Assembly: GCF_006345805.1 (NCBI RefSeq)
Contig: NC_043001.1
Coordinates: forward strand, 54,498,001 to 54,562,000
Reading direction: 5' to 3'
Source of the DNA: Octopus sinensis
Lineage: Eukaryota
Length of the DNA stretch: 64,000 nt
The translations under genes and the position numbers were made by a program. This document shows positions 1-64,000 of this stretch, piece by piece; within the stretch, counting starts at the first letter, position 1, and every line of letters begins with the position of its first letter. The notes under the pieces are model-generated. The model was not told the origin of the DNA and did not search any database. It saw only the letters and a list, made by a program, of their open reading frames with translations.

Positions 1-150
1 TAGCGGTTCGGCAAAAGAGACCGATAGAATAAGTACTGGGCTTACAAAAGAATAAGTCCCGGGGTCGAGTTGCTCGATTAAAGGCGGTGCTCTAGCATGG
101 CCGCAGTCAAATGACTGAAACAAATAAAAGAGTAAAGAGTAAAAGAGTAA
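1..150 (+). mobile_element. 3' part of tRNA-derived SINE (family A), cut by window edge
   Basis: Near-identical to 51838-51965; ends in GGCGGTGCTCTAGCATGGCCGCAGTCAAATGACTGAAAC followed by (AAAGAGT)-like tail repeats. Confidence 0.9.
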
Positions 151-248
151 TAGTAAGAACATGCAATGAGAATATTGTGCCCAATATATGTATATGGAAA
201 TACAACCATGGCTAAGGTGGAAATAAGTACTGGTTATATATGCAAATT

Positions 249-504
249 GGAGGCGCGTGGCTTAGTGGTTAAGGTGTCCGCATCATTATCGTAAGATTGT
301 AGTTTCGATTCTTGGACCGGGCGACGGGTTGTGTTCTTGAGCAAAACACTTCATTTCACGTTGCTCCAGTCCACTCAGCTGGCAAAAATGAGTAACGCTG
401 CGATGGACTGGCGTTCCGTCCAGCTGGAGAACCCATACGCCATTGAAACCGGGAAACCGGGCCCATGGGCCTGGCTAGGCTTTAAAAGGGCGCATTTATT
501 ATTT
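249..504 (+). mobile_element. tRNA-derived SINE (family C, V/CORE-like body)
   Basis: A-box TGGCTTAGTGG, B-box-like GTTTCGATTC, body GCGATGGACTGGCGTTCCGTCCAG; homologous to the inverted copy at 32820-33126. Confidence 0.8.
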
Positions 505-562
505 CATTATATATGCAAATAGTAAAATGTACCACTTTTAATTTCGTCTTAGCCATTATACT

Positions 563-764
563 GATATCAAATTTTGGCTCGCGAGTTCAGAGATGGAAGT
601 AAATCAATTACATCGACTCCAGTGCTCAACTGGTGTTATTTTAACGACACCGAAAGGATGAAAGCGAAAGTTGTCCTCGGCGGAATTTGAACACAGAACG
701 TAAATACGTAATGTCACTAAGCATTTTGTCCGGCATGCTAACGATTCTGCCAGCGCACCGTCTT
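563..764 (-). mobile_element. SINE family B (MetaSINE-like core), inverted copy
   Basis: Reverse complement carries a variant of GAGTTCAAATTCCGCCGAGG...TTTCATCCTTTCGG, shared with 31672 and 40750. Confidence 0.8.
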
Positions 765-907
765 CTGGACATTTTTCTATTGGAATATATTTATCACTTT
801 AACTATTGGTTTATTTTCATACTTTTCGAAACATCTGCTAAAATGCAAAGCCAAAGTAAAAATATTTCCTTTCTGCCTGGAATATATTCATTTCCAATAT
901 ATATTAG

Positions 908-1130
908 CGTAAGGTGCAGTGAGCTGGCAGAATCGTTAGCACGTCGGGCAAAATACTTAGGTGCATTATTTCATCCGTCTTTATGTTTGTTCTGAGTTCA
1001 AATTCCGCTAAGCCTGACTTTGCCTCTCATCCTTTTGGGCTCGATAAAATAACTACTAGTTGAACACTGAGGTAAGTAACCGACTTACCCCTCCCCCGAC
1101 CTTGTTAGCTTTGTACCAAAAATTGAAACC
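908..1130 (+). mobile_element. SINE family B copy
   Basis: GAGCTGGCAGAATCGTTAGC head, GAGTTCAAATTCCG B-box, tail TTGTACCAAAAATTGAAACC. Confidence 0.8.
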
Positions 1131-1204
1131 AATGTATACAACAGTCTAATGCGACGATCTGGCAGTTGTGTTACTGCTCCGGACAAAATACTTAGTACAG
1201 TTCT

Positions 1205-1750
1205 ATATTTAAGAGATGAGGAATTATGTACATTATTTATATTTGACGGATATTTGTCCTCATCTTGTTTGTTGTTTCGGCTGATATACCCTCTAGCCTT
1301 CATCAGGTGTCTTGGGGAAATTTTGAACCTGGGTCCTCATTCCTAAGGTATTGTTCTTTGTTATTATAACTCGGAATCTTGGAGTTAGTAGCCCGCGCTC
1401 TTAACCACTGCGCCATATGCCCGTGGGTAATTATGGAATGAATTTTAGGGCTTATAAATTTAATATTCTCCTATCCTTCCTTACTACTGGTTCCCATATG
1501 CTGTTCATATCTGCACTCGGTCTGCTTAGGAGGTTGTTGTATCCTAGCATATGTGCTGCTTCTTTTAGTTTTCGTATTTTCCAGTGGTGTTCTCTGTCTA
1601 TTACTTTAACTTCATCCCACAGGGGGAAGTGATCTCTATTTTTCCATACATGATCAGCTATACCCGATTTATCAATATCTCCCCGTGTCACAGCTTTGCG
1701 ATGTTCCTCTATCCTTATTTTGAGGGGGCGACATGTTTCGCCTTTGTATA
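1205..1750 (-). mobile_element. Penelope-like element 3' fragment: GIY-YIG endonuclease C-terminus plus terminal region
   Basis: Minus strand reads YKGETCRP/LKIRIEEHRKAVTRGDIDKSGIADHVW...KVIDREHHWKIRKLKEA (one frameshift), typical of PLE GIY-YIG domains; followed by a tRNA-like segment and a hammerhead-like core. Confidence 0.8.
1271..1310 (-). ncRNA. Incomplete hammerhead-ribozyme-like motif
   Basis: ACAC-CTGATGA-A-GGCT(12 nt)AGCC-GAAA-C; no NUH triplet or 3' stem I strand follows. Confidence 0.45.
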
Positions 1751-2212
1751 ACTTACCATACTTAGTGGCATTTCATCCGTCTTTACGTTCTAACTTCAAA
1801 TTCCGCTGAGGTTGACTTTGCCTTTCATCTTTTTGAGGTCGATAAAATAAGTTCCAGTTGAACACTGGGGTCGGTATAATCGACTAGCCCACTTCCTACA
1901 AGATTGCTGGATTGGTGCCAAAATTTGAAACCAATATATATAAGAATCTAGTTTTCTAAGTTGAAATAAAGTACTATTTTTAGATTTGGAATATAATTAA
2001 CTTCGAAAAATCTTTCATTTCTGTATGACATTTCTTTTTTCACTGACAGAAAAGTCATAAAAAATTTGTTCACATTTCAGCAAGATACATGTTTCTGGCT
2101 TTCTTTCTTTATTTTTTTTTTATGTTTCTGAGAATGTGCCTATCGTATAAGCACTACAAATATAACTCAGCTATTATGAATTTTAGTATATAAAAGTATT
2201 TTTTAAGATAAG

Positions 2213-2247
<35 letters not shown>

Positions 2248-2359
2248 CCGAAATTACGAGGATGATCCGGTTCTTGACTGAAGATCGAAGGCTTCGAATG
2301 TCCCGTCCGTGTTTTTTGTATCGTTTTCTAAATGTTTTGCGTTCTTGTCCCAGTTTGTA

Positions 2360-2403
<44 letters not shown>

Positions 2404-4968
2404 TATACTCATGTACAGACATATACATGTGTCTGTATGTTTGTGTTTATACGTGTGTGTGTGTTTGTGTTTGTGTGTGCAATTCTTTTATTATATAACT
2501 TTACATTTGTTTTATCGATACTTTATCAGAAGCGATTTGCTATATTATTATCATACAGTATAATATGTGTAACAATACACAGCAACGGTTAACACTGCAA
2601 AACTACCTGCTCCTCAGGTTTAGGCATAAAAACCATTTGCTGGGTGAATTTTTATTTTCAAAAACAAATATCGTCCGTTCAAGTTGTTCTTATCAATCCA
2701 TTTGCATATCATACTTAAAGCAAAACGTAACTACAAATTCAAATTAACAGGTCAAAATATAGAATGAATCCAAGAGAACAAAATAATCGTGAAAAAAAAA
2801 ATTAATAATTAAACGAACATATAAATGAGAAATTAAGTAGGAGATTCGTCTAATAATAACCAGTGTTACTGAAGAAATTGTACGCATAATTTCTTGCCTT
2901 CTCCGTAATTTGATAATGTGCGTTATATTGAGTACATATTTAAAAATTTTCGTCATCATTTAGTTAAGTGTGAACTACTAACAGAATCATCTATCATGCT
3001 CTCTCATTCTCTCGGATAAGAAAACACAGACATTTTTCAAGATAGATAAACTCTACGGTTATTTATGGATTTTCAGCTATATCATCAGTAAAACTATTCC
3101 GGTTCTTTACTTGTGTCTCATAGCTGGTACCCACGGACGAGCTTAAAAAAGCGAACTCCAAAGTTAAAACCTAAATTTTAACATTGATACTATATGTGTA
3201 TGTTTAGACAGTCAGGTGCAGGCAGACAGGTAGAGAGAAGTATTTATATATGTGTGCAGCTCCTGTCTCATGCCGTTAAGCCTCTGCGTGGTTGCTTGAA
3301 CTGCAGCCAAATTTCCTTCATGTCACACCTTATAATCTAGAATAAATATATTTTAGATAATGCAATCTAAAACACGATTCCTGGAAACTAAGACTACGGT
3401 TAATCATAGATGGAACAGTTTTAATCATAGAAATATTTGATCGAGGCTAAAGAACTTTAGCAACCAAAACTATTTAATACAAAGAATTCTACATAGAACT
3501 ACAATAAAATATTTATAGGGGATTTAAACCTACAACCGGTTGGTAGGTAACTTCATACTTTATTTCTACCGCCATCTTTCCGTCATTTGTGAAAGGAAGA
3601 ACATCTGCATGAACGGTCGAGCAACAAGAAATAGCAACCAAATTATCCTCGAATCGCATTATAATGTTTTCTAAAAGAATATCAGATAACGTTTAGTGTA
3701 CAAGTATTTCAGATAAAATACGGTATAGTCAGGTTTGAAATGGTGGCTATCTGCTCTATAAAAACTTATCTGGTGTAAAGCAACAACAAAAACCTTACTA
3801 TTATAAATGTTCCTAAATAACATCTCAGCATTATATAACTATTAAATCCATGTCTAAGTACGTTTCTTTGTGGAAAGGTGATACACGCACGCACACACAC
3901 ACACACACATGCATACATATACATACATTATTCATATACACGATGAAGGTATATCAGTTACCATAAAACATAATTGCTTGATTAATTAAAATTATCTCCG
4001 CCTCAATTGTTGAATGGCATCTAAAGTTCCATATGAGAAAGAAGCGTGAATTCTCCAAAGCTGACACGCCATTACAGGAAAGGACGGGCTTATTATGAGG
4101 AGACAAGAGGACAGTCGTAGAGCCGTGTTTCTACCGCAGTAGGCGACATTAGCATGGCAAGTTGCCAAATGTGTTATACCTTTACAAAAAAGGGAATTTG
4201 AACAAATTAAAAAAGAAAGCGAGAAAGGAAAAATAACTCAGAGTGGCCATACAACATAGACCATACAACATAAATTATTTAAAATCATTTTCGCTTCTAG
4301 ATGATGTGCTACAATTACCAAACGGCAATGTGAAAAGGTGAGATAATTGTTACACGAAGCTAGTTTCAATTGTCGTTTTTATAATTGTGACGCATCCTCT
4401 GCTGGTAAAAATGATTTTAATAAATCAAGAATTTATATTCTATAGCATACTCACACACAGGTTTAGATTTCAAAACAGATCTATCAAATGTAATATAACA
4501 CATCATTAGTATCATTCAAGAGTTCGGAGGGAATTTGAGTCTTTCAACATCAAACACTTGTCAGTCATTTGGCTCAGCTGATATTGATCTAATCCCTACA
4601 GCAATTAATCATATACCCGTTCTCTTTATTCAAAACCATCTAGTTGCCTTACCTACGACTTCGGCGATATAGCGTATAAACCCACTTCTTAGCTATACCA
4701 GTGACTATTAGTCCAGTCAAAGTGAATTAAATTGATTGTCCAGCTAACATCCGGCAAATTGTTGTTGTTGTTGCTTATGTCGGCACTGGTGGTGGTGATG
4801 GTGATTTGTCTTAAAGGTGGGGAGACTCAAAAAACCTCTTCGAATAGCTGATCTTATTCCTCAGACATTTTGTCGAAGAATTGGACACCATGCTTTCTTG
4901 AGAAATTTTAAAGAAATGGCCAAATGTTACAAAATAAATCACAAATTCTACTCCGAAGGATGGAAATA

Positions 4969-6246
4969 CGAGGGGCGTTCAATAAGTAATGCCCCTTCCT
5001 ATAGAAGTAGAGCAACGAAACTTGGCACAGTTATTAGTCTTTTTCTACATAGGAACCACCCAGATTTACGCATTTCTCCCATCGTTTGATGCGGCTCTGG
5101 AGACAGTTTTTGTAGAAGAACCCAGCTTGGTCCTCCAACCTCAACGTGACTTCAGAAATCAAGGCTGCATCATCTGGAAAACGCTTTCCTTTCAAAAACA
5201 ACTTCATGACTGGGAAGAGGTGAAAATCAGAGGGTGCAAGGTCAGGAGAGTAGGGGGATGGGGGAGGAGTTCATAGCCATACATCTGTGCTTCTGATCTG
5301 GCGACAAGCGAGTTGTGGACCGGAGCGTTGTCCTGCAGGAGGAGGATGCGTTTGCTGATCTTGCCCCGCCTCTTGATTTTGATAACTTCTCTTAATTTCC
5401 TCAAAAGTGAAGCATAATAGACTCCTGTAATTGTGGTACCCTTTGCCAGGAAATCTGTCATCACTACTCCGTCCTGGTCCCAGAAGACTGTGAGCATGAC
5501 CTTGCCAGCGGAGGGCTGCACCCTTGCCTTCTTTGGAGGGGGTGAGTCACGGTGCTTCCACTGCATTGACTGGGCTTTGGTCTCTAATCATCGTGATGGA
5601 CCCAGGTTTCATCCTTTGTAATCAGTCTTTTGAAAAATTTTGACTCATCTTCTTGCTTCTGGAAAGGTGTGAGCAACCTGGGAATCCATGAGGTCAAGAT
5701 TAGTGCCGGGTCTGTGCAAACTATCATTCATGTCGATTTGCATATGCAAATCGACATGAATGATAGTTTGCACAGACCCGGCACTAATCTTGACCTCATG
5801 GGCTATTTGGCGAATAATTATGCGTCGATCTTCCAAAATGGCAGCCTCAACTTGACGGACAGATGCCTCATCAATGGCAGAAGCGGGGCGACCAGATCTG
5901 GGAGCTGTTTCCACAGAGTTCCGACCATGTTTGAATTCACGATGCCAGCGTTTTACAAGGTCATATGATGGGGCATCATCACCATAAGTTACTTTCATTT
6001 CATCAAAAGTCTCCCGTGGTGTGCGTCCTTTCAAATACAAAAACCGGATCACTGCTCGACACTCAACAAGCTCCATTTCACACTTGACTCAGTTCAAACA
6101 CCTGTAAATCAGAAACCACAATTAGTTCAGAGCTGTTCAAATTTGTCACTTACTCTATAGAGATATAAATGATTGCACATGCAAAATTTCAGCTAGATCA
6201 AACAACTGCAAATGTGTCAGGAGCATTACTTATTGAACGTCCCTCG
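4969..6246 (-). mobile_element. Full-length mariner (Tc1/mariner, DD34D type) transposon
   Basis: 27-bp TIRs with 2 mismatches (CGAGGGGCGTTCAATAAGTAATGCCCC vs CGAGGGACGTTCAATAAGTAATGCTCC), TA at 4967-68 and 6247-48, 1278 bp long. Confidence 0.95.
5034..6076 (-). pseudogene. Disrupted mariner transposase
   Basis: MELVECRAVIRFL...RSGRP (HTH), WIPRLLT, KVMLTVFWD, LLQDNAPVH, HPP(Y)SPDLAPSDF, RWEKCV...YVEKD*; broken by frameshifts and a fold-back duplication. Confidence 0.92.
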
Positions 6247-6446
6247 TATAAGGAAGCCGAGTAATTCCCCACAACCCTTGGCGCAAGGAGCAAAAGTTTT
6301 AAATATAGATATTTGAAACACGAATAGACTTAAACAAAATTTACGAGATATTCGAAGTGAACTTCTTGCAGACACAACAGCCATAACGATAATGATAACA
6401 AGAGGCACTATAAGAACCGGAAGAAATGCTGCTTAGTTTTCTATCC

Positions 6447-6498
<52 letters not shown>
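6447..6498. repeat. (AAT)n microsatellite
   Basis: Direct reading. Confidence 0.95.
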
Positions 6499-6499
<1 letters not shown>

Positions 6500-7509
6500 T
6501 AATAATTGCAAACCACAATAATAATATCAAGAATGCGATTATAACTATTAGAAATCTAATAATATATCTCTCCTAAAGTCAAAACGGTGGGAAACCAATT
6601 TACTCTATCACCCAAAAAAAGAAACCGCCGGCGCAAGAGTTGGGTTACAGAATTAATTACCTGGCAAGAATTAGAAATAGACTGCAGCAGCTGAGAAGGG
6701 TTGACTGAAAAGAACTGGGGAGTAAAGATAATGAAGTCGGTATGGGAATGAGATTGGAAATAGTGGTTGGAAATAGACCTGATGCAGAGAACAAAACACT
6801 GCAAATCTAAAGAAAACACTGTTTAGTAAACCATAAAACTATGCTACCAAGAAAAAAGAAAAAAAAACACGGAAATATGCCAAAATAAACTATTGCAGTG
6901 GTCAGAGCTGTGATGTATTGTATGCGATAGTTCTAAATCTGTAAATGACGCCACAAATGACAAGTTGACCTGGTATTAAAAACAGAAAGAGAACAGCGAG
7001 TTTAATTGCTATTTCAAAAGATGATAGCTGTCTGTAGGAGACTTTTCCTTGGAAGCTGTAAGTGGTTGAAAACAGTAAGAGCGATGAACAGTATTTAGTA
7101 TTTACAGTAAATGTATTTAGAGTATTTAGTTACAGATGTTTACGTCTTGAATTTAAATCCTGCATGCCTTTCATCTGCCGGCGTGGGTAAAGTACGTGAC
7201 GCTGAAATATTATGGTCGAGCTAAAAAAAATTATACCGTGTAATTCAAAAGTCCCTTCACATTAAATGGCTTACAACCGAGGTCAGTTAAACTCAGCTAA
7301 GTTTCTTAATATGCTTCACTCCCCTTCTCTCAATCCTGCCTTCACGTCTTCCAGTTTTCTACAGCTTTCGCCTACCTCCCTAATGCATTTATCATCGCAC
7401 TCCAACTCCATTGACTGCCACAGCTCAGATTCCAGGATAGCTGATCAATTGACAATCATTCTCGAGTTATTCACGCAATTCTTACCCATATTTCAATGAA
7501 TTTACTGAA

Positions 7510-7720
7510 AAACACTGGCAGAATCGTTACCGCACTGGACAAAATGCTTAGGTGCTTTTCATCCATCTTATAGTTCTGAGTTCAAATTCCGCCGAGGTCA
7601 GCCTTGCCTTTCATCCTTTCGGACCCGATAAAATAAGTACCAGTGGAATACTGAGCCGATGTAATCCATTTACCCGCTCCCAGCGAAATTGCTAGCCTTG
7701 TGTCGAAATTTGAAATTCTT
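7510..7720 (+). mobile_element. SINE family B copy
   Basis: CTGGCAGAATCGTT...GAGTTCAAATTCCGCCGAGGTC...CTTTCATCCTTTCGG. Confidence 0.8.
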
Positions 7721-8634
7721 TTTTATTTTTTTTTTATTTTTGAGCCTTAACAGAAGTACCAGTTGAGAACTGGGGTCGATGTAAACGATTATCCCCCTGC
7801 CCCAACCTTATTACCCTTGTGGCAAAATTTTAAACCATTATCATCATCATCAACATCATCATGAGGGCATCGAGCTGGAGTAATCGTTATAGCACGCCGA
7901 ATAAAATGCTTAGCGGCATTTCTTAGTTATCCGCTACTGCGATGGTATTCACTTAACCATTGGCCTTTTTCAAATAGCACATACAATAACAACATGGTTA
8001 CAATGATTAATAATCAAGGATGCGGGTTTTTCTCTTCACAACGTATCTATTTCTGACAGTTTTTAACGCTACATGCATTAATTATGTCAGCCTACACCGC
8101 TCAAAGATTAGATAAATTTGGTATCAGTTCTTATGCTAAACATTTTACCGTTCACTGTACGCGTAATTCTAATTTCAATGAATTGAGATTCCGGAGTTGT
8201 CAACCCTGTGTTTTTGTTTTTTTTTTTGCTGGGGGTGGGTATCAGATTTAAGCAATGATCAAATACTTTCTGTTCCTCGTTCCTTGGAAAGTCACGAATT
8301 ATTAAAGTTTTCTTGCCCGCTTCATTAAGTGAGTCAGCTCTAAATCAACTAAATGTTTTCCATACGAATAACGTCCCTGTATTCAATCACTCACGCACAC
8401 ACGCATACACATACACACACACACAAACGCACACATACACATGCACACACACACACTCATATATATGTGTGTGTGTATACATATACATATATATAAGAAT
8501 CCGGGAACTTCTTGATGGTCTGTTCAGCAAATAGTATAAAAATACAATTCACAAAATGGAATAAAGTATTTTGCCGTGAGGAAGAAATGAAATTATATAT
8601 ATACATGTGTCTGAAAGTGAGTGTGTGTGCGTGC

Positions 8635-8696
<62 letters not shown>

Positions 8697-9089
8697 GTGT
8701 GTGTGTGTGTGGTGTGTGTGTGTTATACGTATATAATGACCGTGTGTTAAACCTATGACACTTGACGTTTGACAAAAATGGGATAAACAGGCAAACGAAA
8801 GATAAGAATAGTTCAGCATTCGTGATAAAACAGTTTATCTGGGGAAACTCCAGAAATGATTCTTTAACCATTCTCTCCATCCAGCCATAACTATTTTGAA
8901 ATTGTTACTACCTGCATTTACAATAAATAAAAATAACGTATATCAAGTCATGCAATAACAAAACACAGACACTGAGCACACATATGATAAAGAGAAATCT
9001 AGTTTCTACCGAACCAGTATTTGGCAAGACACAATTCCTTTATCAAGAGAAGTTGAACTATATACTGAAATCAACATTGCCAACATTTG

Positions 9090-9386
9090 AAGAGTACAAC
9101 AATCATGGTCAACGATGAGGCTGCCCAGCAGAGGCAACTCACTTGCTAGTTGACGCCTAACCGTTGTCTGATAGAACAAGTCATCCGCTTGGTCGCAAGC
9201 TTTTGGTGTAGGACTCCTCACATTGTCGGTTGTCCAACGTTCCGCTATCGACGTTTTCACCGTGTCCCTAGTAAGTGTGGCTAAGAGGTTACTAGCACTT
9301 GCCCAAGGTGCCTTCCTATTTTGTGTACAGGTGGATAGCAAAGAAAAGAGTTGAAAGCTTTCCTTATGGCCCATGATAGTAGCAAC
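9090..9386. repeat. 297-bp direct repeat, copy 1
   Basis: About 7 mismatches (manual count) versus 10309-10605. Confidence 0.95.
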
Positions 9387-9389
9387 TTA

Positions 9390-10900
9390 AGTTGGAAAAA
9401 GGCGAAATATTGTTCGTTGCTCTACCGATTGTGGATTAAGAGAGATGGTATTCTCAGGAGTGCTGCATTAGTCGTGTTTTGGGTAGTGTTGTAAATGTGT
9501 TTGCTTCTTTGTAGGTGAATGTGCATGTAATAACAGGAGCTGTGAGAAATTGGAGCCAACTGCGATATCAAACTGTACCTCTTGCATGTCACAGCGGTCT
9601 TGCACTTTCTGTATTGTTGTTTCGTAGTACAAAAGGATTGGGTGCAGCCTGTGACGATGCGAAGTTGACTAGTCGGTTTTGTTTTGTTATTTTCAGTAGA
9701 TGATTTACTAGGAAGGAGTGGACATGTTGGATTAAATGCGTGTTTTATCATTTGTTTATGTTGTTGAGTATAATGTTTGGCTTGTGAACTGTGGTGTTAC
9801 TACTATTAAGAAGAGAAATTGCTGATTAAACAGTGTTACTGTAAATATGTTTTTGGAGTCAGAATTCTAGGTGACTGTAAGATTGGAAACACTTTGTTAC
9901 ATAAGAGGAGTGGTAGAAAAATGTAAGTGCGATGCCATCTGTGTACGAGGCTGTGTTTGTGTTTGTGAAAAGATCATTTAGGACAGGTTAAAAAGTGGTA
10001 AGCCATAAAAGAAATTGCAAATGTTAGGTGTGTTGTTGCACACTACATAGGGTTGTTTACCTGGGTGTTTTGTGTTCTTTAAATGTTGTCGACCTCAGAG
10101 TTGTGCTCTTCTTCAAAGCGTGTTGAGTATTTTGTGCATCGTCGTCGTTGGTTGTCTGTTGCAGGTTGACGTTGAATACTCTGTTCAGAACGTCTCTGAA
10201 CAAAATGCTTTTGAACGGTGAGTAAGGCAGTTGGTATCATTTCCCCCTCACCCCCACCCCCACCAGGCTGCCTCTCTGGACCTCCACACCATGTACCAAA
10301 TTGTGTGCAAGAGTACAACAATTATGGTCAACGATGAGGCTGCCCAGCAGAGGCAACTCACTTGCTAGTTGACACCTAACCGTTGTCTGATGGTACAAGT
10401 CATCCGCTTGGTCGCAAGCTTTTGGTGTAGGACTCCTCACCCTGTCGGTTGTCCAACGTTCCGCTATCGACGTTTTCACCGTGTCCCTAGTAAGTGTGGC
10501 TAAGAGGTTACTAGCACTTGCCCAAGGTGCCATCCTATTTTGTGTACAGGTGGATAGCAAAGAAAAGAGTTGAAAGCTTTCCTTATGGCCCATGATAGTA
10601 GCAACAGTTTGTGTGTGTTGTTGAACTAATTATGCTTTGTCTAAGGTTTGTGAATGATATATTGGTTTATTATAAGGGTTTGTCTCCATGTTATGATTTG
10701 CATATGAGTGAAGTGTGGGGCTTTCTGAATATCAAGGGTATGTCTTAAAACAATTTTGGCGGCGTGCATAAAAGAGTGATAGGTCTATGTGAAGCTATTT
10801 CTCTTGGGTATTTGTTGGGCTTTAAAATTGTAATGGTTTTTCCCATTTAAACTCTGGGAGTCGGGTTGTGTTATACGCTTAGATGTACAAATTGATGAAT
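9390..10900 (-). mobile_element. Old, decayed non-LTR retrotransposon RT (Jockey/I-like group, clade uncertain)
   Basis: Minus-strand remnants HRPITLLC (SYRPISLL-like), ASYTDGIAL (YADD-like) and LRIVTGCT in RT order, with many stops and frameshifts. Confidence 0.55.
10309..10605. repeat. 297-bp direct repeat, copy 2
   Basis: Near-identical to 9090-9386; both give MGHKESFQLFSLLSTCTQ ORFs in the ORF track. Confidence 0.95.
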
Positions 10901-12645
10901 ACAGTGATTGGTGGTGGGATTATTTCTAAGTACTTTTGTTGTAATTTAACCCCAAGTCAATCCTGATTAAGTTGGCTATTACGAAAAGGAATCAAGCCGT
11001 AACCATTCCATCTTTTGTTCTCTGAAATAGTGTACACCTGACGATATTATCCAATGTACTTGGTTTGTATATTGGTAGAATGTACTTTGAGGGAGATCTG
11101 GTTGTTAATTCTAGCACATTAATCAACCACTTACAGACTCTCGCGTTGAATCGTTAATTTTGATGGTGATGATGTTGTAGCTGTTGCCATTTTTATTGTT
11201 AGTGGTTATGGAGATGGCGGTTTCTTATCGGACTTCTTCTTGTCGTTGTTTCAATCACCATGTGTTTTTATCGTGCCAATACATGAATAAGAAATTTGTA
11301 ATAATAATACTTTCTATTAAAGGTACGATGCCTGAAATTTTGAGAAGAGCATTGTCGCTGTGAATTGTCTTTCCTTTTCCTCCTTATTTTCTTTGTTTTT
11401 TTCTTCCTTATTTCTTTTTTCTCTTCTTCCCTATTTTTCTGTCACATGACTTTGTAAATGAACAATCTCACGTGTTTATTTTAATGGCCTACCAATGTTT
11501 ACAGTGAGTTTCTTTGCCCTAGGTGTTGGGAAGACTCGGAGAGAAATGAAAGCAAAGTTGGAAGAAGAAAATAATGATAATAATAATAATAATAATTCTC
11601 GCTCTTGCACAATTCTTTCTACTACAGGTATAAGGCATGACTTTTTTTGTTTGGTGGCAGTGGTGGGTTGCTAGTCGATCACATCAACCCCAATACTTGA
11701 CTGATACTTTATTTTATTACCTACTCTTCCATAATAAGAAGACTATGTAGAATTCACATCCATATAATCCTTCATTGTTTGTCATAGAGTTGGAATATTT
11801 TAAAATACCGAAAGCATATTAGTTTTTTAAAACATTTTCAGATTTTCCGTTCTCACAGTCCAGCCCCACTATGAGAAAAACTGAGTTAAAATGTTGAGTA
11901 TAGGTGTATTGCCGTATTGCTACATAAATATTTGTCAATGTACCAAGTGAGTCAAGTGGTGATACTTTTTAAGGTTTGTCAGAGAGAGAAGAGCCGTGCC
12001 TATAAGCCCAGCCTTTTTTTTTTTTTCAGTTTAGTATTTCCAAGGCTAGTAGGACGAATTTCTCCAAAAATCGAGTATCAGACTTGAATGCTTACAAAAA
12101 GGTAGTGGAGATTAAGTCTTTCACCCAAAGACTCAGAACATAAAAAAGAAACCGAACAGATGTCAACAAACGTCTCGTCCAACACTAAGAATTCAATTAA
12201 TTCACTGCTTTGGACCGAAAGAATGAAAGATAAAGTTGACTTCAATGAAATTTAAACTCAATTAGTCAGAACAGACATCGAATTACCTACTCCTGTTTGT
12301 TGCAAATATGGCTTTTGATGTCCTGTTCAAGTTAGATTTGTTCATTCAGACTAAATATGTGCGGCAAAATCAGAAGCATCGCCCATATATGGACATAAGT
12401 CATGTTAGTTTTCCGTGGTTATCTGATGTGGTATTGATATGCTTGTTTTTGTAGCTGCCTTAAATTTAGATTTTAGTTGTTCAAAATCTGATCCAACGGG
12501 TGTAGGGGTGAAATAACTAGGGGTCGATTCAATATATCTCTCCAAAATTATATGGCTGCGCACCAATATCAAATCATTATCATTACTATTATTACTGAAG
12601 GCCAGATGCTTGTGTGTGTATGAGTGTGTATGTATGTGTTTGTAT

Positions 12646-12692
<47 letters not shown>

Positions 12693-12789
12693 GTATGTGT
12701 GTGTATGTATGTATATATCTATAATTTCTTATTCGTTTCCGTTTCTCCCTAAGACTGTCAATTGAACAAGTACCGACTATATCCTGCTA

Positions 12790-12828
<39 letters not shown>

Positions 12829-12921
12829 TCACTCACTCCCTTTCTCTCTTTCTTTCTTTTTCTCTTTCTCGTCTTTCCTCTTTTCTCTTAGTTTTATGTG
12901 TGTATTTATGAACGTATGTTT

Positions 12922-12968
<47 letters not shown>

Positions 12969-14280
12969 TGTGTGTATAAAGAGAAAGGGTAATCTGTATG
13001 TGCATTTGTTTATGCGAGTGTATGTGTGTGTGTAGTTGAAAGGGGGGAGTTGAAGTAGGAAATTAATAATAAACTAAGCAATTGGCTATTACGTCACGCC
13101 TCGCCATTTCCTGTTTTTCTCTTACTACTGCTACCACTATTACTACAACTGTCACCTTCGGAAATAACGCCACACTCACCACCACAGCACTACTACTACC
13201 ACCATCACCACAACAACAACAACAACAAGCACTATCACCGTAGCCGAGATCACAACTACCGCCACCACCACCACCACAACATCAACAACCACTGCGGTCA
13301 CCACCGTTACATCCATGCCCAACACCACTATGTTCACTACGCTAACCATTACGTGGAAAGCTCTATTACCAGAAATAGCAACCAAATTTTTTTCCATCTT
13401 AAACCTTAAAACTATTTTAAGGTCATTAACCCCAGTTCTACCGCATACACGAACCAATGAGTGTATCATTACATGATCGATCGGCCTGTGAGAAATAGCA
13501 GTCAATTCTCTCTCAAATCACTTACTACATTACGTCTTTAAAAAATGATGCCTAACAAATTGTATTTCGGAACCAAATCCTAAAATGATGGGATGGTCTT
13601 ATCTAAAATGTCTTGCATTATATTTTTTTCTCAATTAGGAGTCACTTGTATTTAAAAACAGACGAGGACAACTTACTTCATATTGATTTTATGTAATTCT
13701 AACATTAACAATAAGAAGAAGGTTAGATCAGTGGGAAGATAAGTTTAATACTTATTCCAATGATCTCTATTTTGAATCACTAAGTTAGCGGGGCGTAAAC
13801 AAATCAACGCCGGTTGTCAAACGGTAGTGGAGAACCAACACAACACCCACACACAAAGAAACACATCATAGACACACATACAGAGAATCAATTAAGATCG
13901 GAGCATATCAAAGTTAAGCACACTGCATTAATGGCCACACAGTAAATAATCAGGTAAACAATCCAGTTTATGAAAGAGGCATTGATGTAGAGAAGCCTAC
14001 TGGTATTTGGTAATCCACAACTCCAAGAGAATCCGAAGTTGAAGAGAACTTGAGCGTGGTATAAAATGACAATAAAAATAAACGAATGGACAATATGGTA
14101 TAACTACAATTGTTTCATTAAGTGATCTTCTTGCATTATAACTTCGTACAATCAAGTATGTATGAAGTGCAGCAACTCTAAGATACTGCAAAACACAACA
14201 GAGAACCTCTCATATCATCAGGCCATACCGTGTTGCATACGAGCAAATATTGACGGCGTGGCCCTGCGGCATGTGTCTGT

Positions 14281-14311
<31 letters not shown>

Positions 14312-14505
14312 CATACAACAGGCTTCTTTCAGTTTCCTTCCCGATCTACTGAAAAGTGTTTGGTTGGTCTGATGTTATAGTAGAAAACACTTTCTGAAGG
14401 AGCTGTGCAGTGGGATCGAGTCCAAGACAACATGGTTGGGAAATAAGCTTCTTACTCACACAACCATGATATCATGGTAGAGTAGTAGTGATTTTGTTGT
14501 TGTTG

Positions 14506-14537
<32 letters not shown>

Positions 14538-14800
14538 GGTGGTGGTGGTGGTGGTGGTGGTGGTGTGGTGATGGTGGCAGCGGTGAAAGCGACGGTGGCT
14601 TTCAACTCTGATCGAGCAGAAAACTATTTTCAAATGTATTCCAGACATGACCATACCGTCAAACAGGGTATGTATATAGGATAGTGTGGTCTGGGGGAGA
14701 TTTGGTTGCTCTTTTTCCCCCTTTTTTCTTTGCAAATCGAATGACTACGTAGAGGCTCACTAGTTAGCTCATTATTATGAGAGTTGTCACTATATAAGCA

Positions 14801-14807
14801 AGTAGTG

Positions 14808-14880
<73 letters not shown>

Positions 14881-14920
14881 CTGTTGTTGTTGTTGTTGTT
14901 GTTGTTGTGTTGTTGTTGTT
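14801..14920. repeat. (TAG)n then (TTG)n microsatellite
   Basis: Direct reading. Confidence 0.95.
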
Positions 14921-15606
14921 GCCACTGCTGCCCTTTATGCGCCAGGCCGGTTCTCAGAAGACATAGGTCACCCGTTGAACGACAAATTCCGATCCACCGA
15001 TCTACTGCAACCCTTGCGCAGTCACTCGACTTGCTAGATTTAGCAGCTAAATTTCCCTGACCCACCCTACCCTTCTTCATGTATTAAAAAGGACACATTG
15101 GTGAATGTAGCCAAACATTAAAAGGTAGTTGTTATTATTGCTGTTGTTTGGCTTCAGGTCGTGTTTCGATCTTACGACCTCATTGGCAATCAAACAGTTG
15201 AAAGTAAAGTAGCAGATTGGCCGCAGTTTGTTACTGTTGAGAGTCGCATGCTATGATTATTGTTTGACTCCATATCACATTTTATTGGGTAGACCAATAG
15301 TCAAAGATTTTCCTGTAGCGATCATTCCATATTTTCTCAGGTATGATGTATATACGACTACTATATTATCTGTCATTCTTTTTTAAAGTGTGAGCTGAGA
15401 GAGATTTTACTGTTATTTTTAGCAAATCGAGTAACCACGTCGTCACTTCTACATATGCTCATTAATAATACATTGACAAAAGCAAGCACAAAACATTACA
15501 ATTCTTAAATGATCATCAGAGAGAACACTTCAAAATACATGGAAACTGATAAATCATGATACAAAACATTTTCCAAAAATTTTTTTGTGTGTGCGATTTT
15601 TGTTTC

Positions 15607-15806
15607 CTGCATGACTGTGTAGTGCGAAGTTTGGTTCCCAGCCACATGGTTCCGGGTTCAGTCCCACTGCTGCGTGGCACCTGCAAGTGTCTTTTACTAT
15701 AGCCACGGGTCGACCAAAGTAATGGGAGTGGATTTCGTAGACGGAAACCGAAAGAAGCTCGTCGTATACATATATATAAAGTTTAAATTTAAAATTTAAT
15801 TTTAAC

Positions 15807-15840
<34 letters not shown>

Positions 15841-15950
15841 GATGTAAATCCGTGTGTGTGCATTTGTGTCTGTATTCGTCCCCCACCGCTGCTTGACAAC
15901 TGGTATTGGTATGTTTACGTCCCCGTAACTTAGCGGTTCAGCAAATGAGA
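15607..15950 (+). mobile_element. SINE family A, degenerate copy
   Basis: GGTTCCGGGTTCAGTCCCACTG...GCAAGTGTCTT...GTAACTTAGCGGTTC. Confidence 0.8.
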
Positions 15951-16399
15951 CGGAAGGAAATTGTTATTTAGTAACGGATCTATCTGAGACAAAAAAGATA
16001 ACTAAAGTGAACTATTCGATGTCCAAACGGGTTCATATGACAGCGTGGATATATGCGATTTAGTTGGTTTATACTCGTGCATATTAAACCATCTTAATTC
16101 GAAATTTCCCAGCCATAGCATCGGTATAGACCGCTACGATGCTTAAGCACTATCACATAGTTGTGATGACCACGCTACGGATTCCTTTAGATTAATTTCT
16201 AAGCAATTAATTTCTACCTTCAACTCTTTAGGATTTAAAATATTTATCGATACGAACCTAGCTAAGACTGATTTTTTAGATGTCAATCAATACCAACCTA
16301 GCTAAAACTGACTTCTTAAATCCCAAAACTAGTTCGTATAAGCCCTTCCACAAACCTAACGAGAAACTTAAATATATTAATAAACACTCCTGCCACCTA

Positions 16400-17140
16400 C
16401 GTATTGTATTTAAAAACTTAATTCCAAATATTAACCTTCGAAAAGGCTATTTCCGTACAGGAAAGCGACTTTACTGATAAAATTTTCTACAACCCCCAAC
16501 CTCCTCTCATCTAGTCGTAAGAATAGGTCTCGGAAAGCTTTATGGTCCGCCCCCACTTTCTTCCTTAATGTTAGGACAAGTGTAGATTCTTGCATTTCGT
16601 AAATATTTACTTCCTTAAAACCCATAGATACGATAACATCTTTAACAGATACGATAAAAGTTACCTTTTCCTGTCCCCCTACTGTTTAGCTATATGTCAA
16701 TAAGCAACGAACGACTCAAGCCTGCACATGTAGAGACAAATCTAAATGTCATCTAGGACAGGAGTGCGATATATCTTCCGTTGTTTATGAAGTACAGGTT
16801 TCAGCGAACTACGACAATGGTCATAGAGATATCAAATATTATGTCGGAACCGTAGAAGGACAATTTATATCTAGATATAACAACTAGCTTTCGAGTCTAC
16901 AAGCCTTTCGGTTTTAATTTGGAAACTTTAAGACAAAGGAACCAGTTTCGACATCAAATGGAAAATCCTCTCCAAATCCAAACTCTATATTAACGGGTTC
17001 AAAAAATGTTCTGTATGTTCACTTAAAAAACTTGAGAACCTCCAGCGAATACATAAATTCGAGGAACGAGATTTTTTCCTGTATGTCCACATTTCAAGAA
17101 ATATATCTTGTCCGAATTTAAAAACAGACCACCGGACACT
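16400..17140 (+). mobile_element. Decayed Penelope-like element C-terminal (GIY-YIG) region
   Basis: Frameshifted remnants IKYYVGTVEGQFISRYNN, GSKKCSVCSL, INSRNEIFS and CPHFKKYIL match the Cys/His-containing PLE endonuclease end. Confidence 0.65.
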
Positions 17141-18139
17141 TAGTAAACTATTAGCATTTGGTTTACGCCTACCTGACATCTAATTATTGCAATGTTGGTT
17201 ATCTCTCTTGTTTTTTTTTCTTGTTTTTTGGGGGTTTTTTTCTTCTATTCTTCTTTCCCGGCATCTCTTGTTTACACGTTATCTGCTCAAAAAACAACTG
17301 ACAAACGGTCCTGGTTTCAGTTTCATAAATGGGGGAATACATTATTATTTCAACTACGATTCTCCAACAGAAAATCTCAACTGATCAGCATGTAGCTTCC
17401 TTAATGTCCAATGGCTCTAATGATATTTTACTCGAAATCTTCAAAATGCAAACTTATTTTATTCTATAGATTTGTAATTTGAATTGATTGTAAATTGAAA
17501 CAATTGTAGACCTTATTAAAAATGTTGATAAATTAATTTATATCCATTAAATCTCTCCATTTTCTTACGTAATTAATATTTTATATTTATAATTTGCCTA
17601 TTTTTATATTGAAGAAATATTTCTCAATATAATATATTAAACCAGCGTAACGTGGATAGAATCATCCCTATAAGAGGTTAATATATCCTCATAGTGACTA
17701 TATATATATGGGGTGGGAGAGTAAATGTATGCCTGTGAGTATATGGGGGAAGTGAATGTATGTCTGTGGGTGTATATACAGATATATATATATACCCACA
17801 CACTTTTCTATATCTATCAGTCTCCTCCAAATATAGTTTCAGCCTTTCTTTGTCTATTTTTAGCGTCCTCTTATGCTACATCTTATATAAACATACCTTT
17901 GTTTTTAAGTTCAAACCACCATGTGCGAGCACTCCTGCAACATGTGAAATTCTTTTCAAAATTAATGCCTCTTCCTTTCAAATAAGTTCGTGAAAATAAT
18001 TTATTTCAATGTGCTTTTCCTATAAAATCCTGTCATAAGTCAGGATTGTATCCTCTTTAAAACATATCTCTCATATCTTAAATTTACTCAGTAACATTTC
18101 CGAATATCATCATATACAAAAAGTTTTGTAGGCTGATAT

Positions 18140-18229
18140 ATTTCTATAAATAGAAATATACACCTACATTGTTTTTATATATATATATAATATATATGTG
18201 TGTGTGTGTGTGGTGTGTGTGTGTGTATA

Positions 18230-18292
<63 letters not shown>

Positions 18293-18500
18293 ATATATAC
18301 ATATAAACATATATAAATATATATATATATAAACATATATAAATATATATATATAAAACATATATAAATGTATATATATAAAAACATATATACAAATAAA
18401 CATATATATATATATAACATATAAACATATATATATAAATATATATATAAAACATATATACATATATATTATAAAAACATATATACATATATATTATAAA

Positions 18501-18561
<61 letters not shown>

Positions 18562-18570
18562 ATATGTATG
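18140..18570. repeat. Compound (AT)n/(GT)n/AT-rich satellite
   Basis: Direct reading; source of several spurious IY-repeat ORFs. Confidence 0.95.
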
Positions 18571-19140
18571 ATTGCCTCGTCATGTCAGATGGTAGCCGTC
18601 CCCCATATTCAGCATGTCTGTTCTAATTTACGTTCATCCTTGTTTATGCGCCACTCATCCATCGCCATAGGGCTTTATAAAATATACAAAATAGATCAAG
18701 AAATTAAATGAATAGCGAGATGTTTGTATGTTACTCGATTTAATTAGCAACAGCTTGTACAATATTTTTGCCACTGTCTCGGTCTCCATAAAAGGCTCCA
18801 GTCACAAGCATTGCAAGACGACTGGTCTCTGTTTTGACTGCAAGTTTTATGTCAGAGTATCTCTCTCCTAGAAGAACTGCCTTCCCCCACCACTTGGTCA
18901 AAAATAACAGGAGGTTCCTCAACTCTGGGAATTCGATTAAACCCAGAGATGGGCCCCTGACATATATGCTGTTCTGGGTCAGCTGGTTTCCTTGAACGTT
19001 TTCTGAATTAATGAAGTAATGTTAATTAAGGAGTGACGCCACGCTCACACAACCCCAGAAATGGAGCTTCACCGCCGGATGCAGCTTAATGTTATATATA
19101 CATATGTGCGCGCGCACGCACACACACACACACACGCACA

Positions 19141-20229
19141 CGAGGGTCGGCTGAATATTTTATTAGCTGACCAGGATAATCTTATGGATTGTCACCAAAT
19201 GAGATTTATTTTTCAACGTAAATTCCCTTGCGGTCCACATACTTCTTCCATCGGTGAAAAAGCTTTCATTGGTGAAAAAGCTTTCATTCTATTGCTCAAA
19301 AATGTCATCAACAGCAGACATGACATCAACACTGCGATACTGGTTTCCAGCCCAGTGTTTATTTATGTTGAGGAACAGACGAGCCAAATCAGGATAGGGA
19401 GGGTGATCAACCAGTTCAAGCCATAGTCAGACACAGCAGCCATTGAAATGAAGTATTTGTGCGCTAGAGCATTGTCTTCATTGTACAAGTCACCCTTTTT
19501 GTCAGTTTTCCTGGGTGTTTGGTCTTGATAAACTTACGTAACTGCGTCAGTAAGTTGGCATAGTACTTTCCACTAATGGTGCAGCCCTTTTGCATCCCAA
19601 AACCTGAGGCCACCACCTTCACTACAGATGAAACGGCCTTGGCCTTCTTTGGAGCAGGTTAGGAGGAGTGCTTGTATTACATGGATTGTCTCTTTGTCTC
19701 TGGCTCAAAGTGATGAACCCAACACTCATTCTGGGTTAGGAAACGTGCAAGGAAACCAACTGGATCTGCCTCGATGTCAAATTTTCCCATGATGTGATCT
19801 ACCTGGTGTGCTTTTGATCAGGTGTCAGAAGACGTGGCACCCACCGAGCAGACACCTTTCGTCATGCCAAGTTCATTATGCAGAATATTATCAACTCTCT
19901 CACGAGATATGCTAATAACATTGTCTATTTGATATATAGTCAATCTCATGTCATCCATCAGTGTGAGGTAAACACGATTAATTGCCTCGGTGGTGGCAGT
20001 TGCAGGACGTCCAGACTTTCGATCATCTTCAAAACTCATCCTTCCCCTTGTAAATTCAGCTGCCCACTTTGTTACTCTTGATAACGCTGGGGCGTTATCC
20101 CCAAATGTAGCAAGCATGTCAGCATAAATGTCCGGGGCTGAGGCTAAGCCATTTTACTACAGATACTTGTTAACACCACGAAGCCAAATTTTGTCGATTT
20201 TTCAAGTATGAACTTTTCAGCTACACTCG
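19141..20229 (-). mobile_element. Older degraded mariner copy
   Basis: Degenerate TIRs (CGAGGGTCGGCTGAA vs CGAGTGTAGCTGAA); remnant FGDNAPALSRVTKWAAEFTRGRMSFEDDRKSGRP is a mariner HTH region. Confidence 0.85.
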
Positions 20230-20276
20230 TGCGCGCGCGTATGTGTGTGTATGTGTGTGTGCGTGTATGTATGTCT

Positions 20277-20328
<52 letters not shown>

Positions 20329-22447
20329 CATGTGCGCGTGTGTGCATGTGCGCATGTGTGTATCTGTGTACAGATATACAACGATCTTCACAGTTTCTGT
20401 CTATCAAATTCACTCACAAGGCATTGGTTAGTTTGCGTCTGTAGTAGCAAACACTTGCCAAAAGTACTGTGCAGTGGGACTGAAACCGAAGCCGGGGAGA
20501 TGCAAATCGAGCTTCTTAACCACACAGCCATATTATATATATGCATCTGTGTATGTATTCATGTAGGTTTGTGTATGTGTAAATATACATAATGGCTATG
20601 TGTGTGTATACATACACACACACACAGACATACATTCACATAAACATTGATTCTTGGACCGGATGTCTTTGATCAAGGCGCTCCGTTTTCCCGTTGCTTC
20701 AATCAACTCAGCAAAGCATCAGCTTAGTGGTTGATAGTCCTGGGACGGACTGGTGTACTCTTGTATTCACATTTGCTTATATATACTCTGTATATATGCG
20801 TGAGGTTGAGGTATATGAACAAGTTATTCCCATTCTGAGATAAACAAGCTCTTTTATTAATGAATGACTTTCAGAGGTACAATTCCGTTTCTAACCCTTA
20901 TAATTCCTCAAATGTTTCAAAACTGAATAAATAAATATGTTCGAAACCTGAATATAAGTGAATGTAACTAGGAATTCAAAAGATTGAAAAACATCAACAG
21001 AAGATAAATCAAAAACATTATATACAATCAAAATAGAGGATTAGATAAGTAACGTAAATACGTCTCTCCCAGTTCTTTCTCAAACATTTACAAGAAGAAT
21101 GTGTTAAAGAACCTGTAGCGAGTGGTGGAAGGCTTGTTTCATGTTTAAGAACATGATTTATTGCTACGTTGATATAGAAAGTGTTCGTGCAAAACAAGAA
21201 ATGGAATATTCAGATGAAACTACGTTTATGGCAAGTGCACAAAGTCTTTGTCTTCGTCAGAAATTCAACATTCAGACTAGTGTTTACCCATCAATGCATA
21301 TTCTTGCTGCCATGGTGTGTCTTCGATCATTCCAGGTTGAATATGTTGAGGTTGAAGCAGTTAAGTGTGGAGAGTGAACACTACCAGGAACCGAATCACT
21401 CTAGAGTTTTGGCGCTCAGTTGAACTGTATTTGTAGGCCATGTTCATGGAACGTTTTAGTCATACCACCAGACTATCACGTGAACAGTAGCTAGTGATTG
21501 GACGGCAATAGTGTTTACGTACATGATCAAATTGGGATTTCTGTGTGGCAAAACGTGGGATCGAATCCAACTGTTACAGACCTTTCTCTTCCGAACACTT
21601 TTCTTGGTGAAATTGTGGAGCAAGGAGTGGCTATTGTTTTGGCTTTTGTGTTTGGCACTAGTGCTTGCTAAGGGTGTGAGTATTTCTGTTTAGAAACTTG
21701 TCTGTCTATGCAAGTTTCATATTTACCTTTTATTTTCAAATATTTTTATTGATATTTTCAAACTTTTCTTCGTCTGTTCGATACTACCAAGTTTGTGTGG
21801 ATAGCGTCTCTTCCCACTGCGTGTTAAATCACGAGTAGAGTTTTGCAAAACAATATATAATAATCGTGAAGTATATTTGCCACTTAAATGTGGCTAACCC
21901 TTAAGAGTAGATGCTACTGTAGCTTGTAGCCCCAGGTGAACACCTCCTCCAGCTGGCTATTGACACACTTTCTGTGCCCTATCAGTATTTGCAAAGGGAA
22001 GTCACCCTTCCCATCTTCAATCTGACGGTATACACACGGACCCGGGTTTCTGAGTATTGACACCTCGCTCAGAGATTTAATATATAATTTTAAAACTGCA
22101 TTAGAAGAAATTTTTCCCCATTTCTGAATAATGGCGTGGAAACTCAAGAAGTTCTAAAATCCTTTGTTAGCAAAATAGAACAAACACTTCCTTTACATCA
22201 AATTAAATTCTTCTCCGAGTCCGTGCTGGAGATGTACTCGCGTTGCAAACAACAGCAATAATAATAACATTAAAATGATATTTGTGTATTAAGTTAGTTT
22301 ATTTTCATTGCTAATCTAATTTCATTTTGATTTATGACTGTGTTTGTTTATTCGCTTATTTATTATTTTTACTGTGTTTCTATTATTTCATTTATATTTT
22401 TTGTTTTAATCATTGTTTTTTATCTTTTTTTACAATTTCCTCTATAA

Positions 22448-22484
<37 letters not shown>

Positions 22485-22576
22485 GTGTGTGTATATATAT
22501 ATACATACACACAAATCTACACACACACACACACTCATAGGTAGATCGGTAGGTTTGAGGCAGACAGCCAAGCAGG

Positions 22577-22655
<79 letters not shown>
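22577..22655. repeat. (GATA)n microsatellite
   Basis: Direct reading; another tract lies at 56344-56418. Confidence 0.95.
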
Positions 22656-22656
<1 letters not shown>

Positions 22657-23056
22657 CATACAGACAGGCAGGTAGGTAGGTACGTAGATATGTAGGTAGG
22701 CAGGCAGGTGTATATATGTATATATATATAGAGAGAGAGGGGGGAAGATGTGTGTAAAAGAGGTCATATAGAGAAGTATGTATACATGTTTATGAATAAT
22801 AATTGTTTCTAATTTAGGCACAAGTCAGTAAATATTTTCAGTGAAAAGGAATAGTCGATTATATTGACCACCATTCTTTACTGGTACTTTATTTCATTGG
22901 CCACAGAGGGATAAAAGGTGATGCTGACCACAGCAGTGAAATTAGCATGTAAAGAGCAGGAACAAATATCACAAAGCATTTTTTCCAACGCTCAAACTAT
23001 TCTGTCAGCTCGCCACCTTCATGTGAATAAATAATATTATATGTATATGTCTGTAC

Positions 23057-23127
<71 letters not shown>

Positions 23128-23639
23128 AAATGTTTGCTTCGTATATGGTGTTGATGATACTTACTGAGGCAGAAACTCGTGATCTTGGTTGCCCTTTAGT
23201 CTCCAGACAACAAAACTGTTTTCCTTTAATGGCGTATCAATAAAGGAGGATTCATGGTACCCATTCTCATTTGCAGGTGGATCCCAGTTCCAAGCAAGCG
23301 ATTATTTTACCTCTTCTGGAATCGAGGATAATTTCACTTGCTCAAGAGTTTATCATATATGATATCTAATGTTCTTTTAATCGTCTTCATTGTTCAAATA
23401 CATTCTACTGACCACTCTAAATTATATTGCAGCGCTTACCTTCGTTTAATGAATGTGTGCTCGAACGCACGTGTGTGTGTTTGTATATATACGTATACAC
23501 ATATATGTTCACATATGTAAATACGAGCAATCCCCCCCTGCCGTCGAATGGACGGTGCTGAGGTGTCAAACATTTAAACCAAATTTTCTCAAAACAACTT
23601 GTTCGACCGTCCTATAGGCCTCCCGTTTGAGAAACACTG

Positions 23640-23900
23640 ATTTAACCTAACTTTGAGACACCAGCAAAAGACGGATTTCGACTGATGTACTTGCTCCTAC
23701 AAATGCACATTCCCACGGCTTTATCGATCGCATTCCCACCTGGAATCGATTTTTGTAATTTTTTCAAGACTTATACACGCCCTGATACCGTCGGTATCTA
23801 CATATCAAATTTGAGCGCAATCGGATGGAGGATGCCCGAGATCCTAGAAGTCTCTCACACACACACACACACACACAGACAGAACGAATTTTATATAATA
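23640..23900 (-). mobile_element. Helitron/HINE-like non-autonomous element 5' fragment
   Basis: Minus strand starts TATTATATAAAATTCGTTCTGTCTG(TG)n...CCGATTGCGCTCAAATTTG, the usual HINE/DINE-1-like layout. Confidence 0.5.
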
Positions 23901-24289
23901 AATGTGCGATCTATACATACAAACATATGTACACGCTTGTGAGTTCATGTTTGTGTAAATAACAGCTGTCTTTTAAACATGTCATATTAAAGACACGACT
24001 ATGTTTGAGTTTAATCTTTAGTACTTAATAATTTTATTTTGTTATTAGTCCTTCGTCTGGAACAATAGCAATGATGTTCCTAAATATATAAATGTATTAA
24101 CGTTTCAAAACCCTGGCGTCGTCATTAGAATACAGCAGATATAAATAATAGCTTTAAGCAGGTTGCTGAGGATTATGGGAATGATAGCATGTGAGTGAAT
24201 TTAGAAGGCGGAAACTGTACAAAGACTGTCGTGTGTGTGTGTGTGTGTATGTGTGTTTACGAAGACATGGCAGTAAGTACAGTAGAAGC

Positions 24290-24520
24290 AGGTGGGGCTG
24301 GGCGCTTAGAAGTTTGCTTCTCCATGATATGGTTCCAGGTTCCGTCACACAGCGTGGCACCTTCGGCAAGGGTTTTCTACTACAGCCCCAGGTCGGCCAA
24401 AGTGTTGTGAGGGGATTTAGTGCACGAAAATTGAAAGAAACCAGTCATATATATGTGTGTTGCAATGATAACAGTACGGATACTTATTGATCAAACCACG
24501 TGTTTGTGTGTGCATGTGTA
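24290..24520 (+). mobile_element. SINE family A, degenerate copy
   Basis: GGTTCCAGGTTCCGTCACACAGCGTGGCACCTTCGGCAAG...GGTCGGCCAAAG. Confidence 0.75.
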
Positions 24521-24607
24521 TAGATATAGTTCAAATTTACAGAAAACAAAAAACGAAGAGAAGTGAAGGAACAAGTAGTTGTTTAACGCTTGGGAAGAAT
24601 GGAAAAG

Positions 24608-24645
24608 ACTTTGACGTTTCGAGCCTACGCTTTTCAACAGAAAGT
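24608..24645 (-). ncRNA. Minimal type I hammerhead-like motif with variant core
   Basis: ACTTT-CTGTTGA-A-AAGC(GTAG)GCTC-GAAA-CGTC-AAAGT: perfect 5-bp stem I, stem II with one mismatch, palindromic ACGT stem III, GUC site. Confidence 0.6.
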
Positions 24646-24757
24646 TTTAAGAGAGAAAATAACAAAGAGAGAATAAAAAGAAAATAGCGGAGAGAGCAAA
24701 AAAACTGCAGAAACTAACGGTTCATGATGATGAAAAACACACAGGCGTACACACACA

Positions 24758-24827
<70 letters not shown>

Positions 24828-24953
24828 AGAACATAAACTCACATGTGTTTGCAATTATTTATAGATAGAGGGAAACATATAGATACACACACACACATAC
24901 ACACGCACACACATACACACACACATATATATATATATACATCTATATATATT

Positions 24954-24987
<34 letters not shown>

Positions 24988-25322
24988 CACACACTTGCAC
25001 ATACATAAATATATAAATATGTATATCTATGGATTTATGTTGGTATATATGTATGTTGGAAGGTGAAGTGGTTGCATATTTCTGTGTAAGAGAAAAAAAT
25101 GGGTGTATCTCTGTATGTATGTCTATGCATGTGTGAACTGAAAAAATAAAATGCCACAAATGAACCTAGCTTTTAACCTGTTGCAATTATTTATTCTTTT
25201 CGAATTTGTTTTTTTTTCTTTGTTTATTTTTAATCATTTTACTGCCTGTTTCCCTTCCTCATTTCTTCTGAGTAAAAATCGTTGTCGCTATCTGCTGTTG
25301 AGAAGCATTTTACTTTATATAT

Positions 25323-25373
<51 letters not shown>

Positions 25374-25384
25374 CATACATACAT

Positions 25385-25415
<31 letters not shown>

Positions 25416-25417
<2 letters not shown>

Positions 25418-25625
25418 GGGTGGTGCAAAAGTAGGTATGCATTTACGAATAAAGAAAAAACGTGCAATACTCATTTTTATCAAAAGAATAAAATGTTACG
25501 ATAGAAGTATAATGAAGCTATAAAAAATGAGGCTAACTAATTTAATGTGCTAATAATTTTAATGAATCAAGTATTATAACATTGATGTGATACGTACTGT
25601 ATACCTACTTTTGCACACACACCTG
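25416..25625. mobile_element. Tc1/mariner-derived MITE
   Basis: TIRs CAGGGTGGTGCAAAAGTAGGTAT and ATACCTACTTTTGCACAC..ACCTG followed by TA. Confidence 0.75.
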
Positions 25626-25652
25626 TATGTGTGTGTGTATATATATATATAT

Positions 25653-25712
<60 letters not shown>

Positions 25713-25805
25713 TAGTTAATCCAAACAAGAAAGCACAAAAAAACACAACAACGCGAGGACGTGGAACAAATATAGTATTATTGGACGCTCAGGAAAGAAG
25801 ATATA

Positions 25806-26311
25806 TCTATATATATAAAACTCTAGTTGTGTGAGTGTCTGTCCCCTTCGATTTAGATTCCTAACTCCTCCCACATTTTGCGGTGCAGTTTAACCAAATT
25901 CGGGTATCTTATAGTCGTGATTCATATCGAGCCCGTCTGACTATTAGCGCGCGTCAACGATGAGTCTACGATTTTAAAAATAATTTAACATAATTTTTTA
26001 TTCCATTTTAATGCATAAAATGCATCGTATGTCGATGGCGGCGGAGTTGGCGTCCACGCTCACAGCTGCACCTGTTTGCTTCTCCCCCTTCCCTCCCTCG
26101 TGAAGCTGTGGGGAAAGGAGTGTAAAGAAATCAACGTCGTAATGCGTTGTGAAGGAAACCAGCGTTCTTTTAGAACAACGACTTCATGGCTTGAAGACAC
26201 CAAAACAAAAATGGCTAAGAAAGCCCGAATTTATAAGGGAAGTAACTCTCTAAAAATGCTTATATAGTTATTTCCCTTACAAATCCGAGCAACGCCGGGC
26301 GATACTGCTAG
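25806..26311 (+). mobile_element. Non-autonomous Helitron
   Basis: 5' TCTATATATATAAAA, 3' hairpin CCG(AGCAACGC)CGG upstream of terminal CTAG, inserted between A (25805) and T (26312), no TSD. Confidence 0.85.
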
Positions 26312-26495
26312 TATATATATATATATTCTTTCGTTCCATCAGCCCTTTCACGCTTATTTTGTTCATTCCACTCTTCGTTCTTTCGTTCCCCCATTCTCAC
26401 ATTTCATTGCCTTCTCTTCGTGCTCACTTTCCCTCCTCTTTTCACTTCACTTTTCTTGCCCCCTCCTAATTTCTTCTGTCCCTCTGCTTCTACCG

Positions 26496-26550
<55 letters not shown>

Positions 26551-27539
26551 CCCAACGTGACCGGTGTTCGGCCAAGCCTGACCTTTCTTTCTTGGTTCGG
26601 TCGTTGTCCGTGCAACATCTATATTCTCCCCTGTGCCTGTGAAATCTTGTATCCGTGCCGTAAGGCTTTACTTCCACACACGCCAGCTTAATTAAATTCG
26701 TCCTTGGTCGAAAGACACCTGTTGTTATATCCTGTTATTTGTATTTGTAGAAATTTCTCCGTTTCTTCCGTCCTTGTTTTCGTATACATTCGCTACTCTC
26801 TTCCAAGAAATCTAATGTTAGCTTAGTTTTCCTTGGGGCTGGCCAGATTGGAGCAATCTCGAGTATAACCAGCCAAAATTTCAAAGATAATCTGGAACTC
26901 AACTGAGAAAAGAAAACTCCGAATGATCCGTCCTTATTTTCTTTATCTGGATGTTTTGTTGTCCCTTTCTTGTATCACCTAACTGTCTGGGTGTTTTGCG
27001 TTCTTGTCACATTTTGTATATATATATATAAAACCAAATTAGTTGCGCTGACTAGTCAAAGCATCAAACCATCCTGATACTTCAAATTACCAACACTAAT
27101 CCTTCAATTAACATTATAAGCACGACTAATCTGCTTCTGCTAGAAAAATTGATCATATCTGAGATTTTACGTTCCGACTCACATGCTCAGTCGTGTGGAG
27201 ATGAGATGAGTTTATAAACTTATTTCGATTCCTAGCTGAAATCTTTAGTTTTATCGTTCATGAGCGTCGAAAAATACTTTGCTTAACACTTTTAGGATTC
27301 ATACTTGTGTATTAAACAATTATTTCCTACTGATCAGATTGTCATAAAAACGTTTAAGTGAATCAATATTGGAAGCTAAGCAATAAGAATTTATTACATA
27401 AATTATAGCTTTTTCAAATTCTTTAGATTAATCATAAAGATATTTATTCTATCGTGGACTTCCGACCCCACTACCTGAACATTTTAGTAGTGGGGGTCTT
27501 TTTACACAACTTTAAATAAGCATTTCTACTGGAAGCACA

Positions 27540-27730
27540 AGGCCTCAAATTTGGGGGAAGGGATTAAGATGATTACATTGAACCCAGTGCGTAACTGATA
27601 CTTATTTAATCGACTCCGAAAGGATGAAAGCAAAGTCAACCCCGGTGGAATTTGAACTCAGAACGTAGTGACAGACGAAATACTGCTAAGCATTTCGTCA
27701 GCCAATGTTAACGATTTGCCGCCTTCACAA
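27540..27730 (-). mobile_element. SINE family B, inverted copy
   Basis: GAAAGGATGAAAGCAAAGTCAACCCCGGTGGAATTTGAACTCAGAAC is the reverse complement of the family B core. Confidence 0.8.
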
Positions 27731-28087
27731 CTTTAAATAATAAAACAATTATTTTTAATCATCACAGCCACCAACACTGTATTTATTATTATTAACGGTA
27801 AGTAACAATTACATGTATAAGGAAGGATCCGAAAGCTTGCAAAACGGATCCGGTCATAAAGTGCTGAGCTGTCCGCCAACACTAAATCTAAATATTATCC
27901 TCTATTGAACAATCAACGAGCAAGTAATGTTTGGCACGCTAACAGTAGACGTCCAACAAAATAGAGGATTGGCTTTTTGGAAAGGCGCGTTGAATAGGAA
28001 ATAAAGTGCTTTAATCGTTAACTACGTAAATGGTTATATAATTATTTACATACATATATATATATATATGTTTTCTTTCATTTGCAG

Positions 28088-28980
28088 ACAACTTCTATTT
28101 ACTCCCTCTTACTACCAAACCGAACACGCTTAGGAAAATGTGTGGCATCAGGTCGTGCTAGCATTGGCTCTATGCCTTTAAAGCATACAGAACGAGCATA
28201 TTATAAACAACAAGACAGTGGTTGGAGACCGATTAACGAGTCAGATGTTTCACGTTGTTCGTCACCAGATATATGCGTCAAATACCATTCACCACAACTT
28301 ACTGACATTTCCAAGGTAAATACCAATTCCACACCTAATCTATTTATTGACGAAGCTGCTAAACTGGGCGAGAAAAAATCTATCTCCAAGACTCAAATTG
28401 ACCCTATGTCCTCTAGCTTTCCCAATGAAATAATGTTTCAAAACGGATGTCGTAGTTTCGAGACACCTGAAAGAAAAATGTCAATAGAAAACAATACAGA
28501 AACTTTATCAGGTAAGTCCGAGCCACAGAATCTGGAAAACGGAAATCAATCAAAAAGTTCGTCCGATATCGATAAAATTGCTTGTGATATTAACAAAAAC
28601 AATATTCCTCAACAAGAATCAAAAAAGGTTCAACAGAAAGAGGATAGCATTCCAGTTAAACCAATTGTTCCTATCAAAAGTAAGAAAGTGAATGCTAAAT
28701 CTAATAACTCTAAGAAATCACATTCTGGAAGCCATCATTCCCGGGAATTATCTCAAGAGGAAGTTGAATTTGAAGAAAAAGCAAAAGATTTGTATAAAGA
28801 CTTGAATGAAAACGATAAAGAATTATTAAGTGTTTTAAAGCCGAACAACAAACGTGCTACGGATTATGTTAAGAGTGTTTTTGATATACAGATTAGATTA
28901 AGTCGTTCAACAACTTTACAAGAACATCTTGAAAACCAAACACAGACGGAAGGGAAAGAAAATACAAACGAAGAAAACTG
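28088..28980 (+). CDS. shroom: Shroom-like protein, coding exon A (first detectable; first in-exon Met at 28172)
   Basis: Acceptor TTTTCTTTCATTTGCAG|, donor TG|GTAAGA (phase 2); open frame throughout; KAKDLYKDLNENDKELLSVLKPNNKRATDYVKSVF resembles the Shroom pre-SD2 motif (vertebrate LAKEIVHQDKSLADILDP..KTTMDLMEGLF, from memory). Confidence 0.8.
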
Positions 28981-29100
28981 GTAAGAATTTCATTATTTTT
29001 TGCGTTGGTTTTTAAAAATATAACTTCATTGCTATTTCTGACTTTTCTCTCTCTTACTCTTTCACTCACTCTCTCTCTCTCTCTCTCTCTCTCTCGCTAC

Positions 29101-29217
<117 letters not shown>

Positions 29218-29282
29218 TATATATGTAAACACACACACATATGTATATTTATACGTGTGTGTGTGTGTGTGTGTGTACATGT

Positions 29283-30300
29283 TTATATATAACTTGAGAA
29301 AATTTGCATATTTCTACTGTTCCACTTACAGATTGTATCTGTAATATGCGAGTTAGTTGGCTGATTTCTTTTTCTGAAAATCCAAGCTCATGAGGGGCGA
29401 CACTTAAGCATTTACTCACAAAACCAAGTACACCAATTCTTATTGGTACCAATGTAAATTTGTAATCTGGATATAGAAGCTGGAGGTTTCGAAGCAGTTG
29501 TCCATAGTTATCATCTTTCTCTTTTATTTCCAAAGAGATATTCACACCAACAGGACAGCTGCCCTCTATCACCGTACATACTTTTGCTTGTCTGTACCAA
29601 ACAACAATTTCTGGCCTGTTATGCTTACACTTGACAGATGCTTTCATGAAAATGTTCCACCAATGTTCCTTGGATTGATGTTTGTATATGTACTCAATAA
29701 CGGGGATTCTCTATAGTTATTCCAGGGCAGTCTTTTATTTTTTTGAAAGGCATTGTATGTTGCTTTTGCGACAACGTCGTGTCACATAAGGATGTAGTAC
29801 CTTGATGACAATTTTGAGTATCTGTTAATCACATGTATGATGTCTTCCATAGAAATATGACATATTCTATATTTTCGGTTGCGTCTTGGAACTCCAGGGG
29901 CTTCAGTATTTCTTTCGTTCATTAGGTTTTAGTAGCAAGCTCCTGTTCTTGGATTGTAAATGCATAGCTTTCGAAGTGTGATGTAGCTGTCACGAGATCA
30001 AGAGACGCTACGCTTCATGCTAATATTACTTTCTTCTTCAAGTTTACGGGAAACATACTCATGCACGACTTTTTCTTCTTTTTTTTTTTTTGTTTTTTTT
30101 GGGGGTATGCTGAGCGTTTCGCATCCAGGTCTTCTTTGAGGTCCAGCTGTTTTGGGGTTGTATGGCAGTTCATCAGGAAGGGAATGCTTCCTGAGGAGCT
30201 CACTGCTGACACATAGGACATTGTTGTTTTTATTTTTTAGCACCAAGTTAATGTATTTATGTTTGCTGCTATTGCTTAACAAGTGCTGTCTGAGAGAGAC
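29283..30300 (-). mobile_element. RLE-type (R2/R4-group) non-LTR retrotransposon 3' fragment
   Basis: Remnants FESYAFTIQEQELAT, HDVVAK, HNRPEIVVW...IEGSCP...KEKDDNYGQL...PIRIGVLG give the zinc-knuckle plus restriction-like endonuclease layout. Confidence 0.75.
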
Positions 30301-31177
30301 TATACGACATTCAAAGGTTGTCTACACTGATCTCAAACCTCTACCTCCTTTATCTCTTCTTAGGTTGTATGTATGTATGTTTGTATGAATAAGCTGAATA
30401 GTCTTCTGTCGGTTCGATTAGTTTTTCTTGGATTTATTAATTTACTTATTAAATTACTTTTGGCAAGAAAATTATATTTGCGGTCTAAATGTAATGAAAC
30501 ATATTACACAAAAGCTTTTAAGAAATGAAAACCCATAATACATACATTTTCCTTTGGATAAAATCAAAAGTATATCTAACTTAATATCTACACTTACCAT
30601 AAATATCTTCCCAACAAAATCCCTATTACCTATAAGAAAACAACTCTGTTACCTTGCTATTAATTTAGAAGCAAAAGAAATAGCTATCCGCCAAAACTAG
30701 TCTATTAAGTAGAAGAGTTAGCGTTATCTGAACCATACATTAAATAATATAAATGTATGTATAATAGATTATATCTTTGATTCTGTGCCACTGTTTATCA
30801 GTCAATTGCTTTATAAATGTTATATATGTTATATATAATGTTATACGAATAATATAAAAATAATTTATATAAATAAATATAGTAAAAATTAAGCTGTTTG
30901 TACAATAAATTGTTTTTAATCTCATTCCATTGTTAAAGCATCACTAACGCAGATCAAAACAGAATGATAATGTAGATGAGTGAGCGCATATGAAGGCTAT
31001 TCTCTGAAGAAAAATTCATCTTTTGTGCTGGTCATTACTTCAATGACATACATTGCACACTCATAGCCAGGATACATCGAACTAAACCGACACACACTCC
31101 ATGAACAGAAATCTCCAAATCCTCCAATGCAAACCTTGTATCTATCAACGACAAGAAAATATAAACTATATTTAGAT

Positions 31178-31504
31178 CAGGGGTACTCAACCATTTTGTT
31201 TTTATCTATAGACCCCTTTCATTACTATTTTATTCCGGTGGACCTGATGTTTAGAAACTAGTTTTATAGAAACTCCTTTCAAATTCCTATTTTGTTTTTC
31301 ACGCATTAACTTGTGTAGGCTGAGTCATGTAAAATGTTAGAGAAGGAAACCTAGCTGTTTCTTGCAATACATACCAATACATACATCTAACACAAAATTT
31401 TTTCAGGGCCCCTTAAAATAGTATTGTAGATCCCAAATTTACTATTTTGATTCGTGGACACCCCTCAAAAATAAAATTATATGGAGCCCGGTTGAGAACC
31501 ACTG
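31178..31504. mobile_element. hAT-type MITE
   Basis: TIRs CAGGGGTACTCAACC and GGTTGAGAACCACTG; perfect 8-bp TSD ATTTAGAT at 31170-77 and 31505-12. Confidence 0.9.
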
Positions 31505-31671
31505 ATTTAGATACACAGAAAGATGCCTTGTAACCTTACTATCAAAATATCAGGGCTTTAAGGGGTGATAGTAAAAATAATAGATTCGATTGGTCCATTA
31601 TAGAACACGCGTTCCCCTCCTTTGTTGGCTCTATAAAAGGTGACACTTGTTTTAATATCTCATTACATAAA

Positions 31672-31990
31672 GGCGGCGAGCTGGTAGAAACGTTAGCACG
31701 CCGGGCGAAATGCGTAGCCGTATTTCGTCTGCCGTTACGTTCTGAGTTCAAATTCCGCCGAGGTCGACTTTGCCTTTCATCCTTTCGGAGTCGAATAAAT
31801 AAGTACCAGTTAGGCACTGGGGTCGATATAATCGACTTAATCCGTTTGTCCTCTCTGTGTTTAGCCCCTTGTGTGTAGTAAAGAAATAGGTATTTCGTCT
31901 GTGTTTTCGTTTTGAATTCAAATTCCGCCAAGGTCGACTTTGCCTTTCCCAAAAAAATGTCGGGCCTTGTGCCTAGAGTAGAAAACAGTA
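31672..31990 (+). mobile_element. SINE family B, young copy fused to a second headless body
   Basis: Complete head, core and tail to ...AAGAAATAGG (31890), then re-entry at TATTTCGTCT. Confidence 0.9.
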
Positions 31991-32574
31991 TTTCATTACA
32001 GACTTTTTCATTTTTAAAACTTTTAATTATTAGGAAATAATTCAGTTTAGCATCACGCAATTATAGCAGACTCTAAATGTGTCTTTCACATGTATGTATT
32101 AAACACTTAGTATTTTACACGAAAACCAAACAAATACGCTACATAAATACATGAATGTGTATGTGTACATTCATATGTTGTAATTGATTAGCTCCAGATC
32201 AGCCTGATTGAGAAGACCTATAATAAAAGACGATGCACTCATAACTATCACGAATTTTATAATGAAACGAAGTATTTGCAGGACTTTCTTACAATATCAG
32301 TAACCTATATTTACTAAGATGGTAGGGTGTGATATGAGATAGAGACAAAAAAAAATAGCATGTCAAACGACCTCCGGTAAGCTTTCTCATTGATCTGAGA
32401 CGGTTTACTTCAGATTGACTTCTGCTTTCAGACTCACGTCATATTTAATCGACGTTTACTAACTCATTACTCATAGCTGGTATGTTTACTCATCCTCGTC
32501 CACCAAAATTATATTTAGTCGAAATTTCTGTGATATATTTAAAGGCTTGTCCTTATCATATGTACTCTTTATTG

Positions 32575-32710
32575 ATTTCAAATTTTGGCACAAGGCCAGT
32601 AAGTTTGGAGGTAAGTCGATTACATCGACCCCAATGCACAACTGGTACTTATTTTATCGACCCTCAAGCAAAGTTGACCTAGGCGGAATTTGATTCTGCC
32701 AGCTCACTGC
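32575..32710 (-). mobile_element. SINE family B, inverted copy
   Basis: TTTCAAATTTTGGCACAAGG...CAACTGGTACTTATTTTATCGACC...GGCGGAATTTGA. Confidence 0.75.
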
Positions 32711-32819
32711 TGTTTTTTCTTCGGCGGGGTGGGAGGGCTTAATAAAAAGCTCCGTTGATGAATTTGATATTTATTGGATTATATCTTGATCGAGGGCAGT
32801 ATTTACTTAAGGCTCTTTA

Positions 32820-33126
32820 AAACGATAAACGTCGCCCTTTTCAAGCCTAGCCAACCTCATGGGCCCGGTTTCTGTGGCGTATGTTCCCCCCACCCAGCTG
32901 GACGGGATGCCAGTCCATCGCAGCGTTACTCAAGAAACAAGAAGAGAGAGTGAGAGAAAGTTGTGGCGAAAGAGTACAACAGGGGTGGTCCCGCCCCCTG
33001 CCGGAGCCTCGTGGGGTTTTTAGGTGTTATCGCTCAATAAACACACACAATGCCCGGTCTGGGAATCGAAACCGCGATCCTCCGACCGCGAGTCCGCTGC
33101 CCTAACCACTGGGCCATTGCGCCTCC
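32820..33126 (-). mobile_element. SINE family C with target-site duplication
   Basis: Minus strand starts GGAGGCGCAATGGCCCAGTGGTTAGG; 13-bp TSD TTAAGGCTCTTTA at 32807-19 and 33127-39. Confidence 0.9.
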
Positions 33127-33242
33127 TTAAGGCTCTTTACGTTGCAGTATTTGTTTAAGCCTCTTTACGTTCTTTGTACGAGGTCAACTTTGCTTTTCAT
33201 TCTTGTGGATGAATACTGTAAAATACTGATGTCAAATTAATC

Positions 33243-33497
33243 CAGTGGTTCTCAACCAGGATCCATATAGTCCTTGAGGGACTATATAGGATTTTGTTGT
33301 TAAAAATTATGTACAATAAATTGGTTATACTTCTACAATACACTAAAAATATTTTAACAATTTTTAATACAATTCCAAATAATATCTAATTAAAAAGATA
33401 TAATAAGAATTTTTAAACATCAAATGACTTTGAGAGTCCACCCAAATAAATGAGGAATTTAATGGGTCCAAAGGCAAAACATGGTTGAGAACCACTG
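33243..33497. mobile_element. hAT-type MITE
   Basis: Perfect 16-bp TIR CAGTGGTTCTCAACCA; imperfect 8-bp TSD (AATTAATC vs GTTTAATC). Confidence 0.85.
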
Positions 33498-34077
33498 GTT
33501 TAATCCCTCAATTTCAGTCTGTGGCTTGTGTTTATATTAGAAACGATTATATTTATAGAACATGAATTTTTTCACCATACGATAGTTTTTCTGTCTTTCA
33601 TCCATGTACTTATGGTAGCAGATGAAGAAATAAAATGCATACTGACATATAAAACTTATATTGAGAAACCTAACACTTCAGCCTCACTGCTTTAATTAAG
33701 TGGCGTGCTTAACAAGGGTTACTTATTTACAAGATCCACTGAAAGTTGTATTATATAAATGCTGGAAGTTACTTACTAGTTAACATCTACCCATTAGCAA
33801 CATTCACTAGACAGGTATATAAATCATAGCTCTTCTAATACGGTCAATTAATCAGTCTGAGATGTGTTATTTCAGGAACACTAAATGCCTTTTGTTCTTT
33901 CAAAATACGCTTATCAGGATAATTTTTGAAAGCCAGTTGCCATCTCAATCTTGTGGTTCCATCAGTTAACAGCCGTGTCGAGCTAATGTTCTTTCGAATA
34001 ACTAAACCTTTTATAAATTCCGTCTGCTCCTGGCTCGCTTCTCTTCTAATTTTATCTGATTATCTATTTATATAATT

Positions 34078-34138
<61 letters not shown>

Positions 34139-36129
34139 ATGTATGTATGTATGTATGTATGTATAAGTATGTATATATGTATAAGAGGCAATAACTAAGT
34201 TATTGCCTCTCAAACCATTGAATGATTCTAAAGGTCATGGTAAAAATTTCGACGCTAGCTTAGTCTGACACATACAACTGCCGACAGAAGATAAAATGGT
34301 GAACAACAACTTATTCAGGGTTGACACATTCTAGTAATGTCACTTCAAATAGGAAACACACACACACACACATATATATATACATATATACATATACATA
34401 TATATATATATATATATATATGCCTTTTTTAAACAAACTAGATTGAGAAGAGGGGAATGTTTTGACAGTAGAATATCTTCGGCAAAATATTGATTTCAAC
34501 AAAGATAAATTTAGGATAATTTTTTTGTTTTTTGTTTTTAATAACACCATCGACTTAACAATGAGTTGCTGTGTAAAATTCCTCTCAAAAATTTGCTTAC
34601 TTGCTTGTTATTATTTTTGGATAGCAACATTGTTTCGACTCTTAGTTTGAATTAAGAAAGTTGATAGAAGCCTGCTTGAAATGCTGTCCTAAAAGTTATT
34701 TTATTTATCATTATCGGTGGTTTATTTGTCTTCTCTTAAGTCTCTAATTACCTCATCCAGAACTGTTTTAATATGTGGGAATACTTTCAATAAGTGTCAT
34801 ACACAAGCAAAAAGATTTCAGTTGTTATTATTTGGCTCCAAATCATCTCTGGTCCATCCGACATATATCATCAAAACCATCCTGTCACATGTGCATGCAT
34901 ACGCACGCATGAGCACGCGCCGTCAAGTACACACAGACACATATAATATATGCTTGCGTGTTTGAAGGAAGGGAAGAGAAGCGGTGTGTCTCGCTTACCT
35001 AATAGTTGGTTCTCAAAGTGCCTACGCTTTGCGAAAGTATTTGAAACTGGTGTTTAAATAGATATCATGGTTATGTAGATTTTTAGGTGTGAACCGTTCC
35101 TTTACCGTTCAAAAATAACATCTAATAATTCCATACTCGTAGGATTTTGTGTTTTTTTTATCTTCCTTTTCATTAGAAGTTTTTCCTTTTAAGTGATTGA
35201 AGTAACAAGCTAGTACTGTTGCAATTTTCTTCTATATACTAGTGAAACAAAAAGTAAGGTTGCAGAATCTACTCTTAAATTTGTCTTCAGTCATGCCGCT
35301 GTATGTGTCGCGTCAAAGTTTGGATATATAGTGGTTACATCACATTTGTAATAATAGCTTCTGCGTTGCAAGACATTTAGAGGGCACGCATTGATGTTTC
35401 TGCCTGAACATGACTCAGTTCTATTGGGAATGCATGTGATATTATGTTCTTTACGTGTGTGGTGGGTATAACTGTGGCTTAATTTAAGATTCTGTTTATT
35501 AAAATAGTTTCTATTCTTGCTGTTTTGAGAGAAATGTTTATCTGTTAATTTTAGAAAGCAATATTAGGTGTAACTTTAAGTGAAACGGAGTGTGTAAACT
35601 ATATGATTTTGCGACAGCTTTTTTATAGTTGGGAGGTGGGGATTTAGAAAGAGCTGGTAATTTTATTCTTGAAGCCACAAGCTTATCAGACATTATTCCA
35701 TTAGGGAGTGTTTATCAAAGATTTATTTGAAGACAAATTTTAACTCATTCATGTAATATTATATATTAGGTTTCTAAGAACTATGGGCGAATAGTATGGT
35801 TCTATGCTAATAAAACTAATCTTTTATTCAACTTCTTAAAGGTTTACGTACGTGGTTAAATCTAGAATGCTGTCGAGGAAATTAACTTTATCGAAGTCAG
35901 TAGCTATAGCTAGTTTAAGGTCGAAAGTACTGAATGTGTAGATTAATGTTCTTCTTTAATATATTTAATTTATGTCCACTAGTGCTTTTCGTATATAGCT
36001 AATCCGTCATCTTTATGAAAACCGAAGTTCACCTAAACGCTCACCTGCGTGCTTCTTCACAGTCATAGACCACACATTTAATCCAGGTGGATTACACATT
36101 CATGTATATACTTGTTTGCGTGTGTGTGT

Positions 36130-36196
<67 letters not shown>

Positions 36197-36445
36197 GTGG
36201 TGGGTTAGCAGACTCTAAGAGAGACAATGAAAATACTTTGGTGTATTTGTTCTGAGTTCAAATCACACTGAACTCATCTTTGTTTTTCATCCTTTCAGTA
36301 ATCAATGAAATAGAACTCCAGTCAAGTACAGAAGCCGACTTAATCAACTAACTTCCTATTCCAAATGTCAGGCCTTGCGCCGATCTTAGAACCAATATTA
36401 TACATACCTGTAAACGTGCGTCTTAATACCAACACAACGCATGCA

Positions 36446-36485
<40 letters not shown>

Positions 36486-36612
36486 TTCTCTCTTCAAGCA
36501 CAGCTTTCAAACATCTGAAGATTATTGTATGTGGCTCTTATGTGAAAGCAAGTCTGGTTACATCTGCTTAATACATCATAGTTCAGTTTCATTTTTTTTT
36601 TTTTTTTTTCAG

Positions 36613-36697
36613 TTCTACAGATGTAATTTCGAAAGAAGCTCCAACCCCAGATCAACAAGACAACAAGGTTGATGATAACTGTATATTAAAGAAAAAG
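36613..36697 (+). CDS. shroom: Shroom-like protein, coding exon B (85 nt)
   Basis: Long T-tract plus CAG| acceptor, donor AAG|GTGTGT; phase 2 in and phase 0 out, exactly bridging exons A and C; encodes (C)STDVISKEAPTPDQQDNKVDDNCILKKK. Confidence 0.8.
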
Positions 36698-36918
36698 GTG
36701 TGTACGCGCTATTTTTATGTAAATGCATGCATTGAATTGAAAGAGCCGTTAGAGTAAATGACAGAATAATTGTGGTATTCGTTATGTCCTTCTGCCCTTC
36801 GTGTTCAAATCCCGCCGAAGTCAACTTTATTCCGTATTTAATGCGAAATCGACTAAGTACCTACCCATTACTGAAGCTGATTCTTCTCGCTCTCTCCCTC
36901 CCGCTCTCTCTCTCTCTC

Positions 36919-36971
<53 letters not shown>

Positions 36972-37168
36972 AATGAAATTGACTGTTCAGACCCGGAGAT
37001 GCGCTCCGCTAGGTTTAAAGCTTCGAGACACCGTATGTCACGGTGCCCCCCAACCCCCAATCAACGACAATTTCATCAGGAGTTTATAACACACATATAC
37101 AAACAAGTGTGTGGAGGTGAATATGTCTTATGACTGAAACAAGTAAAGTGTAATAATATATATATATA

Positions 37169-37552
37169 GGCACAGGCGTGGCTAAGTGGTGCGAGGTTTC
37201 TTTCTTAATCATATGGTTACGGGTTCAGTCCCACTGTGCGGCACCTTGAGCAAGTGTCTTCCACTATAGTCTCGGCCCGACCAAAGCCTTATGAATTGAT
37301 TTGATAGACGGAAACTGAAGATGCCCGTCGTATGTGTGCGTGCGTGTTTGACCCCTCCCCCCACTGCCACTTGACAACCGGTGCTGAGTTGTTCTTTTAC
37401 GGCCCTGTAACCTAGCAGTTCGGCAAAAGAAACCGATAGAATATTACCAGGTTTAAAAAATAAGTACTAGTGTCGATTTCTTTGACTAAACCCTTTAAGG
37501 CGATGTCCCAGCATGGCTGCAGTCCAAGGACTAAAATAAGTAAAGGATAAAA
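37169..37552 (+). mobile_element. SINE family A copy
   Basis: GGCACAGGCGTGGCTAAGTGG head through CCCAGCATGGCTGCAGTCCAAGGACT tail. Confidence 0.85.
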
Positions 37553-37578
37553 GATATATATATATATATATACATATA

Positions 37579-37952
37579 GGCGCAAGCGTGGCTGTGTGGT
37601 AAGAAACTTGCATTCCAGCTGCATGGTTCCGGGATCAGTCTCATTGCCTGGCACTTTGGGCAATAGCCTCGGGCCGACCACATACTTGTGAGTGGATTTG
37701 GTAAACGGAAACTAAAAGAAGCTCGTCGTATGTGTGTGTGCGCGTGCACACGTGCGTGTGTTTGTCATCACCGCTTGACAACTAGTGTTTGTGTGTTTAT
37801 GCCCCCGTAACTTAGCGGTTCGGCAAAAGAGACCGATAGAATAAGTACTGGGCTTTAAAAAATATATATAAAAGGTACCAGGGTCGATTCGTTCTAAACT
37901 CAAGGTGATGCCCCAGCATGGCCGCAGTCTAATTACTAAAACAAATAAAAGA
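37579..37952 (+). mobile_element. SINE family A copy, tandem with the previous one
   Basis: GGCGCAAGCGTGGCTGTGTGGTAAG head through CCCCAGCATGGCCGCAGTC tail. Confidence 0.85.
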
Positions 37953-38582
37953 ATATATGCGCGTGTGTGTGAGTGTCCCCCTTTTATTTTTAAGACAGTA
38001 GGGTTTAATTTGAGGATGATGTGACTGGTATTTCTAATAGATCCAACAGCGATTTCGGCTGACATTATCCAAATTATACTGGTACTTGACAATGATGGCA
38101 GCGTATATAGCATCGGTAGAAGGGTAGGGCACTTAAAATAGGCAATTATTCTATATATAGCTGCTAAACAAATCCTATTTTGTCCACTTTCAATAAACAT
38201 TTTGATAGTTGCAAATATTTTCGAGGTCATTAGACACAACTATGTGTTCAATGTATGTCTTGGTTGTTATTGTAACAGTAGTAGCAGCTTTTTTTTCCTT
38301 GTATATTTTAATTTTTTTCCTTCCTGTTCTTGCTTTGAGTATTAGATATTTTTTGCCCTGTTTTCGACAGTTATGCAGAATATAAGTTGAATATGTATGT
38401 TTCTTTTCACCAAATCTACGGAAATAAGTAGTGATAAGCATGCCTTTCTAAAGGTAATAAGTACTATAAGTGAAATTAGATGATTTCAATCTGTGATTGA
38501 AACCGCAAATTCGATTGTTCGCATCTTGTTCTGTATTATATACACAAGCACACAGAAATCTATTTCTATCCATTTATCATAA

Positions 38583-38785
38583 CAGTAATCTCTCACCTAT
38601 CGCGGTTTATTATTTAAGTTTACGTCGATTCCTCCGTGGTGCTGTTTCGCATTTATAATAAAATAAATATATACAAATTATAAAAATGATAAAAAATATA
38701 CACTGTACTGATTCTATTTCGCGGATTTTCACCTATCGCGGGGGTGTTTGGAACGTAACCATCCACGATAGTCGAGGGATTACTG
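38583..38785. mobile_element. pogo/Tigger-like MITE
   Basis: TIRs CAGTAATCTCTCACCTATCGCGG and CCACGATAGTCGAGGGATTACTG followed by TA. Confidence 0.75.
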
Positions 38786-38804
38786 TATTACTATTATATC
38801 TAAG

Positions 38805-39015
38805 GCAGTGAGCTGGCAGAATCACTTGCACGCCGGGCAAAATACTTAACTGCATTTCATCCGTCTTTATGTTCTGAGTTCAAATTCCGCCGAGATCGAT
38901 TTGGTCTTTCATCCCTTTCTGGGTCGATAAAACAAGTACCACTCGAACCTTGGGATCGATGTAATGGACTTACCCCCATCAACCCGAACTTGATGGTCTT
39001 GTGCCAAAATCTGAA
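38805..39015 (+). mobile_element. SINE family B copy
   Basis: GAGCTGGCAGAATC...GAGTTCAAATTCCGCCGAG...TTGTGCCAAAATCTGAA. Confidence 0.8.
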
Positions 39016-39034
39016 ATCATTATTATTATCACAT

Positions 39035-39495
39035 CTTTTATGCAGCAAGTTACAAAGGGAAAATACCGTTCGGTGTCCTTTACAGCTGTGTCACGATTCC
39101 TCTACCACCTCCTTTTGTACTGAAGGTCAACTCTGCATGCATTCCCGGAGGATGAGACAAACTATAAGAGACCACTGGCGATGGTTATACTGACTGACAC
39201 TATGGGATTTCTCAAGAGAATCCTTAAAACTTTTTCTTTGGTGCCGCTCTGTTATGATAGCTTGTAGGGAGAGAGTTCGCCAAGCATCGTTATCTTGAGC
39301 AGAATGTTCTATGACTTGTACCTTTAAGCTGCGACTTTAACTGCATGATCTCGGTGTTTCTAACCTCTTCCTTTCGAGGCTGATAACAAAGTCCCACCAG
39401 TGGGTGGTGAGGATGGAGCGGAGGCAGCGCTGATGGAAGAGCTCAATGAGTCAAAGATGGTGACTGCAGGTAGTCCACAACTCAGGGCCATACAG
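39035..39495 (-). mobile_element. RTE-clade LINE RT C-terminal fragment
   Basis: Minus strand LYGPELWTT...FHQRCLRSILTTHWWD and a KKSFKDSL-like remnant (RTE LYGSETW/FHQRCLR/RFKDxLK motifs). Confidence 0.75.
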
Positions 39496-39644
39496 AAAAC
39501 AAGCATAGTACATCCCACTCATTCCATGATTCTCCACTCGGAATTCGAACTCGGTGCAGAGAAAGCCAAAACAAATATCACAAAGCATTCCACAGTTCGC
39601 TCAAGTAACTTTACTAATTCACTGCACAAACAGACAGATAAAAG

Positions 39645-39701
<57 letters not shown>

Positions 39702-40563
39702 GATAGTGGTATCACACTGATGTGAAATGCATTTGTATGCAAGTAAGTACTCAGTACACTTAAGAATAATGTTTATTCGAAGTTGATTCTGTTCGAGTTA
39801 CTCCCAGTTTCCTATTCTTGTTTATATATGTGCGCCTATGCTATGACGATATATGTACGTGTTTGTATACACGTATGATATGTGTGTGTGTGTATGTGTG
39901 TAAATGTAGATGCATATGTTTTTACATGTGCATTTTTGTTTGTTATACACGTGTGCTCGTGTGCAAATATAAATAGGCACACGTGTTTAACTTGTTTATT
40001 TTTTTATTTTTGTATATGTATATATTTTTGTTGGCATATACACACATGTGTGTATATACCTATGTATATGTAACTATGTATGTGATTATGCGGAAATATG
40101 AGGCGCCACATGTTTATCTATATACACAAACCTGTTTCAGCTTGTGTTTCGTGTATCACAATATTTTGTTCTGAGTAGTGTGCTCATATATGCATGAGTA
40201 TGTGCACATACATATAAATATATATACACAAATACATGCACGTGCTCTCACACACACACACATGGGATAGGATGGTTGTTGTCACTTGTTGTGCAACCGT
40301 GCTGAACCTACTCGTCTGGTGTAAGTATAAACATACAAACATCAAGCTGCTTCTATTCTTAATACGACTTCAACCTGATTTTATCTTTGTTTTTGAGAGT
40401 GTATTATTAGAGTTGAAAAACAAATTACGACCAGATTATACCATGATACTGCAAGAACAGAATTATTGTAGAGAAAATTTACTATCTTTGGTACTTTGCA
40501 ACGTTCACCTTGGATTCCCCGAGTATACACCCCTGATATCTATCAAAATTTGTGTGTGTGTGT

Positions 40564-40619
<56 letters not shown>

Positions 40620-40749
40620 CGTGCGTGCGTGTGTGTGTGTGAATATATATTAATACTGATTTCAAATTTTGGCACATGGCCAGCAATTTCGAAGGAGGGG
40701 ATAAGTCTATTATATTGACCCTAGTTCTCAACCACGAGAAAGAACTGAA

Positions 40750-41150
40750 GGCGGCGAGCTGGCAGACACGTTAGCACGCCGGGCGAAATAATAAGCAGTA
40801 TTTCGTCTGCCGTTACATTCTGAGTTCAAATTCCGCCGAGGTCGACTTTGCCTTTCATCCTTTCGGGGTCGATAAATTAAGTACCAGTTACGCACTGGGG
40901 TCGATATAATCGACTTAATCCGTCAGTCTGTCCTTGCTTGTCTCCTCTGTGTCTAACCCCTTGTGGGTAGTAAAGAAATAGGTATTTCGTTCGTCTTTCC
41001 ATTCTGAGTTCGAATTTCACCGAGGTCGATTTTGACTTTCTTCCTCTCGGGGTCAATAAAATAAGTTCCAGTTGAGCGCTGAGTATCGATGAATTCGACT
41101 TTTCCCCTGCCACTAGATTGCTGACATTGTACCAAAATTTGAAAACAATA
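40750..41150 (+). mobile_element. SINE family B, young copy fused to an older headless body
   Basis: Same architecture as 31672; junction AAATAGG|TATTTCG at 40982/40983. Confidence 0.9.
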
Positions 41151-41393
41151 TTTCGAGGAAGATTTTAAAGTTAAATATTATTAATCATTGAAAAACAATT
41201 TTTAAAAGAATGACGCAAACGTTTTGAAAGGAAGTTTTCATATTGTTTAAGCGCTTTCGGTGTTTTCAACTTTTCAAACACTTGTGTGAAAAAAGCAGAT
41301 GCGCTTACGCAGTACGAAACATTTCAAAACGTCTGGGTGGGCTGATGTATAGATTTTTTTCTCTAATTCACTATTTTAATCTTCTTACAACAG

Positions 41394-41495
41394 GAAGAAC
41401 TGAAAGAGTCCATTCGAAAAAAACTAGAAGCTCTACAAGTGGTCAAACAAACCATTGAACGAGAGACCAAAGATATCAATAATTTAGGAGAAAAG
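41394..41495 (+). CDS. shroom: Shroom-like protein, coding exon C (start of ASD2/SD2 domain)
   Basis: Acceptor CTTCTTACAACAG|, donor AAG|GTGGGT, phase 0/0; EELKESIRKKLEALQVVKQTIERETKDINNLGEK matches the SD2 start pattern EELI.SI.KKL.....N..LG. Confidence 0.88.
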
Positions 41496-41775
41496 GTGGG
41501 TTTCGAAACATTCTTTATTCATCCTAAAACAAAATTCCTTGTAGTGGTGGAGATGATGATAATGTCGATGATAATAGCGACGATGATGGTGAGAATAGCC
41601 ATTACTATTATGATTATGAAGGCGGTGAACTGGCAAAATTCTGAGTATAAATATCAACGAGATCAGCTTTGCCTCTCGTCATTTCAGGGTCGATAATATA
41701 AGTCCCAGTTGAGAGCTAGATTCAATGTAAGACCCCACACTACAAATTTCAGGCCTCGTGCCTTTAGTAGAAAGG

Positions 41776-41828
<53 letters not shown>

Positions 41829-41880
41829 TATTATTATTATTATCATTATTATTATTATTATTATGTTGTTGTTGTTGTTG
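41776..41880. repeat. (CAT)n(TAT)n(GTT)n compound microsatellite
   Basis: Direct reading. Confidence 0.95.
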
Positions 41881-43106
41881 TTTGTATGTATCTTCAATTT
41901 AATGCGATTAAATAACATTCTTGTACAAAAAATAGCTATAGCGTTTAAAAATAGTTTCTCTGCTTTGCCTGTAGAGACTGGCTTATTATATGATTTATAA
42001 ACATAACATTAATCATATAACACCAAAATCTGATATTACCATCTATAAATATAAAATATAGATGCACAATAAACACTCTGTGTTGCACGTTTGAAAGTGA
42101 AATGTGTTTCTCGAAATTGCATACTTTTAATCCAGCATTTATATACAAAAACAAACTTGTATCTCATTTTGAAGGTTTCACTTTCGATACAAACCTCTTT
42201 ATGATAGCTCATCTGTCCTGCTTTCTTTTAGTTTGGATTTTGTTTTATTTTATTGTTAATATTTTCCTCAATCTAACGATAGCCTTGCTCGCAATATATC
42301 TTGTCACTGAAGACTGGGATTGTTATTTGTTTGGCCTACATTCTTGGCAATAATATTTCTAAGAGACCCTCCCTCGTATCACAATATTGTCAGTGTCATT
42401 GCAAGTAGGGTTAATGCACCGTAGGGCAAACAGAATTGAAAAATTGACGAACGCTTATCTAGCTCGCAATACGTAATCCATTTCTTTCTGTAGGAAGAGT
42501 TTGAAGGGGGAAGTGCTCAAGCATGCCTTTGTGGTTAAAAATTTCGCTTTCAAAAATGTGGTTCCAAGTTCGACCCCACTGAAAAATAATTGATCAATTG
42601 TCTTCTACCATAGCCTCCCGTTGACCAATTCTTTATGTAATCTGGAAACCTAAGATTGTAAGGAATTTCGTTGTATATATTTTTTAATACATATATTAAT
42701 ATAAATATGTCTCACGATGGCGAGCCGGCAGAATCGTTAACACGCCGGACAACATGTTTAGCGAGGTTTCTCTTGGCATCACTCGTAAAATAGCTATTTT
42801 CCTCTTTAACAATTGTATAGATTAAACTTAATTCACTGGTAACGAAATCTGACGTTATGATCATTAAATAGTAAATTAGCCGCTAACACATAGTGTGTAA
42901 GAAATTTTTTATTCATTAGAATTATGCTCATAATGAGGGAAGAAAAACAGAAGAAACAACTCAAGAATTTTAATTATAAGTAGAATGTAGTGGAGGATAT
43001 GACTTTATTTTTTCCAGTACGCGACATTGTGACATCTACATGCGTCTTTGGTTTTATTAAACCTCATCAGCGAAGCAAATTTACACTTTATTATAGTGAT
43101 ACGCTA

Positions 43107-43152
<46 letters not shown>

Positions 43153-43223
43153 CGCGCGATGGGGGAGACGTTCATTTATGAAGTAGTTCTGTCTTTTCCC
43201 TGCAATTTAATATGATTTATAAA

Positions 43224-43410
43224 CTGGCGAGCTGGCACACCGGGCTTTGCAGCATTTTGTTCATCTTCATGTTCTGAACTCATTCTGCCGAGGTCGACTT
43301 TGACTTTCATCCTTTCTGGGTCGATAAAATAAGTGCCAATCGAGCACTAGGGTCGATGTAATCATCTTATCCCTCCCCTGAAATTACTGATCTTGTGCCA
43401 AAATTTGAAG
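43224..43410 (+). mobile_element. SINE family B copy just upstream of the exon D acceptor
   Basis: GGCGAGCTGGCAC...GAGGTCGACTTTGACTTTCATCCTTT...TTGTGCCAAAATTTGAA. Confidence 0.8.
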
Positions 43411-43440
43411 TCAATTTAATATGGTTTGTTTTGTTTGCAG

Positions 43441-43602
43441 ATCCTTAATTCTTTGGAAGAACTGTGTGATAATCCACAAGAGAAAAACAAATATCGAGCT
43501 TATATTGAAGATTTACTCATGGTTATGCGATTGTTAATGAAATTATCAGTTCTGCTCGCCAGGGCAGAAAATTCAGCCAATTGTGCCGACGAAACACGAA
43601 GG
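43441..43602 (+). CDS. shroom: Shroom-like protein, coding exon D (ASD2 core)
   Basis: Acceptor TTTGTTTTGTTTGCAG|, donor AGG|GTAAGT, phase 0/0; ELCDNPQEKNKYRAYIEDLLMVMRLLMKLSVLLARAEN aligns to SD2 C.P.E..KY..FI.DL..V..LLLSLSGRLARVEN. Confidence 0.9.
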
Positions 43603-43994
43603 GTAAGTACTTAAAGTTTGACGTCCAATTTGCAATATGGATAAGTATGAATTAATAAATTCATACTTATCCATTGGTGTCTTCTGCATGAAGGACTTAC
43701 AGTTAAGAGTCTGCTTACGGAATGTTGGGTGCCAAAAAGAATTTGTAATCAGTTAGAATTACAGATGTCTTCCTTGTCACGTTGCGTCTCTGAAAATATT
43801 GCGTGACGTGGAAATCTGCATACACGATACGTTCACCAGCTTATATATATATATATATATATATAAGAAATTAAAAAGGGAAATACGCACACTTACATAG
43901 TTTTAATATAATCTTTAATATATCGACCGGTTTCGCTATCGCTATTCATGATAATATGTTTTATTTATTTGAATATATATTTTTTCTTAAGAAG

Positions 43995-44054
43995 AAATTT
44001 GGTCCATGTTGTGTGATATATATATATATATATGTATATGTATATATATGTATG

Positions 44055-44088
<34 letters not shown>

Positions 44089-44238
44089 TATGCATGTATA
44101 TATATGTATGTATATATATATGTATGTATATAAATGTTTGTATGTATATGTATGTATATATATATGTATGTATATAAATGTTTGTATGTATATATATATA
44201 TATATGAATGTATGTATATATATGTATGTATATATATG

Positions 44239-44269
<31 letters not shown>

Positions 44270-44305
44270 GTATGTATATATACATATATGTATGTATGTA
44301 CGTAT
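43995..44305. repeat. (AT)n/(ATGT)n compound microsatellite
   Basis: Direct reading. Confidence 0.95.
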
Positions 44306-44607
44306 AATATGGAAGTCAATAGAATATGGGTTTCGCAAGATTTCCAAGAAGGAAATGATATCCTAGTGCAGAGAATATGTGTATGCATGATTAGGAGAAA
44401 AGTCAACTAGAATTAGGATTTGAAGATTTTCACCTGGATTTGAAGTACCATTTTCTGAGTTTAACAGTCAATAACACAAAGTGTGTTTATTTCAGGCAAT
44501 ATTCTCATTCTCATGTCACGTATCCCATCTTCAGAATATAGCTGACATTGCAATTAGAGCTTAAATTCATATTATTTCATATTTATTTTCAATCACTAAT
44601 TTAGTAC

Positions 44608-44666
<59 letters not shown>

Positions 44667-45125
44667 AAATTATTTATGAATTTAACCTTTAAAGGTATTT
44701 TTTGATATGCTGGCCATTGATAAAATTTTTTTCCCAAAAAAATTTTTATCCTACATTAGTTATATATAAATATATGTAGATAGATAGATAGGCATCCTCT
44801 GCATTACGGTTACCCCAGGTCCCCGGATTTCGCACACCTGGAAATCGTTAACTAATACCATTAATTTCGAGATGCGGTCTGTAATTTTACTCTCATGGAA
44901 GCTTGTATAGCATGATTTTAAATTGTTAACAATTTAAAATTGCACTTTCTTCTTAGCTGAATAGCGACTTGCGTTTTAGTTAAGATCCAAGTATGTAGTT
45001 AACGATTTGAAAACTATCATTACGTTACACAGATACACACATGAAAATCAATAAGAAATTTAATTTTGCATTACGGCCAGATATCCAGGAACGTAATATT
45101 TCGGTAAAGTGAGGTTTTCATATAC

Positions 45126-45163
<38 letters not shown>

Positions 45164-45491
45164 TATCATTATTATTATTATTATTAGTAGTAGTATTAGT
45201 AGTAGTAGAGTAGTAGTAGTAGTAGTAGTAGTAGAGTAGTAGTAGTAGTAGTAGTATATAAATAGAGGATAAGTACTGGTTCAGATATTCTTCATCTGGT
45301 AATAACCATTTCTAACAGCGACACAAAATCATGCATTGGGATGGAGCAGTTGATCAAAATCAATCACAGAAGCATTCTGTTAGATACTGATAATTATTCT
45401 ACAGAAGGTAGAGACGCAAATACTTTTAAATCTTTTGTCGCCGCCTCTATTGCAAATTGTATTTGTAAAACATAACTTCTTTCAATTTCAG

Positions 45492-45794
45492 AGACTTGCT
45501 ATTGAGAAACGAGACCGATTACACGGACAATATCAGGAAGCAAAACAGCTGAAAACTGATATCGATCGGAGGCAAGAGCCAATTGAAAGTATATTGTGTC
45601 GTTATTTGCCGGATTCTGGTATCAGAGATTTCCATCGTTATATTTTAATGAAGATCAAATTAATTATAGAACAACAAGATGTTGAAGATAAAATCTTTCT
45701 CGCACAAGAACAATTAGTTGTTGTAAAACGCAGTCTTCCAATGTCCTATTCTAATACACTTCAAAGACTTTCAAAGGATTCTGTTCCCAAATAG
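45492..45794 (+). CDS. shroom: Shroom-like protein, terminal coding exon E (ASD2 C-terminus)
   Basis: Acceptor TCTTTCAATTTCAG|; RLAIEKRDRLHGQYQEAKQLKTDIDRRQ...ILCRYL...DFHRYILMKIKLIIEQQDVEDKIFLAQEQL matches SD2 Q.EDA.ELKENLDRRE...F..MK..L.IEQRELE.KI.LG.EQL; stop TAG at 45792-94. Confidence 0.9.
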   Translation, partial: RLAIEKRDRLHGQYQEAKQLKTDIDRRQEPIESILCRYLPDSGIRDFHRYILMKIKLIIEQQDVEDKIFLAQEQLVVVKRSLPMSYSNTLQRLSKDSVPK

Positions 45795-47759
45795 TATTAT
45801 TTCTTCCCCTCCCACTGTATGTTGTTTGTTGAATCTGTTATTTAATGTTATTTGGTCCCAAGTAAACTCTGATCTGACATACTTATGAACAAAGACGTTC
45901 TATCAATAACTATCTTGCGCTTTTTTGTTGGTTTTTTTTTTTTTGCAGACAAGATGTATTTAAAACTACATTATCCTTTGATGTTCCTCCATTTTGAAAA
46001 CAATAGAATGTGATTTGATAGAGATTTCGCTGCTATTTTCAATAGCTCAAGCGATCGTGTACAGGTTTCCTCAATGGCATGTTACTAATTTTGTTGTTGT
46101 TGTTGTGTGGACTCAGTTCAACCCTGACCTATGATCAAAGACGTTCTAGTCTTGACTATCCGACAGTGCCTGTCTAAGTCTGAATTATGCAATATACTTT
46201 CTTCTATATGGCGAAAAACGTGTCATTTGAATGAAATTTGACTGGTTGCAATTTCTAGTTAAAAGAGCAATCAGGTTGACGTCACCCCGTTGGATTGTGG
46301 TTGCTTGTTTGTGTGTGAGCGTTTGATTGTGTGCGTGCGTGTGCATGTTAGTGAGTGATCATTGGTGGTCTCAGAATCAATGAAGTTTATAGATGGATTA
46401 GAGAGATCGCTCTACTAACTACTATTCACCCTATGGGTGTCATTTACTATATAAATTCACCACTTTGTACTATGTATGTATGTATATCACCTTGTTTCGC
46501 ATTTATGTGCTTACTCTGGTGTACATGTATGTATATAGATGCATGTATACATGCACGTGTGTGTACATGTGAGTATGTGTACACATACACACGCACACAC
46601 ACTATGCCGTATGGAAATCTCTTTTACAATGGGTGCTTGTTGTAGCTATCAAATGACATACATTGCTATTTATGCGTGGAGAGAGTACATAGATAATTTT
46701 CATAGCAATATGCCTATATTTATGTGTGAGAGCATGTAAGTGTGTCTGATGAAGAGGGGTGTAAGATACAAGGACGCCAGTCAAAGATAATCACCAGAAA
46801 CTGAAGAAATTATTGTTTGGTCTGGTTCGGTTGAAACACATCTCACTTGCAATGTCTTCTTTATGTTTTAAAAATAGGAAAATTAATAGACACTATAGCC
46901 AAAAAGGAGGCACAAGTAAAACGAGAGACTCAGTCTTCGGTTGCCTGACAGCTCTAATAATAATTTCTTTATTGGTGACAAGGGCGTGTAATAGTGTTAA
47001 TCATAAGAAGCATAAATTGTGATATAGACGTGTGCCGTGAATCACGTCTCGTATATCAATTAAGATATCTAATTCTCATTGGCTCGTTTCAACTAACTGC
47101 TTAAAGATGCCGTATGGAGGCGCATTACATTCTCCATAAGAGGCAAAGGCGTGTAGATCAGTTGTGAACAATCTACGGCCCACGGGACTTTCTGAATGGC
47201 ACGGATAACAAAAACTTACGTTAAATGTATTTTGGAGTGCGGCTCGCGAGATTATGAGCCATGTCTCATGCGGCCTGATTCTGGGGAAAGGTTCCCCATG
47301 CCTGGAAAAGATGACGAGTATCCTTGACTTGCTGTAAATTGTTAGCACAAGTCCTATAGTGGACATTATCTGCATAAGGCTAACGTCCTTGGCAGAATAA
47401 AAAAAAAGCTTCTCAATCTCACTTTCTCCCCTTACTCTCTCTTTCTCTTTCTCTCTCTCTCCTTCTACCCAAATAGTCTCTAAAATCTGGAGTAACCACC
47501 AACACACGGTTGGTGGTTCATTCTGGTAAAAGAACGCAAATAGAAATGGAAATTTACTTCAAGCAGAGCGGTGGTGGTGTATATGCCTATTTAGATATAT
47601 GTTCAATTGTAATTATAAATGTGAGAGTATGAGTGGATACGTAAGTACAGTACCGGATCTAATGCGTGTATGTGCATGTGATTGGCTATATATATAAATA
47701 TTGAATGTTATAAATGAAGTATGAATGTATCTCCATTTCTATGTACAAATTGTGCAATA

Positions 47760-47803
<44 letters not shown>

Positions 47804-47992
47804 TAGGCGATGAGCTGGCAGGATCGTTACTGCGCCGGACAAAATGCTTAGCGTCATTTGTTCCGGCTCTTTACGTTCTGACTTCACATTCCGCCAGAGT
47901 CAACTTTGCCTTTCACCCTTTCAGGGTTGTGGAGTAATTGACTAGCACCCTCCCAACAAATTTAAGGCCTTGCGCTTTTAGTAGAAAGAAAA

Positions 47993-48025
<33 letters not shown>

Positions 48026-48484
48026 GAACACTTGAAAATTACATGAAGAAAAATAATTAAATCACCAAACACCAGAATTTTAATGTCTTGTGTAGTTTTT
48101 TTTTTTTTTTTCAATCAACTATATAATCTTCTGAAAGCTTTGTTAATTTTCGACAACGTATGTTTTTCAGTACAAGATGGATTTCTTTGAATTTCAGGAT
48201 CAAGCTGCTTGAATCGATAAAGTCCAGTTCTCTGGAATTTGAACATCCGTTCGTGAGTGACGCAACTTAACGCAGGGAGGGAATTCCAGAGGAGTTCATT
48301 TCCGTAGATGATCTCTAACACAGAGTATTGTTTGAGAAAGTATGTCTAATACTTTTTAGTGCATTTAACTTGCACTTTTCTGTAACAGTCGTTTCCACCG
48401 TCCTATGCCAGTATCTGTATGTGGTTAACAGTTTTAATGTGACAAGTATTAGACTTGTATTTCTAAACAGTATCATGTAAGATA

Positions 48485-49425
48485 GTCTTCATAAATGACT
48501 TGCCCGACGACCTCACGCAACACACCCTTCTATTTGCCGACGATATCAAACTGGTCGCTCCTCGCGGTAGTATAGAGGATCTTCGTCGATGCCTCCACCA
48601 AATTTGGAAGTGGTCTAACGATTGGGACCTGTGTCTGAACGTGTCAAAGTGCTGTCATCTGCCTGTCGGCTCTACTCCTGCAACTCAACTTGATTTCGAG
48701 CCGGGTCGTCTGCTGCTGGAGAGGACCGATCAGGTAAAGGACCTGGGTATCTTGGTGGATTCCTCCTTTTCGCCTTCGGCCCAGTGCGTCCATGCTGCCA
48801 ACAAAGCGCGCGGAATTCTGTTTTTGATTCGACGGTCATTCGGAATGCTCACAGCAGCCATATTCCTGCCACTCTATGTCACGCTGGTGAGACCCATATT
48901 GGAGTATGGGATTCAAGCCTCTTCTCCTTATCTCCTCAAAGACATACAGCACCTCGAAAGAGTCCAGAGGCTGGCTACCCGCATGGTTCATGGTCTCAAA
49001 AATGTGTCCTACGAAGAAAGGCTGAGGACGCTCGACCTTTGTTCTCTTGAAAAACGCCGCCGCCGTGGTGATCTCATTCTCGCCCACAACATCATAAGCG
49101 GGAAGTGTAACCTCTCGAAAGAGCTGTTCTTCACTCCTGCTCCGGAGCGTCGGCTGCGGGGTCAATCCGAAAAGCTCTACCTGCGACGATTTCATCTCAA
49201 TCGAAGGAGAGGAGCTTTCTCCGTCCGGGTTGCGGATCCGTGGAACAAGCTGCCAGACGAGATGGTGAAGATGCCGACGACCGCTTTGTTCAAAGCCTCC
49301 CTGGACCTCAAGTGGCCTGAACTCTTTACATGAACACCACCCTGTACTTAACTCCATGTCCCCCTACATGGCCTTGCTATTTGCTTTTGAGCCAAATTAA
49401 CTAACTAACTAACTAACTAACTAAC
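48485..49425 (+). mobile_element. 5'-truncated, apparently young CR1-clade LINE
   Basis: Stop-free VFINDLPDD...LLFADDIKL...KDLGILVD...LVRPILEYG...LERVQRLATR...LEKRRRRGDLI to stop at 49333; 3' hairpin CCATGT(6)ACATGG; (TAAC)n tail. Confidence 0.92.
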
Positions 49426-49427
49426 AT

Positions 49428-49635
49428 AAGGCGGCGAACTGGCAGAATCGTTACCGCGCCGGGCAAAATGCTTAGCAGTATTTCGTTCGCCTTTATGCTC
49501 TGAATTCAAATTCCGCCGAGGTCGACTTTGCTCTTCATCCTTTCAGGAATGATAAAATAAGTACCAGTTGAATACTGAGTCGATGTAATCGTCTTAACCC
49601 GAAATCACTGGCCTTGTGCCAAAATTTGAAACAAT
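49428..49635 (+). mobile_element. SINE family B copy abutting the CR1 tail
   Basis: AAGGCGGCGAACTGGCAGAATCG...GAATTCAAATTCCGCCGAGGTCGAC...TTGTGCCAAAATTTGAAAC. Confidence 0.85.
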
Positions 49636-49964
49636 ATGGCAAGTATCACACATATTTTCAAACAATATTATGAAACGCACAGTCTTTACGCATATGACAC
49701 AGTCTGTCACTACACATAAACAACACATAACTAAGCCCTCGATGCTTGTCTCAGAATCTTTCATGATCTTTCATGTTGAAAGATCACAAAGTCTAGATAA
49801 AAAAGCCGATGAAACGATAAATAAATAAAATATAATGATTTGTATGCAAGTTTTTACTTTTCCTAGCTACTTTTTTCCTCACCACGTGAAAAGGGCCAGT
49901 GTTGACCAAATTCTCGCAAGAAGAATTTAGCAAACAGAAACTATATGAGGCTCTATCAGAGGGA

Positions 49965-50356
49965 TTGATAGCCCCACAAGCGGGCCTACCAAATGAAGAG
50001 AAGGATCACTTTTATGATATTCTTCTGCAGGCTACCTCAAAGATGAGTGATAATGATATCATTTTTGTAGCAGGAGATTTTAATGGACATGTCGAATAAC
50101 AATATGGTATCTTCCATAGTGTACATGAAAGCCATGGAGTTGGTACCAAAAATGAAGAGGGAACTAGGCTCCTGGAGATTTGAGATGCAAATAACCTATT
50201 GATCTGCAACACAAACTTCAGGAAGCCAGCTAGCCTATCTATCAGATGACTCTGCTAGCCAGATCGATTTCATTCTCACCAGACAGCGGGATGCATGGTG
50301 GCTCTTAAATACAAAAACCCTCCCTGGTGAAGAATGTACCCTCAACATAGACTAGT
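49965..50356 (+). mobile_element. RTE-clade LINE APE endonuclease fragment
   Basis: APQAGLPNEEKDHFY...VAGDFNGHV...NEEGTRLL...LICNTNFRK...SQIDFIL...QHRLV, with stops. Confidence 0.85.
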
Positions 50357-51550
50357 GATCTTGGCATAGTTGGAAAATTGGGAGAATGGCTTCATGACTT
50401 TCTGAAGGATAGAAGTCAGGTTGTAGTAGCCAATGGGGCCACCTCCAATGACACGCATATAGTGAGCGGTGTTCTGCAAGGCACTGTTTTGGGACCACTA
50501 CTGTTCATAATGGCCCTCTCAGACATGCCCTCATCCACGCAGAGAGCCACGATCACAAGTTATGCAGATGATACAAAAGTTTCACAGGTAATGCAGAACC
50601 CTGAAGACACTATGCACCTGCAATGTCAGCTGGACAAAATATACAAGTGGGCTGAAAAGAATAGCATGCAGTTCAATGCTGAAAATTTTCAAGCTTTATG
50701 CTATCAGCATGCAAAACTAAATGCAATACCCAATAAATACACTGGACCTGGATGGATTGCAATCCCAGTGGCACAATCAGTGCGAGACCTGGGTATTTAC
50801 ATGAGTAATGCTGCAACATTTCATGTGCATGTTGCTAAATTGGCAATGAAGTGTAGGCAGCTGACCGGATGGATTCTTAGAGCTTTTAGAACAAGAGACC
50901 AGGAAACCATGATGGTCCCCTAGAGGACGCTTGTCCTAAGCCATTTTGACTATTGCTTTCAGCTATGGTCACCAACCAGAGACAAATTAATCTCAGAACT
51001 TGAGGCAATCCAACGAAGCTACACGAAGAAGCTAGCCTCTATGCAGCATATAAGCTATTGGGAAAGACTCAAGAGATTAAGACTCTATTCCTTAGAGCGC
51101 AGGCGAAAAAGATATGTCATAATATACATCTGGAAGATCCTAGAAGGACTTGTCCCAAACTTTGGCATCAAGAGTTACACAAATACAAGAACTAGGCGCC
51201 ACTGCATAGTGCCAAGCACTCCAAATTTGCCATCAAGATGTAGGACAAGATACTGCGATAGCCTGGGCTTCGGAGGTCCACAGCTCTTCAATATCCTCCT
51301 GAAGGACCTGAGAGACCTGCATGGGGTGGATGCAGATGTCTTCAAAATAAAGCTGGACATCTTCCTGTCAGGTGTCCCAGACGAACCAACTTCACGGCAG
51401 GAGGTGCAGATGAGGGCAGCTGCATCAAACTCTCTCATGCACCAAATGTCAATTGCTAAAAAGCATTCGTGAAGTAAAATCATGTAGCAACACCCGAATG
51501 GCGGTGCCCCAGCATGGCCACAGCTCGTGAGCTGAAACTAGATGAAATGC
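50357..51550 (+). mobile_element. 5'-truncated CR1-clade LINE (RT C-half plus 3' UTR), distinct from the 48485 family
   Basis: WLHDFLKDRSQVV..SGVLQGTVLGPLLF...SYADDTK...RDLGI...DYCFQLWSP...YSLERRRKRY; one in-frame TAG at 50921-23; stop at 51472. Confidence 0.9.
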
Positions 51551-51576
51551 AAAATATATATATATATATATATATA

Positions 51577-51975
51577 GGCGCAGGAGTGGCTGTGTGGTAA
51601 GTAGCTTGTTTACCAGCCACATGTTCCGGGTTCAGTTCCACTGCGTGGCACCTTCGGCAAGTGTCTTCTACTATAGCCTCGGGCCGACCAAAGCCTTGTG
51701 AGTGGATTTGGTAGACGGAAACTGAAAGAAGCCCGTCGTATATATGTATATATATATGCGCGTGTGTGTTTGTGTGTCTGCGTTTGTCCCCCTAGCATTG
51801 CTTGACAACCGATGCTGGTGTGTTTATGTCCCCGTTACTTAGCAGTTCGGCAAAAGAGACCGATAGAATAAGTACTGGGCTTACAAAAGAATAAGTCGAG
51901 TTGCTCGATTAAAGGCGGTGCTCCAGCATGGCCGCAGTCAAATGACTGAAACAAGTAAAAGAGAAATAAAAGAGA
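51577..51975 (+). mobile_element. Near full-length SINE family A
   Basis: tRNA-like head GGCGCAGGAGTGGCTGTGTGG...GGTTCAGTTCC, CORE-like GGCACCTTCGGCAAGTGTC, internal microsatellite, LINE-like tail. Confidence 0.92.
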
Positions 51976-52001
51976 AAGATATATATTTATATATAGATGC
52001 A

Positions 52002-52055
<54 letters not shown>

Positions 52056-54388
52056 GATCTTTATATTTATATATATACATATATTTATATGTATGTATAT
52101 CTATATAATACGTATATATATATTTATGTATATTTATGTATATATGTATATTTATATATATATGTCTCTATATATATTTATATTTATATATATATGTACG
52201 TACATACATAGATATTTATATACGTACACTCACACACGCATACACATTTATGTGTGTTTGTGTATATATATATATATATATAATATATATATATATATAC
52301 ACGCCATCTGCATTGATTTGTAAATACACAATTCTATTGTATAATGAATAGCAAGCCTATTAATGCAGACATGCAAAATGATTTATTATACACTGAAATT
52401 GTTATTACATGATGAATACTGCGAAACGGCCGTAACCCTAAGAATGTCTACAAATATATATATATATATATATATATGGGAAGGGGACCAAATAACCGGG
52501 GCAAAATGAGTAACTTCTGACTTCATTCCATTACAAGTTTTGCATCGTCTTTAAGAGTAAAAGTTGGTCAGCATAGTTGTTGTTGTAGTTGATAGAGTCC
52601 GAAACATAGGTGGCAGGTTCTCTTTTTTCAAGAAATTTTTCCTCAATTTTTGGTGTTTAACATTCAATATTCTTTTCTCTGTTGGATTATAAGTCAATTT
52701 TTTTCCCCACACTGATGTCTAATTTGATCATTTCAAGTTTCAAAAAATTACGTCTAAAATGAGGGAAATTGAGTAATGTCTTATTTCAATAATTTCTTGT
52801 TTTGGTGAGAAGTAAGCATATTTATTCACTGTATGATTGTTAAATATATCACGAAGAGGACACTCCTGCAGAGCATGAAGAAACTATAGATAATATTTTA
52901 TGTCGAATTATTTTTATTTCATTTGTTTGAATTTCGGTAATTTCATATCATGTGCCATTTTTCCATGATCCACTTTCATTTGACCAAGATATTTATTTTC
53001 TTTCTATTTTATTTCTGATCTTTATTTATATTTCACGAGCAAATTCTTGTATTTTGTTTTGTTTTCTGTATGTACTTTGTGACCTATCCAACTACAGAGT
53101 TCAACCAAATTAAACTCGGATTTTGAAAAGAGTCTTCCTCGCAGTTTCCTTTCGGATATACAGGAATACGCAAAGAGTTCTAAGTACCAGTTATTTGTCG
53201 TGCAATTAAACCTATATCGCAACACACACACACATTCTTGTATATGACTACACATTTGATGTGAAGTGGCGAGTTAGTCGAAGATTTAACCGACTGCAAT
53301 ATTTGACTATTAGTAATGCCACCGACTCGGGGAAAGAGAGAAAGACAAATCTAGTTTGGTGGAATTCGAACGGAAAAGAGAAACGAGCGCAATTAAACAC
53401 TACAAAATACGTTTGACCACGTCTTTAACAGTTTCGCCAATCTTTGACTCTAAAGTTTTTGCTAATAATAAAATAACAAATATATTAAAAAGTGTGGGGT
53501 TTTATCGTTTTCTGGTTTTAAAAAAAAGTTAATGTTATTCTTATAAAAATACTTCTTTGAACAACGTTTTGCTTGTTTTCACATTATTTCCTGATATTTT
53601 TTCCGGAAATCTCATTGTTTCCGGAATTTCGTCACTCAATCATTAACATAAGCTTAATATTGTCTTAGTACTAGCGTACATATTCGCACACGCACACGCA
53701 CACACACACACACACACACTGTTTCACTTACACAAATGTATACATATACATCTTCGCATACGCATTATATATAAACACACTCATACGCACACACATGCAC
53801 ATTTTTCGTGTTACAAACTGCGAGGTGTTTTTCTATACAACTGTGTGTGTGTGTGTGTGTCTGTCTGTCTGTGTCTGTTTGTCTGTCTGTGTGTAAATGA
53901 GTAGGCTTTGCGTACTGTGCAGGCGTAGAGCCAACTAAGAGAACTCAAGATGTTTGAGAAGAGTAGAATATTTATTTGCTACAATGAAAAGGCAATTGTT
54001 CGCCTAGTTCGTCTTTCGATTTTTCAGACTGCGATAATAACGGAATATATTGTTATGTATATATAGGTTTCTATATCAACAAAATCGTATAGGGGCTTTT
54101 TTTATCATTGGTTGATGTGTTTAGTTTAAAATATAGCGGGTAATTTCTTTTTGGGGGGTATAGTGTCGGGCGTTGATCTTGAAGATTAGTTGGATGATCA
54201 GAGTGGTAGTTTCATGTGGGAAAGAGTTCTCACTTGGATTTGAGAGGCAGAGTAAGATGATTTGATTGGCTCAGGAAGTAATGAGCTGTTTGGTGACGTT
54301 TAGAGCTCTTTGTGTGCATGAACTCGTGTGTGTGTATGCGCGCACGTAGACAGGAATAGTAGTACCTGAAAATTTAACAGAAGTTCCA

Positions 54389-54742
54389 CACAGGCGTGGC
54401 TGTGTGCTAAGGAGCTTGCTTTGCAATCACATGATTCCGAATTCAGTGCCACTACCTGGTACCTTGGGCAAGTGTCTTCTACTATAGACTCAAAGCTTTG
54501 TGGGTGAATTTGGCAGACGGAAACTGAAATAAGCCCGTTGTGTGTGTCTGTGTTTGTCCCCCACCGCTGCTTTGGTGTATTTATGTCCCCGTAGCTCATC
54601 GGTTCGGCTAAAGAGAACGCTAGAATAAGTACAAGGCTTTAAAAAAAGTAATGGGCTGGATTCATTCGACTAAAAGTTCTTCAAGATATCAGATTGCAAG
54701 GCCACAATCTAATGAGTGAAACAAGTAAATGATAAAAGATAA
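54389..54742 (+). mobile_element. SINE family A, degenerate copy
   Basis: CAGGCGTGGCTGTGTG...ACCTTGGGCAAGTGTCTTCTACTATAG...GAAACAAGTAAA. Confidence 0.8.
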
Positions 54743-54890
54743 AAGACAGTAATTGGATTCATATTCCGAAAGCTTGCACTGGTATGCAAACTAGGCAGAT
54801 CAATTTAGTTCTGTCAGAGTTTACGTAAACTCTGTTCTCTCTCTCCATCCCCCCATCTCCTTCTCCCTCTCTGGACAGAAACAAATAACA

Positions 54891-54933
54891 GATCTCTGAT
54901 GAAGAATTAGTAAATTCTGAAATTAGTTAGATC
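54891..54933 (+). ncRNA. Minimal type I hammerhead ribozyme motif
   Basis: GATCT-CTGATGA-AGAAT(TAGTAA)ATTCT-GAAA-TTAG-TT-AGATC: perfect 5-bp stems I and II, canonical CUGAUGA/GAAA core, GUU triplet. Confidence 0.75.
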
Positions 54934-55160
54934 CCCTCTCTTTATTTGTGACCACAGAAAAAAGAGTGATTTGTAAGCACAAACTCTACTTTTCATAAAG
55001 TGGCCAAACATGTGGAGTTGGTGGGGGTGGGGTTAATACACATGCTTGTTATTTTATTGTTCCTTTGTCCGTTCCTGATCAATGGAAATACTAACCACTT
55101 ATGAAATCAATAACTGCTATATGTTGTGCGATTAAACGAGCAACTGTCTTTAGCCCAACA

Positions 55161-55197
55161 ACCACTGACGAGGTGAACAGTCACTAAAACATCTAGT
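55161..55197 (+). ncRNA. Decayed hammerhead-like motif
   Basis: ACCA-CTGACGA-GGTGA(ACAG)TCACT-AAAA-CATC-TAGT; deviations from an ideal hammerhead are C>T or G>A changes. Confidence 0.4.
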
Positions 55198-56164
55198 AGT
55201 CCCTAGATGTAAGTTGTGTTAAATATTCCATGTTTCGTTTCTGAAATTTATTTAAGGTCCGTTCTTCTTGTTTTACACACACACACACACACACACACAT
55301 ATTTATAAATTTGTAAACAAACCTGAAGGAGAATTACGGAGAAGAGTTATACATACATACATATACATATATAGATACATCCGTTCATGTACTCACACAT
55401 ACACACACATATATAAGTATGTAATTATATGTACGTGTTTGTTTGTGTGTATGTGTATGTGTGTGTGTGTGTGTGTGTGTTAGTCGAACAGATATTGAGG
55501 AGGCAATAACTCAGTAAAGTTATCAAAACATTGTAAAAGTAGAGACAATATTTCTTTATTATATTTCTATTATTAACGGATCATGATTTGGCAACAGTAC
55601 ATTTGTTCCCATATATTTCTGTATATCCTGAAAGGAGAGAATGAATATATTAAAAAACAACAGCTTTTATAAGTATTAACATGAAAAAAAAAAACATTGC
55701 TTCATTTCCTTCGTCCGTTATTGCTATGAAGTTATTCATATCTATATATTTATTGCGTTAATGCTTATATAAGCTGTTATACAATACTTTTATCTTTGAG
55801 GGGGTGCAGTTATAGACTGTATCTCCTCAAAAGTAAAAACGAATGCCTTCTTAAGCAGAGGTTTATATAAGTATTAAACCGAACTGTTGCTACTTCTTAT
55901 ACTAGCAAATCTACCCATCTACGATGGAGGCATAAAATGAGGGTGGGAAGTCATAACAGCAATATGTATTGAGAAATGGGTAAATGGACTTGATAGATTA
56001 CTGGGTGTTGTCTTAGAGAAATCCCATTATTGTTGGTGATTCAGCATTCTATTGCAGCTATATGACATGTGTTTGCAACTGACATATGATGACGATTCAC
56101 TCCCGAACTGAAATAAGCTCCCAGCCTCGGTATCATGAATGGTTATGGGGACCACTCCTAATGA

Positions 56165-56312
56165 AAGCCAGACCTTCCTTTGACCACTACATGAAAACCT
56201 TCATGATTATCTCCTTCGTAATCCCGAAAAACATTGTGACCATTGGTCCAGCCGTTTGACCGCGAAGAGGGCACAGACAGACAGACGGACATAACGCCCA
56301 TTATAGTAGGAT
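56165..56312 (-). mobile_element. Helitron/HINE-like 5' fragment
   Basis: Minus strand ATCCTACTATAA...TGTCCGTCTGTCTGTCTG...AAACGGCTGGACCAAT. Confidence 0.5.
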
Positions 56313-56343
56313 TATCTCGCAAATTATTACATAAAAAGTATAC

Positions 56344-56418
<75 letters not shown>

Positions 56419-57550
56419 GAAAAAGACAGACAGACAGGTAGATGGATAGTTACATAGACATACATACATACATACATATATACATACATATATGTACGTA
56501 TGTATTTGCGTGTGTATAAGCCCACACAAACTTGAAGTCACATGATTTTCGATAGTTCATTGGTTTTGTTTGTTTTGTTGTTGTTTTTCATGTAGATGTT
56601 GACGTTGTTGTTGCAAACGATGAGCGTTATTCCTAGAAAAATACATTCTAAATATATACCAAAATACATTCGACGAGGTTTTGTTTTTCTTTTTTCATTT
56701 GCGGGGGGAGGGGTGAAGTTATCAACAATCACCCCCACACCAGCGTTACCACTCATGGAAACAAGTAGTAGTTCAGCAGTAGTGGAACAATGAAATACAA
56801 AATCTCTTTCTCTTTGGAATGTTGACTGTAAGTAGAATATGATTGTCCGTTTTGTGTAACCCCACCCAATGATGGTGCCATCAAATTTTGACCTTTACAA
56901 GCAAATACCTTGAAAGCAACAGTAGGCTCAAACGTTGACACGGATTTCCAGTCAAGTTGAATCTCGGGCTGTGTGTAAATAACAAGAGAATCTTCCAGCA
57001 TCAATCAGTTGATGTTGTTTGGGGTTTTTTTTAAATGAAAAAGGGCTGCTGACTTCATTTTATTTGACTCATTTTAGTATTTGGTTCAGCGTTTTGGGGA
57101 TGGGGATTCTTGAGGGTTCTTTGTTATATTTGATAATGGCAATGATATGGGAGTTTGGGGTGATGATGATAATGATCGTGGTGGTGGTGGGCATAGTGGT
57201 AGTGGTGGTGGCGATGGCTTTGATTGTAACGGAGATGGTGGTGATGATAGTGATCAGTAATTTTTTTTTACCAAAATTAGACTGCGACCAACAAATGCGC
57301 ATATGATACATAAATAATAAGTACACACACACACATACACACACACACACACACACATACACACACACACACACAACACACATACATACACATATATACA
57401 TACATACATGGCCGCTATCAACTTGTAGACGAGTATGACCATCACTGACAAATAATCTTATTCTAGAGGTTAATGACACGGGGCTGTCAGTAATGCCTCA
57501 GCTGAAATTTAAACTCAAAGCAGCTTGCACAACACCGCTAAGAATCTCAC

Positions 57551-57860
57551 CTAAAAAGCCGAGTCATCATCATCGCCCTCCTCCTCCTCCTCCTCCTCAT
57601 CATCATCATCAGCATCATCATGATCGTTGCCAGAAGGAAAGAATACATAGTCATACATCCTTATCGGCGCTCGTAGTTGCGTCAGCGTAAAATCGAATTT
57701 CTCTTCGGTTTCCGTTTTCGCTTTTTGTATTGTGTAGCGGCAGTGAGAAAATGAACTCTACAACATCATATCCTTCGTCCTTGATGTAAACGAACCAACG
57801 AAAAAAAAAGTTTACGAGTCGCTTCCGGATGTGCCCAGCAGAAATAGTTAACAAATTTTC
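57551..57860 (-). promoter_or_regulatory. Candidate CpG-enriched promoter or first exon of an unidentified minus-strand transcript
   Basis: Locally frequent CpG, ETS-type CCGGAAG (57822-28), ATGs at 57658/57654/57648, strong donor TTTAG|GTGAGA at 57551/57550. Confidence 0.3.
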
Positions 57861-58009
57861 TTAAATCTCATCTTAGGGTTTACAGTAGGCATTGACAACT
57901 TTTTAGAAGTTGGCCGCATGAGAGAGGACATATTATTAGGCTGTCCATACTTTTATCTTTAACTTGATTCAGTCATTAGAATACGGCTATGCAGAGACAC
58001 TGCTTTGAA

Positions 58010-58392
58010 GAATTTTTAGTCAGACGAATCAACCCCAGTATTTACATTTTGTTAAGCCTGGTACTTATTCTATCGTTCCCTTTTACGGGGACGTAAACAC
58101 ACAGCACCGGTTGTCAAGCGATGGTGCAGGACAAATACAGACACGTATACACACACACACATAAACACCAATATCGGCTGTCAAGCAGTGGTGGGTGACA
58201 AACACAGACATAAAGACAAACACACACACACACAACGGGCTTCTTTCAGTTTCCGTCTACCAGATCCATTCACAAGCCTTTGATCGGCCAGAGGTTACAG
58301 TGGAAGGCATTTGCCCAAAGGGCCACGCAGTGGGACTGAATCCAGAACCATGTGTGGGGAGCAAGCTTCTTATCACATAGCCACGGCTGCCT
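58010..58392 (-). mobile_element. SINE family A, inverted copy
   Basis: GGCTTCTTTCAGTTTCCGTCTACC...CCCAAAGGGCCACGCAGTGGGACTGAATCC is the family A reverse complement. Confidence 0.85.
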
Positions 58393-60519
58393 TCTGAAAA
58401 AATTCAAGGTAGTTTTTCGTTAGGCGCGCCAATCAAGAGGTCTCTCGGGCCGCAAGTTGTCATCACTGATTTACGGATCAACTTCTTCCACAAATACTAA
58501 ATCATCAGAGCAATCTCGTATTTTAACCCAAGCGGATTTTATTATTTATAGACAGCGTAAAAAGAGTTTGCTTCATCCGGTTATTTGGTCTTCATTACCG
58601 AACATCCATTGAGGTTCTGAAACAGCGTTTAATTAAGAATAATTAAGAAATCCTAGAAAAATTTATATTTCTTTTCAATTCAGGAAGGCAAAAAAAAACG
58701 AGCCTTTTTTAAACTAGAACTAGACTGTTCTCTAAATTTTGCTGGGTACATCTGGGAAGCCCACAATCTACTTTCTAGATGTGTAACTCAGTAGCTTCTC
58801 AACAGCTAACAAGAAAAGTGATGTAAGTAGTGATAACAGCAAGGAATTTTACTGACATTCCACTCCGTCTCTGAATGAAAATTTCCCAAAGCATCCCACT
58901 TAAATTAATATGCATTATTATGAACAAAAGAGCCGTACTGATGGCTCTTTCGCTCATAATGATGAAATCATTACATAGTCACTTGACCTGCTAAATATAG
59001 CATCCAAATTTTCCACAAATCAAATCCTGTTATCTTAAATAAAGAAAAAAATGTTTAATGATGTAGTCCAACATAGCCATAAAAATAAAGGAAGGTCAAA
59101 GTTTGAAAAACAGCTTTGCTCGATCACGGTTAACCTTTGGCTAAACAACAATAAGGCAGAGTTCTCCATCATATTAGATAATATGAATGCATGTACAAAC
59201 ATATGTTTGTCTTTATAATTACATCATTGTATTTATTTTAATCGCTTATATTTATAAATTAATTATCAATAATCGTATTTATGAAAGGATACCAATTCTT
59301 GTTTGTATTGTTTAGTTTGGGAAGGAAGAGAAGTGTTGGTGATTCTTTAGTTTTCAAGACCTTCAAAGCTGATGGGAGAAAGAGATGAAGGTATCCTCAA
59401 ATCCAAAACCAGGCTCAAATACTTGCAACAGAGTGGTCTCCGCTAAAGGTATCCAAATATTAACGTGGTGGCGTTAATCAGCGCGATAGAATAAATCTAC
59501 CAACCAAGAATTCAGAATGCAAATAGCCGGAACGAATACTACGAGGCATCTCATCCAATGTTTTAACAATTCTACCGATACGGACAGATACTTTGGGTTA
59601 TCGACAACTGAAAAATATGCAAGGTTAACTTCAGAAGGATTTGAACTCAAAACGCAGCGATGTGTTTCAAATACTTAACAACACTGCCAGTTAGTATTTT
59701 GTTGTTGTTCTTTGATCCTCTTTCGCTTTGATAGATCTACCGTGCTTCAGCGTGATCGCTCATTTGAATTTCTGGCATGGTATAATCTAGAACTACATTG
59801 ATCAAAATGTCTTCGATTATTATGAGCTTCCCCCGCCCACCCATCCCCTTAAACTAGCTTTTGCTCATCATGAGCAGAGTTATCATCTGGAACGTGAAGA
59901 AGGATTGCATTGCACTGCTCGAAAGCTCGACATCTAGCCCATGTTATTTCTAAACTCTTCATTATTTCTCTTTGTCCACCACCCAACTCCAAGATATAAT
60001 TAAATCTGTGGAATAAATCCCATTTCCCAGAAAGAAACACCTCTCACCCTGCCACTTATTTCCAGATCGCATTTGTTTCCAACGTCTTAAAGGTGATGAA
60101 GACAGCAATAAGATAACCATCTTCCTCACCTTGAATTTCTTTTCCTCTAGTGACCACCTGTTCGGTTTTCGTAAAACCAGATGGACTGTGTACCTACTCT
60201 CTCTTGTCACTCAGCGCCTGCCCACGAAGCATTTATTAAAAACAATGTGCTTGCAAAGGAAATCAGCAAAGCATTCTTCTATGTCTGGAAGGAAAGCTTT
60301 TTTGGAAAACTTCCTACCTATGTGCACTTTCCGTCTTTCACCTCTTGGAACTAACAAACGTTCTTTCGTATCCACATTCTCTATATCCTGGAATTTCCTA
60401 TGGTCAGGTTTTGTTCCTAACAAGCTTCAACTTTACATTAATAGTTTATTTCAAGTCACTTCTCACAACTCGCACTCGTCTGCAAACTTCAATCCTTTCT
60501 AATTATTTGCATTAGTTTG

Positions 60520-61000
60520 TCTTCCACATGCAACATAGAAACTTTAGGCAAAACCTGCACCAACACCATGAACAAAGACTTCAAAAGCGTCTTCAAAAAG
60601 GTTATGCTAATTTTGTCTTCTTCAAAAGCACAAAGACAGTCACTCTACATATATTCCTCCAGCCCTAAACAATATCATATTCCTCTAGTCTAAACATTAG
60701 TAACACCTTACTAGAATTACCAAAGTCGCTTCAGATGCCAGTCTTCACGATCATTGAATATCTTTCCTGGCAAACAAAGAACGCTGCTGTTGCTGCTGCT
60801 GCTTCACACACGGACATCCTAGACGACATCCAAAGAAAGGCCACTCTCTTCAATTTGGGGCCCAAATGACTCCTCCTCCCCACTGCCTTTTCTACTTCTC
60901 TGCACTTCGGTTAAGGCTGGCTTCGTGCACACCCGACTAGCTTGTCTGTTCTCCTCTTGCTAATAATATTGTGACCCACAAAACCCCGCAGCCATCTTTT
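60520..61000 (+). mobile_element. Highly decayed CR1/Jockey-group LINE RT C-terminus
   Basis: Remnant AAAASHTDILDDIQRKA resembles the LDRIQRKA motif; otherwise fragmented. Confidence 0.4.
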
Positions 61001-63624
61001 CTCTCCATCTTTTCTCTCCAGCTCCATCAACCATTTGGAAATAGCTACACCCCATCCTCACTCTGTCTTCTAGATTGATGCAGGAAGACGTATTCCTGCA
61101 GACATCCTCTTGCAGCTATTCATGAGAAGCCTTAGTCGTGTCGAACACATCTTGGAGGACACAAGCACAGCCATTTCACAACAAACAAAACTAATACATG
61201 TGCTGCACGCGCGCGCGTGGCTAAGATGAGCTGTTACAAAGGTGGTATGCCGGCGCTGTAGAGGTTAGCTGCCGTTAGGTGAATCTGCAGCTGGTTTCCA
61301 TTCTCGCAAGAAATTAATTTCAATTACCTCTACTTACGCCGCCAATTCTCTTAAGAAATGTATGATATCGTAAATTTTTTTTCTTTCCTTTCCTCCACAT
61401 CAACTTTCGGTTTTGTGCCTGACGCTACAGAATGACGTAAAAATTTACGAAGTACTTCATAACATCCTTATTTTTGAAACAATACAAAACTAACCTATAT
61501 TTCGTCAGAAAATAAATGCACAAGCAGCTCATATTTCTCAGACAATATACAGCTATTCTACATTTCTTAAACACTTTACTGCTGCCAATAACAATCCAAA
61601 ATTATATTTCCAAGAGAAAAAAAGACATGTTTATATTACCAATGAATCTGAGATTTTCAAAACATTTCCAAATTAACCTACATATTCCTGACAATACGGA
61701 AATAGTTTTTTTCCAGAGGACACTATGTAATTCTCTAATCATCTTCAAGTGATGCATTTTTAATTGTATACATCTTTTCCCATTCTTTGCAATAATGAAA
61801 TTATAGAACTTACAAACTATTATTATCTCTAGAGAGATGATCCAGAATTACAGTCAAATTTTCTTTAAACTCTATGCTACCGTCTTAAAAATCGATGAAT
61901 TTTTGGATAAAGTACTTTTGAATATTATATGCCAGTAAAGGAGACAAGCTGGCCGTTAATCTTTGGATACCTTTAGCGGAGTCCACTCTGTTGCAAGTAT
62001 GTATGTTTTGTCACAGATAAATATACAGAAGTATGGATTACTCTCAGTTGATAGATCGACAGCTGAGTGCTACTACTCGATTAGAGTTGAGAGGGGCCTG
62101 CACAAAAACAACATCTACAGGGATTCAACATTAATTACCTTCTCAATTAATTTTATATCTCTTCCGCCTTCAATTTCCATAGATTTTATTGTCCCGATTA
62201 ACTTTTAGCAACATTTTTTTCAGTGTCAGCGTTGCATTGAACCAAGAAACATAAAAGTGATGAGACTGATCTGATTTCAAATTAAATTTAAATATAATTT
62301 TAAATACTAAACCTCACAATCAGTGGCGATCGCACAAACGCCGCTTAGCAAACCCAGCATTCTACTAGTCCTCTATTACTAAAAAAAATTCTAGAATATC
62401 ACCCTTATAATTAAAAGGCATAATAGAACTTGTAGCCATATAATACTACTATCTTCATCATAGTTGTTGGACTAGTTTGAAAAATTTCAAACCATCTTAA
62501 CTTTATTAAGCATGGCAATCTGTCCACCCTCTATTCAATCCTCACAGCTTCGCTCTTATGAAAAACACTGGTCGAGTTACTATAGGTCTGAAAAAATACG
62601 GGATAGTCTGGTTTGGATGTCTTCGATCACAAGTATATTCAATCAGGGCTGTCTGGGGTTAAACAGCAACAGACCTGAAAGTACTGAGAACGACAATAAC
62701 TTTAGAAATCAACTGCTAGAGAGCATGTCATAAAAGAGATCACTGATGAGCACCAGGAATGCCATACAAACACACACAAACACAAACACACACAAACACA
62801 AACACACACACACACGCAAACACACACACACACACACACACATACACATAAACACACACACACAAATTACACGCACACTCGCACAAACACACACACAATC
62901 TTCCTTCTCTCTACCCTACCCTTCTCAAGAACATGACTATATAACTACAACTACAAAAACATACATAACAGTTCGAAGACAAACAGACTTAAAGCAGACC
63001 CCGTGGAGAAAAGGCATGCTACAGAAGAGGTCGTGGATGACGATGAAAGGACTTTGACAGACAACTGATTGGTAATTTCACCGACTGAATCGGCAAAAGA
63101 TCGATTTGTGCTTGGCTAAATAACTAACCAATACAGAAAGGAAACTCAACCAGTGCGTGTGTTTATTATTGGTGTAATGGCCCTCCCAAGATACAAAAAG
63201 AGTACAACAAAGTACTTCTGTAATATCAGCGTAGACATAGCTATGGTTCTGAAACCAGTGCATGAAGAATTCAGTATTATTTTGAATTAAAACTTACCAA
63301 ATTTAACTCTAAATAGAACTGAAACTTAAGTCAAGAATTTACGTCTATAACTAAGATGCCTTTGTATGAAAATATTTGATAAGCGATCGTCTACCATAAT
63401 AAAAGAGACATTATTTCTTTATCTATCTAGCTACCAAATGGATGAACTATCCATTTAATCAAGGAATTTGTTGGGTAACGACCAGAAATTACTTACTTGT
63501 GTGGAACGATCTACAAAGCTTTTTATGTTATGCTTGTTTAGAAAATATTCAATATGAGATACTGGGCAACTGCTGTAACTACTAAGACATCGGGCATAAT
63601 ATCTTACATCTAAATTGGTTTATT

Positions 63625-63630
63625 ATATAT

Positions 63631-63680
<50 letters not shown>

Positions 63681-63681
63681 C

Positions 63682-63716
<35 letters not shown>

Positions 63717-63960
63717 GTGTGTATATATGTATGTATGTATGCATGTATGCATACGCGCAAATATACACAATTACACACATGTGCAAAATAAATACATACA
63801 TTTGCACACGTATATATGTAATGTGTGTGTGTGTATGTATGTATATATATATATATAAAGAAGAAGAAGAAGAAGAAGAAGAAGAAGAAGAAGAAGAAGA
63901 AGAAGAAGAAGAAGAAGAAGAAGAAGAAGAAGAAGAAGAAGAAGAAGAAGAAGAAGAAGA
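63625..63960. repeat. Compound (AT)n/(GT)n tract ending in about 34 perfect AAG units (63858-63960)
   Basis: Direct reading. Confidence 0.95.
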
Positions 63961-64000
63961 AACAGCAGGAACTTTGGAACATATAACAACGAATGAAAAT

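What the first reader, a model, noticed from the sequence alone, without database searches (positions are those of the whole stretch)
43540..43560. ROCK-binding patch SLSGRLA replaced by KLSVLLA
Seen: codons AAA TTA TCA GTT CTG CTC GCC fall where SD2 domains have SLSGRLA, while the second patch LKENLDRR is largely kept (LKTDIDRR). Established, from memory: this surface, including the Arg (mouse Shroom3 R1838), is needed for Rho-kinase binding. A-to-I editing cannot convert CTG to an Arg codon. Inference: a ROCK-blind or re-targeted SD2 that might act as a dimerising modulator of canonical Shroom, or that co-evolved with cephalopod ROCK.
Basis: partly seen in the sequence, partly recalled or inferred. 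Interest (0 to 1): 0.7.

Follow-up and report, generated by a model that had tools for sequence, protein, structure and literature searches.

The report
Mollusc-wide variant of Shroom's ROCK-binding patch
The octopus Shroom gene really lacks the arginine that mouse and fly Shroom need to bind Rho-kinase, but every mollusc Shroom found lacks it too and the patch is strongly conserved, so it is a phylum-level variant of a working domain, not an octopus oddity.

Summary
Window 43540-43560 (+) encodes KLSVLLA inside a coding exon (43441-43602) of the annotated Octopus sinensis gene 'protein Shroom1' (XP_029636465.2, 100% identical over the SD2 domain). It aligns without gaps to SLSGRLA of human Shroom2 and SLSERLA of fly Shroom. 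LKTDIDRR (45549-45572) sits where LKENLDRR does.

Loss of the Arg is not specific to octopus:
- All 22 proteins of the mollusc clade among the 150 best SD2 hits lack it. Bivalves have KLSGLLA, gastropods NLSGQLA, cephalopods KLSVLLA.
- All 126 other hits keep Arg, including annelids and a nemertean.
- The sequences without Arg form one exclusive clade. Only Gly-to-Val is specific to cephalopods.

The patch is under strong purifying selection. Thirteen of 15 codons of RLLMKLSVLLARAEN vary synonymously among four cephalopods, with no amino-acid change. dN/dS for the SD2 core is about 0.05-0.06. The predicted fold matches human Shroom2 SD2 (TM 0.82-0.92).

No Arg-bearing 'canonical' mollusc Shroom was seen, so a dominant-negative modulator is unlikely.

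Most likely this is a functional SD2 that still engages Rho-kinase through a remodelled, lineage-specific interface. That last step is an inference: no mollusc ROCK could be retrieved, so a phylum-wide change of partner is not excluded.

The parts
28088..28980 (+). Large coding exon of the Shroom-family gene (aa 188-485 of XP_029636465.2). It includes the N-terminal, weakly conserved part of the Pfam ASD2 region. It ends in phase 2.
   Evidence: tblastn of P0001 against the window. The translation is identical to P0001 residues 188-485. Acceptor tttgcag|AC, donor TG|gtaaga.
36613..36697 (+). Small coding exon (aa 485-513; completes the Cys codon, then STDVISKEAPTPDQQDNKVDDNCILKKK).
   Evidence: tblastn at 100% identity. 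Acceptor ...ttttcag|T and donor AAG|gtgtgt read.
41394..41495 (+). Exon encoding the start of the SD2 core (EELKESIRKKLEALQVVKQTIERETKDINNLGEK), phase 0/0.
   Evidence: Sequence and splice sites. Pfam ASD2 positions 115-151. Matches P0001 residues 514-547.
43441..43602 (+). Exon carrying the first Rock-binding patch (SC2). It is 162 nt, phase 0/0, so skipping it would stay in frame.
   Evidence: The Argonauta orthologous exon lies at L004:66233-66394.
43528..43530 (+). CGA = Arg, eight residues upstream of the lost Arg (SD2 position 64). This basic residue is specific to molluscs: Arg in 20 of 22 and Lys in one (Mytilus), against Ser/Asn elsewhere.
   Evidence: Column comparison; codons.
43540..43560 (+). 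KLSVLLA, the cephalopod form of the SLSGRLA (SC2) patch.
43552..43554 (+). CTG = Leu at the position of mouse Shroom3 R1838 / fly Shroom R1474.
   Evidence: Function of the Arg: PMC4163662.
45492..45794 (+). Last coding exon (the rest of SD2 and the C-terminus), including stop TAG at 45792-45794.
   Evidence: Pfam ASD2 positions 211-289, E 6e-22. 100% identical to P0001 residues 602-701.
45549..45572 (+). LKTDIDRR, the second Rock-binding patch (SC3). All four residues mutated in the published SC3 mutant (L, K, R, R) are kept.
   Evidence: The SC3 mutant is defined in PMC3364177.

Best explanation
The window holds the 3' two-thirds of the annotated octopus Shroom-family gene ('protein Shroom1', 701 aa, ASD2 as its only recognised domain). 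KLSVLLA is the cephalopod version of a derived form of the SD2 'surface cluster 2' patch that is shared by all molluscs sampled. The Arg that is otherwise invariant was replaced in the mollusc stem lineage. It is Leu in bivalves and cephalopods and Gln in gastropods, each one nucleotide step away from a CGR Arg codon. Cephalopods later changed the neighbouring, already variable Gly to Val. The patch and the whole SD2 are kept by strong purifying selection, and the domain is predicted to fold like human Shroom2 SD2. The most likely mechanism (inferred, not shown) is that the protein still works as a Shroom. Its antiparallel coiled-coil SD2 would dock on the coiled-coil Shroom-binding segment of Rho-kinase, to place and activate it and so drive myosin-II contractility. 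The docking surface would have been re-tuned in molluscs. The charged 'g'-type position became hydrophobic or polar, and several other mollusc-specific changes arose in the same helices: a new Arg eight residues upstream, Glu lost at position 87, Leu to Thr/Ala at position 91. A matching change on mollusc ROCK is possible.
For: - **Identity of the gene and domain.**. ASD2 scores 156.9 bits against a 26.4-bit cut-off, and the SD2 is 100% identical to XP_029636465.2.
- **Fold.** AlphaFold2 gives pLDDT 90.4. The top Foldseek PDB hits are human Shroom2 SD2 chains, TM 0.82-0.92, rmsd 1.2-2.0 Å.
- **Mollusc-wide distribution.** Leu or Gln in 22 of 22 proteins of the mollusc clade, against Arg in 126 of 126 others.
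- **Taxa named.** Octopus, Argonauta, Mytilus, Pinctada, Sinanodonta, Ylistrum, Dreissena, Mya, Haliotis, Batillaria, Candidula, Lymnaea, Lottia, Elysia, Physella, Nucella and Babylonia lack Arg. Capitella, Owenia and Tubulanus keep it.
- **Single origin.** The sequences without Arg form one exclusive clade (support 0.95; cephalopod clade 100/100).
- **Selection.** In RLLMKLSVLLARAEN, 13 of 15 codons differ synonymously among four cephalopods and none differs nonsynonymously. dN/dS for the SD2 core is 0.063 (Octopus-Argonauta) and 0.052 (the two transcriptome species).
- **Second patch.** The SC3 patch residues L, K, R, R are intact.
- **Some tolerance at the Arg position.** R1838A keeps intermediate Rock binding in GST assays (PMC4163662).
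- **Function of SD2.** ROCK binding is the only SD2 function described in the papers read (PMC3364177, PMC3857177).
Against: - In mouse Shroom3, R1838A and R1838C lose stable complex formation with untagged proteins, Rock recruitment and most apical constriction. The equivalent fly R1474 mutant does not bind Rock (PMC4163662). A non-basic residue at this position is therefore expected to weaken binding unless something compensates.
- No compensation on the ROCK side could be examined.
- The mollusc proteins show no Pfam ASD1 or PDZ domain. A published survey found no SHROOM3-type actin-binding motif in Mollusca (PMC13364712). Mollusc Shroom may therefore differ from canonical Shroom in more than this patch.
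- The co-changes listed are confounded by shared ancestry (effectively one event), and their 3-D proximity was not measured.
Confidence: 0.6

Rival explanations
1. The partner changed across the whole phylum. Mollusc SD2 no longer binds Rho-kinase (or binds it only weakly), and the conserved surface now serves another partner or a ROCK-independent role.
For: The Arg is essential in mouse and fly (PMC4163662), yet it is absent in all 22 mollusc SD2s. Several further mollusc-specific surface changes occur at SD2 positions 49, 64, 87, 91 and 97. No ASD1 or PDZ domain is detected, and no actin-binding SFM motif was found in Mollusca (PMC13364712). Strong purifying selection shows the surface is used, but not by what.
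Against: The second Rock-binding patch is intact, and the rest of the domain remains about 40% identical to vertebrate SD2. The predicted fold matches ROCK-bound Shroom2 (5F5P). No alternative SD2 ligand appears in the papers read. R1838A retains partial binding.
Confidence: 0.25
2. One reading: this octopus protein is a ROCK-blind paralogue that heterodimerises with, and modulates, a canonical Arg-bearing Shroom in the same animal.
For: Octopus bimaculoides has a second SD2 gene (XP_014773109.1, P0010). The residue at the Arg position in that gene is unknown, because its gene model skips the equivalent exon.
Against: The paralogue is nested inside the cephalopod clade, which is itself inside the Arg-less mollusc clade, so parsimony predicts that it lacks Arg too. 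Bivalves and gastropods carry the same loss in every SD2 gene recovered from them (one for most species, two for Candidula). No Arg-bearing sequence falls within the mollusc clade among the 150 best hits.
Confidence: 0.04
3. An artefact: an assembly or annotation error, or a decaying pseudogene.
For: None found.
Against: The peptide is identical in three Octopus species, in Argonauta and in two transcriptome assemblies, with synonymous codon differences. All five exons in the window have intact splice sites and an open frame. dN/dS is about 0.06.
Confidence: 0.01

Closest known systems
Human SHROOM2 SD2 (PDB 5F4Y alone; 5F5P with ROCK1) and mouse Shroom3 SD2
   Same: Same Pfam family (ASD2). 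E 1e-22 to the PDB chains. Predicted fold TM 0.82-0.92. The hydrophobic core residues around the patch (L-L-x-x-L-S-x-x-L-A-R-x-E-N) and the second patch LKxxxDRR are conserved.
   Different: SLSGRLA becomes KLSVLLA. The Arg (mouse R1838) that is required for Rock binding and apical constriction is Leu. The protein is short (701 aa), with no PDZ or ASD1 domain detected.
Drosophila Shroom SD2 (PDB 3THF)
   Same: An invertebrate SD2 with the same architecture (E 1e-14). The position of the octopus Val is also non-Gly in fly (Glu), which shows that this position is free to vary.
   Different: Fly keeps the Arg (R1474), whose mutation abolishes Rok binding (PMC4163662). Octopus has Leu.
Bivalve and gastropod Shroom-like proteins (e.g. 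Mytilus edulis XP_071127346.1, Haliotis asinina XP_067663537.1)
   Same: They share the loss of the Arg (KLSGLLA, NLSGQLA) and the mollusc-specific Arg/Lys eight residues upstream. ASD2 is their only Pfam domain. They fall in the same clade.
   Different: They keep Gly where cephalopods have Val. Most are much longer proteins (2,000-3,200 aa). Gastropods have Gln rather than Leu.
Annelid and nemertean Shroom SD2 (Capitella ELU03935.1, Owenia CAH1777229.1, Tubulanus XP_074651874.1)
   Same: These are the closest named non-mollusc relatives. They already have Lys at patch position 1 (KLSGRLA) and Gln in place of the Arg of the IEQR motif.
   Different: They keep the Arg, and also Glu87 and Leu91, which molluscs changed.

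Membership tests
Shroom family, ASD2/SD2 domain (Pfam PF08687) | Significant full-length match to the ASD2 profile, above Pfam's gathering score | tested here: met
   P0001 (identical to the window's exons) scores 156.9 bits against a 26.4-bit cut-off, covering profile positions 1-289. Single exons score 33.3 and 79.1 bits.
Shroom family, ASD2/SD2 domain (Pfam PF08687) | SD2 fold: long antiparallel helical coiled-coil as in solved Shroom2 SD2 | tested here: met
   This rests on a predicted model only. AF2 pLDDT 90.4, all-helical. Foldseek top six hits are all Shroom2 SD2 chains, TM 0.68-0.92, rmsd 1.2-2.0 Å; the next hit has E 0.03.
Canonical ROCK-binding SD2 (as defined by Mohan 2012 and Das 2014) | Surface cluster 2, S-L-S-(G/E)-R-L-A, with the invariant Arg (mouse R1838 / fly R1474) | tested here: not met
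   KLSVLLA, with Leu (CTG 43552-43554) at the Arg position. Of the four surface residues altered in the published SC2 mutant (S, S, R, A), S3 and A7 are kept, while S1 is Lys and R5 is Leu.
Canonical ROCK-binding SD2 (as defined by Mohan 2012 and Das 2014) | Surface cluster 3, L-K-x-x-h-D/E-R-R | tested here: met
   LKTDIDRR at 45549-45572. L, K, R and R are all present.
Canonical ROCK-binding SD2 (as defined by Mohan 2012 and Das 2014) | Hydrophobic residues needed for dimerisation (HD1 LLSL, HD2 LLIEQRKL) | tested here: inconclusive
   In HD1, LMKL replaces LLSL, and the Leu positions L65, L66 and L69 are invariant in the alignment. In HD2, LIIEQQDV keeps the first Leu, but the Arg is Gln (shared with annelids and the nemertean) and the last Leu is Val. 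Dimerisation itself was not tested.
Canonical ROCK-binding SD2 (as defined by Mohan 2012 and Das 2014) | Direct binding to the Shroom-binding segment of Rho-kinase (human ROCK1 842-859: QYF, LYKTQ) | not testable with these tools
   This needs a binding assay or at least a complex model. Even the sequence of mollusc ROCK could not be retrieved: only the best 120 hits were listed, and all were vertebrate ROCK1.
Full-length Shroom2/3/4 architecture | N-terminal PDZ domain and actin-binding ASD1 | tested here: not met
   Pfam finds only ASD2 in the octopus protein, in two other cephalopod proteins, and in Mytilus and Haliotis. Residues 1-187 of the octopus protein lie outside the window but were included in that scan. 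These domains are not required for family membership: vertebrate Shroom1 lacks a PDZ domain (from general knowledge).

The most novel reading that the evidence does not exclude
An entire phylum (Mollusca) replaced the one SD2 arginine that is invariant in all other animals sampled and essential for Rho-kinase binding in mouse and fly. It did so together with a small set of co-changes on the same helices. Either the Shroom-ROCK interface was rebuilt by co-evolution, or mollusc Shroom was uncoupled from ROCK and now drives cell-shape change through another partner. Either way, this is a natural experiment on how a conserved coiled-coil signalling interface can be rewired.
Probability: 0.3. Interest if true: 0.6.

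Novelty: new variant of a known kind. Interest (0 to 1): 0.35.

Why it matters
Shroom-ROCK coupling is the textbook route to apical constriction (neural tube, lens, gut), and R1838 is its best-characterised single-residue requirement. In 2014 the position was described as Arg in every SD2 known. A phylum in which it is always Leu or Gln, under strong constraint, does three things:
- It limits how far the 'invariant Arg' rule can be used to predict function from sequence.
- It offers ready-made natural variants (R to L, R to Q, with candidate compensating sites at positions 64, 87 and 91) for dissecting the interface.
- It raises the question of whether mollusc morphogenesis uses Shroom-ROCK at all.

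For the genome scan itself, the gene is ordinary and already annotated. The value lies in the comparative pattern, not in this locus.

Tried and rejected
1. **Mollusc ROCK.** Its Shroom-binding segment proved identical to PDB 5F5P_C/4L2W_C, with QYF at position 850. I searched the protein database with region 830-1015. There were 2,114 hits, but only the best 120 are listed, and all are vertebrate ROCK1. The ROCK side is therefore untested.
2. **Second octopus gene.**
   - The look-up of encoding contigs has no record for XP_014773109.1.
   - A whole-protein homology search with it was swamped by low-complexity words and gave nothing useful. The exon that would hold its patch remains unread.
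3. **Zalewski 2016.** This paper on the Shroom2-ROCK1 complex (JBC; PMC5207239) is not held. No held paper gives residue-level contacts from 5F5P. Which ROCK residues touch the Arg is therefore unknown here.
4. **Species of the two transcriptome assemblies.** The runs are SRR27666070 and SRR21372859/55, and no paper cites them. They are cephalopod by tree position and probably decapodiform, but this is inferred.
5. **Literature.** The first mollusc search was badly posed. The repeat searches found no paper on Shroom SD2 in molluscs or cephalopods.
6. **Rejected: pseudogene or assembly error.** Selection and cross-species identity rule these out.
7. **Rejected: RNA editing as a rescue.** CTG has no adenosine.
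8. **Rejected: the candidate exon-like ORFs at 39364-39654 and 40218-40715.** They have no Pfam hit and no match to the annotated protein.

Full report
**What is at the coordinates**

Bases 43540-43560 on the + strand read AAA TTA TCA GTT CTG CTC GCC = KLSVLLA. They lie in a eukaryotic coding exon, 43441-43602 (162 nt, phase 0/0, acceptor tttgcag|ATC, donor AGG|gtaagt). This exon alone matches Pfam ASD2 at profile positions 155-200 (E 5e-8). The last exon (45492-45794, stop TAG) matches positions 211-289 (E 6e-22).

The three SD2 exons are 41394-41495, 43441-43602 and 45492-45791. Joined at their splice sites, they hit the solved SD2 structures by sequence: human Shroom2 (5F5P, 5F4Y; E 1e-22) and Drosophila Shroom (3THF; E 1e-14). 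In those alignments KLSVLLARAEN lies, without gaps, opposite SLSGRLARVEN (human) and SLSERLAQTES (fly). LKTDIDRR lies opposite LKENLDRR and LKSDIERR.

**The gene**

A HMMER search of 1.84 billion representative proteins with the spliced SD2 gave 515 hits. The top hit is 100% identical over 188 residues: XP_029636465.2, 'protein Shroom1 [Octopus sinensis]', 701 aa. Its 90% cluster also holds O. bimaculoides XP_014770413.1 and an O. vulgaris fragment.

That protein maps onto five exons in the window: 28088-28980, 36613-36697, 41394-41495, 43441-43602 and 45492-45794. Residues 1-187 are encoded upstream of the window. ASD2 is the only Pfam domain in this protein, with no PDZ or ASD1. The same holds for two other cephalopod proteins and for Mytilus and Haliotis.

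An AlphaFold2 model of the octopus SD2, built on a 12-sequence alignment, is all-helical with mean pLDDT 90.4. Its six best Foldseek matches in the PDB are all human Shroom2 SD2 chains, both free (5F4Y) and ROCK1-bound (5F5P), with TM 0.68-0.92 and rmsd 1.2-2.0 Å. Nothing else is below E 0.02. This is a real, annotated Shroom-family gene with a normal SD2 fold.

**What the literature says about the patch**

- Mohan et al. 2012 (PMC3364177) defined surface clusters on SD2. Changing fly SLSERLA or mouse SLSGRLA (SC2), or LKSDIERR/LKENLDRR (SC3), disrupts Rock binding and apical constriction.
- Das et al. 2014 (PMC4163662) showed that the ENU allele R1838C causes exencephaly. R1838A and R1838C lose stable Rock binding, Rock recruitment and most apical constriction, and the fly R1474 mutant cannot bind Rock. 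[quoted passage not shown] They also note that R1838A keeps intermediate binding in some assays, 'some tolerance'.
- On the ROCK side, residues 842-859 of human ROCK1 (QYF 850-852, LYKTQ 855-859) are the binding determinants (PMC3857177).

CTG has no adenosine, so the statement about editing is right too.

**The decisive comparison**

I aligned the 150 best hits and read the column of the Arg. Two fragmentary entries that do not cover this column are left out.

| Group | Residue at the Arg position |
|---|---|
| 126 proteins | Arg |
| 7 proteins | Leu |
| 15 proteins | Gln |

Names from the source databases show the following:

- **Leu, cephalopods (KLSVLLA):** Octopus, Argonauta and two transcriptome assemblies.
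- **Leu, bivalves (KLSGLLA):** Mytilus, Pinctada, Sinanodonta, Ylistrum, Dreissena and Mya.
- **Gln, gastropods (NLSGQLA):** every named one, namely Haliotis, Batillaria, Candidula (two genes), Lymnaea, Lottia, Elysia, Physella, Nucella and Babylonia.
- **Arg kept, nearest non-molluscs (KLSGRLA):** the annelids Capitella and Owenia and the nemertean Tubulanus. A hemichordate, insects and vertebrates also keep it.

In a tree of 149 SD2 domains, the sequences without Arg form one exclusive clade (support 0.95). Its successive sisters are an unnamed Arg-bearing transcript, then Tubulanus, then the annelids. A more careful 18-taxon tree gives a cephalopod clade at 100/100.

So the loss of the Arg is a shared, derived character of molluscs. 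Only Gly-to-Val is cephalopod-specific, and that position is already Glu in fly. Lys at the first position is shared with annelids.

**Is the patch still functional?**

I fetched the Argonauta hians locus (L004) and two cephalopod transcripts (L001, L002). The 15 residues RLLMKLSVLLARAEN are identical in all four species, while 13 of the 15 codons differ synonymously.

| Pair | dN/dS, SD2 core | dN/dS, motif exon |
|---|---|---|
| Octopus-Argonauta | 0.063 | 0.11 |
| The two transcriptome species | 0.052 | 0.05 |

Between octopods and the transcriptome species, synonymous sites are saturated. This excludes assembly error and decay. It also shows that this surface is used.

**Other mollusc-specific changes**

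A column-by-column comparison, with annelids and the nemertean as outgroups, gives these differences:

- A new Arg (Lys in Mytilus) eight residues upstream of the lost Arg (SD2 position 64; window CGA 43528-43530), where others have Ser or Asn.
- Phe/Leu to Lys/Arg at position 49.
- Loss of Glu at position 87.
- Leu to Thr/Ala at position 91.
- Arg at position 97.

The Arg-to-Gln change in the IEQR motif (position 150) is older, because annelids and the nemertean share it.

From the spacing of invariant leucines (59, 62, 66, 69, 73, 76), the lost Arg sits at a 'g'-type position flanking the hydrophobic seam. Position 91 should lie roughly opposite it in the hairpin. This suggests a packing swap or a widened hydrophobic face, but it is inference. 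No coordinates were available, and all these changes trace to effectively one evolutionary event.

**Mechanism**

*Shown:*
- The gene is a Shroom-family member with an SD2 of normal predicted fold.
- The Arg is missing across molluscs.
- The patch is under strong constraint.
- The second Rock-binding patch is intact.

*Inferred (about 60%):* the domain still docks on Rho-kinase's coiled coil through an interface re-tuned in the mollusc stem lineage, possibly with matching changes in mollusc ROCK.

*Main rival (about 25%):* mollusc SD2 was uncoupled from ROCK and the conserved surface serves something else. The lack of ASD1 and PDZ fits this loosely. So does a 2026 survey that found no SHROOM3-type actin-binding motif in Mollusca (PMC13364712).

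- No Arg-bearing mollusc SD2 was seen.
- The one other octopus SD2 gene (O. bimaculoides XP_014773109.1) is nested within the Arg-less clade.
- That gene's residue is unknown, because its model joins '...LGEK' directly to 'ELAIEKRD...' and so skips the equivalent exon.

**What could not be done**

- No mollusc ROCK could be retrieved.
- The paper describing the 5F5P interface is not held.
- The paralogue's locus is not on record.

These gaps define the next steps.

**Verdict**

The locus is an ordinary, already annotated gene. The comparative pattern is a real variant: a phylum-wide replacement of an 'invariant', functionally essential Arg, held under strong purifying selection. No paper in the searched library reports it. 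It is of moderate interest to people who work on Shroom-ROCK signalling.

Noticed in passing
window 43441-43602; compare P0010 (O. bimaculoides XP_014773109.1): The exon that carries the patch is 162 nt and phase 0/0, so skipping it would delete exactly the SC2 region in frame. The gene model of the second octopus SD2 gene lacks the equivalent exon ('...SLGEK|ELAIEKRD...'). This could be an assembly gap, an annotation miss or a real isoform.
   Followed up: partly
P0010 against P0001, P0003 and P0174: Octopus has at least two SD2 genes. In the tree the paralogue is sister to (two unnamed cephalopod transcripts + the octopod 'Shroom1' clade) with support 96/91, and the octopod branch is long (0.86). 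The paralogue and the transcripts share an N-terminus (MYSY.LKRWGLKY...) that the O. sinensis model lacks, so the annotated first exon of this gene may be incomplete or alternative.
   Followed up: partly
window 48467-49330 and 50351-51469 (+): Long open stretches downstream of the gene carry reverse-transcriptase (RVT_1) fragments (E 3e-5 and 1e-9). These are non-LTR retrotransposon remnants and are not part of the Shroom gene.
   Followed up: partly
window about 645-992, 31534-31875, 38804-39190; also 9175-9351 and 10391-10570: Similar translated stretches recur several times within the introns and upstream region (e.g. '...ELAESLARRAKYL...FKFRR...', and a near-identical 59-aa stretch 'KSSAWSQAFGVGLLTLSVVQRSAIDVF...' seen twice). 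This points to interspersed repeat families.
   Followed up: no
window 43113-43160, 43842-44330, 39650-39700 and many others: The introns hold dense microsatellites: (GT)n(GC)n just upstream of the motif exon, long (TA)n/(TATG)n just downstream, and (GA)n. This is typical of octopus genomes. These are also the kind of sequence that breaks assemblies and could explain missing exons in older gene models.
   Followed up: no
P0121 (Logan transcript, 2,223 aa): An unnamed Arg-bearing SD2 (KLSRRLA) is the immediate sister of the Arg-less mollusc clade. If it comes from an early-branching mollusc or a brachiopod, it would date the loss of the Arg.
   Followed up: no
P0017 / P0325: A gastropod-type SD2 (NLSGQLA) sits on JGI/IMG 'metagenome' contigs. 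Some metagenome records therefore hold mollusc host transcripts.
   Followed up: no
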